A stretch of 64,000 nt of DNA, taken from contig PNKW01000005.1 of assembly GCA_013822695.1 (NCBI GenBank), positions 1,863 through 65,862 on the forward strand. Direction: 5' to 3'. A program made the position numbers and the translations under genes. Of this stretch, positions 1 to 64,000 are shown one piece after another. Within the stretch, counting starts at the first letter, position 1. Each line of letters opens with the position of its first letter. The notes beneath the pieces are model-generated. The model was given only the letters and a program-made list of their open reading frames with translations. It was not told where the DNA came from and did not search any database. The stretch is from Erythrobacter sp. GTDB lineage: Bacteria; Pseudomonadota; Alphaproteobacteria; Sphingomonadales; Sphingomonadaceae.

Positions 1-883
1 CGATGAACAGGACGGCATGGGGCATCGCCTCAAGCTCGGTCACGACCTGCTTGAGCCGTTCCTCGAAATCGCCGCGATAGCGCGTGCCGGCCAGCAGCGC
101 GCCCATGTCGAGCGAGTAGATCACCGCCTCGGCCAGCACTTCGGGCACATCGCCCTCGATGATCTTGCGCGCCAGGCCTTCCGCGATCGCGGTCTTGCCG
201 ACGCCGGGATCGCCGACATAGAGCGGGTTGTTCTTGGAACGACGGCACAGGATCTGGATCGTCCGGTCGACCTCCGGCCCGCGGCCGATCAGCGGGTCGA
301 TCTTGCCGGCCTCTGCCTTGGCGTTCAAGTTGACGGTGAACTGGTCGAGCGCCGTTTCCTTCTTGTTGCCGCCCTCCTGCTTGGTCTGGGCGGCCTCTTC
401 GGCTTTGTCGGTGCCCTGCGGGGTCTTGGGCTCGATCTGGCGGCCGCCCTTGCCGATGCCGTGGCTGATATAGCTCACCGCATCCAGCCGGCTCATGTCC
501 TGCTGCTGGAGGAAATAGACCGCGTAGGAATCGCGCTCCGAGAACAGCGCGACCAGCACGTTGGCGCCGGTGACGGTGTCCTTGCCGGAGGACTGCACAT
601 GCAGGATCGCGCGCTGGATCACCCGCTGGAAGCCCGCAGTGGGCTGCGGATCGGCGCCGTCCTCGGTCTTGAGGCTCTGGTATTCCTGATCGAGATACTG
701 CTTCACCACCTCGCCAAGTTCGGCCAGGTCGACCCCGCAGGCGGCCATCACCTGCGCCGCGTCTTCATCATCGATCAGCGCCAGCAGCAGATGCTCGAGC
801 GTGGCATATTCATGCCGTCGTTCGGACGCATTGCCGAGCGCATTGTGCAGCGTGCGTTCGAGGTTCTGGGCGAAGCTGGGCAT
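1..883 (-). CDS. clpA: ATP-dependent Clp protease ATP-binding subunit ClpA (5' part; runs off left edge)
   Basis: Manual translation from ATG at 883: MPSFAQNLERTLHNALGNASERRHEYATLEHLLLALIDDEDAAQVM. This is the ClpA N-domain, followed by DPLIGRGPEVDR and the LLVGDPGVGKTAIAEG Walker A. Absent from the ORF track because its stop lies outside the window. Confidence 0.95.
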   Translation of the reverse strand, partial: MPSFAQNLERTLHNALGNASERRHEYATLEHLLLALIDDEDAAQVMAACGVDLAELGEVVKQYLDQEYQSLKTEDGADPQPTAGFQRVIQRAILHVQSSGKDTVTGANVLVALFSERDSYAVYFLQQQDMSRLDAVSYISHGIGKGGRQIEPKTPQGTDKAEEAAQTKQEGGNKKETALDQFTVNLNAKAEAGKIDPLIGRGPEVDRTIQILCRRSKNNPLYVGDPGVGKTAIAEGLARKIIEGDVPEVLAEAVIYSLDMGALLAGTRYRGDFEERLKQVVTELEAMPHAVLFI

Positions 884-1012
884 GGGAGAGGCCTTTTCAG
901 CGGGTGGATGCCCGTGGCGAGGGGGCGGGAGAGGCCGGATTAGGGCTATATGGGTCGGGGTGCAGAAATTGCGAATCCTGGGGTAGGATAAGAACGGGGC
1001 AAGCCGGCAAAA

Positions 1013-1216
1013 TCATCCACCCCCCTTCCCGAACAGCGCGTCGGCCGCGGCGCGGTGTGCGGCGGCCTTGGCGCGATGTGCGGAAACGCGGGCGATTTCA
1101 GCCTCGAGCAGGGCAATGCGTTCATCAAGCTCGGCTTGCGAGTAGGGGCCGAGGTCCTCGGAAGCGAGGCGGCTCGCGGCATCTCCGACAGGCCTTGGGC
1201 GATCGGGTTCTTCCAT
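1013..1216 (-). CDS. DUF1192 family small protein
   Basis: EDLGPYSQAELDERIALLEAEIARV...K..HRAAADALF matches the DUF1192 pattern. Confidence 0.85.
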   Translation of the reverse strand: MEEPDRPRPVGDAASRLASEDLGPYSQAELDERIALLEAEIARVSAHRAKAAAHRAAADALFGKGGG

Positions 1217-1224
1217 TGACTTGC

Positions 1225-1253
1225 AGCATCCGCCCCAAGCGGCTTGCTGTCAA
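1225..1253 (-). promoter_or_regulatory. sigma70-like promoter for DUF1192/clpA, near-leaderless
   Basis: Minus strand TTGACA-N17-GATGCT; the -10 ends 8 nt before the ATG at 1216. Confidence 0.45.
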
Positions 1254-1351
1254 TCGGTGACACGGTTATTCGCCGTGCGATCTTTGGTTAAATTGCGGTT
1301 GCGGGGACGACAGTAATGGGGGCGAGTGGCGGTCCGGGTGTGCCGGAGAGC

Positions 1352-2338
1352 ATGCAATCGATCGGGTTCGACGCGCCCGGCGGGCCCGAGGTGCTGCGCA
1401 TCCAGACCTCGCCCATTCCGCGCCTGCGCCCCGATGATGTCTTGATCCGCGTCGCCTATGCCGGGGTCAACCGCCCTGACTGCCTCCAGCGCGCCGGGCT
1501 CTATCCGCCCCCGCCGGGCGCCTCGCCCTTGCTGGGGCTCGAGGTTTCGGGCGAGATCGTCGCGGTCGGCACCGAAGTCCCGCGCGAGATGATCGGCCAG
1601 CACGTCGCCGCGCTCACCCCCGGCGGCGGCTATGCCGAATATTGCGCCGCGCACTGGCAGCACTGCCTGCCGGTGCCAGCGGGGATGCTGCTGGCCGAAG
1701 CCGCCGCGCTGCCCGAGACGCTGTTTACGGTGTGGCACAACCTGTTCGAACGCGGCCTTGCGCGCGATGGCGAGCGGGTGCTGATCCACGGCGGGACCTC
1801 CGGGATCGGAACCACCGCGATCCTGCTCGCCAAGGCCTTCGACATGGAGGTGATCGTGACCTGCGGCGATGCGGCCAAATGTGCCGCGGCCAAGCGGATC
1901 GGCGCGGATGTCGCGATCAATTACCGCGAGCAGGATTTCGCCGAGGCCGTCCTGGCGCACACCGGGGGCAAGGGCGTCGACATCGTGCTCGACATGGTCT
2001 CGGGCGATTATGTCGCCAAGAACCTCAAATGCCTCGCCGAGGATGGCCGCCACGTCACCATCGCGGTGCTCGGCGGCGCGCGGGCCGAGATCAATATGGC
2101 GCAGGTAATGATGCGCCGCCTGACGCTCACCGGATCGACCCTGCGCCCGCGCTCGGACGCCTTCAAGGCCGCGCTCGCGGACGAGATCACCGACAATGCC
2201 TGGCCGCTGTTCTGCGACGGCGAGCTTGCGCCGGTCATGGACAGGAGCTTCCCCCTCGCCGAAGCCGCCGCCGCCCACACACGAATGGAGGCGGGCGAGC
2301 ATATCGGCAAGATCGTGCTGGAGGTTGCGGGTGGCTGA
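1352..2338 (+). CDS. NAD(P)H-quinone oxidoreductase (zeta-crystallin/PIG3-like MDR)
   Basis: AYAGVNRPDCLQRAGLYPPPPGASPLLGLEVSG, HGGTSGIGT and HIGKIVL motifs; GGAGAG SD before ATG 1352. Confidence 0.92.
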   Translation: MQSIGFDAPGGPEVLRIQTSPIPRLRPDDVLIRVAYAGVNRPDCLQRAGLYPPPPGASPLLGLEVSGEIVAVGTEVPREMIGQHVAALTPGGGYAEYCAAHWQHCLPVPAGMLLAEAAALPETLFTVWHNLFERGLARDGERVLIHGGTSGIGTTAILLAKAFDMEVIVTCGDAAKCAAAKRIGADVAINYREQDFAEAVLAHTGGKGVDIVLDMVSGDYVAKNLKCLAEDGRHVTIAVLGGARAEINMAQVMMRRLTLTGSTLRPRSDAFKAALADEITDNAWPLFCDGELAPVMDRSFPLAEAAAAHTRMEAGEHIGKIVLEVAGG

Positions 2339-2960
2339 TACGCTGATTCTCCACGAAGACCCCCGCAGCGGGAATTGCTTCAAGATCCGCCTGACCGCCG
2401 CGCTTCTTGGCCTGCCGCTGGCCGTGCGCGGCTACGACATCATGAAGGGCGAAACACGGACGCCCGAATTCCTCGCGCAGGTCAACGCCAATGGCCGCAT
2501 CCCGGTGTTACAGATCGGTGAAGGGCCCGCGGCGCGGTTCCTGCCCGAAAGCAACGCCGCCTGCTGGTATCTCGCGCATGGCAGCGCGCTGATCCCGCAG
2601 GAGCGCTTCGCGCAGGCGGACATGCTGCGCTGGATGTTCTTCGAGCAATATAATCACGAACCCAACGTCGCGACGCTGCGCTTCTGGCTGCGCTTCGTGG
2701 GCGAGGGCAATCTCTCGGCCGAGCAGCGCGCGCAGATCATGGCCAAGCGCATGGCGGGCTGCGCGGCGCTGGAGCTGATGGACAAGCATCTGGCGCAGCA
2801 CGCCTTTTTCTGCGGCGCGGCGCCGACGCTCGCCGATATTGCCCTGTTCGCCTACACCCATGTCGCCGAAGAGGGCGGCTTCGGCCTTGGCGATTACAAG
2901 GCGGTGCAGGCATGGATCGCGCGGGTCGAGACGCTCCCCGGCTTTGTCCCGATGGACTGA
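2331..2960 (+). CDS. Glutathione S-transferase family protein
   Basis: SGNCFKIRL, NANGRIPVL, LPESNA and TLADIALFAYTH motifs; GTG start overlaps the upstream stop. Confidence 0.9.
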   Translation: MADTLILHEDPRSGNCFKIRLTAALLGLPLAVRGYDIMKGETRTPEFLAQVNANGRIPVLQIGEGPAARFLPESNAACWYLAHGSALIPQERFAQADMLRWMFFEQYNHEPNVATLRFWLRFVGEGNLSAEQRAQIMAKRMAGCAALELMDKHLAQHAFFCGAAPTLADIALFAYTHVAEEGGFGLGDYKAVQAWIARVETLPGFVPMD

Positions 2961-3010
2961 CCGACCGACCGACGGCAGCCATCGACGGACGCTTGCACGA
3001 TTCCCTTGAT

Positions 3011-3138
3011 TTGTCGCGCGACGGTCATATTTTGGTTATGACAACACCGGCAAGAGTCATGTTTGAATCGTGCGCCTTTCGGAAAATGACGCGAAACCGT
3101 CATTTGCCTGTGAGTCGGCTGTAACAATTGGCTGTCAT
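3011..3138 (+). promoter_or_regulatory. Pho-box-like direct repeats (PhoB) upstream of plcP
   Basis: Half-sites at 11-bp periodicity: CCGTCAT (3097), CTGTGAG (3108), CTGTAAC (3119), plus CTGTCAT (3132). A second pair is TTGTCGC (3011) / CGGTCAT (3022). Consensus half-site is CTGTCAT. Confidence 0.6.
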
Positions 3139-3174
3139 GGAGGTCGGACGAGACCTGACACTCAAGGGTTACCC

Positions 3175-4092
3175 ATGACCAGTGCCGACCTCTCCGATCT
3201 GATTGCCGACAATATCGCAAGCTTCCCCGCTTCCGCCCTGCGGATTCCCGAGCCCGAAGGCAACGCGCGCCGCTCGTACCGCACCGTGTGGATCAGCGAC
3301 GTCCACCTCGGCACCAAGGGCTGCAATGCCGAGCTGCTGATCGACTTCCTCGACAATGTCGACAGCGAGACGATGTATCTGGTCGGCGACATCATCGATG
3401 GCTGGCGGCTGAAGAAGAAGTTCTACTGGCCATCCGCGCACAACGACATCGTGTGGCGCATCATGAAGCGCGCCCGGCGCGGCACCCGGGTGGTCTACAT
3501 CCCGGGCAACCATGACGAGATGTTCCGCCAGTTCACCGGCCTCAACTTCGGCGGGATCGAGATCCGCCGTGCCGCCTTCCACGATACCGCCGACGGCCGC
3601 CGCCTGATGGTGCTCCACGGCGACGAGTTCGACGCGGTGATGCTCTCGCACCGCTGGCTCGCCTTCGTGGGCGATCATGCCTATCACTTCATGATGAAGT
3701 GCAATGTGGCGGTGAACACTGTGCGGCGCTGGATGGGCAAGCCCTACTGGTCGCTCTCCAAGGCCGCCAAGCACAAGGTCAAGAACGCGGTCGAATTCAT
3801 CGGCAAGTACGAGGAAGTCGTCGCCCGCGCCGCTGGCGAGCGCGGGGTCGATGGCGTGGTGTGCGGGCACATCCACACCGCCGAATTCCGCATGTTCGAA
3901 CACAATGGCAAGCCGGTCGAGTACTGGAATGACGGCGACTGGGTCGAAGGCTGCAACGCGCTGGTCGAGCATCACGACGGGCGCATGGAAATCCTCCACT
4001 GGCCCGAGGAGATGAAGCGGCGTGCCGAGGGTGAGGCCGCTGCGGCCGATGCCGCCGCGCCCGCGACGGATCCGGCGCGCGAGGCGGCGTGA
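3175..4092 (+). CDS. plcP: Metallophosphoesterase of the PlcP / 'UDP-2,3-diacylglucosamine diphosphatase' family; probable phospholipase C PlcP
   Basis: YRTVWISDVHLG, LYLVGDIIDGW, YIPGNHDE, HGDEFD, CGHIH and NDGDWVE motifs; coupled to a GT4 gene; Pho-like boxes upstream. Confidence 0.7.
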   Translation: MTSADLSDLIADNIASFPASALRIPEPEGNARRSYRTVWISDVHLGTKGCNAELLIDFLDNVDSETMYLVGDIIDGWRLKKKFYWPSAHNDIVWRIMKRARRGTRVVYIPGNHDEMFRQFTGLNFGGIEIRRAAFHDTADGRRLMVLHGDEFDAVMLSHRWLAFVGDHAYHFMMKCNVAVNTVRRWMGKPYWSLSKAAKHKVKNAVEFIGKYEEVVARAAGERGVDGVVCGHIHTAEFRMFEHNGKPVEYWNDGDWVEGCNALVEHHDGRMEILHWPEEMKRRAEGEAAAADAAAPATDPAREAA

Positions 4093-5210
4093 ACCGGCTC
4101 ACGACGATCCCGACCGACAGCGCCTCTCCCGCCCCGGCTGCGATCGCGCCTTCGGGGCCCATCCCCGCATCGATCGCGATCGTCACCGACGCCTGGCACC
4201 CGCAGACCAACGGGGTGGTGCGCACGCTTTCGACCACCTGCGAGGTGCTGCGCGGCTGGGGGCACGAGGTGACCGTGATCAGCCCCGAGGGCTATCCCTC
4301 GATCCCCGCGCCGACCTATCCCGAGATCCGCCTCGCGCTGACTGCGCCGGGTGCGGTCGGGCGGCAGCTCGCCAGGATCAAGCCCGAGGCGGTGCACATC
4401 GCCACCGAGGGCCCCCTGGGCTTCGCCGCGCGGCGTTACTGCCTGAGGCGCAAGGTGCCCTTCACCACCGCCTACCACACCCAGTTCCCCGATTATCTCG
4501 CGCGCCGCACCGGTCTGCCGGCGAGCGCCTTCTGGCCCTATATCCGCTGGTTCCATCGTCCGGCGCAGCGCATCATGGTCGCCACCGAGACGATCCGTGC
4601 GCAATTGCGCGCGCAGGGTCTGACCCAGCTCACCCACTGGAGCCGGGGGGTCGATCTCGCCTGCTTCTCCCCCGATGCCCCGCCGCCGCCCGAATATGCC
4701 GGGCTTGAAGGCCCGATCCTGCTCTATGTCGGGCGGGTCGCGGTCGAGAAGAACATCGAGGCCTTCCTCGCCTGTCCCTATCCCGGCACCAAGGTGGTGG
4801 TGGGTGATGGCCCGGCCCGCGCGAGCCTTGCGGCGAAGTTTCCGCAGGCACGGTTCCTCGGCAAGAAGACCGGAGTGGAGCTGGCCGGGTGCTATGCCGG
4901 CGCGGATGTCTTCGTCTTCCCGAGCCGCACCGACACCTTCGGCCTCGTGATGATCGAAGCGCTCGCCTGCGGGACGCCGGTCGCCGCCTTTCCGGTGCCC
5001 GGCCCGCTCGACATTGTCACCGACAAGGTCGGCGCGATGAGCGAGGACCTGACTCGCGCGATCGATGCTGCGCGTTATTGCGACCGCGCGGCATGCGCGA
5101 CCTATGGCGCGAGTTTCTCGTGGGACGCGGCGACCCGCCAGTTTCTCACCGGACTGGTGGCGCTGGAAGAGGAAGAGGCGGTCAGCCTGCAGACGCCGGA
5201 CGTATTCTGA
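4089..5210 (+). CDS. GT4 glycosyltransferase, probable Agt-type glycolipid synthase
   Basis: IVTDAWHPQTNGVVRTL, YVGRVAVEKNIEAF and FPSRTDTFGLVMIEALACGTPV motifs; GTGA overlap with the upstream gene. Confidence 0.85.
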   Translation: MNRLTTIPTDSASPAPAAIAPSGPIPASIAIVTDAWHPQTNGVVRTLSTTCEVLRGWGHEVTVISPEGYPSIPAPTYPEIRLALTAPGAVGRQLARIKPEAVHIATEGPLGFAARRYCLRRKVPFTTAYHTQFPDYLARRTGLPASAFWPYIRWFHRPAQRIMVATETIRAQLRAQGLTQLTHWSRGVDLACFSPDAPPPPEYAGLEGPILLYVGRVAVEKNIEAFLACPYPGTKVVVGDGPARASLAAKFPQARFLGKKTGVELAGCYAGADVFVFPSRTDTFGLVMIEALACGTPVAAFPVPGPLDIVTDKVGAMSEDLTRAIDAARYCDRAACATYGASFSWDAATRQFLTGLVALEEEEAVSLQTPDVF

Positions 5211-5308
5211 ATCCAATTCTTGCCGTCCGGCGGCATTTCGCTTATCTGCGCTCGCAAGGCGGCCGCTCCGAAAGGGGCGGCCCTTCTATTTTCAACGGAG
5301 ATTTGCCC

Positions 5309-6046
5309 ATGGCGACCAAGGATCAGCCCAAGCCGCTGATGCCGCATGCCACCGCGACCTGGCTGGTGGACAACACCGCGCTGTCCTTTGAACAGATCGC
5401 CGAGTTTTGCGGCCTCCACATCCTCGAAGTGCAGGCGATGGCCGATGACCTTGCGGGCAGCAAGTACACCGGGCGTGATCCGGTGCATTCGGGCGAACTG
5501 ACGCAAGGCGAGATCGAGCTCGGGCAGAACGACCCGACCTATTCGCTCAAGATGCACAAGGCGCCGGTCGAGGTGACCCGCACCAAGGGCCCGCGCTACA
5601 CCCCCGTCTCGAAGCGGCAGGACAAGCCCGACGGCATCGCCTGGATCCTGCGCAACCACCCCGAGGTGTCGGATGCGCAGATCTCCAAGCTGATCGGCAC
5701 CACCCGCAACACCATCGGCGCGCTGCGCGACCGCACGCACTGGAACATCCAGAACATCCAGCCCAAGGACCCGGTGACGCTCGGCCTGTGCTCGCAGCGC
5801 GAGCTTGACGCGATGGTCGCCAAGGCGGCCAAGCGCGCCGGTATCACCGAGGATGCGGATGCTCCGGTCAGGGCCGAGCGCAACGACCGCGAGAAGCTGA
5901 TCGAGGAACTGCGCGCCGAACGCGATGCCCAGACCAAAGCCGCTGCCCAGGCCGCGCAGGAGGCCGAGGCCGAAGCCTGGCTCGCCGCCCGCCGCGCTGC
6001 CGAGGCCGAGGAGCAGAAGATCGACCCCGAGAGCGGGTTTATTTGA
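5309..6046 (+). CDS. DUF1013 family protein
   Basis: PLMPHATATWLVDNTALSFEQIAEFCGLHILEVQ and YTPVSKRQDKPDGIAWI. Confidence 0.9.
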   Translation: MATKDQPKPLMPHATATWLVDNTALSFEQIAEFCGLHILEVQAMADDLAGSKYTGRDPVHSGELTQGEIELGQNDPTYSLKMHKAPVEVTRTKGPRYTPVSKRQDKPDGIAWILRNHPEVSDAQISKLIGTTRNTIGALRDRTHWNIQNIQPKDPVTLGLCSQRELDAMVAKAAKRAGITEDADAPVRAERNDREKLIEELRAERDAQTKAAAQAAQEAEAEAWLAARRAAEAEEQKIDPESGFI

Positions 6047-6074
6047 GAGGCGATTGCGCTCACGAATCTCACAT

Positions 6075-6163
6075 CGTCGTCCCGTGCTTGACACGGGGTT
6101 TGGCCATCTTCGGTTTCGCGACCTGAAGAAGAAGCCGAGCCCCGGATCAAGTACGGGGTGACG
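6075..6163. repeat. Palindromic repeat family A, degenerate intergenic copy
   Basis: cgtcgtcccgtgcttgacacgggg...cccggatcaagtacggggtgacg. Two hairpin arms in inverted orientation, 89 bp, same architecture as 46065-46152. Confidence 0.75.
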
Positions 6164-6245
6164 TTGTTTTGAGGTGGCGCGGAAATGGCGCGAGTCCCCG
6201 CAGTTTCGCTTGTGCGCCAAGCCATTGTGGGCCACTATTATTGAC

Positions 6246-7916
6246 ATGCCTGTCAGTAACGTCGCGCCCGCCGCCTATCATCACCCCGTCCCGCTCGAGA
6301 CGCGCTTCGCCCCGGCAAGCCTGCCCGCACTGCTCGAACGCACGCTGGCGATGAACCCGCAGGCGCCGTTCCTGCATTTCCTCGGGCGGACGTACAGCTA
6401 CGCCCAGATCCACAAGCAGGCCCGCGCCTTTGCTGCCGGGCTTCAGGCGCTGGGCATCGCCAAGGGCGACCGCGTCGGCCTGTTCCTCCCCAACGTCCCG
6501 ATCTACGCCGCCGCCTATTACGGCGCGATGATGGCGGGCGCCGTGGTGGTGAACTTCTCGCCGCTCTATTCGGTCGAGGAGCTGAGCTGGCAGGTCGGCG
6601 ACAGCGGCACCAAGGTGCTGGTGACGGTGGACGTGCCCGAACTTTACAAGACCGCCAGCAAGGTGCTGGGGGGCTCTGCGCTCGAGACGCTGGTGGTGGG
6701 CCGCCTTGCCGACATGCTGCCTTGGTACAAGGGGATCGCGCTCAAGCTGCTGAAGCGCGATCAGATTGCCGATGTCGCCTATGGCGCGGCGATCAGGAGC
6801 TGGGCCGAGATGACCCCCGGCACCGCCCCCGCCGCGGTCGAAGTTACCCCCGCCGACCTTGCCCTGCTCCAGTACACCGGCGGCACAACCGGGCGGCCCA
6901 AGGGGGCGATGCTGGGGCATGATCAGCTTTCGGTAAACGCCCAGCAGGTCGCGGCATTGAACCCCTTCGGCAACCCGGCGGGTGAGTGCTTCATGGGCGC
7001 GCTGCCGTTCTTCCACGTCTTCGCCAACACCGCGCTGCTCAATCACGCGATGGTGACAGGCGCGTCGATCGCGATGGTGCCGCGGTTCGAGACGAAACAG
7101 GTGCTCGCCACGATCCAGCAATACCGCTGCACCGGCTTTCCCGGCGTGCCGACGATGTTCCAGGCGATGCTCGATCACCCCGATCTCGCCAAGACCGATC
7201 TCTCCAGCCTGAAAGTCTGCATTTCCGGCGGCGCGCCGATGCCGGGGCCGGTGCACGAGAAGTTCGAGGCCGTCACCGGCGTGCGTATCTGCGAGGGCTA
7301 TGGCCTCACCGAAAGTTCGGGCGTGGTCTCGGCCAATCCCTATGACGGCACCCGCAAGCGCGGCACCATCGGCCAGCTGGTGCCGGGGACCGAGGTGGTG
7401 CTGCTCGACAAGGAGGATCACACCAGGCTCGCTCCCGATGGCGAACCCGGCGAGCTCGCCGTCCACGGGCCGCAGGTCATGCGCGGATACTGGAACCGGC
7501 CCGAGACCGATGCCGACAGCTTCGCCGAGATCGAAGGCAAGCGCTACCTGCGCACCGGCGATGTCGCGCGGATCGATGAAGACGGCTTCCTCGAGATCGT
7601 CGACCGCATCAAGGACATGATCGCGGTGGGCGGATTCAAGGTGTTTCCGAGCGTGGTGGAGGACGTGATCCTCGAACACCCGGCGGTCAAGGAAGCGCTG
7701 GTGATCGGCGTTCCCGAAGAATATCGCGGCGAGGTGCCGCGCGCCTATGTCACCCTGAACGATGGCGCCGCCGCGAGTGCCGAGGAGCTGGCGAACTGGC
7801 TCAACGCGAAGATCGGCAAGCACGAGCGGGTCGACATGGTGGTGGTGCGCGAAAGCCTGCCCAAGACGATGATCGGCAAGCTGGATCGCAAGTCGCTGCG
7901 GGCCGAGGTGCTTTGA
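6246..7916 (+). CDS. Long-chain fatty acid--CoA ligase (FadD-like)
   Basis: LLQYTGGTTGRPKG, EGYGLTESS and RTGDVARIDEDGFLEIVDRIKDMI (AMP-binding signature motifs). Confidence 0.92.
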   Translation: MPVSNVAPAAYHHPVPLETRFAPASLPALLERTLAMNPQAPFLHFLGRTYSYAQIHKQARAFAAGLQALGIAKGDRVGLFLPNVPIYAAAYYGAMMAGAVVVNFSPLYSVEELSWQVGDSGTKVLVTVDVPELYKTASKVLGGSALETLVVGRLADMLPWYKGIALKLLKRDQIADVAYGAAIRSWAEMTPGTAPAAVEVTPADLALLQYTGGTTGRPKGAMLGHDQLSVNAQQVAALNPFGNPAGECFMGALPFFHVFANTALLNHAMVTGASIAMVPRFETKQVLATIQQYRCTGFPGVPTMFQAMLDHPDLAKTDLSSLKVCISGGAPMPGPVHEKFEAVTGVRICEGYGLTESSGVVSANPYDGTRKRGTIGQLVPGTEVVLLDKEDHTRLAPDGEPGELAVHGPQVMRGYWNRPETDADSFAEIEGKRYLRTGDVARIDEDGFLEIVDRIKDMIAVGGFKVFPSVVEDVILEHPAVKEALVIGVPEEYRGEVPRAYVTLNDGAAASAEELANWLNAKIGKHERVDMVVVRESLPKTMIGKLDRKSLRAEVL

Positions 7917-7937
7917 CCGGCGCCAAAGTTCGCCAAA

Positions 7938-7953
7938 TGTTTCACGTGGAACA
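7938..7953. other. parS: parS centromere-like site (ParB binding)
   Basis: TGTTTCACGTGGAACA, one mismatch to TGTTTCACGTGAAACA; the palindrome extends to AA/TT flanks; intergenic between convergent genes. Confidence 0.85.
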
Positions 7954-8070
7954 TTGCTGCCGCGCGTAAATCCACCGCGACGACATCGCCACCATATGGC
8001 GACGACCGCGCGACTATATCGCTACGCGGGAACGCATGTGCACCGGCACGGCGTCATCAAGACGACAGTC

Positions 8071-8529
8071 CTATTCCGCAGCTTCGATCTGCGCGGGGGC
8101 GCTCGGCACGGCCTTGACCGCCTGCCGGGCGTTCGGAGCAAACCGCCCGTCCACTTCCGCACCCTGCTCGATGGTCAGCGCATCGTAATGCACATCGCCC
8201 TCGATCCGGGCGGTCTTGAGGATCACCAGCTCCTTGGCGGTGATCGAGCCGGTCACCTTGCCCGCAAGCCGCGCGGCATCGGCGGTGACCACGCCATTGA
8301 TCGCGCTCTTTTCGCCCTGGACGAGGCTCGCACAGGTGATGTCGCCATCGATGCGGCCATCGATATGCAAATCGGCGGTGGCGGAGATGTTGCCGGTGAT
8401 CGTGACGTCGGCGCCGATCACCGAAAAGGTCGAGCCAGAACCCATCATGCTGCTCCTGTTAGCGGGCCGCGCCTGCGGGGCGGCGGGCAGGGGAACCGGA
8501 TCCGGCTGCGCGGACTTCCTTGAGAACAT
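8071..8529 (-). CDS. Bactofilin (polymer-forming cytoskeletal protein)
   Basis: SVIGADVTITGNI...LHIDGRIDGDI...ARIEGDVHYDALTIEQGAEVDG beta-helix repeats. Confidence 0.92.
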   Translation of the reverse strand: MFSRKSAQPDPVPLPAAPQARPANRSSMMGSGSTFSVIGADVTITGNISATADLHIDGRIDGDITCASLVQGEKSAINGVVTADAARLAGKVTGSITAKELVILKTARIEGDVHYDALTIEQGAEVDGRFAPNARQAVKAVPSAPAQIEAAE

Positions 8530-9643
8530 CGGGGGCGGCCTCCAGAAACGGGCGCGGATTGACCGCGCGGTCATTGATGCGGACTTCAAAATGCAGGTGC
8601 GGCCCCGTCGAGCGCCCGGTCGATCCGAGCCCGGCGATCGTCGTGCCCGCAGCGACCTGCTGGCCGACCCGCACATCGAAGCGCGAAAGGTGCGCGTAAC
8701 GGGTCAACATTCCGTTGCCATGGGTGATCTCGACCACATTGCCATAGCCGGACTTCTGCCCCACGAAGGTCACGCGGCCATCGGCGGCGGCGAAGACTGG
8801 CGAACCCATCGGGCCCTTGAAGTCGATCCCGGCATGCATTGCCGCGCTGCCGTTGAAGGGATCGCGGCGGAAACCGAAGCCCGAGGTTATGCTCTCGACG
8901 CTCGCGGGGACGACCTGCGGGATGCCGTCAAGCGCACTTTCGAGCACCGCCATGCGCGCAAGACTGAGGCCCAGCCGCTCGAAGCGCGGGTCGATATCGT
9001 TGTTGCCGCCGAGCAGTGCCTCGAACGGGCCGCCCATCGCCTGCTGCGTTTCGCGGGTCATGAGCCTGGGATCGAGATTGAGCTTGCGCATCGCCGCCTC
9101 GGCACGGCGCGCGCGGGCGTCGGCGAAGCGGGTGAGCCGCTCGGCATAGGCGAGCTGGCGCGCCTCGATCTCGGCCAGACCTCTGGCTTGCGGGATCAGC
9201 GCACTGACCTTCTTCACCGTCGCGTCGGTCTCGGCGGTGGAATCGGTGACAGTGCCGCTCGCCGCGCCTTCGCGGACCATGTCCTCGGGCAGCATGCGGG
9301 CCATCTCGTCGAGGAAATCCTGCCGCTCCTTCAGGTCGTCGACCACCTTGTCGAGGTTGCCGCCATATTCCTTGAGCCGCTCGCCCGCCTTGGCGACACG
9401 GGCCTTCTCCTGGGCGAAGGATGCAAGGTCAGCCTCGGCGCGGTACTGGCCCCAGGCCATGACGGCGAGCGCGACCAGCCACAAAACGGCGACCGCGACC
9501 ACACCGCCGGCGGCGCGCATCTGGAGTTTCGAAGAAACCTTGATGAAGCGCACCTGCCCTTCGGCGCGCATGAAGAACTCGCGATCGGGGAACCATTGCC
9601 GCAGCCGGTCTCCCCACGCTTGTGCGGTATTCTTGAGTGACAA
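8459..9643 (-). CDS. M23 family metallopeptidase with N-terminal TM and coiled coil (DUF5930-like)
   Basis: HAGIDF, GYGNVVEITHGNGMLTRYAHL and STGPHLHFEVR; N-terminal WFPDREFFMR. The TTG start at 9643 is inferred. Confidence 0.9.
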   Translation of the reverse strand: MSLKNTAQAWGDRLRQWFPDREFFMRAEGQVRFIKVSSKLQMRAAGGVVAVAVLWLVALAVMAWGQYRAEADLASFAQEKARVAKAGERLKEYGGNLDKVVDDLKERQDFLDEMARMLPEDMVREGAASGTVTDSTAETDATVKKVSALIPQARGLAEIEARQLAYAERLTRFADARARRAEAAMRKLNLDPRLMTRETQQAMGGPFEALLGGNNDIDPRFERLGLSLARMAVLESALDGIPQVVPASVESITSGFGFRRDPFNGSAAMHAGIDFKGPMGSPVFAAADGRVTFVGQKSGYGNVVEITHGNGMLTRYAHLSRFDVRVGQQVAAGTTIAGLGSTGRSTGPHLHFEVRINDRAVNPRPFLEAAPDVLKEVRAAGSGSPARRPAGAAR

Positions 9644-9872
9644 AGCGCGCCCCGATTTTTTTGTTGTGGCTGCGGGGCGGCTATCAGGGCGCTCCCCTAT
9701 GGTCGAATCCCAAATCGCGCTCCTAGGTGAATCGATGCAGATTCGCGGCGAGCCGAGGGGGGCTTGGTCCTGCGCTGTCATACGGGTGTGGGTGGTCGTG
9801 CGAATCGGCAGCGATTCTGCGCGGCGCGCGCGGGCCTGACAGGCGCGGCGCGGGGTGCTAGAGGCGCTTTCC

Positions 9873-11162
9873 ATGACCAAGATGACCGCCGTCCTTTCGC
9901 CCGCCGAGGCTTCCGATCCCGCGGCGCTGGTGACGGCGCTGGCTCAGGCCGCGCGCTCGGCCCAGCGCGCGCTCGCCGCGATGCCGAGCGCCGCACGTGC
10001 CGATGCGCTGCGCCGCGCCGCCGAGGCCCTGCGCGCGGCCGGCCGCCAAGTGCTCGCCGCCAATGCCGAGGATCTGGCGGCAGGCAAGGCGCGCGGGCTT
10101 TCGGGCGCGATGCTCGACCGGCTGATGCTCGATGAAGCGCGGCTGGCAGGGGTCGCCGATGCGGTCGCGGCGGTGGCCGATCTGCCCGATCCGGTGGGGC
10201 AGGTGATCGATGCCTATACCCAGCCCAATGGCCTCCATTTCCAGCGCATCCGCGTGCCGATCGGCACCATCGGGATCATCTACGAAAGCCGCCCCAACGT
10301 GACCGCCGATGCAGCCGCGCTGTGCGTGCGCGCAGGCAATGCCGTGGTGCTGCGCGGGGGGAGCGAGGCGGTGCATTCCAACCGCGCGATCCACGCCGCG
10401 ATGGTCGAGGGGCTGGTGGCGGGCGGCGTGCCGGCCGAGGCGGTGCGGTTCATCCCCTCGCAGGACCGCGCCTGCGTCGGCGCGATGCTGACCGCGAGCG
10501 GCCTGATCGACATGATTGTCCCGCGCGGCGGCAGGAGCCTGGTCGAGCGGGTGCAGGCCGATGCCCGCGTGCCGGTCCTCGCCCATCTCGACGGCATCTG
10601 CCACACCTACATCCACGCCGCCGCCAATCCCGCCATGGCCGAGGCCATCGCGATCAACGCCAAGCTGCGCCGCACCGGTATCTGCGGGTCGATGGAGACC
10701 CTGCTGATCGACGCCGCCTATCCCGCCCCCGCGCCGCTCGTCGCCGCGCTGATCGAGGCCGGGTGCGAAGTGCGCGGCGACGCCCGCATCGCTACGCTCG
10801 ACCCGCGCGTTATCCCGGCCAGCGCCAGTGACTGGGGCACCGAATATCTCGACGCGATCCTCTCGGTCGCGATGGTCGACGGGATCGACGCGGCCCTCGC
10901 CCATATCGCGCGCCATTCCTCCGACCATACCGATGCGATCGTGACCGCTGACAGCGTGGCCGCAGAGCGCTTCCTCAATGAAGTCGACAGCGCCATCGTG
11001 ATGCACAACGCCTCGACGCAGTTTGCCGACGGGGGCGAGTTCGGCCTCGGCGCGGAGATCGGGATCGCCACCGGACGGCTGCACGCACGCGGGCCGGTCG
11101 CGCTCGAGGGGCTCACCACCTACAAGTGGCAGGTGCGCGGGAACGGCCAGACGCGTGTCTGA
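9873..11162 (+). CDS. proA: Gamma-glutamyl phosphate reductase
   Basis: IGIIYESRPNVT, LRGGSEA and NASTQFADGGEFGLGAEIGIATGRLHARGPV. Confidence 0.97.
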   Translation: MTKMTAVLSPAEASDPAALVTALAQAARSAQRALAAMPSAARADALRRAAEALRAAGRQVLAANAEDLAAGKARGLSGAMLDRLMLDEARLAGVADAVAAVADLPDPVGQVIDAYTQPNGLHFQRIRVPIGTIGIIYESRPNVTADAAALCVRAGNAVVLRGGSEAVHSNRAIHAAMVEGLVAGGVPAEAVRFIPSQDRACVGAMLTASGLIDMIVPRGGRSLVERVQADARVPVLAHLDGICHTYIHAAANPAMAEAIAINAKLRRTGICGSMETLLIDAAYPAPAPLVAALIEAGCEVRGDARIATLDPRVIPASASDWGTEYLDAILSVAMVDGIDAALAHIARHSSDHTDAIVTADSVAAERFLNEVDSAIVMHNASTQFADGGEFGLGAEIGIATGRLHARGPVALEGLTTYKWQVRGNGQTRV

Positions 11163-11178
11163 GTTTCGGGCCTAGCCC

Positions 11179-11844
11179 ATGGCGAAACCGCAACTGACCG
11201 GGCTGCTCGGCGGCAGCTTCAACCCCGCGCATGGCGGGCACCGGCGCATCACGCTGTTCGCTGCCGAGGCGATGGGGCTGGACGAAACCTGGTGGCTGGT
11301 CTCGCCCGGCAATCCGTTGAAACCGCAGGACGACATGGGCTCGCTGAAGGCCCGCCTGCGCTCGGCCGAAAGGCAGGCGCGGCGCGCGCGGATCGTGCCT
11401 TCGGCGATCGAGCTCGATCTCGACACGCGCTACACGGTCGACACGCTGAGGAAACTCGTCCGGCGCTATCCCAAGCGGCGTTTCGTGTGGCTGATGGGGG
11501 CCGACAATCTTGCGCAATTTCACCTCTGGAAGGGCTGGCGGCGGATCGCGCGGACAATGCCGATTGCGGTAATCGCGCGTCCGGGTTATGATGCAGCCGC
11601 CATGACGAGCCCCGCCATGGCCTGGCTCCGGCGCCATATCGTGCCCGCCGCCAGCATTCGGAAACGGGGGCAATGGAGCGCACCGGCCCTGGTGTTACTG
11701 CGTTTCGATCCTGACCACCGCTCGGCCACGGCGATCCGCCGTGCGCATGCCGGGTGGGCCGAGCAGTTGCTCGGTAAGGATGGCGATGCACCGGTGCGCG
11801 ATCGGCTGACATTCCGCAGCATCCGTTCATGGGAAGACGCATGA
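11179..11844 (+). CDS. nadD: Nicotinate-nucleotide adenylyltransferase
   Basis: GLLGGSFNPAHGGH, WWLVSPGNPLK and FVWLMGADNL. Confidence 0.95.
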   Translation: MAKPQLTGLLGGSFNPAHGGHRRITLFAAEAMGLDETWWLVSPGNPLKPQDDMGSLKARLRSAERQARRARIVPSAIELDLDTRYTVDTLRKLVRRYPKRRFVWLMGADNLAQFHLWKGWRRIARTMPIAVIARPGYDAAAMTSPAMAWLRRHIVPAASIRKRGQWSAPALVLLRFDPDHRSATAIRRAHAGWAEQLLGKDGDAPVRDRLTFRSIRSWEDA

Positions 11845-11928
11845 GGCGCGGTCATCGCGCCTCGGCGGGCTTGCTTGCCGGATTGCGTGATGCCCGCTTT
11901 CATCGCCCTGAAATCTGGAGATATGTGA

Positions 11929-12372
11929 TTGTCGATGACCGAAGCTCTTGTCGCTTCCCTGCCGCTTGGCGCGGTGCAGGCTGCTGCCAATACGGCCAAG
12001 TCGCTCGTGGGTGCTGATCTCAGCGCTGCCGCGCTGCACGCGCTCGTGATGTCGCAGCTTGACGATGATCAGGCGCAGGACATCGTCACCATCCCGCTCG
12101 AGGGCAAGAGTTCGATCGCCGATCACATGGTGATCGCGAGCGGCCGTTCGACCCGGCAGGTGGCGTCGATGGCGCAAAAGCTCGCCGAGACGATCAAGCA
12201 GGCCGGTTTCGGCCACGCCCGCGTCGAAGGCCTGCCGGCCGCCGACTGGGTGCTGATCGACGCAGGCGACGTGGTGATCCACCTGTTCCGCCCCGAAGTG
12301 CGCACCTTCTACAACCTCGAACGCATGTGGAGCTTCGAGGGCAGCGAAGCGTCGATGATGGGTAGGAATTAG
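11929..12372 (+). CDS. rsfS: Ribosome silencing factor RsfS
   Basis: SSIADHMVIASGRSTRQV and DWVLIDAGDVVIHLFRPEVRTFYNLERMW. Confidence 0.95.
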   Translation: MSMTEALVASLPLGAVQAAANTAKSLVGADLSAAALHALVMSQLDDDQAQDIVTIPLEGKSSIADHMVIASGRSTRQVASMAQKLAETIKQAGFGHARVEGLPAADWVLIDAGDVVIHLFRPEVRTFYNLERMWSFEGSEASMMGRN

Positions 12373-12385
12373 GAATCCTTCTTTG

Positions 12386-12484
12386 CGTGCCCGCCTCCGC
12401 GGGCACGTCCTCGGTGCTGTTTCTGCCGCTGCGCGGCAGAGCACCTGCGGCTCGCGCGCGTGCGCTCGCGGCCCTGCGGGCCGA
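12386..12484 (+). repeat. Multi-hairpin intergenic repeat family B, copy 1
   Basis: gcccgcctccgcgggc..tcctcggtgctg..gagcacctgcggctcg..gtgcgctcgcggccctgcgggccg; near-identical core at 16681-16805. Confidence 0.85.
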
Positions 12485-12512
12485 ACCAGTGCCTACAGCA
12501 TAGGGTGGCGTT

Positions 12513-12935
12513 TTGCTTCTCCACATCATCGCGCGCGGGAAGATTGGGCGTTCGCCGGAGGGCGACTTGGTCGATCGCTATGCAAAGCGCCTGACCTGGC
12601 CGGTCCGCCTCACCGAATGGCCCGATACCGGCGCAGGCAAGACCGCCGACCCCCTGACCCCGCACCGCACCGTGCTGCTCGACGAACGCGGCAGGGCTAT
12701 GTCCTCGGAAGACTTCGCCAACCTCCTCGGCAAGTGGCGCGATGACGGCGTGCGCGAGACCCGCTTCTTGCTCGGCGCGGCGGACGGCCATTCGGATGCC
12801 GAGCGCGCCTCGGCCGACCTCCTGCTTGCCTTCGGGCCTGCCACCTGGCCGCACATGCTCGCTCGGGCAATGCTGATGGAGCAGCTCTACCGCGCCACCA
12901 CCATCCTTGCAGGCCATCCCTATCATCGGGCATGA
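12513..12935 (+). CDS. rlmH: 23S rRNA (pseudouridine1915-N3)-methyltransferase
   Basis: LLDERGRAMSSEDFA, FLLGAADGH and TWPHMLARAMLMEQLYRATTILAGHPYHR. Confidence 0.95.
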   Translation: MLLHIIARGKIGRSPEGDLVDRYAKRLTWPVRLTEWPDTGAGKTADPLTPHRTVLLDERGRAMSSEDFANLLGKWRDDGVRETRFLLGAADGHSDAERASADLLLAFGPATWPHMLARAMLMEQLYRATTILAGHPYHRA

Positions 12936-12942
12936 GGGGGCG

Positions 12943-14166
12943 ATGCGCCGCCTGATCCTGACCGCCCTCGCCGTGATCGGCACCGGAGCCGGGCTGGCGC
13001 TTGCCCTGCCGGAGAGCGACGCCGCGCGGCCCGCCGCCTTCATCGACCCCGCCGAGGCCGAAGCCGCGCTCGCCCGCGCCACCCGCGAGGGCAAGCTGGC
13101 GGATGCCCGCGCGCAGAAACTCACCGCCGAGGCCGAGGCCGCGACCGAAGCTGCGCAGAAGACCGCCAGCGAAGCCGCCGCGCTCGCCGCGCGCATCCAG
13201 CAGGCCGAGGCGGAGATCGAGGCTGCCCGGGCCCGCCTCGCCATCGCCAGGGACCAGCGCGCCAAGCTCACCGCCCGGCTCGCCGCCAAGCAGGCCCCGA
13301 CCGCGCGTCTCGCCGCCGCGCTCCAGACCGCCGCCCGCCGCCCGCTGGCGCTCGCCGCGCTGCAACCGGGATCGCTCGAGGATGTCGTCCACCTCCGCGC
13401 GGTGATGGCCAGCGCCGTCCCGCAGATCCGCGCGCGCACCGCTGCCTTGCGGGCCGATCTCGACCGCGGCCGCGCGCTCGAGGCGCAGGCGCGCGCCGCG
13501 CTCGACCAATTGCGCAGCTCCGAGAGCGCGCTGCTCCAGCGCCGCAGCGACCTCGCCGCGCTCGAACAGCAGCAGCGCCTCGCCTCGCGCACCACAAGGG
13601 CCGCCGCCTTGCGCGAGGCCGAGCGCGCGCTGGCGTTGGCCGAGGAGGCGCGCGATCTTGACGGGCTGGTCGGCAAGCTTGGCGAGGTGGCGGCGCTCAG
13701 GAACGAACTGGCCGCGCTCCCCGGCCCTGTCCTTCGCCCTTCCGACCTGTCCGCTGTGCTCCCCCCCGAACCCGCGCCCGCACCCTCGGCCGCCGCGCCG
13801 CCGCCATCCGACTTCCAGCTGCCCGTGCAGGGCCGCACGCTGGTGGGCTTCGGCGCGAAACGGGCGAGCGGGCTTGCCTCGACCGGCCTCACCCTCGCGC
13901 CCGCCCCGCAGGCGCAGGTCGTCGCCCCCGCGCGCGGGCGGGTGGCCTTCGCCGGAGCCTATCGCGGCTTCGGGCGAATCGTCATCATCGAGCACGCCGG
14001 GGGCTGGACCAGCCTCGTCACCGGGCTCGAACGGGTCGATGTCGCGGTTGGCGATACGATCATCGGCGGATCGCCTCTGGGCCGCGCGGCGGGCGGGGCG
14101 AGCCCGGTGACGATCGAATTGCGGCGTGACGGCAAGCCGGTCAACCCCTTGCAATATCTGCGATAA
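12943..14166 (+). CDS. envC: Murein hydrolase activator, EnvC family
   Basis: Signal peptide, long Ala-rich coiled coil, and C-terminal LytM domain lacking the Zn ligands (FAGAYRGFGRIVIIEH..ELRRDGKPVNP). Confidence 0.85.
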   Translation: MRRLILTALAVIGTGAGLALALPESDAARPAAFIDPAEAEAALARATREGKLADARAQKLTAEAEAATEAAQKTASEAAALAARIQQAEAEIEAARARLAIARDQRAKLTARLAAKQAPTARLAAALQTAARRPLALAALQPGSLEDVVHLRAVMASAVPQIRARTAALRADLDRGRALEAQARAALDQLRSSESALLQRRSDLAALEQQQRLASRTTRAAALREAERALALAEEARDLDGLVGKLGEVAALRNELAALPGPVLRPSDLSAVLPPEPAPAPSAAAPPPSDFQLPVQGRTLVGFGAKRASGLASTGLTLAPAPQAQVVAPARGRVAFAGAYRGFGRIVIIEHAGGWTSLVTGLERVDVAVGDTIIGGSPLGRAAGGASPVTIELRRDGKPVNPLQYLR

Positions 14167-14297
14167 GCGCGCGGCGGCGCAAAGAAATCCGCCGCACACT
14201 GCCCCCCGCTGGCACACTGCGCCCTGATGCGACGTGTTATCTGGCGTTCATCTCGGCAAACCTATACATTCGTGTGACAAAGGAGCCTGCCCCGCCC

Positions 14298-15662
14298 ATG
14301 AAAATCGCCGCCTTCCTGCGTACCGCCGCGCTGGTCACTTCGGTCGCGCTGATCCCCGCCACCACCGCCACCATGGCCCAGGTCGATGGCCGCGCCTCGC
14401 CCGAGTTCGCCAAGCTCTTCGCGGTCTTCCAGCGGGTCAAGGCGAGCTATGTCGAGCCGGTCGATGACGAGACGCTGATCCGCGGCGCGATCGACGGGAT
14501 GCTCGCCGCGCTCGATCCGCATTCGGCCTATCTCGACGGCGGCGATCTCCAGCGGCTGGAGACGATGATCGACGGGCAATATTCGGGCCTCGGCCTGTCG
14601 GTGGTGATGCAGGACGGGGCGGTCAAGGTCGTCTCGCCGTTCCGCGGCAGCCCGGCGGAAGCTGCCGGGATCAAGGCGGGTGATTTCATCACGCACCTCA
14701 ATGGCAAGCTGATCGTCGACACCAAGCTTGATGATGCGGTGGCGCAGATGCGCGGGCCCAAGGGCACCTCGATCCGCCTGACGATCTTCCGTCAGGGCCG
14801 CGACGAGCCGCTCGAAGTCGACGTCACCCGCGGGGTGATCGAGCTGGAGCCGGTCACCTCCGAGCTGCTGTCCGGCAATATCGCGGTGATCAGCGTCAAC
14901 GAATTCTCGGCCAATGTCGGCGCGGATGTCTTCGCCGAGTGGCAATCGCTGAAGAAGAAGGCCCCCGGCGGGCGCCTCAGCGGGTTGGTGCTCGACCTCA
15001 GGAACAACCCGGGCGGGAGCCTCGACGAATCGGTTGCGCTGTCCGACCTGTTCCTCACCGACGGGCGCATCGTCAGCCAGCGCGGCCGCGCGCGGGGCGA
15101 GACGATGCTCTACGATGCCGAGACCGTCTATCGCGGCGACATGGCCGAAGGCGTGCCGATGATCGTGCTGATCAATGCGGGCTCCGCCTCGGCGTCCGAG
15201 ATCGTCGCGGGCGCCTTGCAGGATCACCGCCGCGCGCTGATCATGGGCGAGCGCAGCTTCGGCAAGGGCTCGGTGCAGTCGCTCCTCCCGCTCGGCAAGG
15301 ACGCGGCCTTGAAGCTGACCACCGCGCGCTACTACACGCCCGCGGGCCGCTCGGTGCAGGAGGGCGGGATCAAGCCCGACATCGCCGTGCCGCAGATCTC
15401 GGACGCCGATTTCCTGCTGCGCCAGAAGTACCAGACCCGCGAGAGCGATCTGCGTGGCCACCTGATCAACGAGATCGGCCTCAAGGACGAGGAGCTTGAG
15501 GGCGACAAGATCGCCGATCCGCGCTTCCAGCTGACCGCTGCGCAACTCGAGGCGCAGGGGATCAAGGACTTCCAGCTCAACTACGCCGCCGACACCCTGC
15601 GCCGCACGACCAAGAGCACCGTGGCGCTGCGCCCCGGCACCCAGCGTCCGGCCAAGCCCTGA
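14298..15662 (+). CDS. ctpA: S41 C-terminal processing peptidase
   Basis: GAIDGMLAALDPHS, PDZ domain, LDLRNNPGG and GSASASEIVAGALQD..GERSFGKGSVQ. Confidence 0.93.
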   Translation: MKIAAFLRTAALVTSVALIPATTATMAQVDGRASPEFAKLFAVFQRVKASYVEPVDDETLIRGAIDGMLAALDPHSAYLDGGDLQRLETMIDGQYSGLGLSVVMQDGAVKVVSPFRGSPAEAAGIKAGDFITHLNGKLIVDTKLDDAVAQMRGPKGTSIRLTIFRQGRDEPLEVDVTRGVIELEPVTSELLSGNIAVISVNEFSANVGADVFAEWQSLKKKAPGGRLSGLVLDLRNNPGGSLDESVALSDLFLTDGRIVSQRGRARGETMLYDAETVYRGDMAEGVPMIVLINAGSASASEIVAGALQDHRRALIMGERSFGKGSVQSLLPLGKDAALKLTTARYYTPAGRSVQEGGIKPDIAVPQISDADFLLRQKYQTRESDLRGHLINEIGLKDEELEGDKIADPRFQLTAAQLEAQGIKDFQLNYAADTLRRTTKSTVALRPGTQRPAKP

Positions 15663-15673
15663 GGGCCTGAGCG

Positions 15674-16126
15674 ATGGACAATCTGGGCAAAGCCCGCGCG
15701 CTTGCCGTGCTGGTTCCGGCTGCGCTGCTGGGCGGGGCCTATGTCTCGCAATATGGCTTCGGGCTGTTCCCGTGCGAGATGTGCTGGTGGCAGCGCTATC
15801 CGCACTTTGTTGCGGTGGCGCTCGGCCTCGCGGGTTTCGTGGTAAAGCCTGCGGCGCGCCCGCTGGTGATGCTGGCAGGTCTGGCGATCATCGCCTCGGG
15901 GCTGATCGGGCTGTTTCACGCTGGGGTCGAATATGGCTGGTGGGAGGGCATCACCAAGTGCACCGCCACCGGCCCGGCCAGCGCCGCGCTCGATTTCTCG
16001 TCGCACATCGTGGCCTGCGACATCCCGCAATGGACGCTGTGGGGGGTGAGCCTCGCGGGGTTCAATTTCCTGTTCTCAAGCCTCGGCGGTGCAGCCGTGG
16101 TGGCGCTGGCTGCGTATCGCAGGTAA
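15674..16126 (+). CDS. dsbB: Disulfide bond formation protein B family
   Basis: PCEMCWWQR and FHAGVEYGWWEG..C..VACD. Confidence 0.88.
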   Translation: MDNLGKARALAVLVPAALLGGAYVSQYGFGLFPCEMCWWQRYPHFVAVALGLAGFVVKPAARPLVMLAGLAIIASGLIGLFHAGVEYGWWEGITKCTATGPASAALDFSSHIVACDIPQWTLWGVSLAGFNFLFSSLGGAAVVALAAYRR

Positions 16127-16148
16127 GACCACCCATCCAAGGGAGCCG

Positions 16149-16673
16149 ATGATGGACCGCAAAGACCTCCACCGCATGATCCGGGTCGATCAGGCCGGGG
16201 AATTCGGCGCGACCCGCATCTATGAAGGCCAGCTTGCCGTGATGGGCGATCGCGGGCCGCACTCGGCCGAGATCCGCCACATGGCCGCGCAGGAGGCCGA
16301 GCACCGCAAGAAGTTCGACGCGCTGCTCGCGCGTCGCGGCGTGCGGCCGACCGCGCTCCATCCGTTCTGGTCGGCGGCGGGCTATGCGCTGGGCGCGGGC
16401 ACGGCGCTGCTCGGCCCCGAGGCGGCGATGGCCTGCACCGCCGCGGTCGAGACCGAGATCGACAAGCACTATTCCGACCAGCTCGACGCGCTCGAAGCCT
16501 CGGGCGCGGACCCTGAACTTGCCGCGATGATCGCCGAATTCCGCGAGGAAGAGCGCGAGCACCGCGACGCCGCCCTCGCCAACGGTGCCGAGCGCGCGCC
16601 CGCCTACCCGCTGCTGGCGGGTGCGATCCGGCTGGGGTGCCGGATCGCGATCAAGGTGAGTGAAAGGATCTAG
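16149..16673 (+). CDS. coq7: Demethoxyubiquinone hydroxylase, Coq7 family
   Basis: MIRVDQAGEFGATRIYEGQ, EAAMACTAAVETEIDKHY and FREEEREHRD di-iron motifs. Confidence 0.93.
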   Translation: MMDRKDLHRMIRVDQAGEFGATRIYEGQLAVMGDRGPHSAEIRHMAAQEAEHRKKFDALLARRGVRPTALHPFWSAAGYALGAGTALLGPEAAMACTAAVETEIDKHYSDQLDALEASGADPELAAMIAEFREEEREHRDAALANGAERAPAYPLLAGAIRLGCRIAIKVSERI

Positions 16674-16680
16674 CTTGCGC

Positions 16681-16805
16681 GCCCGCCTCCGCGGGTAGTT
16701 TTTGTATGCGAGGGCGCCTCCGCGCCCTCGTCCTCGGTGCTGTTTCAATCGCTTTGCGGTTGAGCACCTGCGGCTCGCGCCGTGCGCTCGCGGCCCTGCG
16801 GGCCG
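16681..16805 (+). repeat. Multi-hairpin intergenic repeat family B, copy 2
   Basis: Same modules as 12386-12484, with an extra cgagggcg-CTCC-cgccctcg hairpin. Confidence 0.85.
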
Positions 16806-16948
16806 AGCGCAAGCTTTTCGGAATTGTCAGTGCTTGCCGCCCTGTGGCCCCTTCACCCTCGGTTCAGCCCTCCGGCACTAGACAAAGCATCCCGCACGGG
16901 GGCATGGCTGCCTTGTCACATCCGCGCGACAATGAGGACACCTGCACC

Positions 16949-17518
16949 ATGAAGCGCCTGCTCGCCCCCGCCGCCCCCACCGCTCTGGCCCTTCTCGCCG
17001 CCGCCGCGAGCCCCGCTTTCGCCCAGAGCGCGGACGAGAAGATCAACATGGTGATTGCCTACAGCGCCGATGAATGCCCCGTCGCCAAGCCGGGCGAAGT
17101 GGTGGTGTGCGAAATCCTCGTCGAGGAGGAGCGTTACCGCATCCCCTCCAACCTGCGCTATTCCGACGATCCCGCCAACGTCTCCCGCGCGCGGCAGGTC
17201 GAGGAGATCAAGTATGTCGGCGATTTCGGCGCCATGAGCTGCTCGCCCGCAGGCGCTGGCGGGTTCACGGGGTGCACCCAGAAGTTCATCGAAGCCGCCT
17301 ACAAGGACAAGGCTGAAGAAGAAGGCGTGCGGTTCGGCAAGCTGATCGAGGAGGCGCGGGCCGAGCGCCTCTCCACCATCGACGCCGAAGCCGCCGCCGA
17401 GCAGGAGCGGGTCGAATCGATCGAGCGCGAATATCTCCAGCGGCTCGAGCGCGAACGCGATGCCGCGCTGCCGGGCGAGGGCGAGGGCGAGGGCGAACTG
17501 CCGCCGCCGCCGAAGTAA
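16949..17518 (+). CDS. Exported hypothetical protein with four Cys
   Basis: Signal peptide (..PAFA|Q) and ECP..EVVVC..ERYRIP..SCSPAGAGGFTGC; normal codon usage. Confidence 0.75.
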   Translation: MKRLLAPAAPTALALLAAAASPAFAQSADEKINMVIAYSADECPVAKPGEVVVCEILVEEERYRIPSNLRYSDDPANVSRARQVEEIKYVGDFGAMSCSPAGAGGFTGCTQKFIEAAYKDKAEEEGVRFGKLIEEARAERLSTIDAEAAAEQERVESIEREYLQRLERERDAALPGEGEGEGELPPPPK

Positions 17519-17576
17519 TCTTGCCAGCCAGACCCCTCTTGTCCTCCCTTGCCCGGGGGGAGGGGCATATTCGGGA

Positions 17577-18590
17577 TCAGACCCGGTAATACTCCCGGTA
17601 CCACGCCACGAACCGCGCCACGCCTTCGCGGAACGGGGTCTGCGGGGCATAGCCCGTCAGCGTCTTGAGCAGCGAGGCATCGGCCCAGGTCGCGGGCACG
17701 TCGCCAGTCTGCATCGGCATGAAGTTCTTCACTGCCGCGCGCCCGCATTCGGCCTCGATCGCCTCGATGAAGTCCATCAGCCGCACCTTGTCGCCATTGC
17801 CGATGTTCACCACCCGGAACGGCGCGACGGGCGAGAGGCTGTCACCTTCCGGGATCGCTTCAGGCGTCTCGGGCCGCACCGGCGCGGCGTCGATCAGCAG
17901 GCGGATCCCGCGCACCAGATCGGCGACATAGGTAAAATCGCGGTACATCTCGCCATCATTGTAGATGTCGATCGGCGTGCCTTCGAGGACGCCTTTGGTG
18001 AACTTGAACAGCGCCATGTCCGGTCGCCCCCACGGGCCGTAGACCGTGAAGAACCGGAACATCGTCGTCGGCAGCGTCCACAGGTGCGCATAGGAATGCG
18101 CCATCGCCTCGTTCGCCTTCTTGGTCGCGGCGTAGAGCGTCAGCGGGGTGTCGACCTTCTGCCCTTCGTGGAACGGCATGTCGGTCTCGGCGCCATAGAC
18201 CGACGAAGTGGACGCCATCAGCAGGTGATCCACCCCGAGCTCGCGCGCGCATTCCATCACGTTGAAGGTGCCGATGAGGTTCGCGTCGATATAGGCGCGC
18301 GGGTTTTCGAGGCTGTAACGCACCCCCGCCTGCGCGGCGAGGTGGACGATCACGTCGGGCTTCTCCGCCAACGCCAGCGCGTGGAGCGTCTCGAAATCCT
18401 CCAGCATCCCCTCGGTGCAGCTGAAATGCGGGTGCTGGAGCAGCATCTGGTGCCGCCGCTGCTTGATGCGGACGTCGTAGTAGTCGGTCATGCCGTCGAA
18501 GCCGACGACCCGGAAGCCTTCCTCCAGCAGCAGCTGCGACAGGTGAAAGCCGATGAACCCGGCCGAGCCGGTGACAAGAACGGTGCGCAT
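17577..18590 (-). CDS. UDP-glucuronate 4-epimerase-like extended SDR
   Basis: TGSAGFIG, HLAAQAGVRYS, YAATKK and RFFTVYGPWGRPDMALFKF. Confidence 0.9.
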   Translation of the reverse strand: MRTVLVTGSAGFIGFHLSQLLLEEGFRVVGFDGMTDYYDVRIKQRRHQMLLQHPHFSCTEGMLEDFETLHALALAEKPDVIVHLAAQAGVRYSLENPRAYIDANLIGTFNVMECARELGVDHLLMASTSSVYGAETDMPFHEGQKVDTPLTLYAATKKANEAMAHSYAHLWTLPTTMFRFFTVYGPWGRPDMALFKFTKGVLEGTPIDIYNDGEMYRDFTYVADLVRGIRLLIDAAPVRPETPEAIPEGDSLSPVAPFRVVNIGNGDKVRLMDFIEAIEAECGRAAVKNFMPMQTGDVPATWADASLLKTLTGYAPQTPFREGVARFVAWYREYYRV

Positions 18591-18603
18591 CAGGGCCTCG
18601 CCG

Positions 18604-19410
18604 TCAGGACAGCGCGATGTCGGGCGCGTCTTCCTGCTTCATGCCGACGATGTGGTAGCCCGCATCGACATGATGCGTCTCCCCCGTCACGCCCGACGAG
18701 AGGTCGGAGAGCAGATAGAGCCCCGCCCCGCCAACGTCCTCGATCGTGACATTGCGGCGCAGCGGCGCGTTGTATTCGTTCCACTTGAGGATGTAGCGGA
18801 AATCGCCGATCCCGCTCGCGGCGAGGGTCTTGATCGGCCCGGCGCTGATCGCGTTGACGCGGATGTTGCGGGGCCCCAGGTCATTGGCGAGATATTTCAC
18901 GCTGGTCTCCAGCGCCGCCTTCGCGACCCCCATGACATTGTAATGCGGCACGACCTTCTCCGCGCCGTAATAGCTCAGCGTCAGGATCGTGCCGCCGCTT
19001 TCGGGCATCATCGCCGCCGCGCGCTGGGCGATGGCGACCAGCGAATAGGCCGAGATGTTCATGGTGTTGAGGAAATTGTCGAGGCTGGTGTCGACATACT
19101 TCCCGCGCAGCTCGTTCTTGTCGGAATAGCCGATCGCGTGGACCACGAAGTCGATGCTGTCCCAGCGTTCCCTGAGGGTGGCGAAGGCGGCATCGAGTGA
19201 TTCCATCTTCGCCACGTCGCATTCGAAGGTGAAATCGCTGCCCAGTTCCGCCGCGAGCGGGATCACCCGCTTGGCGAGTGCCTCGCCCTGGTAGGAGAAA
19301 GCCAGCTCTGCCCCCTGTTCGGCCAGCTTCTTCGCGATCCCCCAGGCCAGCGACTTGTCATTGGCGAGCCCCATGATCAGCCCGCGCTTGCCGTTCATCA
19401 GTCCAGTCAT
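18604..19410 (-). CDS. fabI: Enoyl-ACP reductase
   Basis: GLIMGLANDKSLAWGIA, YNVMGVAKAALE and AGPIKTLAASGI. Confidence 0.97.
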   Translation of the reverse strand: MTGLMNGKRGLIMGLANDKSLAWGIAKKLAEQGAELAFSYQGEALAKRVIPLAAELGSDFTFECDVAKMESLDAAFATLRERWDSIDFVVHAIGYSDKNELRGKYVDTSLDNFLNTMNISAYSLVAIAQRAAAMMPESGGTILTLSYYGAEKVVPHYNVMGVAKAALETSVKYLANDLGPRNIRVNAISAGPIKTLAASGIGDFRYILKWNEYNAPLRRNVTIEDVGGAGLYLLSDLSSGVTGETHHVDAGYHIVGMKQEDAPDIALS

Positions 19411-20313
19411 TCAAGCCGTCTCCTCTCGGGGATTCTCTGGGCGTGGGGCTTCGTCAGCGTCAGGATCCCGGCCCTCAAGCGCCAAAGCCGCATTCAGTTC
19501 CGCGCCGATAACGAGGCCGAGGCCGACAAGCCAGAAAAACAGCAGCGTCACCACCGCGCCGGCGAGGCTGCCGTAGGTGAGGTCATAGGTGAAGAACCGG
19601 CGCAGCACCACGGGCAGCGCGGCCGCGACCGCGATCCACCAGGCGGTGGTGAACAATGCGCCGGGCCACACCCGCCCCCCGCGCCCCCGCCGGAAGCGCG
19701 CCGGGGTGAGGCTTGCAAACAGGATATAGAGCGACAGCGCGAGGCCCAGCGCGGGCACCAGCCGCGACAGGCTCAGCGCCGAAATCGCCTCGGCCAGCTG
19801 CGGGAAGGCCGCTGCGATCACCTCCTGCGCGGTGCCGATCAGCACCTGCGCGAAGAGCGAGAGCATCAGCAGCACGACCGCGCCGAGAATCAGTCCGATC
19901 GAGCCAAGCCGGTAGCGCCAGAAGGCCCCCTGCGCCGGGGTGCCATAGGCGCGGCGCAGCACCGCGCGGATGGTCTCGATCAGGCTCGATACGGTCCACA
20001 GCCCGACCCCTGCGCCCAGCCACAGCAGCCAGCCCTCGCGCGCATAGACCACCGATTCGGCCACAGGCACGATCACCTTGGCGACCGAATCCGGCAGCGC
20101 CCCCGTGACAGAAAGGATCATCGCCTTGGCATTTGCGCGCCCGCCGATCAGTTCGAACAGCGCCGCGCCGAGGACGAAGAACGGGAAGATCGCCAGCATC
20201 GACAGGTAGGCAAGGTTGCCCGCATGGATGAAGCCGTCATTGAAGGTGTCCTCTGCCACGCGCCACAGCACGGCGCGAGTGCGGGCTAAGGGCCGGGGGG
20301 CGGTATTGGTCAC
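19411..20313 (-). CDS. YihY/virulence factor BrkB family membrane protein
   Basis: AGNLAYLSMLAIFPFF and YDLTYGSLAG; multiple TM segments. Confidence 0.9.
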   Translation of the reverse strand: MTNTAPRPLARTRAVLWRVAEDTFNDGFIHAGNLAYLSMLAIFPFFVLGAALFELIGGRANAKAMILSVTGALPDSVAKVIVPVAESVVYAREGWLLWLGAGVGLWTVSSLIETIRAVLRRAYGTPAQGAFWRYRLGSIGLILGAVVLLMLSLFAQVLIGTAQEVIAAAFPQLAEAISALSLSRLVPALGLALSLYILFASLTPARFRRGRGGRVWPGALFTTAWWIAVAAALPVVLRRFFTYDLTYGSLAGAVVTLLFFWLVGLGLVIGAELNAALALEGRDPDADEAPRPENPREETA

Positions 20314-20322
20314 CGCGGGGTT

Positions 20323-21306
20323 CTACAGCCCGAACTTCTCGCGCGGGCGGGCCGGATCGATCCAGTCTTCGAGCTTGGCTTCGAGCGCTTCGAGATCGGC
20401 GGGGAGCTGGATTTCGATCGTCACCAGCTGGTCGCCGCGTTCGTGCTTGCCCTCGACGAGCTTGCCGTTCTTGCGCGTCCAGCCCTTGCCGGCGAGCCGC
20501 AGCACCGTGCCACTGGAGGTGCCCGGCTTGATCGTCAGCATCACCGCGCCATCGACCGTCGGGCACTTGACCTTGGCCCCGCGCACCGCCTCGTCGAGGG
20601 TGACGGGCAGGTCCATGCGGATATTGTCACCCTCGCGCCGGAAGAAGGGGTGGGTGCCGACCTCGACCAGCACGATCCCGTCGCCATTGCCGCCGGTGCC
20701 GGGATGACCCTTGTCCTTGAGGCGCATCACCGTGCCGTCCTCGACCCCCGCGGGCAGCTTGAGGACGATCGCCTTGCCGTCGGCCAGCGTGATGCGCTGG
20801 TCGCGCCCGGCGGCGGCTTCGACGAAGGGCACCGCGAGGCGGTACTGGATATCGGCGCCGCGCTTGGGCGGAGGCGGCGGAGGCTGGCGACCAAAGCCGC
20901 GCTTGGGTTGCTGCTGGTTCTTGCGCCCGCCGAACAGCCCTTCGAACAGGTCGCCGAGGTCGACGTCATCCGCGCCGAAGCCCTCGAAACCGGGCCCGCC
21001 CGGACCGCCCCCCGACCCTGCGCCATAGGTGCCGCCCCGGCCATAGCCCGGCCGCCCGCCCATGCCCGCGAAGGGGTTGGCGGGATTGCCCTCGGCGTCG
21101 ATCTCGCCGCGGTCATATTGCGCGCGCCTGGCCTTGTCGCTCAGCAGGTCGTAGGCCCGCGTCGCCTCGGAGAACTTCTCTGCGGCCTTGGGATTGTCCT
21201 TGTTGCGATCGGGATGGAGCTCTTTCGCCAGCTTGCGATAGGCGCTCTTGATGTCGGCCTCGGAGGCCGTGCGGGGTATCCCGAGCGTGGCATAAAGGTC
21301 GCGCAT
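20323..21306 (-). CDS. DnaJ class B / CbpA-like chaperone
   Basis: J-domain with HPD, G/F-rich linker and C-terminal domain; no Zn finger. Confidence 0.93.
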   Translation of the reverse strand: MRDLYATLGIPRTASEADIKSAYRKLAKELHPDRNKDNPKAAEKFSEATRAYDLLSDKARRAQYDRGEIDAEGNPANPFAGMGGRPGYGRGGTYGAGSGGGPGGPGFEGFGADDVDLGDLFEGLFGGRKNQQQPKRGFGRQPPPPPPKRGADIQYRLAVPFVEAAAGRDQRITLADGKAIVLKLPAGVEDGTVMRLKDKGHPGTGGNGDGIVLVEVGTHPFFRREGDNIRMDLPVTLDEAVRGAKVKCPTVDGAVMLTIKPGTSSGTVLRLAGKGWTRKNGKLVEGKHERGDQLVTIEIQLPADLEALEAKLEDWIDPARPREKFGL

Positions 21307-21314
21307 GGTGAGTT

Positions 21315-21343
21315 AGCTAGGTGAGACAGTCGTCATGCGCAAG
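21315..21343 (-). promoter_or_regulatory. RpoH (sigma32)-type promoter for the DnaJ-like gene
   Basis: Minus strand CTTGCG-N16-CCTAGCT, compared with alphaproteobacterial CTTG..-N15/16-CCTAT.T; 8 nt before the ATG. Confidence 0.45.
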
Positions 21344-21378
21344 CTTGCGCTGGCGGCAAGCCTCGGCAGCGCACTGTT

Positions 21379-21702
21379 TCAGGACAGGCGGCTGCCGTGG
21401 CGGGCGCGATCCCGCATGCCGAGCAGGCGCCCGGTGATATAGGCAATATAGGGGATCGGAACGAGGATCGCGCCGACCACCAGAAAAGCCACGACGATGT
21501 CGTTCATGCCGTACCCTGCCCACCGGCCCACGGCCTGTGCGCCCATGATGATGGCGATGAAGCGCGCCGCACGGTTGGCGTCGTCCCAGATCCACAGGTG
21601 ATCCCTGAAGCCGCGCCGTCCCATCTTCCAGATTCTCCACCCGCAATAGGCGAGAACTGCCAGCATGAGGCCAAGGCCAAGGATTGCTAAACCTATCTCC
21701 AT
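21379..21702 (-). CDS. Small hypothetical membrane protein (about 3 TM)
   Basis: Hydrophobic segments in MEIGLAILGLGLMLAVLAY..; fills the gap between dnaJ-like and pdxH. Confidence 0.55.
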   Translation of the reverse strand: MEIGLAILGLGLMLAVLAYCGWRIWKMGRRGFRDHLWIWDDANRAARFIAIIMGAQAVGRWAGYGMNDIVVAFLVVGAILVPIPYIAYITGRLLGMRDRARHGSRLS

Positions 21703-21833
21703 GCCGGCAAGTCTAACCGGTTGCGATCCCATCGACAAGGTGGCGTTCCCGACCGCCCGGTGGCTGGCTTGCGGCTTTCCCCGCAGGCCGGGCGTAGCTA
21801 TGGGCGCTTGCAGCCATCGAGGAACCTACGCCC

Positions 21834-22490
21834 ATGTCCGATACCACCCCGCTCGACGATGCCCAGCTGGCCGATTCCGTTCTGCCCGCAGGCGCTGATC
21901 CCTTCGTGCTGTTCGAGGAGTGGTTTGCCGCCGCGCAGGTCGGCGAATTGAACGATCCCAACGCGATGGCGCTCGCCACCGCCACGCCGGGGGGTGCGCC
22001 TTCGGTGCGGATGGTGCTCTTGAAGGGGCACGGAAAAGGCGAAATCGCCGGGGGCGGCTTCACCTTCTTCACCAATGCCGAGAGCCGGAAAGGTGCGCAG
22101 ATCCGTGCCAATATGCAGGCTGCGCTGCTGTTCCACTGGAAGAGCCTGCGCCGCCAGATCCGTATCGAGGGCCCGCTCACCGAGGTCTCGGCGGAACGCG
22201 CCGACGCCTACTTCCACTCGCGCCCCTACAAGAGCCAGGTCGGCAGCGCGGCGAGCGACCAGTCGCGTCCCCTGCCCGAACGCCAGCAATATCTCGACCG
22301 CGTGCAGGCACTCTGGGCCGAACACGAGGCGGAGGGCAAGGTGCCGCGCCCGCCGCACTGGACAGGTTTCACTTTGTCCCCGCAAAGAATCGAATTCTGG
22401 ATCGATCGCGACAACCGGTTGCATGATCGCCGCGAATTCATCCGCTCCGCGCCGGACGCGCCGTGGTCCGACACGCTGCTCTACCCCTGA
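21834..22490 (+). CDS. pdxH: Pyridoxamine 5'-phosphate oxidase
   Basis: PSVRMVLLK, FFTNAESRKG, RQIRIEG and EFWIDRDNRLHDR. Confidence 0.96.
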   Translation: MSDTTPLDDAQLADSVLPAGADPFVLFEEWFAAAQVGELNDPNAMALATATPGGAPSVRMVLLKGHGKGEIAGGGFTFFTNAESRKGAQIRANMQAALLFHWKSLRRQIRIEGPLTEVSAERADAYFHSRPYKSQVGSAASDQSRPLPERQQYLDRVQALWAEHEAEGKVPRPPHWTGFTLSPQRIEFWIDRDNRLHDRREFIRSAPDAPWSDTLLYP

Positions 22491-22503
22491 GGAACCTTCG
22501 AGA

Positions 22504-23298
22504 ATGCCCCAGAAAATCCCCTACTGGCACGTCGACGCCTTCGCTGCGGCCCCCTTCGGCGGGAATCAGGCGGCGGTGATGGTGCTCGAAGAGTGGCTGC
22601 CCGATGACGTGCTGGTGAAGATCGGGGGCGAGAACCTCTTCGCCGAAACCGCCTTCGTGGTGCGCGACCCGACCGGCGCAGCGGATTGGGAGCTGCGCTG
22701 GTGTACCCCGACCTACGAGATCGCGCTGTGCGGCCATGCGACGCTGGCGAGCGGGCACATCCTGCTGACCCGCGACGGCGGCGAGCGGATCACGTTCCGC
22801 ACGCGGAAGTCGGGCATTCTCGAGGTGGTGAAGGCGGACGAGGGCTATGAATTGGCGCTCCCCGCGATCGCAACCGCGCCGGGCGATTATCCCGAGGCGG
22901 TCGCCCTGCTCGGCGCGACCCCGCTCGAAGTGTGGCGCAACGACACGCGCTACAATGTCTTCCTGTTCGAGAACGAGGCGCAAGTCCGCGCGCTCGATCC
23001 CGACCTGCGCGGGTTGGGGGCTCTGGGCACCGACCAGTTCATCTGCACCGCGCCCGGCACCACCACCGACATCGTCAGCCGCGTCTTCGTCCCCGGCGGC
23101 GGGGTGGATGAGGATTCTGTGACCGGATCGGCCCACGCGGTGCTGACCCCGTTCTGGGCCAATCGGCTGGGGCGCGAGAGTTTCACCGCGCATCAGGCGA
23201 GCCAGCGCGGGGGCGACCTCACTCTGCGGCTGGATGGCGACCGGGCATGGCTCGGCGGACCGTGCGTGACTGTGGTGGAGGGCAGCTTCACCCTCTAA
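22504..23298 (+). CDS. PhzF family epimerase/isomerase
   Basis: VDAFAAAPFGGNQAAV, EIALCGHATLA and EDSVTGSAH. Confidence 0.92.
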   Translation: MPQKIPYWHVDAFAAAPFGGNQAAVMVLEEWLPDDVLVKIGGENLFAETAFVVRDPTGAADWELRWCTPTYEIALCGHATLASGHILLTRDGGERITFRTRKSGILEVVKADEGYELALPAIATAPGDYPEAVALLGATPLEVWRNDTRYNVFLFENEAQVRALDPDLRGLGALGTDQFICTAPGTTTDIVSRVFVPGGGVDEDSVTGSAHAVLTPFWANRLGRESFTAHQASQRGGDLTLRLDGDRAWLGGPCVTVVEGSFTL

Positions 23299-23433
23299 CC
23301 CCCCTCCTCTTGAGAGGAGGGGTCGGGGGTGGTGGCGCGGGCCGAAGGCACACACGCGCTGCCGCAGGCACCACCCCGCTGCGACTAGGCAGCAAGCTGC
23401 CAAGTCTCGCGGCCCTCCTCTGAAGAGGAGGGC
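23299..23433. repeat. Palindromic intergenic element, family C
   Basis: Terminal hairpins cccctcctc-ttga-gaggagggg and gccctcctc-tgaa-gaggagggc flank gggggtggtg..caccacccc; lies between convergent genes. Confidence 0.75.
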
Positions 23434-23442
23434 GGATTGGCG

Positions 23443-24588
23443 CTACCTCTCCGGATACAGCTCCAGCACATCCGCCGCCTGTTGCAGCATCGGCGGACGC
23501 TCGGCGCTGTCAGAGTGGCCGAGGCGCACCAGCGTCACCTGCTGGCTCGGCGAGACCAGCACATATTGGCCCATGTGGCCGATCAGGCTGAACAGGCTCT
23601 CGGGCGCGCGCTCGGGGAACAGCGGGTGCTCCTCCGGCGCGCGGCCGGGGATCGGGCGGTTGAGCCAGGTCTGGAAGCCGTAATGCGGACTGCGGGGGGA
23701 GGGCGTCACTATCGCCTCGACCCAGCGCTGGGGCACGAGCTGCTCGCCGCCCGGCGCGCGGCCCTTGCGCCGCAGCATCTCGCCGAGCTTGGCCCAGTCG
23801 CGCGCGGTCGCGTGCATAAGGCTGCCGCCGATCAGCGTGCCGCTCGCGTCGAACTCGGGCACCATGCTGGTCATGCCGAGCGGGCCGAACAGGCGCTGCT
23901 GCAGGTAATCCGCCACTGCCTTGCGCCGCGCCTCGGGCTTGTCGCTTGTCGCGAGCGCCCGCGCGGCAATGTCGGCGAGGATGACGCTGGTGTTGCTCGA
24001 ATATTCGAACTGCTTGCCCGGATCGGCCTCGAGCGGCTGCTCCTCGGCCCACTTGGCCATGTTGTCGCGCCCGTCGAGGAACAGCATCCGCACCTCGGCG
24101 CTTTCGTAAGGCGGATCGCCCGATTCGGTATGGCGCAACCCGCTCCGCATCTGGAGCAGGTGGCGCAGGGTGATCTCGCCGCGCGGATCGCCCTGGCGCT
24201 GCCACAGCGGGACCGGGGCGGGAGCGTCGAGCGCGAGCAGGCCGTCGGCGACCAGCATCCCGATCAGCACGCCGGTCACCGTCTTGGCCATCGACCAGCT
24301 GATGAAGCGCGTGTCCCTGGTGTAGCCCGGCCCGTAGCGTTCGGCGGCGATCTTGCCGTCCGACATCAGCACCACCGCGCGCGTCTCGCCGAGGCCGGGC
24401 TTGGTGAAGAGATCGTCGATCTCGCGCGCCAGCTTGTCCTTCGGCGCGCCGGCATCGTTGGTGACCGCCGCCTTGGCCTCGTCTGTCAGCGGCGGATCGC
24501 CAGCGGGCGCGGTGCCGCATGCGGCAAGCATCAGAAGGGCTGGCGCGAGGGGAAGGGCGCGGTTAAGGACGGCGGCTCGGAGGGTCAT
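23443..24588 (-). CDS. Serine hydrolase (beta-lactamase class C-like), lipoprotein
   Basis: Lipobox LAACG, SWSMAK (SxxK) and FEYSSNTS. Confidence 0.9.
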   Translation of the reverse strand: MTLRAAVLNRALPLAPALLMLAACGTAPAGDPPLTDEAKAAVTNDAGAPKDKLAREIDDLFTKPGLGETRAVVLMSDGKIAAERYGPGYTRDTRFISWSMAKTVTGVLIGMLVADGLLALDAPAPVPLWQRQGDPRGEITLRHLLQMRSGLRHTESGDPPYESAEVRMLFLDGRDNMAKWAEEQPLEADPGKQFEYSSNTSVILADIAARALATSDKPEARRKAVADYLQQRLFGPLGMTSMVPEFDASGTLIGGSLMHATARDWAKLGEMLRRKGRAPGGEQLVPQRWVEAIVTPSPRSPHYGFQTWLNRPIPGRAPEEHPLFPERAPESLFSLIGHMGQYVLVSPSQQVTLVRLGHSDSAERPPMLQQAADVLELYPER

Positions 24589-24623
24589 CGCGCCCTCCTT
24601 CCCCGAAGCATGAAGGCTTGGCA

Positions 24624-24977
24624 ATGGCGAAATCATCCGCATCGGCAGGCAGGCGCTCCCGGACGCGCTGGGGGCTGTGGATGCTCGCGATCATCGCCGC
24701 GCTGGTCGGCACCGCCGCCTTCGCCTTTCGCACCGAGATCGCGGGCTATGGCGCCATTTCCTCGGCCTATTCGGCGCGGGTGGCGTGCTCGTGCCGCTTC
24801 GTCGCGGGCCGCCCGCTGGAGGATTGCGCCAAGGACAAGCTCGCCGGGATGGAGGCCGTGACGCTGGTCGAGGACGTCGAGACAAAGAGCGTCACCGCCC
24901 GCTTCCCGCTGGTCGCCAGCGCGACGGCGACCTACCGCGAGGGCTATGGCTGCGTGCTGGAGCCTTACGAAGGCTAG
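24624..24977 (+). CDS. Hypothetical membrane-anchored Cys-containing protein resembling the N-terminal domain of longer serine hydrolases
   Basis: One TM, then AYSARVACSCRFVAGR...KSVTARF...ATYREGYGCVL. Confidence 0.75.
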   Translation: MAKSSASAGRRSRTRWGLWMLAIIAALVGTAAFAFRTEIAGYGAISSAYSARVACSCRFVAGRPLEDCAKDKLAGMEAVTLVEDVETKSVTARFPLVASATATYREGYGCVLEPYEG

Positions 24978-25008
24978 GCAGTCTTTGTTCGCGGCCACCT
25001 TCGGTGGC

Positions 25009-25096
25009 GCAGACCCCCCGCCCCGCCTCCCCACCCGGCCACCAATGGTACACCATGCTGTGGTGGCCGGGTGGGGAGGCGGGGCGGGAGGTCTGC
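25009..25096. repeat. Long GC-rich hairpin (36-bp arms, 1 mismatch); palindromic element, possible bidirectional terminator
   Basis: gcagaccccccgccccgcctccccacccggccacca / tggtggccgggtggggaggcggggcgggaggtctgc between convergent genes. Confidence 0.85.
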
Positions 25097-25117
25097 GTTC
25101 GCGCTAGCGAACCGAAA

Positions 25118-26287
25118 TCAAGCGTTTACTTTCTCGGTCGAGCCGATCCAGCCGCCGCCGACCACGCGATCGCCCGCATAAATCACCGCCGCCTGCCCCG
25201 GGGCGACCCCGAATTCCGGCTCGGCAAAGCGGATCGTCACGGCGGCGCCGTCTCCGAGTGCGCCTTCAAGAACCACCGGCACCGGCCTGGCGAGGCTGCG
25301 CACCTTCGCGGTCAGCGGCGCATCGGGCAAAGGCCCGATGCGGTTGGTCTCGGTGAGGTGCGCGGCGCTGACCGCGAGCATCCGCTTGGGCCCGACCCGC
25401 ACCTCGCGCGCTGCCGCATCGAGGCCGATCACATAGAGCGGCTCGGGCTGGCCGCCGATCTCGAGGCCCTTCCTCTGGCCCACGGTGAAGTGGACGATGC
25501 CCTTGTGCTCCCCCAAGGTCTCACCGGTCGCGGCATGAACGATGGCACCGGGGGCCGCGCCCTCGGGCCGCACCTTGGTGACGATCCTGGCGTAGTTCCC
25601 ATCGGGCACGAAGCAGATGTCCTGCGAATCCGGCTTGGCCGCGTTGCGCAGGCCCGCCGCCTCGGCGAGGGCACGCACCTGCGGCTTGGGCATCCCGCCC
25701 AGCGGGAAGCGCAGGTAATCGAGTTGCGCCTCGGTGGTGCCATAAAGAAAATAGGACTGGTCGCGCGCCGGATCGTGGGCGCGGTGCAGCTCGACCCCGT
25801 CAGCCGTCATCACCCGGCGGACGTAATGCCCGGTGGCAAGGCAATCCGCTCCCAGTTCGCGCGCCATGCGGAACAGATCGGTGAACTTGGGCCCCATGTT
25901 GCAGCGGATGCAGGGCACCGGGGTGCGCCCCGCGAGATATTCGTCGGCGAACTGTTCGACCACTTCCTCGCGAAAGGCGCTTTCGTGGTCGAAGACGTAA
26001 TGCGCGATCCCCAGCCGGTCGGCCACGGCGCGCGCATCGCGGATGTCGTCGCCCGCGCAGCACGCGCCCTTGCGGCCCGTCGCCGCGCCGTAATCATAGA
26101 GCTGGAGTGTGATCCCGATCACCTCCGCGCCGCTGGCCTGTGCGAGGGCGGCGACCACCGAGGAATCGACTCCGCCGCTCATCGCCACCACGATCCGGCA
26201 TGCGGAGGCCGCGCGCGGCAGATCGAACAGCGCGGCGGCTTCAGCGGGGGCCATCAGGCCGGTGTCGAGGATCTGCGGGAGGGTCAT
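25118..26287 (-). CDS. mnmA: tRNA-specific 2-thiouridylase
   Basis: [36 protein letters not shown] and FTVGQRKGL. Confidence 0.97.
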
Positions 26288-26423
26288 GGGCCGGCGCGCA
26301 TATAGCGATGCTCCCCCCTCAGCGCCAGTGGGCGGCAATTGTGCCCTTCCGGCCAGCAATAATCCTAAGCCGGAGTAAATGGCAGTTTTACCGGATTTTG
26401 ACGCACTCGGGTTATCAGAGGGG

Positions 26424-26873
26424 ATGATGTTCGAGAAAACCAAGCCCATCCCTGCGCGTTCCGAAGCGCCGTCCGGCGGGCTCTCCGCCGAGGAGCGGGC
26501 GCTGCTGCGCGCCACCGCCAAAGGCGGCGGGGCAGAGCGATTCGCGCCCCGGCAGGCGCGCCGCAACGGTGAGGCGCTGCGGGCGATGGAGTGGAGCGAG
26601 CTGACCGCAAGACTCAATGCCGCGCGTGACCTGAGGCTCTTGCTGCGCACCGAAAATCAGGCGCCGATCGAAGCCGCCGCCGCCAGCTTCGGCGATGCCG
26701 CGGCAAGCTATTTCGCGCTTCTCGATGAAAGCGAACCTCCCATTAACCCTGATGCTTTAGGTCAATCTAAATATCCGGGTGCGATGGTCGATGACGCCCA
26801 AGCAAATCGCCCGGAGAGAGCGAATGGACACCGTTCCGACGCGCCCCGTGGCGCTGCGAGAGACATGCGATGA
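26424..26873 (+). CDS. Hypothetical protein overlapping sciP by ATGA
   Basis: GAGGG SD, helical segment [20 protein letters not shown], and a 4-nt overlap with sciP. Confidence 0.45.
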
Positions 26874-27169
26874 TTGAGAATCAGGACTTCCGCCCCGCAC
26901 AGGTGATCGGCCCCCTCGGCGAGCCGCTGACTCTTGCCGACCTGCCTGCGCCCGAAACCAAGCGCTGGGTTGTGCGACGCAAGGCCGAGGTGGTGGCTGC
27001 CGTCAACGGCGGGCTGCTGACGCTCGACGAGGCGCTGGCGCGCTATGGCCTGACGCTCGAGGAGTTCGCCTCGTGGCAGCGCGCGGTCGACCGCTCGGGG
27101 ATGCACGGGCTGCGCGTCACCAAGATCCAGCACTACCGCGATCTCTACGAACGCCAGCTCAAGTACTGA
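26870..27169 (+). CDS. sciP: CtrA inhibitor SciP (DUF1153)
   Basis: VIGPLGEPLTLADLP..TKRWVVRRKAEVVAAVNGGLL..GLRVTKIQHYR; divergent from mnmA. Confidence 0.93.
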   Translation: MIENQDFRPAQVIGPLGEPLTLADLPAPETKRWVVRRKAEVVAAVNGGLLTLDEALARYGLTLEEFASWQRAVDRSGMHGLRVTKIQHYRDLYERQLKY

Positions 27170-27302
27170 CACCCGAAAGCCACAGCCTATCCCCCTGACG
27201 GCCCGCTTCGCCCTTAAGGCGTTGCGGGCTGTCTGCGATTCGCGTCACATTGCGCGCGGGCGTCATAACGGCGCGGCGCAGGAACACGGGGAGCGATGCG
27301 GC

Positions 27303-27575
27303 ATGCTGGGATTTATCTGGTTCATCATCATGGGCGGCGTGATCGGCTGGCTGGCCAGCCTGATGATGCGGCGCGATGCGCAGATGGGCACGTTTGCCAA
27401 CATCGTGGTCGGCATTGTCGGATCCTTCATCGGCAACGGCATACTCGGCTTCATCACCGGCGGCGGGACGATCGGCGCATGGCCGCCCGACTGGTCGGGG
27501 GTGATCGGCGCGCTGATCGGGGCGGCGGTGCTGCTCGGTGCGGTCAACCTGGTCCAGCGCGGACGGATGCGCTGA
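27303..27575 (+). CDS. GlsB/YeaQ/YmgE family stress membrane protein
   Basis: GGVIGWLASLMM..NIVVGIVGSFIG..ALIGAAVLL. Confidence 0.9.
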   Translation: MLGFIWFIIMGGVIGWLASLMMRRDAQMGTFANIVVGIVGSFIGNGILGFITGGGTIGAWPPDWSGVIGALIGAAVLLGAVNLVQRGRMR

Positions 27576-27773
27576 GACCGCTGGTCGCTTCGCCTCCGGC
27601 GCGCCCTTCGTCTACGGAATAAGTCACCGGTCGATGCACGCATTGCGGGCAAGCGCCTGACATTCTATCAGGCGTTGCACTTGGTGACTTAGACGAGTAA
27701 TACACTCCGGCCGGTTTGAGTCACGCAGCAGCGCGGGGGCTGTTGCAGCAGGGTGCGCGCCCCGGGTTAAGGA

Positions 27774-37702: not shown

Positions 37703-38389
37703 TTAGTTCGCGCGCTTTTTCGCAACCGTCTCGGCAAAGATCGCCAGATTTGCGTCGGCCGAATCCTTCACCGCTGCGGCCATCTCCGCCGAGGCCGGGC
37801 GGACGTGAGGCAGGGGAGTGTCGTTCTTGCGGCGGAACACCAGCGGCTTGCCCTTGGCGCCGGGCCATTGATGGAGCCAGAAGTCCATCACCAGCCGGTC
37901 ACCCCCGGCGATCAGCCCGCCGATAATCCCGCCATAGGGTTCATAAGCCGCGTTGGGATTGGGGAAGATGGCATACATGTTCGCCAGCACCAGATCGCCG
38001 TAGCAGGGGGCGGTGCTGGGCGTGAGCCGCGACTTGATCGCCTTGATCGGCGTCACGTCCATGTCGATCACCTCCGCGTGGCGGGTGATCGTGACGCTCG
38101 CCGCGCCGGGGAACAACGCCTTGAGCGGAGCTTCGCCGAGCGCCTCGATCCGCTTTACCGGCGCGAAGATGTTCACGCTCGAATAGGGATCGGCGAGCTG
38201 TTCGGGCGTGGGCGGGGTATACTTCACGAAGGCGTTGGACTTGGGCACGAAATTGGGTCGGCCGAGCGTCCAGACGTGGAGCTCGCAGTCCATCCCGGCA
38301 AAGGGCTGCTGGGCGGGCGGGGTCTGAGCGGCGGCGGGCACGGCCAAGGCCATGCCCGCCAGCGCAAGCGCGGCAGCCCGCAGGGTCAC
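37703..38389 (-). CDS. Exported hypothetical protein
   Basis: GTG start overlaps the sucC stop (GTGA); signal peptide ..VPAAA|Q. Confidence 0.65.
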
Positions 38390-39585
38390 GCCGCCTTCTT
38401 CACTTCCGCGACGATCTTCTGCGCCGCATCGCCGAGGTTGTCGGCGGGCACGATCGCGAGGCCCGAGTTGGCGAGGATCGCCTTGCCTTCGGCCACGTTG
38501 GTGCCCTCGAGGCGCACGACCAGCGGAACCTGCAGGTTCACGTCCTTCGCGGCCTGCACGATGCCGTTGGCGATCACATCGCACTTCATGATCCCGCCGA
38601 AGATGTTGACGAGAATGCCCTCGACCGCCGGGTCCTTGAGGATGATCTTGAAGGCTGCGGTCACCTTCTCGGTGGTGGCGCCGCCGCCCACGTCGAGGAA
38701 GTTTGCGGGGAAGGCGCCGTTCAGCTTGATGATGTCCATCGTCGCCATGGCGAGGCCCGCGCCGTTCACCATGCAGCCGATATTGCCATCAAGCTTGATG
38801 TAGGCGAGGTCGTACTCGCTGGCTTCGACCTCCGCCGGGTCTTCCTCGGTCTCGTCGCGCAGGGCTTCGATGTCGGGGTGGCGGTAGAGGGCGTTGCCAT
38901 CGAAGCTCATCTTGGCGTCGAGCACCAGGAGCTTGCCGTCTTCGCTTTCGACCAGCGGGTTGATTTCGAGCATCTCGCAATCGGTGGCGAGGAAGGCGTC
39001 ATAAAGCTGCTTGGCGAGCTTCTGCGCCTGCTTGTTGAGGTCGCCCTGAAGCTTCAGCGCGAAGGCCACCGCGCGGCCGTGGTGCGGCTGGAAGCCCTGC
39101 GCGGGGTCGATGCTGAAGGTGGTGATCAGCTCGGGCGTGTCATGCGCCACGGTTTCGATGTCCACCCCGCCCTCGGTCGAAACCACGAAGGCAACGCGGC
39201 CCGAAGCACGGTCGACCAGCAGCGAAAGGTAGTATTCCTTGGCGATGTCCACCCCGTCGGTGATGTAGAGGCGGTTGACCTGCTTGCCCGCTTCGCCGGT
39301 CTGGATCGTCACCAGCGTGTTGCCGAGCATTTCCTTGGCGTGGGCTTCCACTTCCTCGAGGCTCTTGGCGAGGCGCACGCCGCCCTTGGCATCGGCCGGA
39401 AGCTCCTTGAACTTGCCCTTGCCGCGCCCCCCGGCGTGGATCTGCGCCTTCACGACATAGAGCGGCCCGGGCAGCTGCTTGGCGGCATCCACCGCTTCTT
39501 CGACGCTGAGCGCGGCGTGCCCTGCGGGAACCGCGATCCCGTGCTTCGCCAGCAGTTCCTTGGCCTGATATTCGTGAACGTTCAT
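38386..39585 (-). CDS. sucC: Succinyl-CoA ligase (ADP-forming) beta subunit
   Basis: [23 protein letters not shown] and [29 protein letters not shown]. Confidence 0.97.
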
Positions 39586-39699
39586 TGCGTATCGATCCCT
39601 TCAATGCGTTCCTGGGGAGAGGTTCCGTCCACGCGGGGCCTAAGCACGGATCGGCGGGCTTGAAAAGTGCCTGCTGCACGGCCAACACGGGAGCCTGCC

Positions 39700-40476
39700 A
39701 TGATTGACAGGTCGCATCTTCAGACAATCGTCCGCGAGGCGGGCCGGATCGCCCATTCGCGCTGGCCTGGGGCGGGGCACGCGCTCAAGAGCTGGGACAA
39801 GACCCCCGGCAGCCCGGTGAGCGAAGCGGACCTTGAGGTCGACCGTTTCTTCAAGCGCGAGCTGGGCCGCCTGCTGCCGTCAGCCGCCTGGCTCTCCGAG
39901 GAAACCGCCGACGACAAGCTGCGCACCCAGAGCGGGCTCATCTGGCTGGTCGACCCGATCGACGGCACCCGCGATTTCGTGCGCGGCCGGGCGGGCTGGG
40001 CGGTCTCGGTTGCGCTGGTGAGCGCCGGGCGGCCGCTGGTGGGCATGCTCGCCGCGCCTGCGCGGGGCGAGGAGTGGGTCGCGGTCGCGGGGCAGGGCGC
40101 GACGCTGAACGGCGCGCCGATCCGGGCGAGCCAGCGGACCGAATTCTCCGGTGCCCGTGTGCCGACCCATGCCTTGCCAAGCGAAGACAGCGATCTGGTC
40201 GCGGTCGAGCAGCCCAATTCGATCGCCTTGCGGATCGCGATGGTCGCCGCCGACCGGGCCGATCTGGTCGCGACCTTACGCTGGGGCTACGAGTGGGACA
40301 TCGCGGCGGCCACCCTGATCGCGCGCGAGGCCGGGGCCGAGGTCACCGATGCCTTCGGCGGGCCGCTCGCCTACAACAAGCACGATCCGCGGGATTTCGG
40401 CGTGCTGGTGTGCTCGCCCGCGATCCACGCGGCGGCGGTCGAGCGGCTGGCGGAACGGGCCAAGGCGCTGCGGTAG
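39700..40476 (+). CDS. Inositol monophosphatase / CysQ family phosphatase
   Basis: WLSEE, WLVDPIDGTRDF and EWDIAAA. Confidence 0.88.
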   Translation: MIDRSHLQTIVREAGRIAHSRWPGAGHALKSWDKTPGSPVSEADLEVDRFFKRELGRLLPSAAWLSEETADDKLRTQSGLIWLVDPIDGTRDFVRGRAGWAVSVALVSAGRPLVGMLAAPARGEEWVAVAGQGATLNGAPIRASQRTEFSGARVPTHALPSEDSDLVAVEQPNSIALRIAMVAADRADLVATLRWGYEWDIAAATLIAREAGAEVTDAFGGPLAYNKHDPRDFGVLVCSPAIHAAAVERLAERAKALR

Positions 40477-40487
40477 GAAAAGAGGGT

Positions 40488-40706
40488 TTCACGCAGAGAC
40501 CGCAGAGGAGCAGAGGGCGCGGAGAACACTACGCGGCTTTGCCGCGGATTGGTTCACACAAAGAAACAAAGACACAAAGAGGGCGCACACGGCCGCGAGG
40601 GAGTGACTACCTCTTTGTGTCTTTGTGCCTTTGTGTGGGGAAATCAGTGGGCCGCTGCGCGGCAAATACCTCGGCGATCTCTGCTCCTCTGCGGTCTCTG
40701 CGTGAA
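40488..40706. repeat. Nested palindromic element family D, full copy (MITE/REPIN-like)
   Basis: Perfect 28-bp terminal IR ttcacgcagagaccgcagaggagcagag enclosing a second IR cacacaaagaaacaaagacacaaagag / ctctttgtgtctttgtgcctttgtgtg. Confidence 0.9.
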
Positions 40707-40765
40707 CCAGGAGCACAAGACGGAAGAAGGGGCGGAGGCACCATCGCACCCCCGCCCGAACAAAT

Positions 40766-41467
40766 TCAGCTCCCGCTGCGCGCCGCGCTCACATCATCCT
40801 GGCTCACCGGGATGATCTTGATCTCGACCCGGCGGTTGAGCGGCTCGTTGACATTGTCGCCGGTCTTGACGCGCAGGTAGTCATACTGCTCGCCGAAGCC
40901 CTTGGTCGCCATGCGTGCCCGCGCCACGCCCTTGGCGGCGAGGTAATCGGCGACCGCAGCCGCGCGCTGTTCGGACAGGCGCTGGTTGGTCGCGGGGCTG
41001 CCGGTGGTATCGGTGAAGCCGTAGACGTCGATCAGGCTGTTGGGATACTTGATCAGCGTCTCGGCGACCGAATCGAGGGTGCTGTAGAAGCCCGGGTTGA
41101 TCGCCGCCGATCCGGTGGCGAAGGTCACCCCGTCGGGCAGGCGCACCAGAATCGCGTCCTGATCGCCCACTTCCTCGACATCGACGCCGCTGCCGGCGGT
41201 CTGTTCCTTCAGTTCCTTGATCTGGTCGTCATACTGCTTGCCGATCACCGCCCCGGCCGAACCGCCGATGCCTGCGCCAATGATCCGCCCCGCATCGCCG
41301 CCGATCGCGCCGCCGAGCAGGTAGCCGAGCGTGCCGCCCAGACCCACGCCGATCGCGGTGCGCGAGATCTTCTTCTCGCCGGTGTTGGGGTCGGTAACGC
41401 AGGCGGTGGTCATCCCCGCTAGGGCGATTGCCGCAGTGCCGGTTTTCAGAATGCGTGTGATAGTCAT
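40766..41467 (-). CDS. OmpA family lipoprotein (YiaD-like, glycine zipper plus OmpA_C)
   Basis: Lipobox TTAC, GAGIGG zipper, NQRLSEQRA..VADYL and NRRVEI. Confidence 0.92.
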   Translation of the reverse strand: MTITRILKTGTAAIALAGMTTACVTDPNTGEKKISRTAIGVGLGGTLGYLLGGAIGGDAGRIIGAGIGGSAGAVIGKQYDDQIKELKEQTAGSGVDVEEVGDQDAILVRLPDGVTFATGSAAINPGFYSTLDSVAETLIKYPNSLIDVYGFTDTTGSPATNQRLSEQRAAAVADYLAAKGVARARMATKGFGEQYDYLRVKTGDNVNEPLNRRVEIKIIPVSQDDVSAARSGS

Positions 41468-41666
41468 GATTGTTGCCTCCCTTTATTGTCTTGGTGACGA
41501 TGCCACGCCGCCGGAGTGGCGGCAAGGCGTCATCCCGGTGGGACCAGGCGCACTTGGGCCGCGCATCCTTGACCCATGTTGAACAATGATATGGCGTGCC
41601 GTTCAGTCTTGCAGGACTTGCGCTGCGTGGCTGGCAAGGCTCCCGCTTTGTGCTAGCGCGGATGGC

Positions 41667-42968
41667 GTGACACCTTTTCCCTGGACAGACTTTGCAATCA
41701 TCGTCGCGCTTGTCGTGCTCAACGGCGTTTTCGCCATGTCCGAGCTCGCCATCGTCAGCGCCAAGACCAGCGCGCTCGAGGCCAAGGCCGAAGCCGGCTC
41801 GACCAGCGCGCGCATTGCGATCCAGCTGGCTGCGGACCCGGGCAAGTTCCTGTCGACCGTGCAGATCGGCATCACCCTGATCGGGATCGTCGCCGGGGCC
41901 TATTCGGGGGCGAGCCTGGGTGGGCCGGTGGGAGAGCACATTGAGATGATGGGCGTCCCGGCAAAATACACCGATGAAACCGGGTTTGCGTTCGTGATCG
42001 CGCTCACCACCTATCTCAGCGTTGTGGTGGGCGAGCTGGTGCCCAAGCAACTCGCGTTGCGCAACGCGGTGCCGCTGGCGCTGATCATGGCGCGGCCGAT
42101 GGCCTTTCTATCGCGCGCCGCGGCACCGCTGGTGTGGCTGCTCGATTCGAGCTCGGCCGCGATCATCAGCCTGTTCGGCATCCGCCGGACCGACGAAGCC
42201 TCGGTCACCGCCGAAGAGCTCCAGATGATCTTCGCCGAAGCGACCCGATCGGGGGTGATCGAGGACGAGCAGCGCCAGCTGCTGACCGGCGTGGTGCGCC
42301 TTGCCGAGCGTCCGGTGCGCGAGATGATGACCCCGCGCATGGAGGTCGACTGGATCGAGGCTGATGCCGAAGCGGCGGAAATCCGCGAGACGATCGAGGG
42401 ATCCTCGCACTCGCTGCTGCCCGTGGCCGAAGGCTCGCCCGACACGATCCTCGGCGTGGTCAAGGTGCGCGACGTGCTCGCCGCGCTGGTTGCGGGCCGC
42501 CCGGTCGCGATCCGCGACATGATGCGCAAGGTCGAGGTGGTGCCTGACCAGCTCGACGCGATGGACGCGCTGCGGGTGCTCCAGCAGGCCGAGGTGGCGA
42601 TGGCGCTCGTGCATGACGAATACGGGCACTTCGAGGGCATCGTCACCCCGGTCGACCTGCTCACCGCGATCGTCGGCAACTTCGCCAGCGATTCGGACGA
42701 TGGCGATCTGCCGAGCGTGATCGAGCGCGAGGATGGCTCGCTGCTGGTCTCGGGCTCGCTCTCGGCCGATGCACTGGCTGACCGGCTGCGGCTCGATTAC
42801 GGCGAGGACCGCGAGTTCGGCACGGCGGCAGGCTATGCCCTCTCGGTGATGAAGAAGCTGCCCCACGAGGGCGAGCACTTCACCGATCAGGGCTGGCGCT
42901 TCGAGGTGGTCGACATGGACGGCCGCCGCATAGACAAGCTGCTGGTGAGCCGGGTGCGGGAGGACTGA
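41667..42968 (+). CDS. Hemolysin/CorC (CNNM-CBS-CorC) family protein
   Basis: LNGVFAMSELAIVSA, GELVPKQLA, CBS pair, DEYGHFEGIVT and EVVDMDGRRIDK. Confidence 0.93.
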   Translation: MTPFPWTDFAIIVALVVLNGVFAMSELAIVSAKTSALEAKAEAGSTSARIAIQLAADPGKFLSTVQIGITLIGIVAGAYSGASLGGPVGEHIEMMGVPAKYTDETGFAFVIALTTYLSVVVGELVPKQLALRNAVPLALIMARPMAFLSRAAAPLVWLLDSSSAAIISLFGIRRTDEASVTAEELQMIFAEATRSGVIEDEQRQLLTGVVRLAERPVREMMTPRMEVDWIEADAEAAEIRETIEGSSHSLLPVAEGSPDTILGVVKVRDVLAALVAGRPVAIRDMMRKVEVVPDQLDAMDALRVLQQAEVAMALVHDEYGHFEGIVTPVDLLTAIVGNFASDSDDGDLPSVIEREDGSLLVSGSLSADALADRLRLDYGEDREFGTAAGYALSVMKKLPHEGEHFTDQGWRFEVVDMDGRRIDKLLVSRVRED

Positions 42969-42979
42969 CGGGGCTTTCG

Positions 42980-43118
42980 GGGTTCACACAGAGATCGCGG
43001 AGGAACTTACGCGGCGCAGCCGCGGATCGGTTCACACAAAGCCACAAAGCCACAAAGAAGAAGAGCGTCGCTTGCGGCTTTGTGCGCCGTCTTTGTGCCT
43101 TTGTGGCTTTGTGTGAAT
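42980..43118. repeat. Family D element, truncated copy
   Basis: ggttcacacagagatcgcggagg..tacgcggc..ggttcacacaaagccacaaagccacaaag / ctttgtgcctttgtggctttgtgtgaa; right outer arm is missing. Confidence 0.85.
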
Positions 43119-43143
43119 CAAATGGGACTGCGCGTGTGGCCCG

Positions 43144-43560
43144 TCAGGCGCTCGGAATGGCCGTGCTCGCCGACTGGCCGTCACCCTCGGGCGCGGCGAC
43201 GATGTCGCGGGTGAGGCGGCCCTTGGCGACGGTGTTGGTGCCGGTGTCGCCGACCTGCGAGCGGATGCTGGGATCGGCGCGGCCGGCGCGGTCGATCACG
43301 CTCGCTTCCACGCGGCTGCGCGGGGCGGGGCCGCCGAACAGCGCGTCCAAGGCCTGCTCGGAGGCCGTGCCTTCGGCCGGGCGCGGGGCGCCGGGGGCGG
43401 GCGGGGTGAGGGTGAAGTCGGGCGGCACCACCAGCGGGGCCTGACGCTGCACCGCGAACTCGTCGGGCCGCGCGCGGTTGAACACCCCGCCATCGCCGCC
43501 GCACGCAGCGAGCAGCGCCGTCGAACCGGCCAGCAGGATCAGGGTGGCAGTCTTACGCAT
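43144..43560 (-). CDS. DUF3035 lipoprotein
   Basis: Lipobox LAACG and PDEFAVQRQAPLVVPPDFTL. Confidence 0.9.
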   Translation of the reverse strand: MRKTATLILLAGSTALLAACGGDGGVFNRARPDEFAVQRQAPLVVPPDFTLTPPAPGAPRPAEGTASEQALDALFGGPAPRSRVEASVIDRAGRADPSIRSQVGDTGTNTVAKGRLTRDIVAAPEGDGQSASTAIPSA

Positions 43561-44089
43561 CTTGGGCTTCTCCACGGGGGCTCTCCCCGGTTGCAGTGTC
43601 GCCCTTGTCGCGCACCAGCAGGCTGCGCGCAAGGATGATGACGACGCCGATGGTGATCGCGGCGTCGGCGATGTTGAAGATCAGGAAGGGGCGGAAGGTC
43701 CCGATATGGAGGTCGGCATAGTCGATCACGTAGCCCAGCTCATACCGGTCACGGATGTTGCCGAGCGCCCCGCCGAGGATCAGCGCGAGCCCGGCGATCT
43801 CGCCCAGCAGCCGCTCGCGCATCATCCACACCAGCACCACGCCCGCAATCAGCGCGGTGACCAGCACCAGCAGCCAGCGGGTCTCCATGCTGCTCGCCTC
43901 GAACATGCCGAGCGAGACGCCGCGGTTCTCGGTATAGGTAAGGTCGAAGAAAGGCAGCAGGTCGATATGCAGCACCTGCCGCAGCTTCAATGGCCCGATC
44001 ACGTACCACTTCACCGCCTGGTCGAGAATCGTGACCAGCGCCGCGATGGCGAGGCCGATCAGCCGGTTGCGGGTGAACAGCGTGCTCAT
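43553..44089 (-). CDS. lspA: Lipoprotein signal peptidase
   Basis: NRGVSLG, GGALGNIRDR and FNIADAAIT. Confidence 0.95.
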   Translation of the reverse strand: MSTLFTRNRLIGLAIAALVTILDQAVKWYVIGPLKLRQVLHIDLLPFFDLTYTENRGVSLGMFEASSMETRWLLVLVTALIAGVVLVWMMRERLLGEIAGLALILGGALGNIRDRYELGYVIDYADLHIGTFRPFLIFNIADAAITIGVVIILARSLLVRDKGDTATGESPRGEAQDA

Positions 44090-47000
44090 GAACCGACAAC
44101 CGCATCGCAACGAGAGCACAACGCGCCGTCTTCGGCGACGTCAGGCAGCAGGCGCCAGCAGCGGCCGCACTTGTGGTGGGAGGTCTTGGAGACGATCACG
44201 TGAGTTACCTCGGGCACGGCATCGTCAGTAAAGCCGCTAACCTGAACGCTAGCTGCAATGGCGATCTCGGCCATGTCGACGGAATTCGCTCGTTCAACAA
44301 GCAAAGCGTCCTTAGTTCTGATAACTACTTCAGCTTCAAGGCTGGACCGGATCGTCTTGTCGCCCCGCAAAGGCTCGATCGCCTCGTTGATCTCGTCTCG
44401 AAGTTCGCGAATGTGCGACCACTTGCGGACCAGCTCATCGTTCTCAACCGTCGGCACGCTCGGCCATTCGAGCAGGTGGACAGAGCCGCGCTGGCCCGCG
44501 TCATCCTCCTCGCCATCTTCGGGATAGCGGCTGAGCCACACTTCCTCCGCCGTGAACACCAGCACCGGCGCGGCGTAGCGCACGAGCGCGTGGAACAGCA
44601 GGTCGAGCACGGTGCGATAGGCGTTGCGCGTGGTCGAATCCGGCCCGTCGCAATAGAGCGAATCCTTGCGGATATCGAAGAAGAAGGCGCTGAGGTCCTC
44701 GTTGCAGAAGTCCACCAGCAGGCGGGTGTAGGTGTTGAAGTCATAGGCCTCAGCCGCCGCCTTCAGCTTCCCGTCGAGCTCGGACAGCAGTCCGAGGATA
44801 TAGACCTCGAGCTCAGGCAGCTCGCCCGCATCGCTCATGTCGCCCACGAACCCATCGAGCGCGCCGAGCAGGTAACGGAAGGTGTTGCGCAGCTTGCGAT
44901 ACTGGTCGCCCACCCCTTTGAGGATTTCATCGCCGATCCGGTGATCCTCAGTGAAATCGACCGAGAGCGCCCACAGCCGGATGATATCCGCGCCGTAGGT
45001 TTCCATCACCTTCAGCGGATCGACCGTGTTGCCGAGGCTCTTCGACATCTTCTTGCCCTTGGCATCCATGGTGAAGCCGTGGGTCAGGACCTGGTCGTAA
45101 GGCGCGCGGCCGCGGGTGGCGGCCGATTGCAGCAGCGAGGACTGGAACCAGCCGCGATGCTGGTCCGATCCTTCGAGATAGAGGTTGGCGGGCCATGAGA
45201 GGTCCGGCCAGCGCCCCGACTCCAGCACGAAAGCATGGGTGCAGCCCGAATCGAACCACACGTCGAGAATGTCGGTGACCATGTCGAATTCGGCGGGGTC
45301 GTAGTCCGGGCCGAGGAACGCTGCCTTGTTGGCGCTGTTCCACGCGTCCATGCCGTCCGCGTTCACCGCCGCGACGATGCGGGCGTTGACTTCCGCGTCC
45401 TGAAGGTAGGAGCCATCGGGCCGCACGAACAGCGTGATCGGCACGCCCCATGCGCGCTGGCGGCTGAGCACCCAGTCGGGCCGCCCCTCGACCATCGCGC
45501 CGATGCGGTTGCGGCCCTTTTCGGGGATGAACTGCACCCGCGCGATCTCGGCTGTGGCGCGCTCGCGCAGGGTCGAGTGGTCGTAGCTGACGAAAGGCGC
45601 GATCGCCCCGCCGAACGGGCCGGTGGGCACGACTTCGAAATCGCCGGTGTCGAGCGGCTTGTCCATCGGCACGAACCACTGCGGGGTACACCGAAAAATC
45701 ACCTTGGCCTTGGAGCGCCACGAATGCGGGTAGGAGTGCGCGTAGTCCGCGCTCGCGGCGAGCAGCGCGCCCGCTTCGCGCAGGTCCGAACAGATCGGGC
45801 CCTCGGGCGCGTTGAATTTCGGGTTGATGACGCTCATGCGGCGCTCGTCGGCAGCGCCGAGCCATGGCCAGTCGTCGCGGTAGCGGCCGTCATCCATCAC
45901 CGCGAAGACGGGGTTGATGCCTGCCGATTTGCACAGCTCGAAGTCGTCCTCGCCATGATCGGGCGCCATGTGGACGAGGCCGGTGCCGCTATCGGTGGTG
46001 ACGAAGTCGCCGGGGAGGAGGGGGCGGAGCTTTTCGTAGAAGGAGAGTGCCTTCCCCCAATTATCGTCTCCCCGGACTTGATCCGGGGCCCCGCTTTCTT
46101 CTCCCGCGCAGTCAGAAGGCAGCGGGGCCCCGGCTCGGAGGCCGGGGAGACGGGATTTCAAAAGGTTGTAGATTGGGTGGCGGGCGAGGGTGCCGGCGAG
46201 GTCTGCGCCTCTGAAAACGGCGTGAGCGTACCCCGCTTCCGAAGGCTCTTGCCTCCTTTCGGAGTTGGGAACCTCATTCCTCTTCAGATGAATGAGTTCA
46301 AGCCGACCCGCGTCCGCGCCATACTCAAGTTGGATGGCTGCCAACTGGCTTTGCAGTCGATTTTCGACAGACTCCCACAAATCTTTGGCAATCAACAGAG
46401 GTTGCTTGGCCCAGGGAAAGGCTTGCAACACGGCATGGCGATCATTCTCGCCAAATGCCGGCGAATTGAGGACGTTGATGCTGGCTAGATACAGGCCGTA
46501 CTCAACCTCCGGCCCATAGGCCAAAGCCTGGTTCACCGGGATCGTCCAAGGCGTCGTCGTCCAGATCACCGCGTGCGCGCCGACCAACTCCGGGATCGGC
46601 GATTCCACAATCTCGAAGGCCACGTCGATCTGGGTCGAGGTGATATCCTCGTATTCGACCTCGGCTTCGGCCAGCGCGGTCTGTTCGACGGGGGACCACA
46701 TCACCGGCTTCGAGCCGCGATAGAGGTTCCCCGCCTCGGCCAGCTTCAAGAGCTCGGCGACGATCACCGCCTCGCTCTCCTTCTGCATGGTGAGGTAGGG
46801 GTGGTCCCAATCGGCCATGATGCCGAGGCGCTTCAGCTGCGAGCGCTGCACGTCGACCCAGTGCTGGGCATAGGCGCGGCACTCGTCACGGAAGGCCTTG
46901 ACCGCCGCCTCGTCACGCCCTGCGCCGGTGAGGACGGGCTTGGCCTTCTTGTCCTTGCGGTACTGCTCCTCGACCTTCCATTCGATGGGGAGGCCATGGC

Positions 47001-47307
47001 AGTCCCAGCCGGGCACGTAAGGCGCATCGCGGCCCAGCAGGTTCTGGGTGCGGCACACCATGTCCTTGAGGATGTGGTTCAGCGCATGGCCGATATGCAT
47101 GTCGCCATTGGCGTAGGGCGGGCCATCGTGGAGGATGAACTTCTCGCGCCCCCGGCGTGCGGCGCGCAGCGCGTCATACAGCCCGATCTGCTCCCAACGC
47201 GCGGCAATGCCCGGCTCCTTCTGGGGGAGGCCGGCCTTCATGGGGAAATCGGTCTTCGGCAGGAAGACGGAGTCCCGGTAATCGCGCTGCGAGGTCTCTT
47301 CGGTCAT
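44086..47307 (-). CDS. ileS: Isoleucine--tRNA ligase (type 1), enlarged to 1073 aa
   Basis: HDGPPYANGDMHIGH, TTTPWT, GTGLVH, EGSDQHRGWF, KMSKS and C-terminal CGRCW..CSRC Zn site. Confidence 0.97.
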   Translation of the reverse strand: MTEETSQRDYRDSVFLPKTDFPMKAGLPQKEPGIAARWEQIGLYDALRAARRGREKFILHDGPPYANGDMHIGHALNHILKDMVCRTQNLLGRDAPYVPGWDCHGLPIEWKVEEQYRKDKKAKPVLTGAGRDEAAVKAFRDECRAYAQHWVDVQRSQLKRLGIMADWDHPYLTMQKESEAVIVAELLKLAEAGNLYRGSKPVMWSPVEQTALAEAEVEYEDITSTQIDVAFEIVESPIPELVGAHAVIWTTTPWTIPVNQALAYGPEVEYGLYLASINVLNSPAFGENDRHAVLQAFPWAKQPLLIAKDLWESVENRLQSQLAAIQLEYGADAGRLELIHLKRNEVPNSERRQEPSEAGYAHAVFRGADLAGTLARHPIYNLLKSRLPGLRAGAPLPSDCAGEESGAPDQVRGDDNWGKALSFYEKLRPLLPGDFVTTDSGTGLVHMAPDHGEDDFELCKSAGINPVFAVMDDGRYRDDWPWLGAADERRMSVINPKFNAPEGPICSDLREAGALLAASADYAHSYPHSWRSKAKVIFRCTPQWFVPMDKPLDTGDFEVVPTGPFGGAIAPFVSYDHSTLRERATAEIARVQFIPEKGRNRIGAMVEGRPDWVLSRQRAWGVPITLFVRPDGSYLQDAEVNARIVAAVNADGMDAWNSANKAAFLGPDYDPAEFDMVTDILDVWFDSGCTHAFVLESGRWPDLSWPANLYLEGSDQHRGWFQSSLLQSAATRGRAPYDQVLTHGFTMDAKGKKMSKSLGNTVDPLKVMETYGADIIRLWALSVDFTEDHRIGDEILKGVGDQYRKLRNTFRYLLGALDGFVGDMSDAGELPELEVYILGLLSELDGKLKAAAEAYDFNTYTRLLVDFCNEDLSAFFFDIRKDSLYCDGPDSTTRNAYRTVLDLLFHALVRYAAPVLVFTAEEVWLSRYPEDGEEDDAGQRGSVHLLEWPSVPTVENDELVRKWSHIRELRDEINEAIEPLRGDKTIRSSLEAEVVIRTKDALLVERANSVDMAEIAIAASVQVSGFTDDAVPEVTHVIVSKTSHHKCGRCWRLLPDVAEDGALCSRCDAVVGS
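46065..46152. repeat. Palindromic repeat family A inserted in frame in ileS
   Basis: cgtctccccgg-acttgat-ccggggccccgct ... agcggggccccgg-ctcggagg-ccggggagacg; translates on the minus strand as SRLPGLRAGAPL..SGAPDQVRGDD. Confidence 0.88.
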
Positions 47308-47362
47308 CGTGCGCGGGGCCTTAGCGGGCGGGCGGGCTTTGCGCAATTTGTCTTGGGGGATA

Positions 47363-47596
47363 GGGTTCACGCAGAGACCGCAGAGGAGCGGAGATCGCGG
47401 AGAAGGTTACGCGGCACAGCCGCGGGTATGCTCACACAAAGGCACAAAGCCACAAAGATGATGCACTTCGCAGCGGCCGGGTGCCCGCTCTTTGTGCCTT
47501 TGTGTCTTTGTGTGCGAACAATGTGAAAGCCGCTGACGCGGCGGGGGAGCAGTCCCTCCGCGCCCTCTGCTCCTCTGCGGCCTCTGCGAGAAACCC
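47363..47596. repeat. Family D element, full copy between ribF and ileS
   Basis: gggttcacgcagagaccgcagaggagcggag ... ctctgctcctctgcggcctctgcgagaaaccc with inner cacacaaaggcacaaagccacaaag IR. Confidence 0.9.
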
Positions 47597-47602
47597 CTTC
47601 TT

Positions 47603-48529
47603 CTAGCCGAGCAACCGCCGCGCCTCCGCGCAATCCTTATCCATCTGTTCGATCAACGCCTCGAGGCTATCGAACTTCGCCTCGCCGCGCAGGTAGTGGT
47701 GGAACGCCACCTCGATCTCCTGCCCGTAGAGGTCGCCGCTGAAATCGAAGAAGAACGGCTCGAGCAGCTCCTTGGGCGGTTCGAATTGCGGGCGGACGCC
47801 GATATTGGCGGCGCCTTGCAGCACCTGGCCCGTAGCAAGGATGCGGCCCGTCACGGCGTAGATGCCGTATTTGGGGCGCAGGTAATTTTCGACGCCCAGA
47901 TTGGCTGTGGGAAAGCCGATGGTGCGCCCGCGCTTGTCGCCATGCTCGACGATCCCGCGGATCGCGAAGGGCCGGGTCAGGAGGCGCGCGGCCTCCTGCG
48001 GGTCGCCATCACGCAGCGCCTGCCGGATGCGGCTGGAGGAGACCACCTCGCCGCCTTCCGCCACGGCCTCCACCACGCGCGATTGCAGGCCGAGCTCCCC
48101 GCCGAGGGTGCGCAGCAGCTCGACATTCCCCTTCGCGCCCTTGCCGAAGGTGAAATCGCCGCCCGTCACCACCCCGTGCGCGCCGAAGCGCTCGATCAGG
48201 ATCTTCGTGATGAAATCCTCGGCGCTCGTCCCGGCCAGCTCGGCATCGAAGTGGAACACCAGCATCGCGGTCGCGCCCGCCGCGAGGTAAAGCTCCTGCC
48301 GCTGCTCGAGCGTGGTCAGCTTGAAGGGCGGGACGTCGGGGCGGAAGAAGCCCACCGGATGCGGATCGAAGGTGGCGATGATCGAGGGGCGGCCCAGACC
48401 TTGCGCCCAGCGGATCGCCTCACCCGCCACGGCCTGATGCCCGCGGTGGAACCCGTCGAAATTGCCGAGCGCGATGATCGCGCCGCGCAGGGCTTGCGGA
48501 ATGGGTTCGCGGTGATCGAGCCAGCGCAT
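47603..48529 (-). CDS. ribF: Bifunctional riboflavin kinase/FAD synthetase
   Basis: LGNFDGFHRGHQ, VSSSRIRQAL and RGRTIGFPTAN. Confidence 0.96.
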   Translation of the reverse strand: MRWLDHREPIPQALRGAIIALGNFDGFHRGHQAVAGEAIRWAQGLGRPSIIATFDPHPVGFFRPDVPPFKLTTLEQRQELYLAAGATAMLVFHFDAELAGTSAEDFITKILIERFGAHGVVTGGDFTFGKGAKGNVELLRTLGGELGLQSRVVEAVAEGGEVVSSSRIRQALRDGDPQEAARLLTRPFAIRGIVEHGDKRGRTIGFPTANLGVENYLRPKYGIYAVTGRILATGQVLQGAANIGVRPQFEPPKELLEPFFFDFSGDLYGQEIEVAFHHYLRGEAKFDSLEALIEQMDKDCAEARRLLG

Positions 48530-49026
48530 CAGGCGGCTTTCCGGTAAGTCAGGAAGGAGAAGGCGGGGTAGAGCCCGTCCGCCACATGATCCTCGCGCGC
48601 GGTTTCTTCCCATTCGGGGCCGAGCGGAGGCATGAAAGTGTCGCCTGCGTAGTCCTTGTGGATCTGGGTCAGTTCGACCCGGTGAGCGATCGGCAAGAAC
48701 AGCGCGTAAACTTCCGCTCCGCCGATCACCGCGACGGTCTCGCCGGTGGCGAGGCCGAGCGCCACTGCAGGCGAGGCAGCCACTTCGGCGCCTTCGGCCT
48801 GCCATCCGGCGTCACGGGTGAGGACGATGTGGCGGCGGCCGGGAAGCGGGCCGCCAAAGCTCTCGAAGGTCTTGCGCCCCATGATCATCGGCTTGCCCAT
48901 GGTCATCGCCTTGAAGCGCCTCATGTCGGCGGGCAAGCGCCATGGAAGGTGGCCTTTGTGCCCGATCGCGCCATTGGCGGCGCGGGCGTAGATCAGCACG
49001 ATCTCGGGCGTCATCGAACCGTTCAT
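48529..49026 (-). CDS. folA: Dihydrofolate reductase
   Basis: NGAIGHKGHLPWRLPADMRRFK..IMGRKTFES..LPGRRHIVLTR. Confidence 0.95.
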   Translation of the reverse strand: MNGSMTPEIVLIYARAANGAIGHKGHLPWRLPADMRRFKAMTMGKPMIMGRKTFESFGGPLPGRRHIVLTRDAGWQAEGAEVAASPAVALGLATGETVAVIGGAEVYALFLPIAHRVELTQIHKDYAGDTFMPPLGPEWEETAREDHVADGLYPAFSFLTYRKAA

Positions 49027-50093
49027 TTCAGGGCATGCCCCACGCGGGTGACGTGGCCCATCTTGCGCCCCTCGCGCGCTTGGGCCTTGCCGTAGAGGTG
49101 GAGGTGCGGCTCGCCCGGTTCGGCAAGGATCCTGTGCGCGGCAAGCGCATCCTCGCCGACGATGTTGCGCATCTCGATCGCCTCGAAGCGGGTCTTGGTC
49201 CCGCCCAGCGGCAGCCCGCAGATCGCCCGGATGTGGTTTTCGAACTGGCTGGTGGCCGCGCCCTCGATTGTCCAGTGGCCCGAGTTGTGCACGCGCGGGG
49301 CCATTTCGTTGAAGACGGGGCCGTCCCGCGTGGCGAAGAACTCCAGCGTCAGCACTCCGACATAGCCGAGCGCGTCGGCCACCTTGCGGGAAAGCTCGCG
49401 CGCGGCGGAAACCTGCGCCTCGACCAGCGCGCCTGCGGGCAGCACCGAGCGCGCGAGCATCCCGCCCTCGTGCAGGTTCGCGGTCGAATCCCAGAACCGC
49501 ACCTGCCCGTCCCTGCCCCGCACGAGGATCACCGAGAACTCGGTCTCGTAGGTGACAAAGCCTTCGTAGATGCAGGTCACGCCGGGGAACGCGAGGCCGC
49601 CCGCCTCGATCGCGGAACGCACGCGCCACTGGCCCTTGCCGTCATAGCCGTCACGCGCGGTCTTGAGGATGCCGGGCGTGCCGACACTGGCGATCGCGGC
49701 GGCGAGATCGGCGGCGCTTTCCACTGCGCGATAGGGCGCAGGCTGTCCGCCGAACTCCGCGGCGAAGGCTTTCTCGCAAAGCCGGTCCTGTGCCACTTCG
49801 AGCGCGCGCGGCGGGCAGGCGAGCAAGGCTTGCGGCAGGGCGGCGACGGTGGCGAGCGGGACGTTCTCGAACTCCCAGGTCACCACGTCGCAGGCATCCG
49901 CAAAGCGGGCGAGTGCCGCAGCATCGTCCCAATCCTTGGCGATGAAACCGGAGCACGCGTCCGCCGCGACATTGTCGCCCTCGGGCGCGAAGCCCACCAC
50001 CTTGTAGCCGAGCTGCAGCGCCGCGACGGCCATCATCCGGCCGAGCTGTCCGCCGCCCAGAATGCCGATGGTGGAACCGGGCGCGAGCATCAA
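49023..50093 (-). CDS. purK: N5-carboxyaminoimidazole ribonucleotide synthase
   Basis: [33 protein letters not shown] and RKMGHV. Confidence 0.96.
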
Positions 50094-50584
50094 TCCTCCG
50101 GGATCTCGCCCACGGCAGCGGTCTTGGCCGCGCGCCAGTCCTGCAACCGCTCGGACAGCGCCTCGTCGCCCAGCGCGAGGATCGAGGCCGCCAGCAGCCC
50201 GGCATTCTTCGCCCCCGCCTCGCCGATCGCCAGCGTGCCGACGGGAATGCCGCCCGGCATCTGCACGATCGAGAGCAGGCTATCCATGCCGGAGAGGGCC
50301 CTGGACTGCACCGGCACGCCGAGCACCGGCAGGTGCGTCATGCTGGCGATCATGCCGGGCAGATGCGCCGCGCCGCCCGCGCCCGCGATGATCACGCTGA
50401 ACCCCTCGCCCTCGGCCCCCTTGGCGAAGGCCACCATCCGGTCGGGCGTGCGGTGGGCCGAGGTGATGCGCGCCTCATAGGGCACCTCCAGCTCGTCGAG
50501 CACTGCGGCGGCGTGCTTCATGGTCGGCCAGTCGGACTGGCTCCCCATCACGATCGCGACCTTCCCCCCGGCGCTCTCCATCAT
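50090..50584 (-). CDS. purE: N5-CAIR mutase
   Basis: [15 protein letters not shown] and [13 protein letters not shown]. Confidence 0.97.
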
Positions 50585-51267
50585 GCGTCCTTCAGATAGT
50601 AGCGGGCCCCCGAAGGGGCCGCGCCGTCGAAATCGTAGATGATCGGCTGGCCGGTCGGGATTTCCAGATCGGTGATTTCCGCGTCCGAAATCCCCGACAG
50701 GTGCTTGACCAGCGCGCGCAAGCTGTTGCCGTGGGCGGCGATGATCACCGTCTCGCCGCGCGCCAGCACGGGGAGGATCGTGCTCTCCCAATAGGGCAGC
50801 ACGCGTTCAATCGTCAGCTTGAGGCTCTCGGTGTTCGGGATCGCGATCCCGGCATAGCGCGGGTCGCTGGCGAGATCGAACTCGCTTCCCGCTTCCAGCA
50901 CCGGCGGGGGAATGTCGAAGCTGCGGCGCCAGATCTTGACCTGATCGTCGCCATGCTTGGCGGCGGTCTCGGCCTTGTTGAGGCCGGTGAGGCCGCCATA
51001 GTGCCGCTCGTTGAGACGCCAGTCCTTGACCTCGGGGATCCACGCCCGGCCCGCCGCCTCCAGCGCCAGATGCAGCGTCCGGATCGCGCGGGTCTGGAGC
51101 GAGGTGAAGGCGTAGGTCGGCAGCACGCCCTTGTCCTTCAGCAGCACCCCTGCCGCTGACGCCTCGGCGACGCCCTGATCGGTGAGATCGACATCCCACC
51201 AACCGGTGAAGCGGTTTTCGAGGTTCCACTGGCTCTGGCCGTGGCGGACGAGGATGAGCTTGGGCAT
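50581..51267 (-). CDS. gpmA: 2,3-bisphosphoglycerate-dependent phosphoglycerate mutase
   Basis: [25 protein letters not shown] and [10 protein letters not shown]. Confidence 0.96.
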
Positions 51268-51301
51268 TGTGGCTCCGGCAATTCGTCGGGAGCGCGCTGC
51301 G

Positions 51302-51463
51302 TTAGCTTTCGCGAGGGCGATTGGGAAGGGTTTCCGTTGCACCCGAATCGCCCAGGGGCTGCGATGCCGCGCGCGCTTGCGCCTTGCGCCGCCGCAAATT
51401 CTCGCGCAGCTTGGCCGCGAGCCGCTCTTCGCGTGACATATTCTTGCGGAGGCCTTCACTCAT
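51302..51463 (-). CDS. Small basic hypothetical protein
   Basis: REERLAAKLRENLRRRKAQAR helical motif of the type seen in small alphaproteobacterial ORFs. Confidence 0.6.
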   Translation of the reverse strand: MSEGLRKNMSREERLAAKLRENLRRRKAQARAASQPLGDSGATETLPNRPRES

Positions 51464-51586
51464 ATGAAACGCCTTGCCGTTATGGCCGCAGCTCTTCAAC
51501 CCTTGCGCTCAATTAGCGAAGCGATAGCGCAACAAGGACGTTGACATAGCGGCGGCGCGCGACAATAGGGCGCGCCTGTTTCCGGC

Positions 51587-51661
51587 GCTGCTGTAGCTCA
51601 GTGGTAGAGCGCACCCTTGGTAAGGGTGAGGTCGGGAGTTCAATCCTCCCCAGCAGCACCA
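51587..51661 (+). tRNA. tRNA-Thr(GGT)
   Basis: GCTGCTG/CAGCAGC acceptor stem, D-loop AGTGGTA, anticodon arm CACCC-TTGGTAA-GGGTG, T-loop GTTCAA, encoded CCA. Confidence 0.97.
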
Positions 51662-51737
51662 TTCTCGCCCGCGCATTCCCATCCGGGAACACAGCGGCGC
51701 CGCGCCGGACGAACGCCTAGGCAGCGAAGACCAGTGC

Positions 51738-52040
51738 TCACGACTTCAGCGAGCGACAATTCCAAAGGGTGACGACCCCTCGATCGCGGTCGGCTGTGAA
51801 AACGAAAACAATGCTCGGAAGGCGAACTAAATTCGGGCTTTCGAACACGAGCATTTCCGCAATCGACGGGTGAGGGACACCGGCCAGAGCTGGGTCTGTC
51901 TCTGCAAGTTGTTGGAAATTCAATAGAAGCTCGTCGAGCCCGAATGGATCAAACTTGGCCGATAGACGCGCGAAGGCTATCTCGAAAAGCTCCGAGACTT
52001 CGCACACCCAAGGGTGCTCCTGACGATCTCTTAGCTTCAA
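51738..52040 (-). CDS. Uncharacterised RelE/ParE-like protein, candidate toxin
   Basis: VSELFEIAFARL..DELLLNFQQLAETDP..G..VFES..LPSIVFVF..D..V.L fits a RelE-like beta-alpha-alpha-beta-beta-beta layout. Likely start is GTG 52007 (AGGAG 9 nt upstream) or TTG 52040, both inside the antitoxin gene. Confidence 0.6.
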   Translation of the reverse strand: MKLRDRQEHPWVCEVSELFEIAFARLSAKFDPFGLDELLLNFQQLAETDPALAGVPHPSIAEMLVFESPNLVRLPSIVFVFTADRDRGVVTLWNCRSLKS

Positions 52041-52572
52041 CTTCCTTCATTCCATCTTCGGCAGCATCGAACGCTTCTGGCGAGGGTTGCATAGGGAATA
52101 GCAACATAGCCGTGTGATATTGAATCACGCCACCCATGTCCGCCATTTCCCACGGAATCTTATGAGAAAATTCGCTAATACTTTTGGCCGTGTTCTTCCG
52201 GCAAACGAAGTCGACTATATCAGAAAGAAGTGAAAGTTCTTGCTCACTTAGAATTCCATCTGGCGCTGGAACCAAAGCGTGATATTCTTTTTTGTAATAT
52301 CCATGGTATTCGACCGTATCGGTACGAATATCGCCGGCTCTTTCCATATCCCTAAGCGCAAAAAGCAACTGATCGGAAGTTGGGCCGTTTGGCCTTTTCC
52401 TAAAAGTAGCACCCGTAACCGGCAAACGATGGTTTGCGTAGGATATCATATCTAGGAAATATAGAATTTTGTTTAGCTTGACCGCCCCAAGGTCTTCGGG
52501 GTCGCAACCGCGTGCAGCGTGCAAAATTACCGCGCGCATTTTCTCACGATCATACTGCATCGGCTGGATCAT
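51949..52572 (-). CDS. Panacea (DUF4065) antitoxin domain protein
   Basis: LGAVKLNKILYFLD..VTGATFRKRPNGP..SISEFSHKIPW. Start is placed at ATG 52572 because the upstream GTG lies within the promoter. Confidence 0.85.
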   Translation of the reverse strand: MIQPMQYDREKMRAVILHAARGCDPEDLGAVKLNKILYFLDMISYANHRLPVTGATFRKRPNGPTSDQLLFALRDMERAGDIRTDTVEYHGYYKKEYHALVPAPDGILSEQELSLLSDIVDFVCRKNTAKSISEFSHKIPWEMADMGGVIQYHTAMLLFPMQPSPEAFDAAEDGMKEVEAKRSSGAPLGVRSLGAFRDSLRASIGQV

Positions 52573-52578
52573 ATCGCG

Positions 52579-52607
52579 AACATACACACAATGTTATCCA
52601 CAGTCAA
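52579..52607 (-). promoter_or_regulatory. sigma70 promoter with a perfect DnaA box in its spacer
   Basis: Minus strand TTGACT-N17-TATGTT, 6 nt before the ATG (leaderless); TTATCCACA at 52594-52602. Confidence 0.6.
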
Positions 52608-52796
52608 CCTATAAGTCTCTGATTCAGAGTAGAAGTTTGAATCGGATTTCAACCACTTACCAGAGGGAGCTCAAGTTTTCCCCAAGGGAAGAGTACGCAG
52701 TTCATCCACTCCCCCACCCCCCAAAAGTGCCAATCCGCCCCGCCCCCCCACTCGGCTATCCCCTCAAGCCACACAGGCAAGCCGGGGAGAGGCGCT

Positions 52797-53561
52797 ATGG
52801 ATCTGGGACTCAAGGGCAAGAAGGTCATCATGAACGGTGGGGCGCATGGCCTCGGCCTGCAGTCATTGAAGCTGTTCGCGGCCGAGGGCGCTGACGTCGC
52901 CTTCTTCAGCCGCAAGGACGACAAGATCGCCGCCGCCGTCGCCGAGATCGACGCCGCCGGGCCGGGCAAGGTGTTCGCCGAAGTCTTCGACATGGCGAGC
53001 GGGACCGAGGCCTATCAGGCGTGGCTGGAGAAGGCCGTCGCCGAACTCGGCGGCTGCGATATCTTCGTCCACACCGCGAGCGCCTCGGGCACGGGAGGTG
53101 CCGGGGACTGGCAGGCCTGTCTCGACATGGATCTGAAGGGCGCGGCCTATGCGGTCGAGACGCTGACGCCTTATCTCGAAGCCTCGGGCACCGGCTCGAT
53201 CGTGATGCTGTCGAGCACCGCCGCGCTCGAAACCTTCATCGCCCCCAACCCCTTCAACGCGATCAAGGCGGCGCTGATCACCTATGCCTCGCAGCTTTCC
53301 CAGGCCTATGCGGCCAAGGGCATCCGCGTGAACACCGTTTCGCCGGGCGCGATCTACTACAAGGGCGGCAACTGGGAAATCATCGAGGAGCACATGAAGC
53401 CGCTTTTCGATGGAACGCTGGCCAAGATGCCGATGGGCCGCTTCGGCGAGCCGGTCGAGGTCGCCAAGGCCATCGTCTTCGTGGCGAGCCCGGCGGTGCC
53501 CTACATGACCGGCGCGAACATCGTGGTCGACGGCGGCTTCACCCAGCGCGTCCAGTTCTAA
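52797..53561 (+). CDS. Short-chain dehydrogenase/reductase
   Basis: NGGAHGLG (variant of TGxxxGIG), FNAIKAA (F in place of the catalytic Y of YxxxK) and TGANIVVDGG. Confidence 0.85.
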   Translation: MDLGLKGKKVIMNGGAHGLGLQSLKLFAAEGADVAFFSRKDDKIAAAVAEIDAAGPGKVFAEVFDMASGTEAYQAWLEKAVAELGGCDIFVHTASASGTGGAGDWQACLDMDLKGAAYAVETLTPYLEASGTGSIVMLSSTAALETFIAPNPFNAIKAALITYASQLSQAYAAKGIRVNTVSPGAIYYKGGNWEIIEEHMKPLFDGTLAKMPMGRFGEPVEVAKAIVFVASPAVPYMTGANIVVDGGFTQRVQF

Positions 53562-53585
53562 GCTTCACCTGAAAGGCCCAAACAC

Positions 53586-54554
53586 ATGGCGCAGATCGAC
53601 CGCGACACACTGCTCGACATCTACACCCGCACGATGAAGGTGAACCGCACGGATGAAAAATTCCGCGAGCTGCTGATGGGCGGCAAGGTCGCGGTGATGT
53701 ATTACTGCGTGCGCGGGCAGGAGCTGGTCTCGGCAGCGGCGATGGCGGCCTTGGAGAAGGAAGACTACGTCGTCTGCACCTATCGTGGGCAGGGCGAGCA
53801 GACCGCCAAGGGCATCCCGATGGAGAAGTGGTGGGGCGAATGCCTCGGCAAGGCGACCGGAACCTGCAAGGGCAAGGGCGGCACCATGCACATCACCGAT
53901 CCCGAGACGGGGATCATGGTGACGACCGGGGTCGTCGGTTCTGGCCTCCCCATCGCCAACGGCCTTGCGATGGCGAGCCAGAACAACGGCGATGGTCGCG
54001 TGACGCTGGTGAGCTTCGGCGACGGCGCGGCCAATATCGGCGGCTTCCACGAGGCGATGAACATGGCCCAGCTGTATAAGCTGCCGGTGATCTTCCTGTG
54101 CCAGAACAACCGCTATGGCGAGCACACCGCCTATGCCGACCACACCGACAGCCCCAACATCGCGAGCCGCGCGGCGGGCTACGGGATGCCGGGCGTCACC
54201 GTTGACGGCAATGATGTCCACCAGATCTACCCCGCGGTAAAGGAAGCGGTCGACCGCGCCCGCCGCGGTGAGGGACCGACGCTGGTCGAGGCGATGTGCT
54301 ACCGCATGATGGGCCACTTCTTCGGCGCCGACTTCAGCTACATGCCGCCCGAGCATATCGCCGAGATGAAGGCCGAGGACCCGCTGCCCAAGCTCAGGAA
54401 GGTGATGCTGGAGCACCAGTTCACCGAAGAGGAGCTGGACGCCATCGTCGCGGATATCAACGCGCAGATCGATGCTGCGGTCGAGCACGCACTCGCCGCG
54501 CCGCTGCCGGATACCGACGAGATTTACAAAGACGTGCTGGAGGAGACCGCCTGA
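53586..54554 (+). CDS. TPP-dependent dehydrogenase E1 alpha subunit (acetoin/pyruvate dehydrogenase-like)
   Basis: GKGGTMH, FGDGAANIGGFHEAMN..IFLCQNNRYG TPP motif and YRMMGH. Confidence 0.93.
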   Translation: MAQIDRDTLLDIYTRTMKVNRTDEKFRELLMGGKVAVMYYCVRGQELVSAAAMAALEKEDYVVCTYRGQGEQTAKGIPMEKWWGECLGKATGTCKGKGGTMHITDPETGIMVTTGVVGSGLPIANGLAMASQNNGDGRVTLVSFGDGAANIGGFHEAMNMAQLYKLPVIFLCQNNRYGEHTAYADHTDSPNIASRAAGYGMPGVTVDGNDVHQIYPAVKEAVDRARRGEGPTLVEAMCYRMMGHFFGADFSYMPPEHIAEMKAEDPLPKLRKVMLEHQFTEEELDAIVADINAQIDAAVEHALAAPLPDTDEIYKDVLEETA

Positions 54555-55540
54555 TGGCCCAGATCACCATGACCCAGGCGCTGAACCTCGCAATCGACGA
54601 GGCGATGGCCGACGATCCGGGCGTGTTCTGCCTTGGTGAAGACGTCTCCGCCAAGCAGGGCGGCGGGGTGTTCAAGGTCACCTCGGGGCTGACCGAGAAA
54701 TATGGCGAACACCGCATCCGCGCGACGCCGATTTCCGAAACCGCGATCATCGGCGCGGCGGTCGGCGCGGCGCTCGCGGGCCAGCGCCCCATCGCAGAGA
54801 TCATGCTGATGAACTTCGTCGGCGTATGCATGGACCAGATCGTCAACCACGCGGCCAAACTGCGCTTCATGTCGGGCGGGCAGACCCCGTGCCCGATCGT
54901 GATCCGCACCACCACCGGCGTCGGCGTCGGCTTCGGCGGGCAGCACTCGGACATGCTGGAGGCGTGGTTCGCGCACGTGGCGGGCATTCACGTCGTCACC
55001 CCCAGCAACCCCGCCGATGCGCGCGGGCTGATGCGCGCGAGCATCGACGCCAATGACCCGGTGATCTTCATCGAGAACATCCTGTGCTACGGCCTCAAGG
55101 CGGAAGATCCCGGCCCGGGCTACCGCGTGCCGCTCGGCAAGGCGGCGATTGCGCGCGAGGGCACCGACATCTCGATCATCACCTATGGCCGCACCGTGCT
55201 GGATGCGCTGGCGGTGGCCGATGACCTCGCCAAGGAGGGCATCAGCGTCGAAGTGGTCGATCTCCGGACGATTGCACCTTACGACGAGGCGACCGTGCTG
55301 GCGTCGGTTCGCAAGACCGGACGCGCGCTGACCCTGCACGAAGCCGTGCGCCCGTTCGGCACCGGCGCGGAACTCGCGGCGAATATTCAGGAAAAGTGCT
55401 GGGACGACCTCAAGGGCCCGGTGCGGCGGATCGGCGGGACCTTCTCGGCGGTGCCCTTCGCCAGCCACCTCGAACAGGCCTGGATCCCGACCAAGCCGCA
55501 AATCGTCGAACAGATCAAAGCTGCAATGGGCAAACTCTGA
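54554..55540 (+). CDS. TPP-dependent dehydrogenase E1 beta subunit
   Basis: GEDVS, TPISETAIIG, GGQHSDMLE and VEVVDLRTIAPYD. Confidence 0.93.
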   Translation: MAQITMTQALNLAIDEAMADDPGVFCLGEDVSAKQGGGVFKVTSGLTEKYGEHRIRATPISETAIIGAAVGAALAGQRPIAEIMLMNFVGVCMDQIVNHAAKLRFMSGGQTPCPIVIRTTTGVGVGFGGQHSDMLEAWFAHVAGIHVVTPSNPADARGLMRASIDANDPVIFIENILCYGLKAEDPGPGYRVPLGKAAIAREGTDISIITYGRTVLDALAVADDLAKEGISVEVVDLRTIAPYDEATVLASVRKTGRALTLHEAVRPFGTGAELAANIQEKCWDDLKGPVRRIGGTFSAVPFASHLEQAWIPTKPQIVEQIKAAMGKL

Positions 55541-55542
55541 GA

Positions 55543-55776
55543 ATGGCATCCGAAATCCGCATCCCCAAGCTCGGCATGAGCGCTGTCGAAATGACTCTCG
55601 TCGAATGGATGTTCGGCGATGGCGAGCGCGTGGAGAAGGGCGAGATCATCTACACCGTCGAGACAGACAAGAGCACCACCGAGATCGAGGCCCAGGCCAG
55701 CGGGATCATCCATCCCACCGGCGAGGAAGGCGCGGTCTACAAGGTCGGCGATCTGATCGGGACGATCGAGGAGTGA
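55543..55776 (+). CDS. Stand-alone lipoyl-carrier domain protein (77 aa)
   Basis: IPKLGMSAVE..VETDKSTTEIEAQASG lipoyl-lysine motif; ends right after the domain. Confidence 0.9.
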   Translation: MASEIRIPKLGMSAVEMTLVEWMFGDGERVEKGEIIYTVETDKSTTEIEAQASGIIHPTGEEGAVYKVGDLIGTIEE

Positions 55777-55782
55777 TCCAAG

Positions 55783-56169
55783 GTGGCTAGTCCTCGCGAA
55801 ATGCTGGCCAAGGTCTACGCCACCGCCGGTACCCGTGACTGGGCGGCGGTCGAGGCGCTGATCCACCCCGATTTCGTGCTCTACGAGGCCAATTCGCTCC
55901 CCTTCGCCGGCGAATGGCGCGGCAAGGATGCGCTGCAACGCTGTGCGGCGGCGATGTATGGCACCTGGGGCAGCACCAATCTCGAGATTCTCGACTGCAC
56001 CGGGGGCGAGACCCATGCGGTGATGGTGATCCGCCTGACCATGCACCCCAAGGATGGCAGCGAGCCCTTCACCCAGACGATCTGCGAGGCCGGCACCTTC
56101 GAGGACGGGCTGCTGCGGACCCTGCGCATCCACTATTTCGACGCCGCGGAAATCGCTGCGCGGGCCTGA
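55783..56169 (+). CDS. SnoaL/NTF2-like protein
   Basis: DWAAVEALIHPDFVLYEANSLPFAGEWRGKDA and C-terminal IHYFDAA. Confidence 0.85.
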   Translation: MASPREMLAKVYATAGTRDWAAVEALIHPDFVLYEANSLPFAGEWRGKDALQRCAAAMYGTWGSTNLEILDCTGGETHAVMVIRLTMHPKDGSEPFTQTICEAGTFEDGLLRTLRIHYFDAAEIAARA

Positions 56170-56311
56170 GCGGGGCGTGGTTAACCCAATCTAGACCAAT
56201 GTTAATTATCGCGTATGGTCGCGAACCGTGGCGGTTTGGCGGCCTCTCGCGGCTGTCGGGCCGGGCGGGACGCATCCTGCGGACCCGAAAGCAGCCCGGC
56301 CAGCCCAAGCG

Positions 56312-64000: not shown

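Follow-up and report, generated by a model that had tools for sequence, protein, structure and literature searches.

An in-frame inverted dimer of CGTC-tagged REPs in the CP1 editing domain of an Erythrobacter isoleucyl-tRNA synthetase gene

The CGTC-tagged REPs catalogued by Di Nocera, De Gregorio and Rocco (2013, BMC Genomics 14:522, PMC3733652) are short palindromic repeats, and the CGTC-1 to CGTC-4 classes have a stem of 8-9 bp, a loop of 4-5 nt and a short unpaired tail, with TGTC and CCTC as tag variants. The same source describes in-frame CGTC-1 dimers in the Erythrobacter litoralis HTCC2594 genes for IleRS, GlyRS-beta, TruB, DnaE2 and RsmE (PMC3733652). Its Additional file 3 gives the IleRS case as ELI_13550, residues 467-488, VTPAEAGVSPGHEQIPASAGMT, the TruB insert as RHPREGGDP..LDPRLRGG and the DnaE2 insert as RHPGLDPGS.., the last of which is classed as CGTC-1. 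The core of the DnaE2 insert would read CGTC-A-CCCCGGACTTGATCCCGGG, near-identical to the element reported here. The paper also equates the Rickettsia palindromic elements (RPEs; Ogata et al. 2000, 2002, cited in PMC3733652 and PMC1779305) RPE-6 and RPE-4 with CGTC-1 and CGTC-4, respectively. Our literature search on RPEs returned Rickettsia papers only, and one on in-frame palindromes in Sphingomonadales returned no paper. REPINs are REP doublets that form hairpins (Bertels and Rainey 2011, PMC3116915).

The locus studied here lies in a 64,000-nt stretch of Erythrobacter sp. DNA (contig PNKW01000005.1 of assembly GCA_013822695.1), which we call the window and to which all unprefixed coordinates refer; its features are collected in Table 1. 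The 1094-aa ORF matches Pfam tRNA-synt_1 (E = 1.8e-124) and Anticodon_1, with a probable true start at MTEETSQ (47307), and it is the one full-length IleRS match in the assembly, where no second IleRS gene was found. With a class I catalytic core, a CP1 domain carrying the GTG.VH..P.HG..D motif, and an anticodon-binding domain, the product is a type-1 bacterial IleRS, an assignment based on the Pfam matches, the invariant motif columns and a structural match to 8c9f, 8wng and 1qu2. In an alignment of 105 IleRS sequences, motif residues G441-T442-G443, V445-H446, P449, H451-G452 and D455 are invariant, L444, E453 and D454 are nearly so (at least 90%), and M447, A448 and D450 vary. We take the motif to have the editing role known from established IleRS biochemistry. 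The hypervariable CP1 stretch has 92-96% nucleotide identity to a single congener, L031, and cannot be aligned with other congeners. Elsewhere in ileS, a hot spot that we term H2 (45508-45681) holds 25 extra residues and no recognisable palindrome.

Table 1. Positions of the features discussed, in window coordinates.
Feature	Position	Strand	Description
ileS	44086..47370	-	1094-aa ORF; only isoleucyl-tRNA synthetase gene in genome
Conserved editing-site motif	45943..45987	-	starts 13 residues past cassette
Net cassette (LKSR...KALS)	46042..46161	-	120 nt vs 6 nt (GG) in empty allele
Inverted dimer of CGTC-tagged REPs, one long hairpin	46065..46152		88 nt, in frame in ileS
REP monomer 1	46065..46094	+	CGTC-T-CCCCGGA-CTTGA-TCCGGGG-CCCCGC
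Variable spacer between the two REPs	46095..46121		reads (LP)SDCAGEE
REP monomer 2, inverted	46122..46152	-	coding strand CGTC-T-CCCCGGC-CTCCGA-GCCGGGG-CCCCGC
Hypervariable CP1 stretch, low GC (51-58%)	46174..46530	-	residues 281-399, directly upstream of cassette
Intergenic sibling	6075..6163	+	CGTCGTCCCGTGCTTGACACGGGG...CCCCGGATCAAGTACGGGGTGACG; nhmmer score 54.1

A preliminary description of this DNA had reported a palindromic double hairpin of 88 bp, with 11 and 13 bp of perfect arm pairing, translated inside the IleRS editing domain. We located the hairpin with exactly these arms. It opens with CGTC at 46065-46068 on the plus strand and closes with the inverted counterpart GACG at 46149-46152; the 11 perfect outer pairs are CGTCTCCCCGG / CCGGGGAGACG, and 13 further perfect pairs lie inside them. 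The fold energy is -67.7 kcal/mol as RNA (z = -5.3) and -38.5 kcal/mol as DNA (z = -7.0), and none of 200 shuffles folded equally well. 'Double hairpin' is a fair term because each end is itself a small hairpin (CCCCGGA-cttga-TCCGGGG). Both monomers consist of a 7 bp stem, a loop of 5 nt in monomer 1 and 6 nt in monomer 2, and then CCCCGC. The 32-nt stretch holding monomer 1 (query residues 10-41) matches the intergenic locus C30:28550-28581 at 100%, and its 19-nt core recurs with zero mismatches at six other loci; the closest intergenic copy with the loop variant of monomer 2 is C73:1209-1290.

Iterated nhmmer searches placed the element in a family of 23 loci on 18 contigs of the genome, 13 of them full-length dimers, with the common terminal motif CCCGGRCTTGAYCCGGG. 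About 15 other copies are headed by CGTC and the remainder by CCCCG. The sibling that had been noted at 6075 was found between an ORF ending at 6046 and the next starting at ~6174, and its DNA fold is -27.7 kcal/mol (z = -5.5). By a crude test of ORFs and third-position GC, used in place of a gene caller, the ileS copy is the only one inside a real gene and all others lie outside convincing genes. A genome-wide scan for CGTC...GACG hairpins likewise gave no other family copy in a convincing gene. A few hairpins do occur inside genes of this genome; these are not family members. The preliminary description had suggested searching the proteome for peptides of the element; a six-frame search with 16 REP-type peptide motifs yielded none in convincing genes. 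With a single in-gene copy here, the repeat-to-peptide process is visible across the family of genomes and not within this genome.

No match to the RAYT profile PF01797 was obtained in the assembly, which is 100% complete, while control genomes did match. We considered a parent element on C9, where two inverted REPs stand 1.1 kb apart, and rejected it: they enclose an ordinary lipoprotein-like gene with a 77%-identical relative on C24, and no nuclease or transposase lies between them. An Rfam identity was also rejected, the only matches being sub-threshold eukaryotic microRNA hairpins (at most 38 bits vs gathering thresholds of 68-196), that is, generic hairpin hits.

Alignment of orthologues defined the empty site. 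The segment between RHP and a downstream 10-residue stretch is exactly 49 aa here, vs 11 aa in 15 orthologues of the same genus and 7 to 12 aa in 12 of the same order, in agreement with the earlier estimate of roughly 10 aa. The limits of the cassette come from a codon alignment of the empty L031 allele with filled alleles; in the coding strand it comprises the hairpin, 9 nt upstream and 23 nt downstream. Congener P0001/L031 has the empty site, although its upstream region is 92-96% identical to that of the present gene. The sequences flanking the hairpin in the coding strand, ...TTGAAATCC before CGTC and ATAATTGGG... after GACG, show no direct repeat; relative to the empty allele, 120 nt replace 6 nt with no target-site duplication. 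A CCCCC-WWWW motif recurs immediately outside the CGTC heads of intergenic copies, which suggests that the element extends ~10 nt past the hairpin on that side.

A chimaera induced by the repeat during assembly could in principle produce such a cassette, and the De Bruijn unitigs are indeed interrupted within the last 37 nt, which are repeated. In three independent metagenomes, however, the breaks fall only within the repeated stretch 46064-46100, and overlapping unitigs cover both junctions with zero differences. One contig of run X1 covers 45800-46400, also with zero differences. Four DNA runs, which come from different studies, and four RNA runs all show both junctions intact, and the cassette is present in independently assembled relatives as well. 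An artefact, the condition under which the earlier account would have fallen, is so improbable on these data that we give it hardly any weight.

The insert is present in RNA: metatranscriptome contigs of 320, 255 and 204 nt, which could include contaminating DNA, run across it, and none of them contains a joint that skips it. As had been described, the frame is kept, the 49-aa segment being read through within the 1094-aa ORF. In nine relatives with a palindrome at the CP1 loop, the segment is 183, 186, 201 or 204 nt long, so that lengths differ by whole codons, with zero stop codons; changes in the length of the spacer are likewise of whole codons only. The left flank is under purifying selection (pN/pS 0.09). 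These features of the sequences suggest that the insert is translated into protein. If the hairpin were instead skipped, either because ribosomes bypass it or because it is cut out of the RNA, the protein loop would be of normal length. A very stable hairpin is a feature of the bypass in phage T4 gene 60, and the ileS hairpin would, by analogy, be of that kind. Yet every lineage keeps the insert as an open, in-frame segment, the RNA contigs carry it, and no stop codon follows a take-off site; we regard skipping as very improbable.

In an AlphaFold model built from an alignment of 105 sequences (mean pLDDT 83.8, pTM 0.80), the fold agrees with solved type-1 IleRS structures at a target-normalised TM-score of 0.88. 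A model from 19 close sequences only was unusable (mean pLDDT 53.5). Residues 386-408 are modelled as coil between helices 378-385 and 415-425, with pLDDT below 50 for residues 389-405 and of 94-95 for the 10-residue blocks on either side of the insert. The insert is thus probably a disordered loop rich in Gly, Pro, Ala and Asp. The surface loop predicted in the preliminary description was recovered as a coil of low confidence; its exposure at the surface we infer from the low confidence and the lack of secondary structure in the model. The insert would also be neutral for editing.

The same cassette is present in at least 5 other closely related IleRS genes, whose flanks have a synonymous divergence (pS) of 0.4-0.5; judged from these sequences, the insertion is not recent, and this genome is not alone in having it. 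Across the family, at least 38 of 401 genomes, in ~27 genera, match contiguously through the CP1 insert. Of 29 loci read, 23 have hairpins of at least 70 nt, and these are of at least 5 kinds, tagged CGTC..GACG or CCTC..GAGG. On the gene tree, filled alleles are interleaved with empty ones: the grouping of every filled gene into one clade is rejected (p-AU 2e-156), at least 6 changes between the filled and empty states are needed on 21 tips, and two filled/empty sister pairs have 99-100% support. The tree was built from a gene that itself recombines, and sliding-window identities reveal ileS as a mosaic. Presence and absence depart from the gene tree, probably because alleles are exchanged by homologous recombination.

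Interleaving of this sort would also arise if the same REP dimer, recognising a specific target sequence, had entered the filled sites within the genus independently, and across the family the loop has indeed been hit more than once, with different REP families and flanks. Within the genus, however, all genes with the type-A and type-B palindromes share non-palindromic flanks (HPIY[ND]LLK ... W[EG]KAL[AS]FY) that are unlike the empty allele and have diverged to the same degree as other parts of the gene. Moreover, the cassettes at residues 281-400 and 561-600 shuffle alleles in the same manner with no palindrome. We consider repeated insertion within the genus quite improbable.

The reading that we prefer, at a probability of about 0.85, is that a REP dimer inserted into the CP1 turn of IleRS, is translated as a tolerated loop, and has been moved between species as an old allele by recombination. 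A CGTC REP dimer would have entered the DNA for a short turn in CP1 with no target duplication, adding a net 114 nt (38 codons) and therefore keeping the frame. The hairpin would pass into mRNA and then into protein as a loop with a short helix on each side, which the enzyme would tolerate. The insertion would be old, the cassette and its flanks now constituting an allele common to several closely related species and swapped with the 'empty' allele through homologous recombination. Across the family, the CP1 loop would have taken up several REP types, and this repeated uptake may reflect that few sites in IleRS tolerate ~40 extra residues, that a resident palindrome attracts replacements, or both.

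The REP arms themselves are constant at the nucleotide level beyond the needs of the peptide. Among six lineages, pS is 0.043 in monomer 1 and 0.073 in monomer 2, compared with 0.32 for the gene as a whole and 0.36-0.49 for the spacer and flanks (spacer: pS 0.36, pN 0.18), so that the arms exceed the remainder of the gene 4-7 times in conservation at synonymous sites. Among 865 windows of 23 codons no other is as low, the minimum being 0.138. The rare codons CGA, CCT, GGA and GAT are kept in all six lineages, and CAA and CGT in five. The likeliest cause would be either gene conversion from the other REP copies of the genome or selection on the hairpin itself. As a measurable signature, the synonymous freeze could separate gene conversion from structural selection in a class of repeat with no known mobilising enzyme.

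It is conceivable that the insert has been put to use, so that IleRS now benefits from the hairpin (as DNA or as mRNA) or from the peptide loop, and selection keeps it; possible roles include a translational pause that aids CP1 folding, a signal for mRNA stability or processing, and a contact in tRNA handling or editing. Nowhere else in the gene are synonymous sites as conserved as in the REP arms, the cassette has outlasted a divergence of its own flanks to pS 0.4-0.5, a hairpin is kept in every lineage even though the REP types differ (A, B, C), and the flanking segments are predicted helices of conserved sequence, all of which would fit such a role. However, ~90% of the family and most congeners have no insert, close sister genes differ in its presence, and very different REP families with unrelated peptides occupy the loop. 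Gene conversion from other REPs would give equal synonymous conservation with no function, and one arm is letter-identical to intergenic copies. On balance we think a function of this kind unlikely.

A further idea is put forward tentatively, with the odds in our view somewhat against it. The ileS dimer might still act as a member of the REP population of the genome and not as a dead fossil, its arms kept letter-perfect by hairpin selection or by gene conversion from intergenic copies and the palindrome swapped, inside the same flanks, for the current REP type of the lineage (A, B, C or others). If so, the CP1 loop would be a family-wide landing pad where repeat dynamics rewrite part of an essential proofreading enzyme. 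It would also offer a natural system for identifying what mobilises or maintains CGTC REPs, for which no transposase is known.

The locus is a well-documented case, from free-living bacteria, of an essential enzyme that has incorporated selfish hairpin DNA. The documentation spans the empty site, reads of both DNA and RNA, a structural model and many related species. The loop of the IleRS editing domain accepts ~40 extra residues, from several unrelated palindromes, in about one-tenth of Sphingomonadaceae species, and this marks the CP1 loop as permissive, which may be useful in protein engineering and in studies of insertion tolerance. Because filled and empty alleles recombine across species, ileS is a poor single-gene marker in this group.

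How, then, does the element compare with the systems described previously? Like a REPIN, it consists of two inverted REPs and a variable spacer that fold into one long hairpin, with the REPs conserved and the spacer free to vary (PMC3116915). REPINs, however, are linked to RAYT transposases and built from GTAG-type REPs, whereas the tag here is CGTC. The inverted REP hairpin is present and a cognate single-copy RAYT gene flanked by REPs is absent, no Y1_Tnp homologue having been found in the genome. It behaves as a REPIN would, but we do not class it among them.

As with the RPEs, a palindrome is inserted in frame and adds a peptide with no counterpart in orthologues; RPEs lie in frame in many protein genes, including essential ones, and are read as extra loops, according to the sources cited above. 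The present host differs: it is free-living, and in its GC-rich 3.2 Mb genome only one in-gene copy was found. The Rickettsia precedent invoked in the preliminary description is nevertheless more than an analogy, RPE-4 and RPE-6 belonging to the CGTC superfamily according to PMC3733652; the link comes through that published equation.

The closest match is to the CGTC REPs. The family here has the CGTC tag, is multi-copy, dispersed and mainly intergenic, forms inverted dimers, and has no RAYT. As described in PMC3733652, CGTC REPs share with it the CGTC head, the short GC-rich stem-loop and the inverted dimers; they are mostly intergenic, predominate in Alphaproteobacteria and lack a RAYT, and their in-frame dimers amount to 20-30 aa inside housekeeping genes. 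In contrast, the stems here are 7 bp and the loops 5-6 nt instead of the published 8-9 bp and 4-5 nt, many copies in this genome are headed by CCCCG and not CGTC, and the published IleRS case follows QWFVPMD (that is, H2) and is not in the CP1 loop. Cross-genus reuse of one loop, allele shuffling and synonymous constraint receive no mention in the passages of PMC3733652 that we consulted. Of the proposal that a repeat-to-peptide process acts in a free-living lineage, the palindromic repeat within an essential gene, in its CP1 editing domain, stands, while its novelty for the lineage does not. The ileS CP1 loop is a new site and not a new phenomenon, the 2013 catalogue already containing insertions of this kind in Erythrobacter and relatives.

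The assembly contains one full-length IleRS, encoded by the ileS ORF; the remaining class-I matches are paralogues, 22-38% identical. The preliminary description had placed an 88-bp double hairpin in frame within the CP1 editing domain of this protein, as part of a 49-aa stretch between RHP and RP, with a sibling copy at 6075, and all of these particulars were confirmed. The outer arms, CGTCTCCCCGG and CCGGGGAGACG, pair at 11 of 11 positions and the inner arms at 13 of 13, with more pairs toward the centre and a small hairpin at each end of the element (CCCCGGA-cttga-TCCGGGG). The predicted fold is -67.7 kcal/mol as RNA (z = -5.3) and -38.5 kcal/mol as DNA (z = -7.0), and in either case none of 200 shuffles was as good. 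The ileS frame is open across the whole hairpin, and the RHP-to-RP stretch is exactly 49 aa.

Features of the window and of other contigs (C-numbers) of the same genome
Feature	Position	Strand	Description
ileS ORF	window 44086-47370	minus	1094 aa; Pfam tRNA-synt_1 (E = 1.8e-124) and Anticodon_1
Inverted repeat	window 46065-46152		88 nt, inside the ileS ORF
Stretch directly upstream of the cassette	window 46174-46530		CP1 residues 281-399, ~120 aa; low GC, 51-58%
QWFVPMD-site segment	window 45508-45681		residues 564-621; 92% identical to relative L002
Sibling copy	window 6075-6163		intergenic, between two ORFs
Copy matching one ileS arm	C30:28550-28581		intergenic; 100% over 32 nt
Hairpin family CGTCAGGAAGCCCGCTGG...	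e.g. C14:33144-33232, C11:49762-49850, C4:8030-8119		89-91 nt, at least 8 copies
Hairpin family CGTCATCCCAGCGAAAGCTGGGACC...	e.g. C30:32256-32337, C42:13683-13764		82 nt, 3 copies
Variant CGTCATCCCGGCGCAGGCCGGGACC..., akin to CGTCATCCCAGCGAAAGCTGGGACC	C14:13420-13502		83 nt
Hairpin family CGTCATTGCGAG...	C1:53621-53723, C12:38718-38822		~104 nt, 2 copies
Nested palindrome of a different kind	window 40488-40706		outer arms TTCACGCAGAGACCGCAGAGGAGCAGAG... (37 nt, 92% complementary), inner 41-nt pair
Inverted REP heads	C9:12731-13887		1.1 kb apart around an ordinary signal-peptide (lipoprotein-like) gene
Copy of the C9 gene	C24:553-1264		77% identical, likewise adjoining a REP

Ortholog alignment defined the empty site: the loop is short in 15 same-genus and 12 same-order species, and the 15 congeners have 11 aa versus 49 aa here, none with an equally long loop. 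The empty allele reads CAC CCG ATG CAC CAC CTC GGG GGG TTC TAC, and in the filled allele, which carries the cassette (the hairpin plus short flanks), GGGGGG is replaced by 120 nt (the 88-nt hairpin with 9 nt on its upstream and 23 nt on its downstream side); comparison of the two revealed no target duplication. An assembly artefact can be set aside, since a contig from sequencing run X1 spans window positions 45800-46400, and overlapping metagenome unitigs cover both insert junctions, all with zero differences. In three unrelated drinking-water/wastewater metagenomes, unitig breaks are confined to the repeated 46064-46100, a stretch with 5- to 50-fold higher depth. Metatranscriptome contigs of 320, 255 and 204 nt, from libraries in which DNA carry-over is possible, also span the insert, and no joint skipping it was found among them.

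According to Di Nocera, De Gregorio and Rocco 2013 (PMC3733652), prokaryotic repetitive extragenic palindromes (REPs) fall into GTAG-tagged and CGTC-tagged superfamilies. The CGTC REPs are described there as predominant in Alphaproteobacteria, including Erythrobacter litoralis, Sphingopyxis alaskensis, Sphingomonas wittichii and Novosphingobium, as arranged mostly in inverted dimers, and as apparently lacking a dedicated transposase. Because the ileS element has CGTC...GACG ends and matches this class, and because this genome gave no match to a homologue of the REP-associated Y1 transposase, RAYT (PF01797), we assign it on sequence grounds to the CGTC-tagged REP inverted dimers.

A search of the whole genome (3.16 Mb, 156 contigs) by BLAST, fuzzy motif search and four nhmmer rounds yielded 23 loci of this hairpin family, 13 of them full length and ~10 single arms, with a layout of core CCCGGRCTTGAYCCGGG, then CCCMGCTKYCTT, a variable centre and an inverted arm. 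By a crude test, based on crude gene calls and requiring a spanning ORF and high third-position GC on both sides, the ileS copy is the only one within a real gene, and a six-frame search with 16 REP-type peptide motifs again found only this copy in a real gene. Because a CCCCC-WWWW motif recurs in several intergenic copies, immediately beyond their CGTC heads (ileS counterpart, CCCCCAATTA), the element probably reaches ~10 nt past this end of the hairpin.

At least three further CGTC...GACG hairpin families are present in this genome, with no copy within a convincing gene. Strings akin to the nested palindrome adjoin REP copies on C11 and C32. Between the C9 REP heads there is no transposase or nuclease.

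A protein search limited to IleRS residues 295-450 returned three kinds of relatives. P0001 has the upstream hypervariable stretch found here and an empty site; P0002-P0006 have the cassette with different upstream stretches; and in P0013 and P0016 the same flanks enclose another palindrome (SRHSRAGGNP...DPRLRGGD, classical CGTC-1 core). In the DNA of nine relatives, every filled gene has a long hairpin, and segment lengths (183, 186, 201 or 204 nt) differ by whole codons only. By sliding-window nucleotide identity, residues 281-400 are closest to L031, the locus of P0001 (92-96%; others 29-73%), the cassette (residues 401-440), absent from L031, is closest to L032-L035 and L039 (84-89%), and residues 561-600 are closest to L002 (92%; others 47-62%). 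Among congeners, the stretch upstream of the cassette varies greatly in both length and sequence, and it is alignable only with L031, a metagenome relative (92-96% nt); where this protein has ~154 aa, solved IleRS structures have ~50 aa.

A tree with 21 tips, built on 662 conserved codons, intermingles filled and empty genes and supports the filled/empty sister pairs L035/L015 and L033/L002 at 99-100%. At least six state changes are required, and a single clade of all filled genes was rejected (p-AU 2e-156). Precise excision as the cause of this presence/absence pattern is ruled out, since the flanks are not the same in filled genes (IY[ND]LLK ... KALAFY) and in the empty allele (MHHLGGFY). 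The pattern can be accounted for by homologous exchange of old alleles.

Among 401 genomes sampled from the taxonomic family, 38 besides this one (~27 genera) had a contiguous match through the insert; the rest matched only downstream of it. The CP1 segment is 51-81 aa in 23 of 29 loci read, versus 23 aa for the empty site; one of the other six is empty, and five were unparsed by the search pattern. The 23 filled loci carry hairpins of at least 70 nt and of at least five kinds: CGTC-ATTCCCGCGAAGGCGGGAA... (reading RHSREGGNP..LDPRLRGND), type A as in this ileS, a 95-nt CCTC-tagged TCCCCTTCAGGGGAGGGG... (PLPFRGGAGGG..PHPNPSPEGEGL), and two that read SGESRSPG..LDPGVRRGT and RHPSESWDRS..DPSLRWDD.

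Relatives have REP-type peptides at two more IleRS sites, after QWFVPMD (a second hot spot, the site published for E. litoralis) and, in the C-terminal domain, after LLEWP (a third hot spot). At QWFVPMD, P0001, P0004 and P0007-P0021 show VVPAKAGT..IPASAGMT, RPEPVEG.. or PLPGGEGSGVGG..SLKGRGS; no palindrome is recognisable at this site of the present ileS, despite 25 extra residues. At LLEWP, the REP type of this ileS is encoded as peptide in P0010, P0019, P0020 and P0021, and P0020 has an empty CP1 loop.

An AlphaFold model from 105 sequences (mean pLDDT 83.8, pTM 0.80; numbered on a 1073-aa protein) superseded a poor first model from 19 close sequences and superposes on solved type-1 IleRS structures (8c9f, target TM-score 0.88). 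In this model, IYNLLKS forms helix 378-385, residues 386-408 are coil (pLDDT <50 at 389-405), and helix 415-425 follows, with 10-residue blocks on both sides scoring 94-95. These values fit an insert that would loop out flexibly from a CP1 domain that is itself well folded. Further low-confidence stretches lie at 351-361, in the upstream hypervariable part, and at 559-573, the second hot spot. The conserved editing motif starts 13 residues after the cassette.

For six type-A genes (five for the whole gene), we compared the proportions of pairwise differences separately at synonymous sites (pS) and at non-synonymous sites (pN). For the two REP arms pS was 0.073 and 0.043 (pN/pS 0.32 and 0.70), compared to 0.32 (0.18) for the 662 conserved codons, 0.49 and 0.40 (0.09 and 0.63) for the cassette flanks and 0.36 (0.50) for the spacer between REPs. 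None of 865 other 23-codon ileS windows had pS as low (minimum 0.138, mean 0.37). The arms retain codons that are rare in ileS: CGA, CCT, GGA and GAT in 6/6 lineages and CAA and CGT in 5/6. Judged from the low pS and these codons, the arms are constrained at the nucleotide level beyond the need of the peptide; gene conversion by other REP copies and selection on the hairpin itself both fit the data.

The preliminary description had proposed a repeat-to-peptide process in a free-living lineage, a reading that is supported but not new, having been published in 2013 for Erythrobacter aminoacyl-tRNA synthetases. That paper (PMC3733652) already describes in-frame REP dimers for this group: a CGTC-1 dimer in E. 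litoralis IleRS (ELI_13550, residues 467-488, VTPAEAGVSPGHEQIPASAGMT) and others in GlyRS-beta, TruB, DnaE2 (RHPGLDPGS...) and RsmE. It also equates Rickettsia conorii RPE-6 with CGTC-1 and RPE-4 with CGTC-4. From the DnaE2 peptide, a REP core almost the same as that of the ileS element can be deduced, and the closest IleRS relatives bear the database names Erythrobacter, Porphyrobacter and Qipengyuania. What appears to be new is the site, the CP1 editing-domain loop, together with three observations: that different REP families have occupied this loop repeatedly in about one tenth of the taxonomic family, that filled and empty alleles are shuffled between closely related species, and that synonymous sites in the REP arms are strongly conserved. 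In form the ileS element is like a REPIN, but without a RAYT; the published E. litoralis REP represents the same phenomenon in the same group, at a site in IleRS different from the CP1 loop.

Follow-up and report, generated by a model that had tools for sequence, protein, structure and literature searches.

The promoter of a toxin-antitoxin gene pair in Erythrobacter sp. holds a perfect match to the binding site of the replication initiator DnaA, which raises the question of whether this match is an operator that connects the gene pair to the replication machinery of its host or a word that arose by chance in an AT-rich promoter. The gene pair is located in a stretch of 64,000 nucleotides that was analysed as a whole (the window). 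The first gene of the pair, panA, is preceded by the following elements:

52607-52602, minus strand: -35 hexamer TTGACT (direct reading and consensus scan).
Minus strand: spacer of 17 nt between the -35 and -10 hexamers (direct reading).
52594-52602, plus strand: perfect DnaA box TTATCCACA, which reads TGTGGATAA on the coding strand.
52584-52579, minus strand: -10 hexamer TATGTT (direct reading and consensus scan).
52572, minus strand: start of the ATG codon of panA, separated from the -10 hexamer by the 6 nt CGCGAT.
52572, minus strand: predicted transcription start, leaderless, at the A of the start codon (from geometry alone).
52617-52629: palindrome CTCTGA-T-TCAGAG.
52637-52652: palindrome TTGAA-N6-TTCAA.

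Counted from the A of the ATG as +1, the DnaA box TTATCCACA occupies positions -30 to -22 and has the last base of the -35 hexamer in common with it. A promoter consensus scan returned the same pair of hexamers, with 9 of 12 positions matching. Our preferred reading, which we hold tentatively, is that the 9-mer is a genuine DnaA box, maintained by selection and situated in the spacer of a sigma-70-type, leaderless or near-leaderless promoter that would drive a panA-toxin operon on a mobile islet. A weaker pair from the same scan, ATAACA-18 nt-TATGAT, overlaps the first one; it would start transcription at a second ATG (52560) and was not preferred because this ATG is not kept in one of the related loci (L099). 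An SOS-box-like sequence, GTTC-N7-GATC, overlaps the -10 hexamer and is common only to the window and L099; it is one mismatch away from the alphaproteobacterial LexA repeat. Folding of the promoter region gave no indication of DNA or RNA structure (z-score -0.69), and the only Rfam match was a tRNA.

The description of the promoter, the box and the two palindromes in the earlier note on this DNA agrees at every coordinate with our rereading of positions 52560-52660, and the leaderless geometry that it proposed recurs in homologs, with the -10 hexamer about 6-10 nt from the start codon and no Shine-Dalgarno sequence. The distance from the -10 hexamer to the first codon is 6 nt in the window, L099 and L101 and 7-10 nt in several other homologs that are devoid of a Shine-Dalgarno sequence, and a spacing like that of the window is also found in L018, L023 and L026. 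These -35/-10 pairs were scored automatically across the homologs; the output was noisy and only the clear cases were used. Five members of the clade to which the window belongs (see below) have a GTG at the first codon and an ATG four codons later, and several distant homologs possess leaders of 20-50 nt with a Shine-Dalgarno sequence. For panA itself, the arrangement fits a promoter that produces a leaderless transcript or one with a very short leader.

The two genes behind this promoter are:

51949-52572, minus strand: panA, encoding an antitoxin of 207 amino acids with a Panacea domain (PF13274 SocA_Panacea, E = 6e-11, residues 33-141, above the gathering score).
51738-52040, minus strand: toxin gene with a TTG start, encoding 100 amino acids with a predicted RelE/ParE fold (model and conserved neighbourhood).

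Since the Panacea domain (PF13274/DUF4065) is an antitoxin domain (PMC8832971), the label 'Panacea toxin' that had been given to the first gene is wrong, and the toxin is the product of the next gene. The structural model of PanA consists of a folded core (ca. residues 8-158) and a low-confidence C-terminal tail (160-207), and a domain search recognised no DNA-binding domain in the protein. The core gives weak fold matches to the C-terminal domain of DarG (7yk3_B) and to winged-helix DNA binders of the PadR and RTP types (E = 0.08-0.5); a weak PADLOC match to DarG (E = 0.011) points the same way as the fold match.

The toxin reading frame adjoins panA in homologs with PanA identities down to 40%. 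Its TTG start is invariant in all 42 distinct loci compared, and the GTG eleven codons downstream, which is a frequent choice of gene callers, is replaced by GTA or ATA in several loci. The most probable start of the toxin gene is thus 52040, which gives an overlap of 92 nt with panA (51949-52040), the two proteins being encoded in different frames. In these 92 nt, conservation is higher in the toxin frame (LKLRDRxxxPW) than in that of PanA. Searches of Pfam, NCBIfam, PADLOC and PDB sequence profiles gave no match for the toxin sequence. An AlphaFold2 model based on 34 homologs (mean pLDDT 88.4) shows a predicted beta-alpha-alpha-beta-beta-beta fold, as in solved RelE/ParE toxins. The top 34 PDB fold matches of this model are all toxins of the RelE, HigB, YoeB, ParE, YafQ or PfiT type (target-normalised TM 0.55-0.80, probability up to 1.00); they include Mycobacterium tuberculosis RelE2 and RelE1, HigB2, YoeB, ParE2 and YafQ, with RelE-type structures ranking first and ParE2 also matched, both the RNase (RelE) and the gyrase-poison (ParE) branch being represented. 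Residues W11, P50 and G54 are invariant and R4, E20 and H57 are conserved at 90% or more, and these residues do not map onto a known catalytic set. On the basis of the model, the partner of PanA is predicted to be a toxin of the RelE/ParE superfamily.

Similar to the PanAT type II systems (Kurata et al. 2022, PMC8832971; Ernits et al. 2023, PMC10440598), the locus combines a Panacea antitoxin with an adjacent small toxin; ParE-type partners are among the listed PanT toxins, and a disordered C-terminal tail of the antitoxin is found here as well. Unlike in PanAT, the predicted toxin has no Pfam or NCBIfam model and its invariant TTG start lies 92 nt inside panA, and the family is alphaproteobacterial, often located beside IS1595 transposases and provided with an upstream palindrome that contains GANTC. 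The SocAB system of Caulobacter is of type VI, SocA being the ClpXP adaptor for the clamp-binding toxin SocB. It shares with the present pair the Panacea domain of the antitoxin and the alphaproteobacterial host, whereas the partner here has a predicted RelE/ParE fold and no result connects it to SocB or to the sliding clamp; the analogy to a replication block of the SocAB kind that had been drawn for this locus has no footing in the present results. A second, unrelated Panacea-domain gene occurs in the window at 33950-34477. Its start is led by a Shine-Dalgarno sequence and is devoid of a DnaA box, and a sequence upstream of it, TAAGTCCCATGTTGA, resembles the distal arm of the palindromic element described below.

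The gene pair lies on a short segment of deviating composition, of which the borders are given by:

51587-51661, plus strand: tRNA-Thr (GGT), left border of the islet (ARAGORN; Rfam tRNA, 73 bits).
51669-52785: low-GC islet of 1.1 kb, ca. 44-56% GC in a genome of 67% GC (composition profile).

The islet sits between the tRNA-Thr gene and an SDR gene, and similarity to genomes of the same genus stops at about 51661-51668. In two closed same-genus genomes (L104 and L106) only 105-205 nt separate the tRNA from the SDR gene, and a panA gene is found in none of 36 genomes of the genus, which indicates that the islet was acquired. The closest homolog outside the genus (L003/L083-86, 78% identity) is a syntenic ortholog at the tRNA-Thr/gpmA/purE site. 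In a further closed genome of the genus (G003) the tRNA-Thr/SDR site is occupied by a different insertion, ca. 880 nt long and containing an ORF of 195 amino acids (L103, 621-1501). This site may be an insertion hot spot.

Transposase genes of the IS1595 family adjoin the PanA-toxin module in at least 20 loci (L087, L089, L090, L077, L095, L022, L026, L027, L014 and others), either preceding it on the same strand, where their stop codon falls within the distal arm, or following it in convergent orientation; in L022, two inverted copies of the transposase gene surround the module. The genome of the window contains no IS1595-type transposase, and positions 52661-52700 resemble the remnant of a transposase 3' end. 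A second weak box was considered in the far-upstream segment GGGGAAAAC / GGGGATAAA and rejected: because this segment aligns to the 3' end of the IS1595 transposase gene in related loci, a remnant is a more probable explanation for it than a binding site. The islet was likewise rejected as an oriV or oriC, no cluster of at least three near-perfect boxes within 600 bp being found in the whole assembly. A parS-like site with one mismatch, TGTTTCACGTGGAACA, is located at 7938-7953, 44.6 kb from the locus (about 0.01 such sites are expected in the window), and the distance between parB and the syntenic locus is 68-111 kb in six closed genomes of the genus, so that the region was described roughly correctly as parS-proximal.

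How much weight can be given to the box depends on the frequency with which it occurs by chance. The copy at 52594-52602 is the only perfect DnaA box in the window; a mononucleotide model for 64 kb at 67% GC predicts about 0.10, in agreement with the approximately 0.1 per window estimated earlier, and for the 1.1-kb islet (ca. 48% GC) the expectation is about 0.01. The whole genome (3.16 Mb) holds seven perfect boxes as compared to about five expected from base composition, and one occurrence is therefore not beyond chance. Five of the seven are outside ORFs according to a rough ORF mask, and 150 permutations of the same composition gave a mean of 3.4 occurrences, 39% of them outside ORFs; the bias of the genomic boxes towards non-ORF positions is suggestive only. 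Since a single genome gives no statistical support, the weight for the box comes only from the comparison of homologous promoters.

The search yielded 99 PanA homologs, and 50 distinct upstream regions were gathered from genome, metagenome and run assemblies; the metagenome scan produced nine loci when it was done by alignment and none when a single protein was used. No homologs were found on plasmids. In the PanA tree, the window falls within a clade of eight lineages (support 100/99). The 15-mer TTGACTGTGGATAAC, composed of the -35 hexamer and the box, is identical and in the same register in four of these eight (the window, L102, L100/101 and L099), and the proteins of the lineages with the identical 9-mer are 72-77% identical to that of the window. 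The spacer bases beside the box differ in all four (ATTGTGTG, TCTTAG, CATTCTGA and CTTCTGTG), and the remaining spacer has diverged in every lineage of the clade. The relaxed consensus of the DnaA box is TTWTNCACA. In L003/L083-86 the promoter reads TGTGGAAAA, i.e. a box TTTTCCACA that has one mismatch and still matches the relaxed consensus; L097/98 shows two mismatches, and L074 and L006 have lost the box. Outside the clade, the spacer of L004 likewise contains a perfect box, situated 22 nt from the AATCA motif as in the clade. None of the remaining homologs, whether from Sphingomonadales (62-71% identity) or from other Alphaproteobacteria (40-53%), has the box. The 15-mer also occurs in viral contigs, where none of the 75 matches adjoins a PanA or toxin homolog; these were taken as chance.

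Conservation of the box upstream of homologous modules, which the earlier note had named as a check on its proposal, gives a mixed result: the box is kept together with its register in the closest clade, and about 40 of the 50 distinct homologous promoters have no box, which marks it as something added within a clade that does not characterise the module family. Mean pairwise identity in the clade alignment is 0.67 in the box window, as compared to 0.50 over the non-coding columns as a whole and 0.72 over the first 60 bases of coding sequence. The box window reaches only rank 19 among 120 non-coding windows of 9 nt, as conservation is even higher in the -35 block, of which the TTGACT hexamer is the most conserved non-coding block of the alignment, and in the upstream arms. 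The conservation of the box is an unbroken continuation of that of the -35 hexamer and may in part be due to constraint on the promoter, and since the eight lineages of the clade are related, the comparison comprises few independent events.

According to the strongest competing explanation, the box has no DnaA function, originated once by chance in an AT-rich promoter and was kept by shared ancestry and by the constrained -35 hexamer. The rank of the box window is in line with it, as are the approximately five perfect boxes to be expected from composition alone, the large part of the family that is devoid of a box, and the decay of the box in L074, L006 and L097/98, where both genes remain open and alignable. 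We nevertheless regard this explanation as somewhat unlikely: all nine bases are identical in four lineages with proteins of 72-77% identity while the other spacer bases are scrambled, a second perfect box is found in L004 outside the clade, and the conserved word is the exact DnaA consensus and not an arbitrary 9-mer. The decay in three of the eight clade members, together with the absence from about 40 of the 50 promoters, indicates that the box is dispensable. Our reading of the alignment is that the box is lineage-specific and appears to be held against drift in several lineages and to be dispensable in others.

A protein that could occupy the box is present in the host. Its DnaA (486 amino acids, contig C20) contains the sequence GGRDHSTVIHA and thus the intact RDHSTV DNA-contact signature of domain IV. 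Of the other six perfect boxes in the genome, one precedes the start codon of ccrM by 11 nt (C16:11991-11999) and another is situated between ftsA and ftsZ (C43:18558-18566). The region upstream of ccrM also holds two GANTC sites. The Caulobacter-type G-box TGATCCACA occurs in 33 copies genome-wide as compared to about 10 expected, and in 7 of the 11 copies of TTATCCAC in the whole genome the next base is A. DnaA is capable of activation as well as repression of transcription, and the E. coli dnaA gene is autoregulated through a DnaA-box operator. In Caulobacter, ftsZ is a known DnaA target, and DnaA is mainly known there as an activator, of gcrA, ftsZ and podJ (PMC8203912). The DnaA-box promoters of these genes and of E. 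coli dnaA share with the panA promoter the 9-mer TTATCCACA in or next to a sigma-70 promoter. They differ from it in that the controlled genes here are a horizontally acquired toxin-antitoxin pair and that the box, a candidate site, is inside the spacer between the -35 and -10 hexamers. The review of DnaA-dependent transcription (PMC8203912) describes no DnaA-controlled toxin-antitoxin promoter (the word 'toxin' is absent from it), and none appeared among the titles and abstract openings listed by a search of the full-text literature.

If DnaA binds at the panA promoter, the bound protein would extend over the 3' edge of the -35 hexamer and over half of the spacer, on its upstream side, and in this way be in competition with RNA polymerase. 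Abundant DnaA would then keep the operon down, and the operon would be released once DnaA becomes scarce or is titrated. RNA polymerase should be impeded by a protein at -30 to -22, from which we infer that a DnaA operator on this near-leaderless promoter probably represses. We consider it improbable that DnaA binds the box and activates, or merely marks the promoter or is titrated by it, without any repression. Activation would be in keeping with the main role of DnaA at gcrA, ftsZ and podJ of Caulobacter (PMC8203912), and a helper could be useful at a promoter of which the -10 hexamer is imperfect, as it is in the window (TATGTT) and in several other members of the clade; the overlap of -30 to -22 with the -35 hexamer and the spacer would however be typical of a repressor and not of a class I or II activator, and a single box makes a poor sink for DnaA.

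Apart from the box, two inverted arms are found upstream of the -35 hexamer, which in the window are represented by:

52612-52624, minus strand: proximal arm AATCAGAGACTTA, which fits the IHF consensus WATCARNNNNTTR and contains a GANTC (52621-52625).
52639-52643: distal GANTC, candidate CcrM methylation site, 71 nt upstream of the ATG.
52649-52659, minus strand: distal arm TAAGTGGTTGA (family consensus TAA(G/C)YNNTTGA), inverted relative to the proximal arm.

The arms, TAA(G/C)YNNTTGA and TCAANNNCTTA(G) / TCAANNNCTTAG, are common across the Alphaproteobacteria. Each of them fits the IHF consensus WATCARNNNNTTR, with a forward match at the proximal arm in 26 of the 50 homolog promoters. The palindromes at 52617-52629 and 52637-52652 are local versions of this family-wide element, which spans 52612-52659 in the window, was seen in loci L003-L034 and L074-L102 and occurs in about 40 of the 50 homolog promoters. 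As to whether it represents IS terminal repeats, a search for a matching inverted copy at the other end of the transposase genes found none. As to the factor that binds the palindrome, IHF, PanA through a winged-helix-like core and another factor are all candidates.

Type II toxin-antitoxin operons are usually regulated by their own antitoxin, which acts at operators overlapping the promoter. This custom, and the weak fold matches of the PanA core to PadR- and RTP-type winged-helix binders (E = 0.08-0.5), would favour the view that TGTGGATAAC is the operator of a different protein, for instance of the PanA-toxin complex or of an unknown regulator, and resembles a DnaA box by coincidence, but we consider this the least probable explanation: an autoregulatory operator should track the protein throughout the family, as the upstream palindrome does and the clade-specific box does not, the box is not palindromic, a match to the DnaA consensus at nine of nine positions is unlikely for an unrelated operator, and autoregulation by Panacea proteins has been doubted (Ernits et al. 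2023, PMC10440598). With no recognised DNA-binding domain in PanA, and with Panacea being probably not an autoregulator according to the same study, control of the operon by a host factor is plausible.

A second candidate for such control is the GANTC that is found between the arms, 64-90 nt upstream of the start codon, in 40 of the 50 distinct homolog promoters. Its centre base is free (T16, A9, C4 and G3 among 32 strict matches), as would be expected of a site that CcrM methylates. The genome encodes a full-length CcrM homolog (model NF050803, E = 1.7e-179), and GANTC is 3-fold under-represented genome-wide. CcrM-sensitive promoters of Alphaproteobacteria are exemplified by Caulobacter dnaA and ctrA P1 (Collier et al. 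2007, as cited in PMC8203912). The features in common are the GANTC itself with its free centre base and fixed upstream distance (in 40 of 50), the presence of CcrM and the depletion of GANTC. The locus differs from such promoters in the position of the candidate GANTC, which at about 71 nt upstream of the start is outside the -35/-10 region, and in the host, where the Pfam GcrA family (PF07750) gave no match in the genome of the window and a positive result in the Caulobacter control.

Taken together with the preferred reading of the 9-mer as a DnaA box, the palindrome with its GANTC would be the family-wide control element, to which the box would have been added in one sub-lineage. A broader proposal, which we put forward as a rather unlikely one, is that the family, which moves together with IS1595 transposons, has passed its transcriptional control to the replication and cell-cycle machinery of the host, GANTC methylation being read by every member and the DnaA box being a later supplement of that one sub-lineage. 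According to this proposal the GANTC would be placed between two inverted arms resembling IHF sites, and the module would sense the passage of the replication fork and the level of the initiator directly.

Whereas toxin-antitoxin operons are usually self-regulated, the antitoxin described here has no recognised DNA-binding domain and the promoter contains candidate sites for host replication factors, namely a DnaA box in the core promoter of one clade and a conserved GANTC upstream in the whole family. Should DnaA not bind, this would still be a clear example of a perfect consensus match that persists beside a -35 element. If DnaA binds, it would provide a documented case of a mobile toxin-antitoxin module that is tied directly to the replication initiator, and the pair may be switched by replication status; the natural promoter variants with and without the box would then allow testing of what such a coupling achieves.
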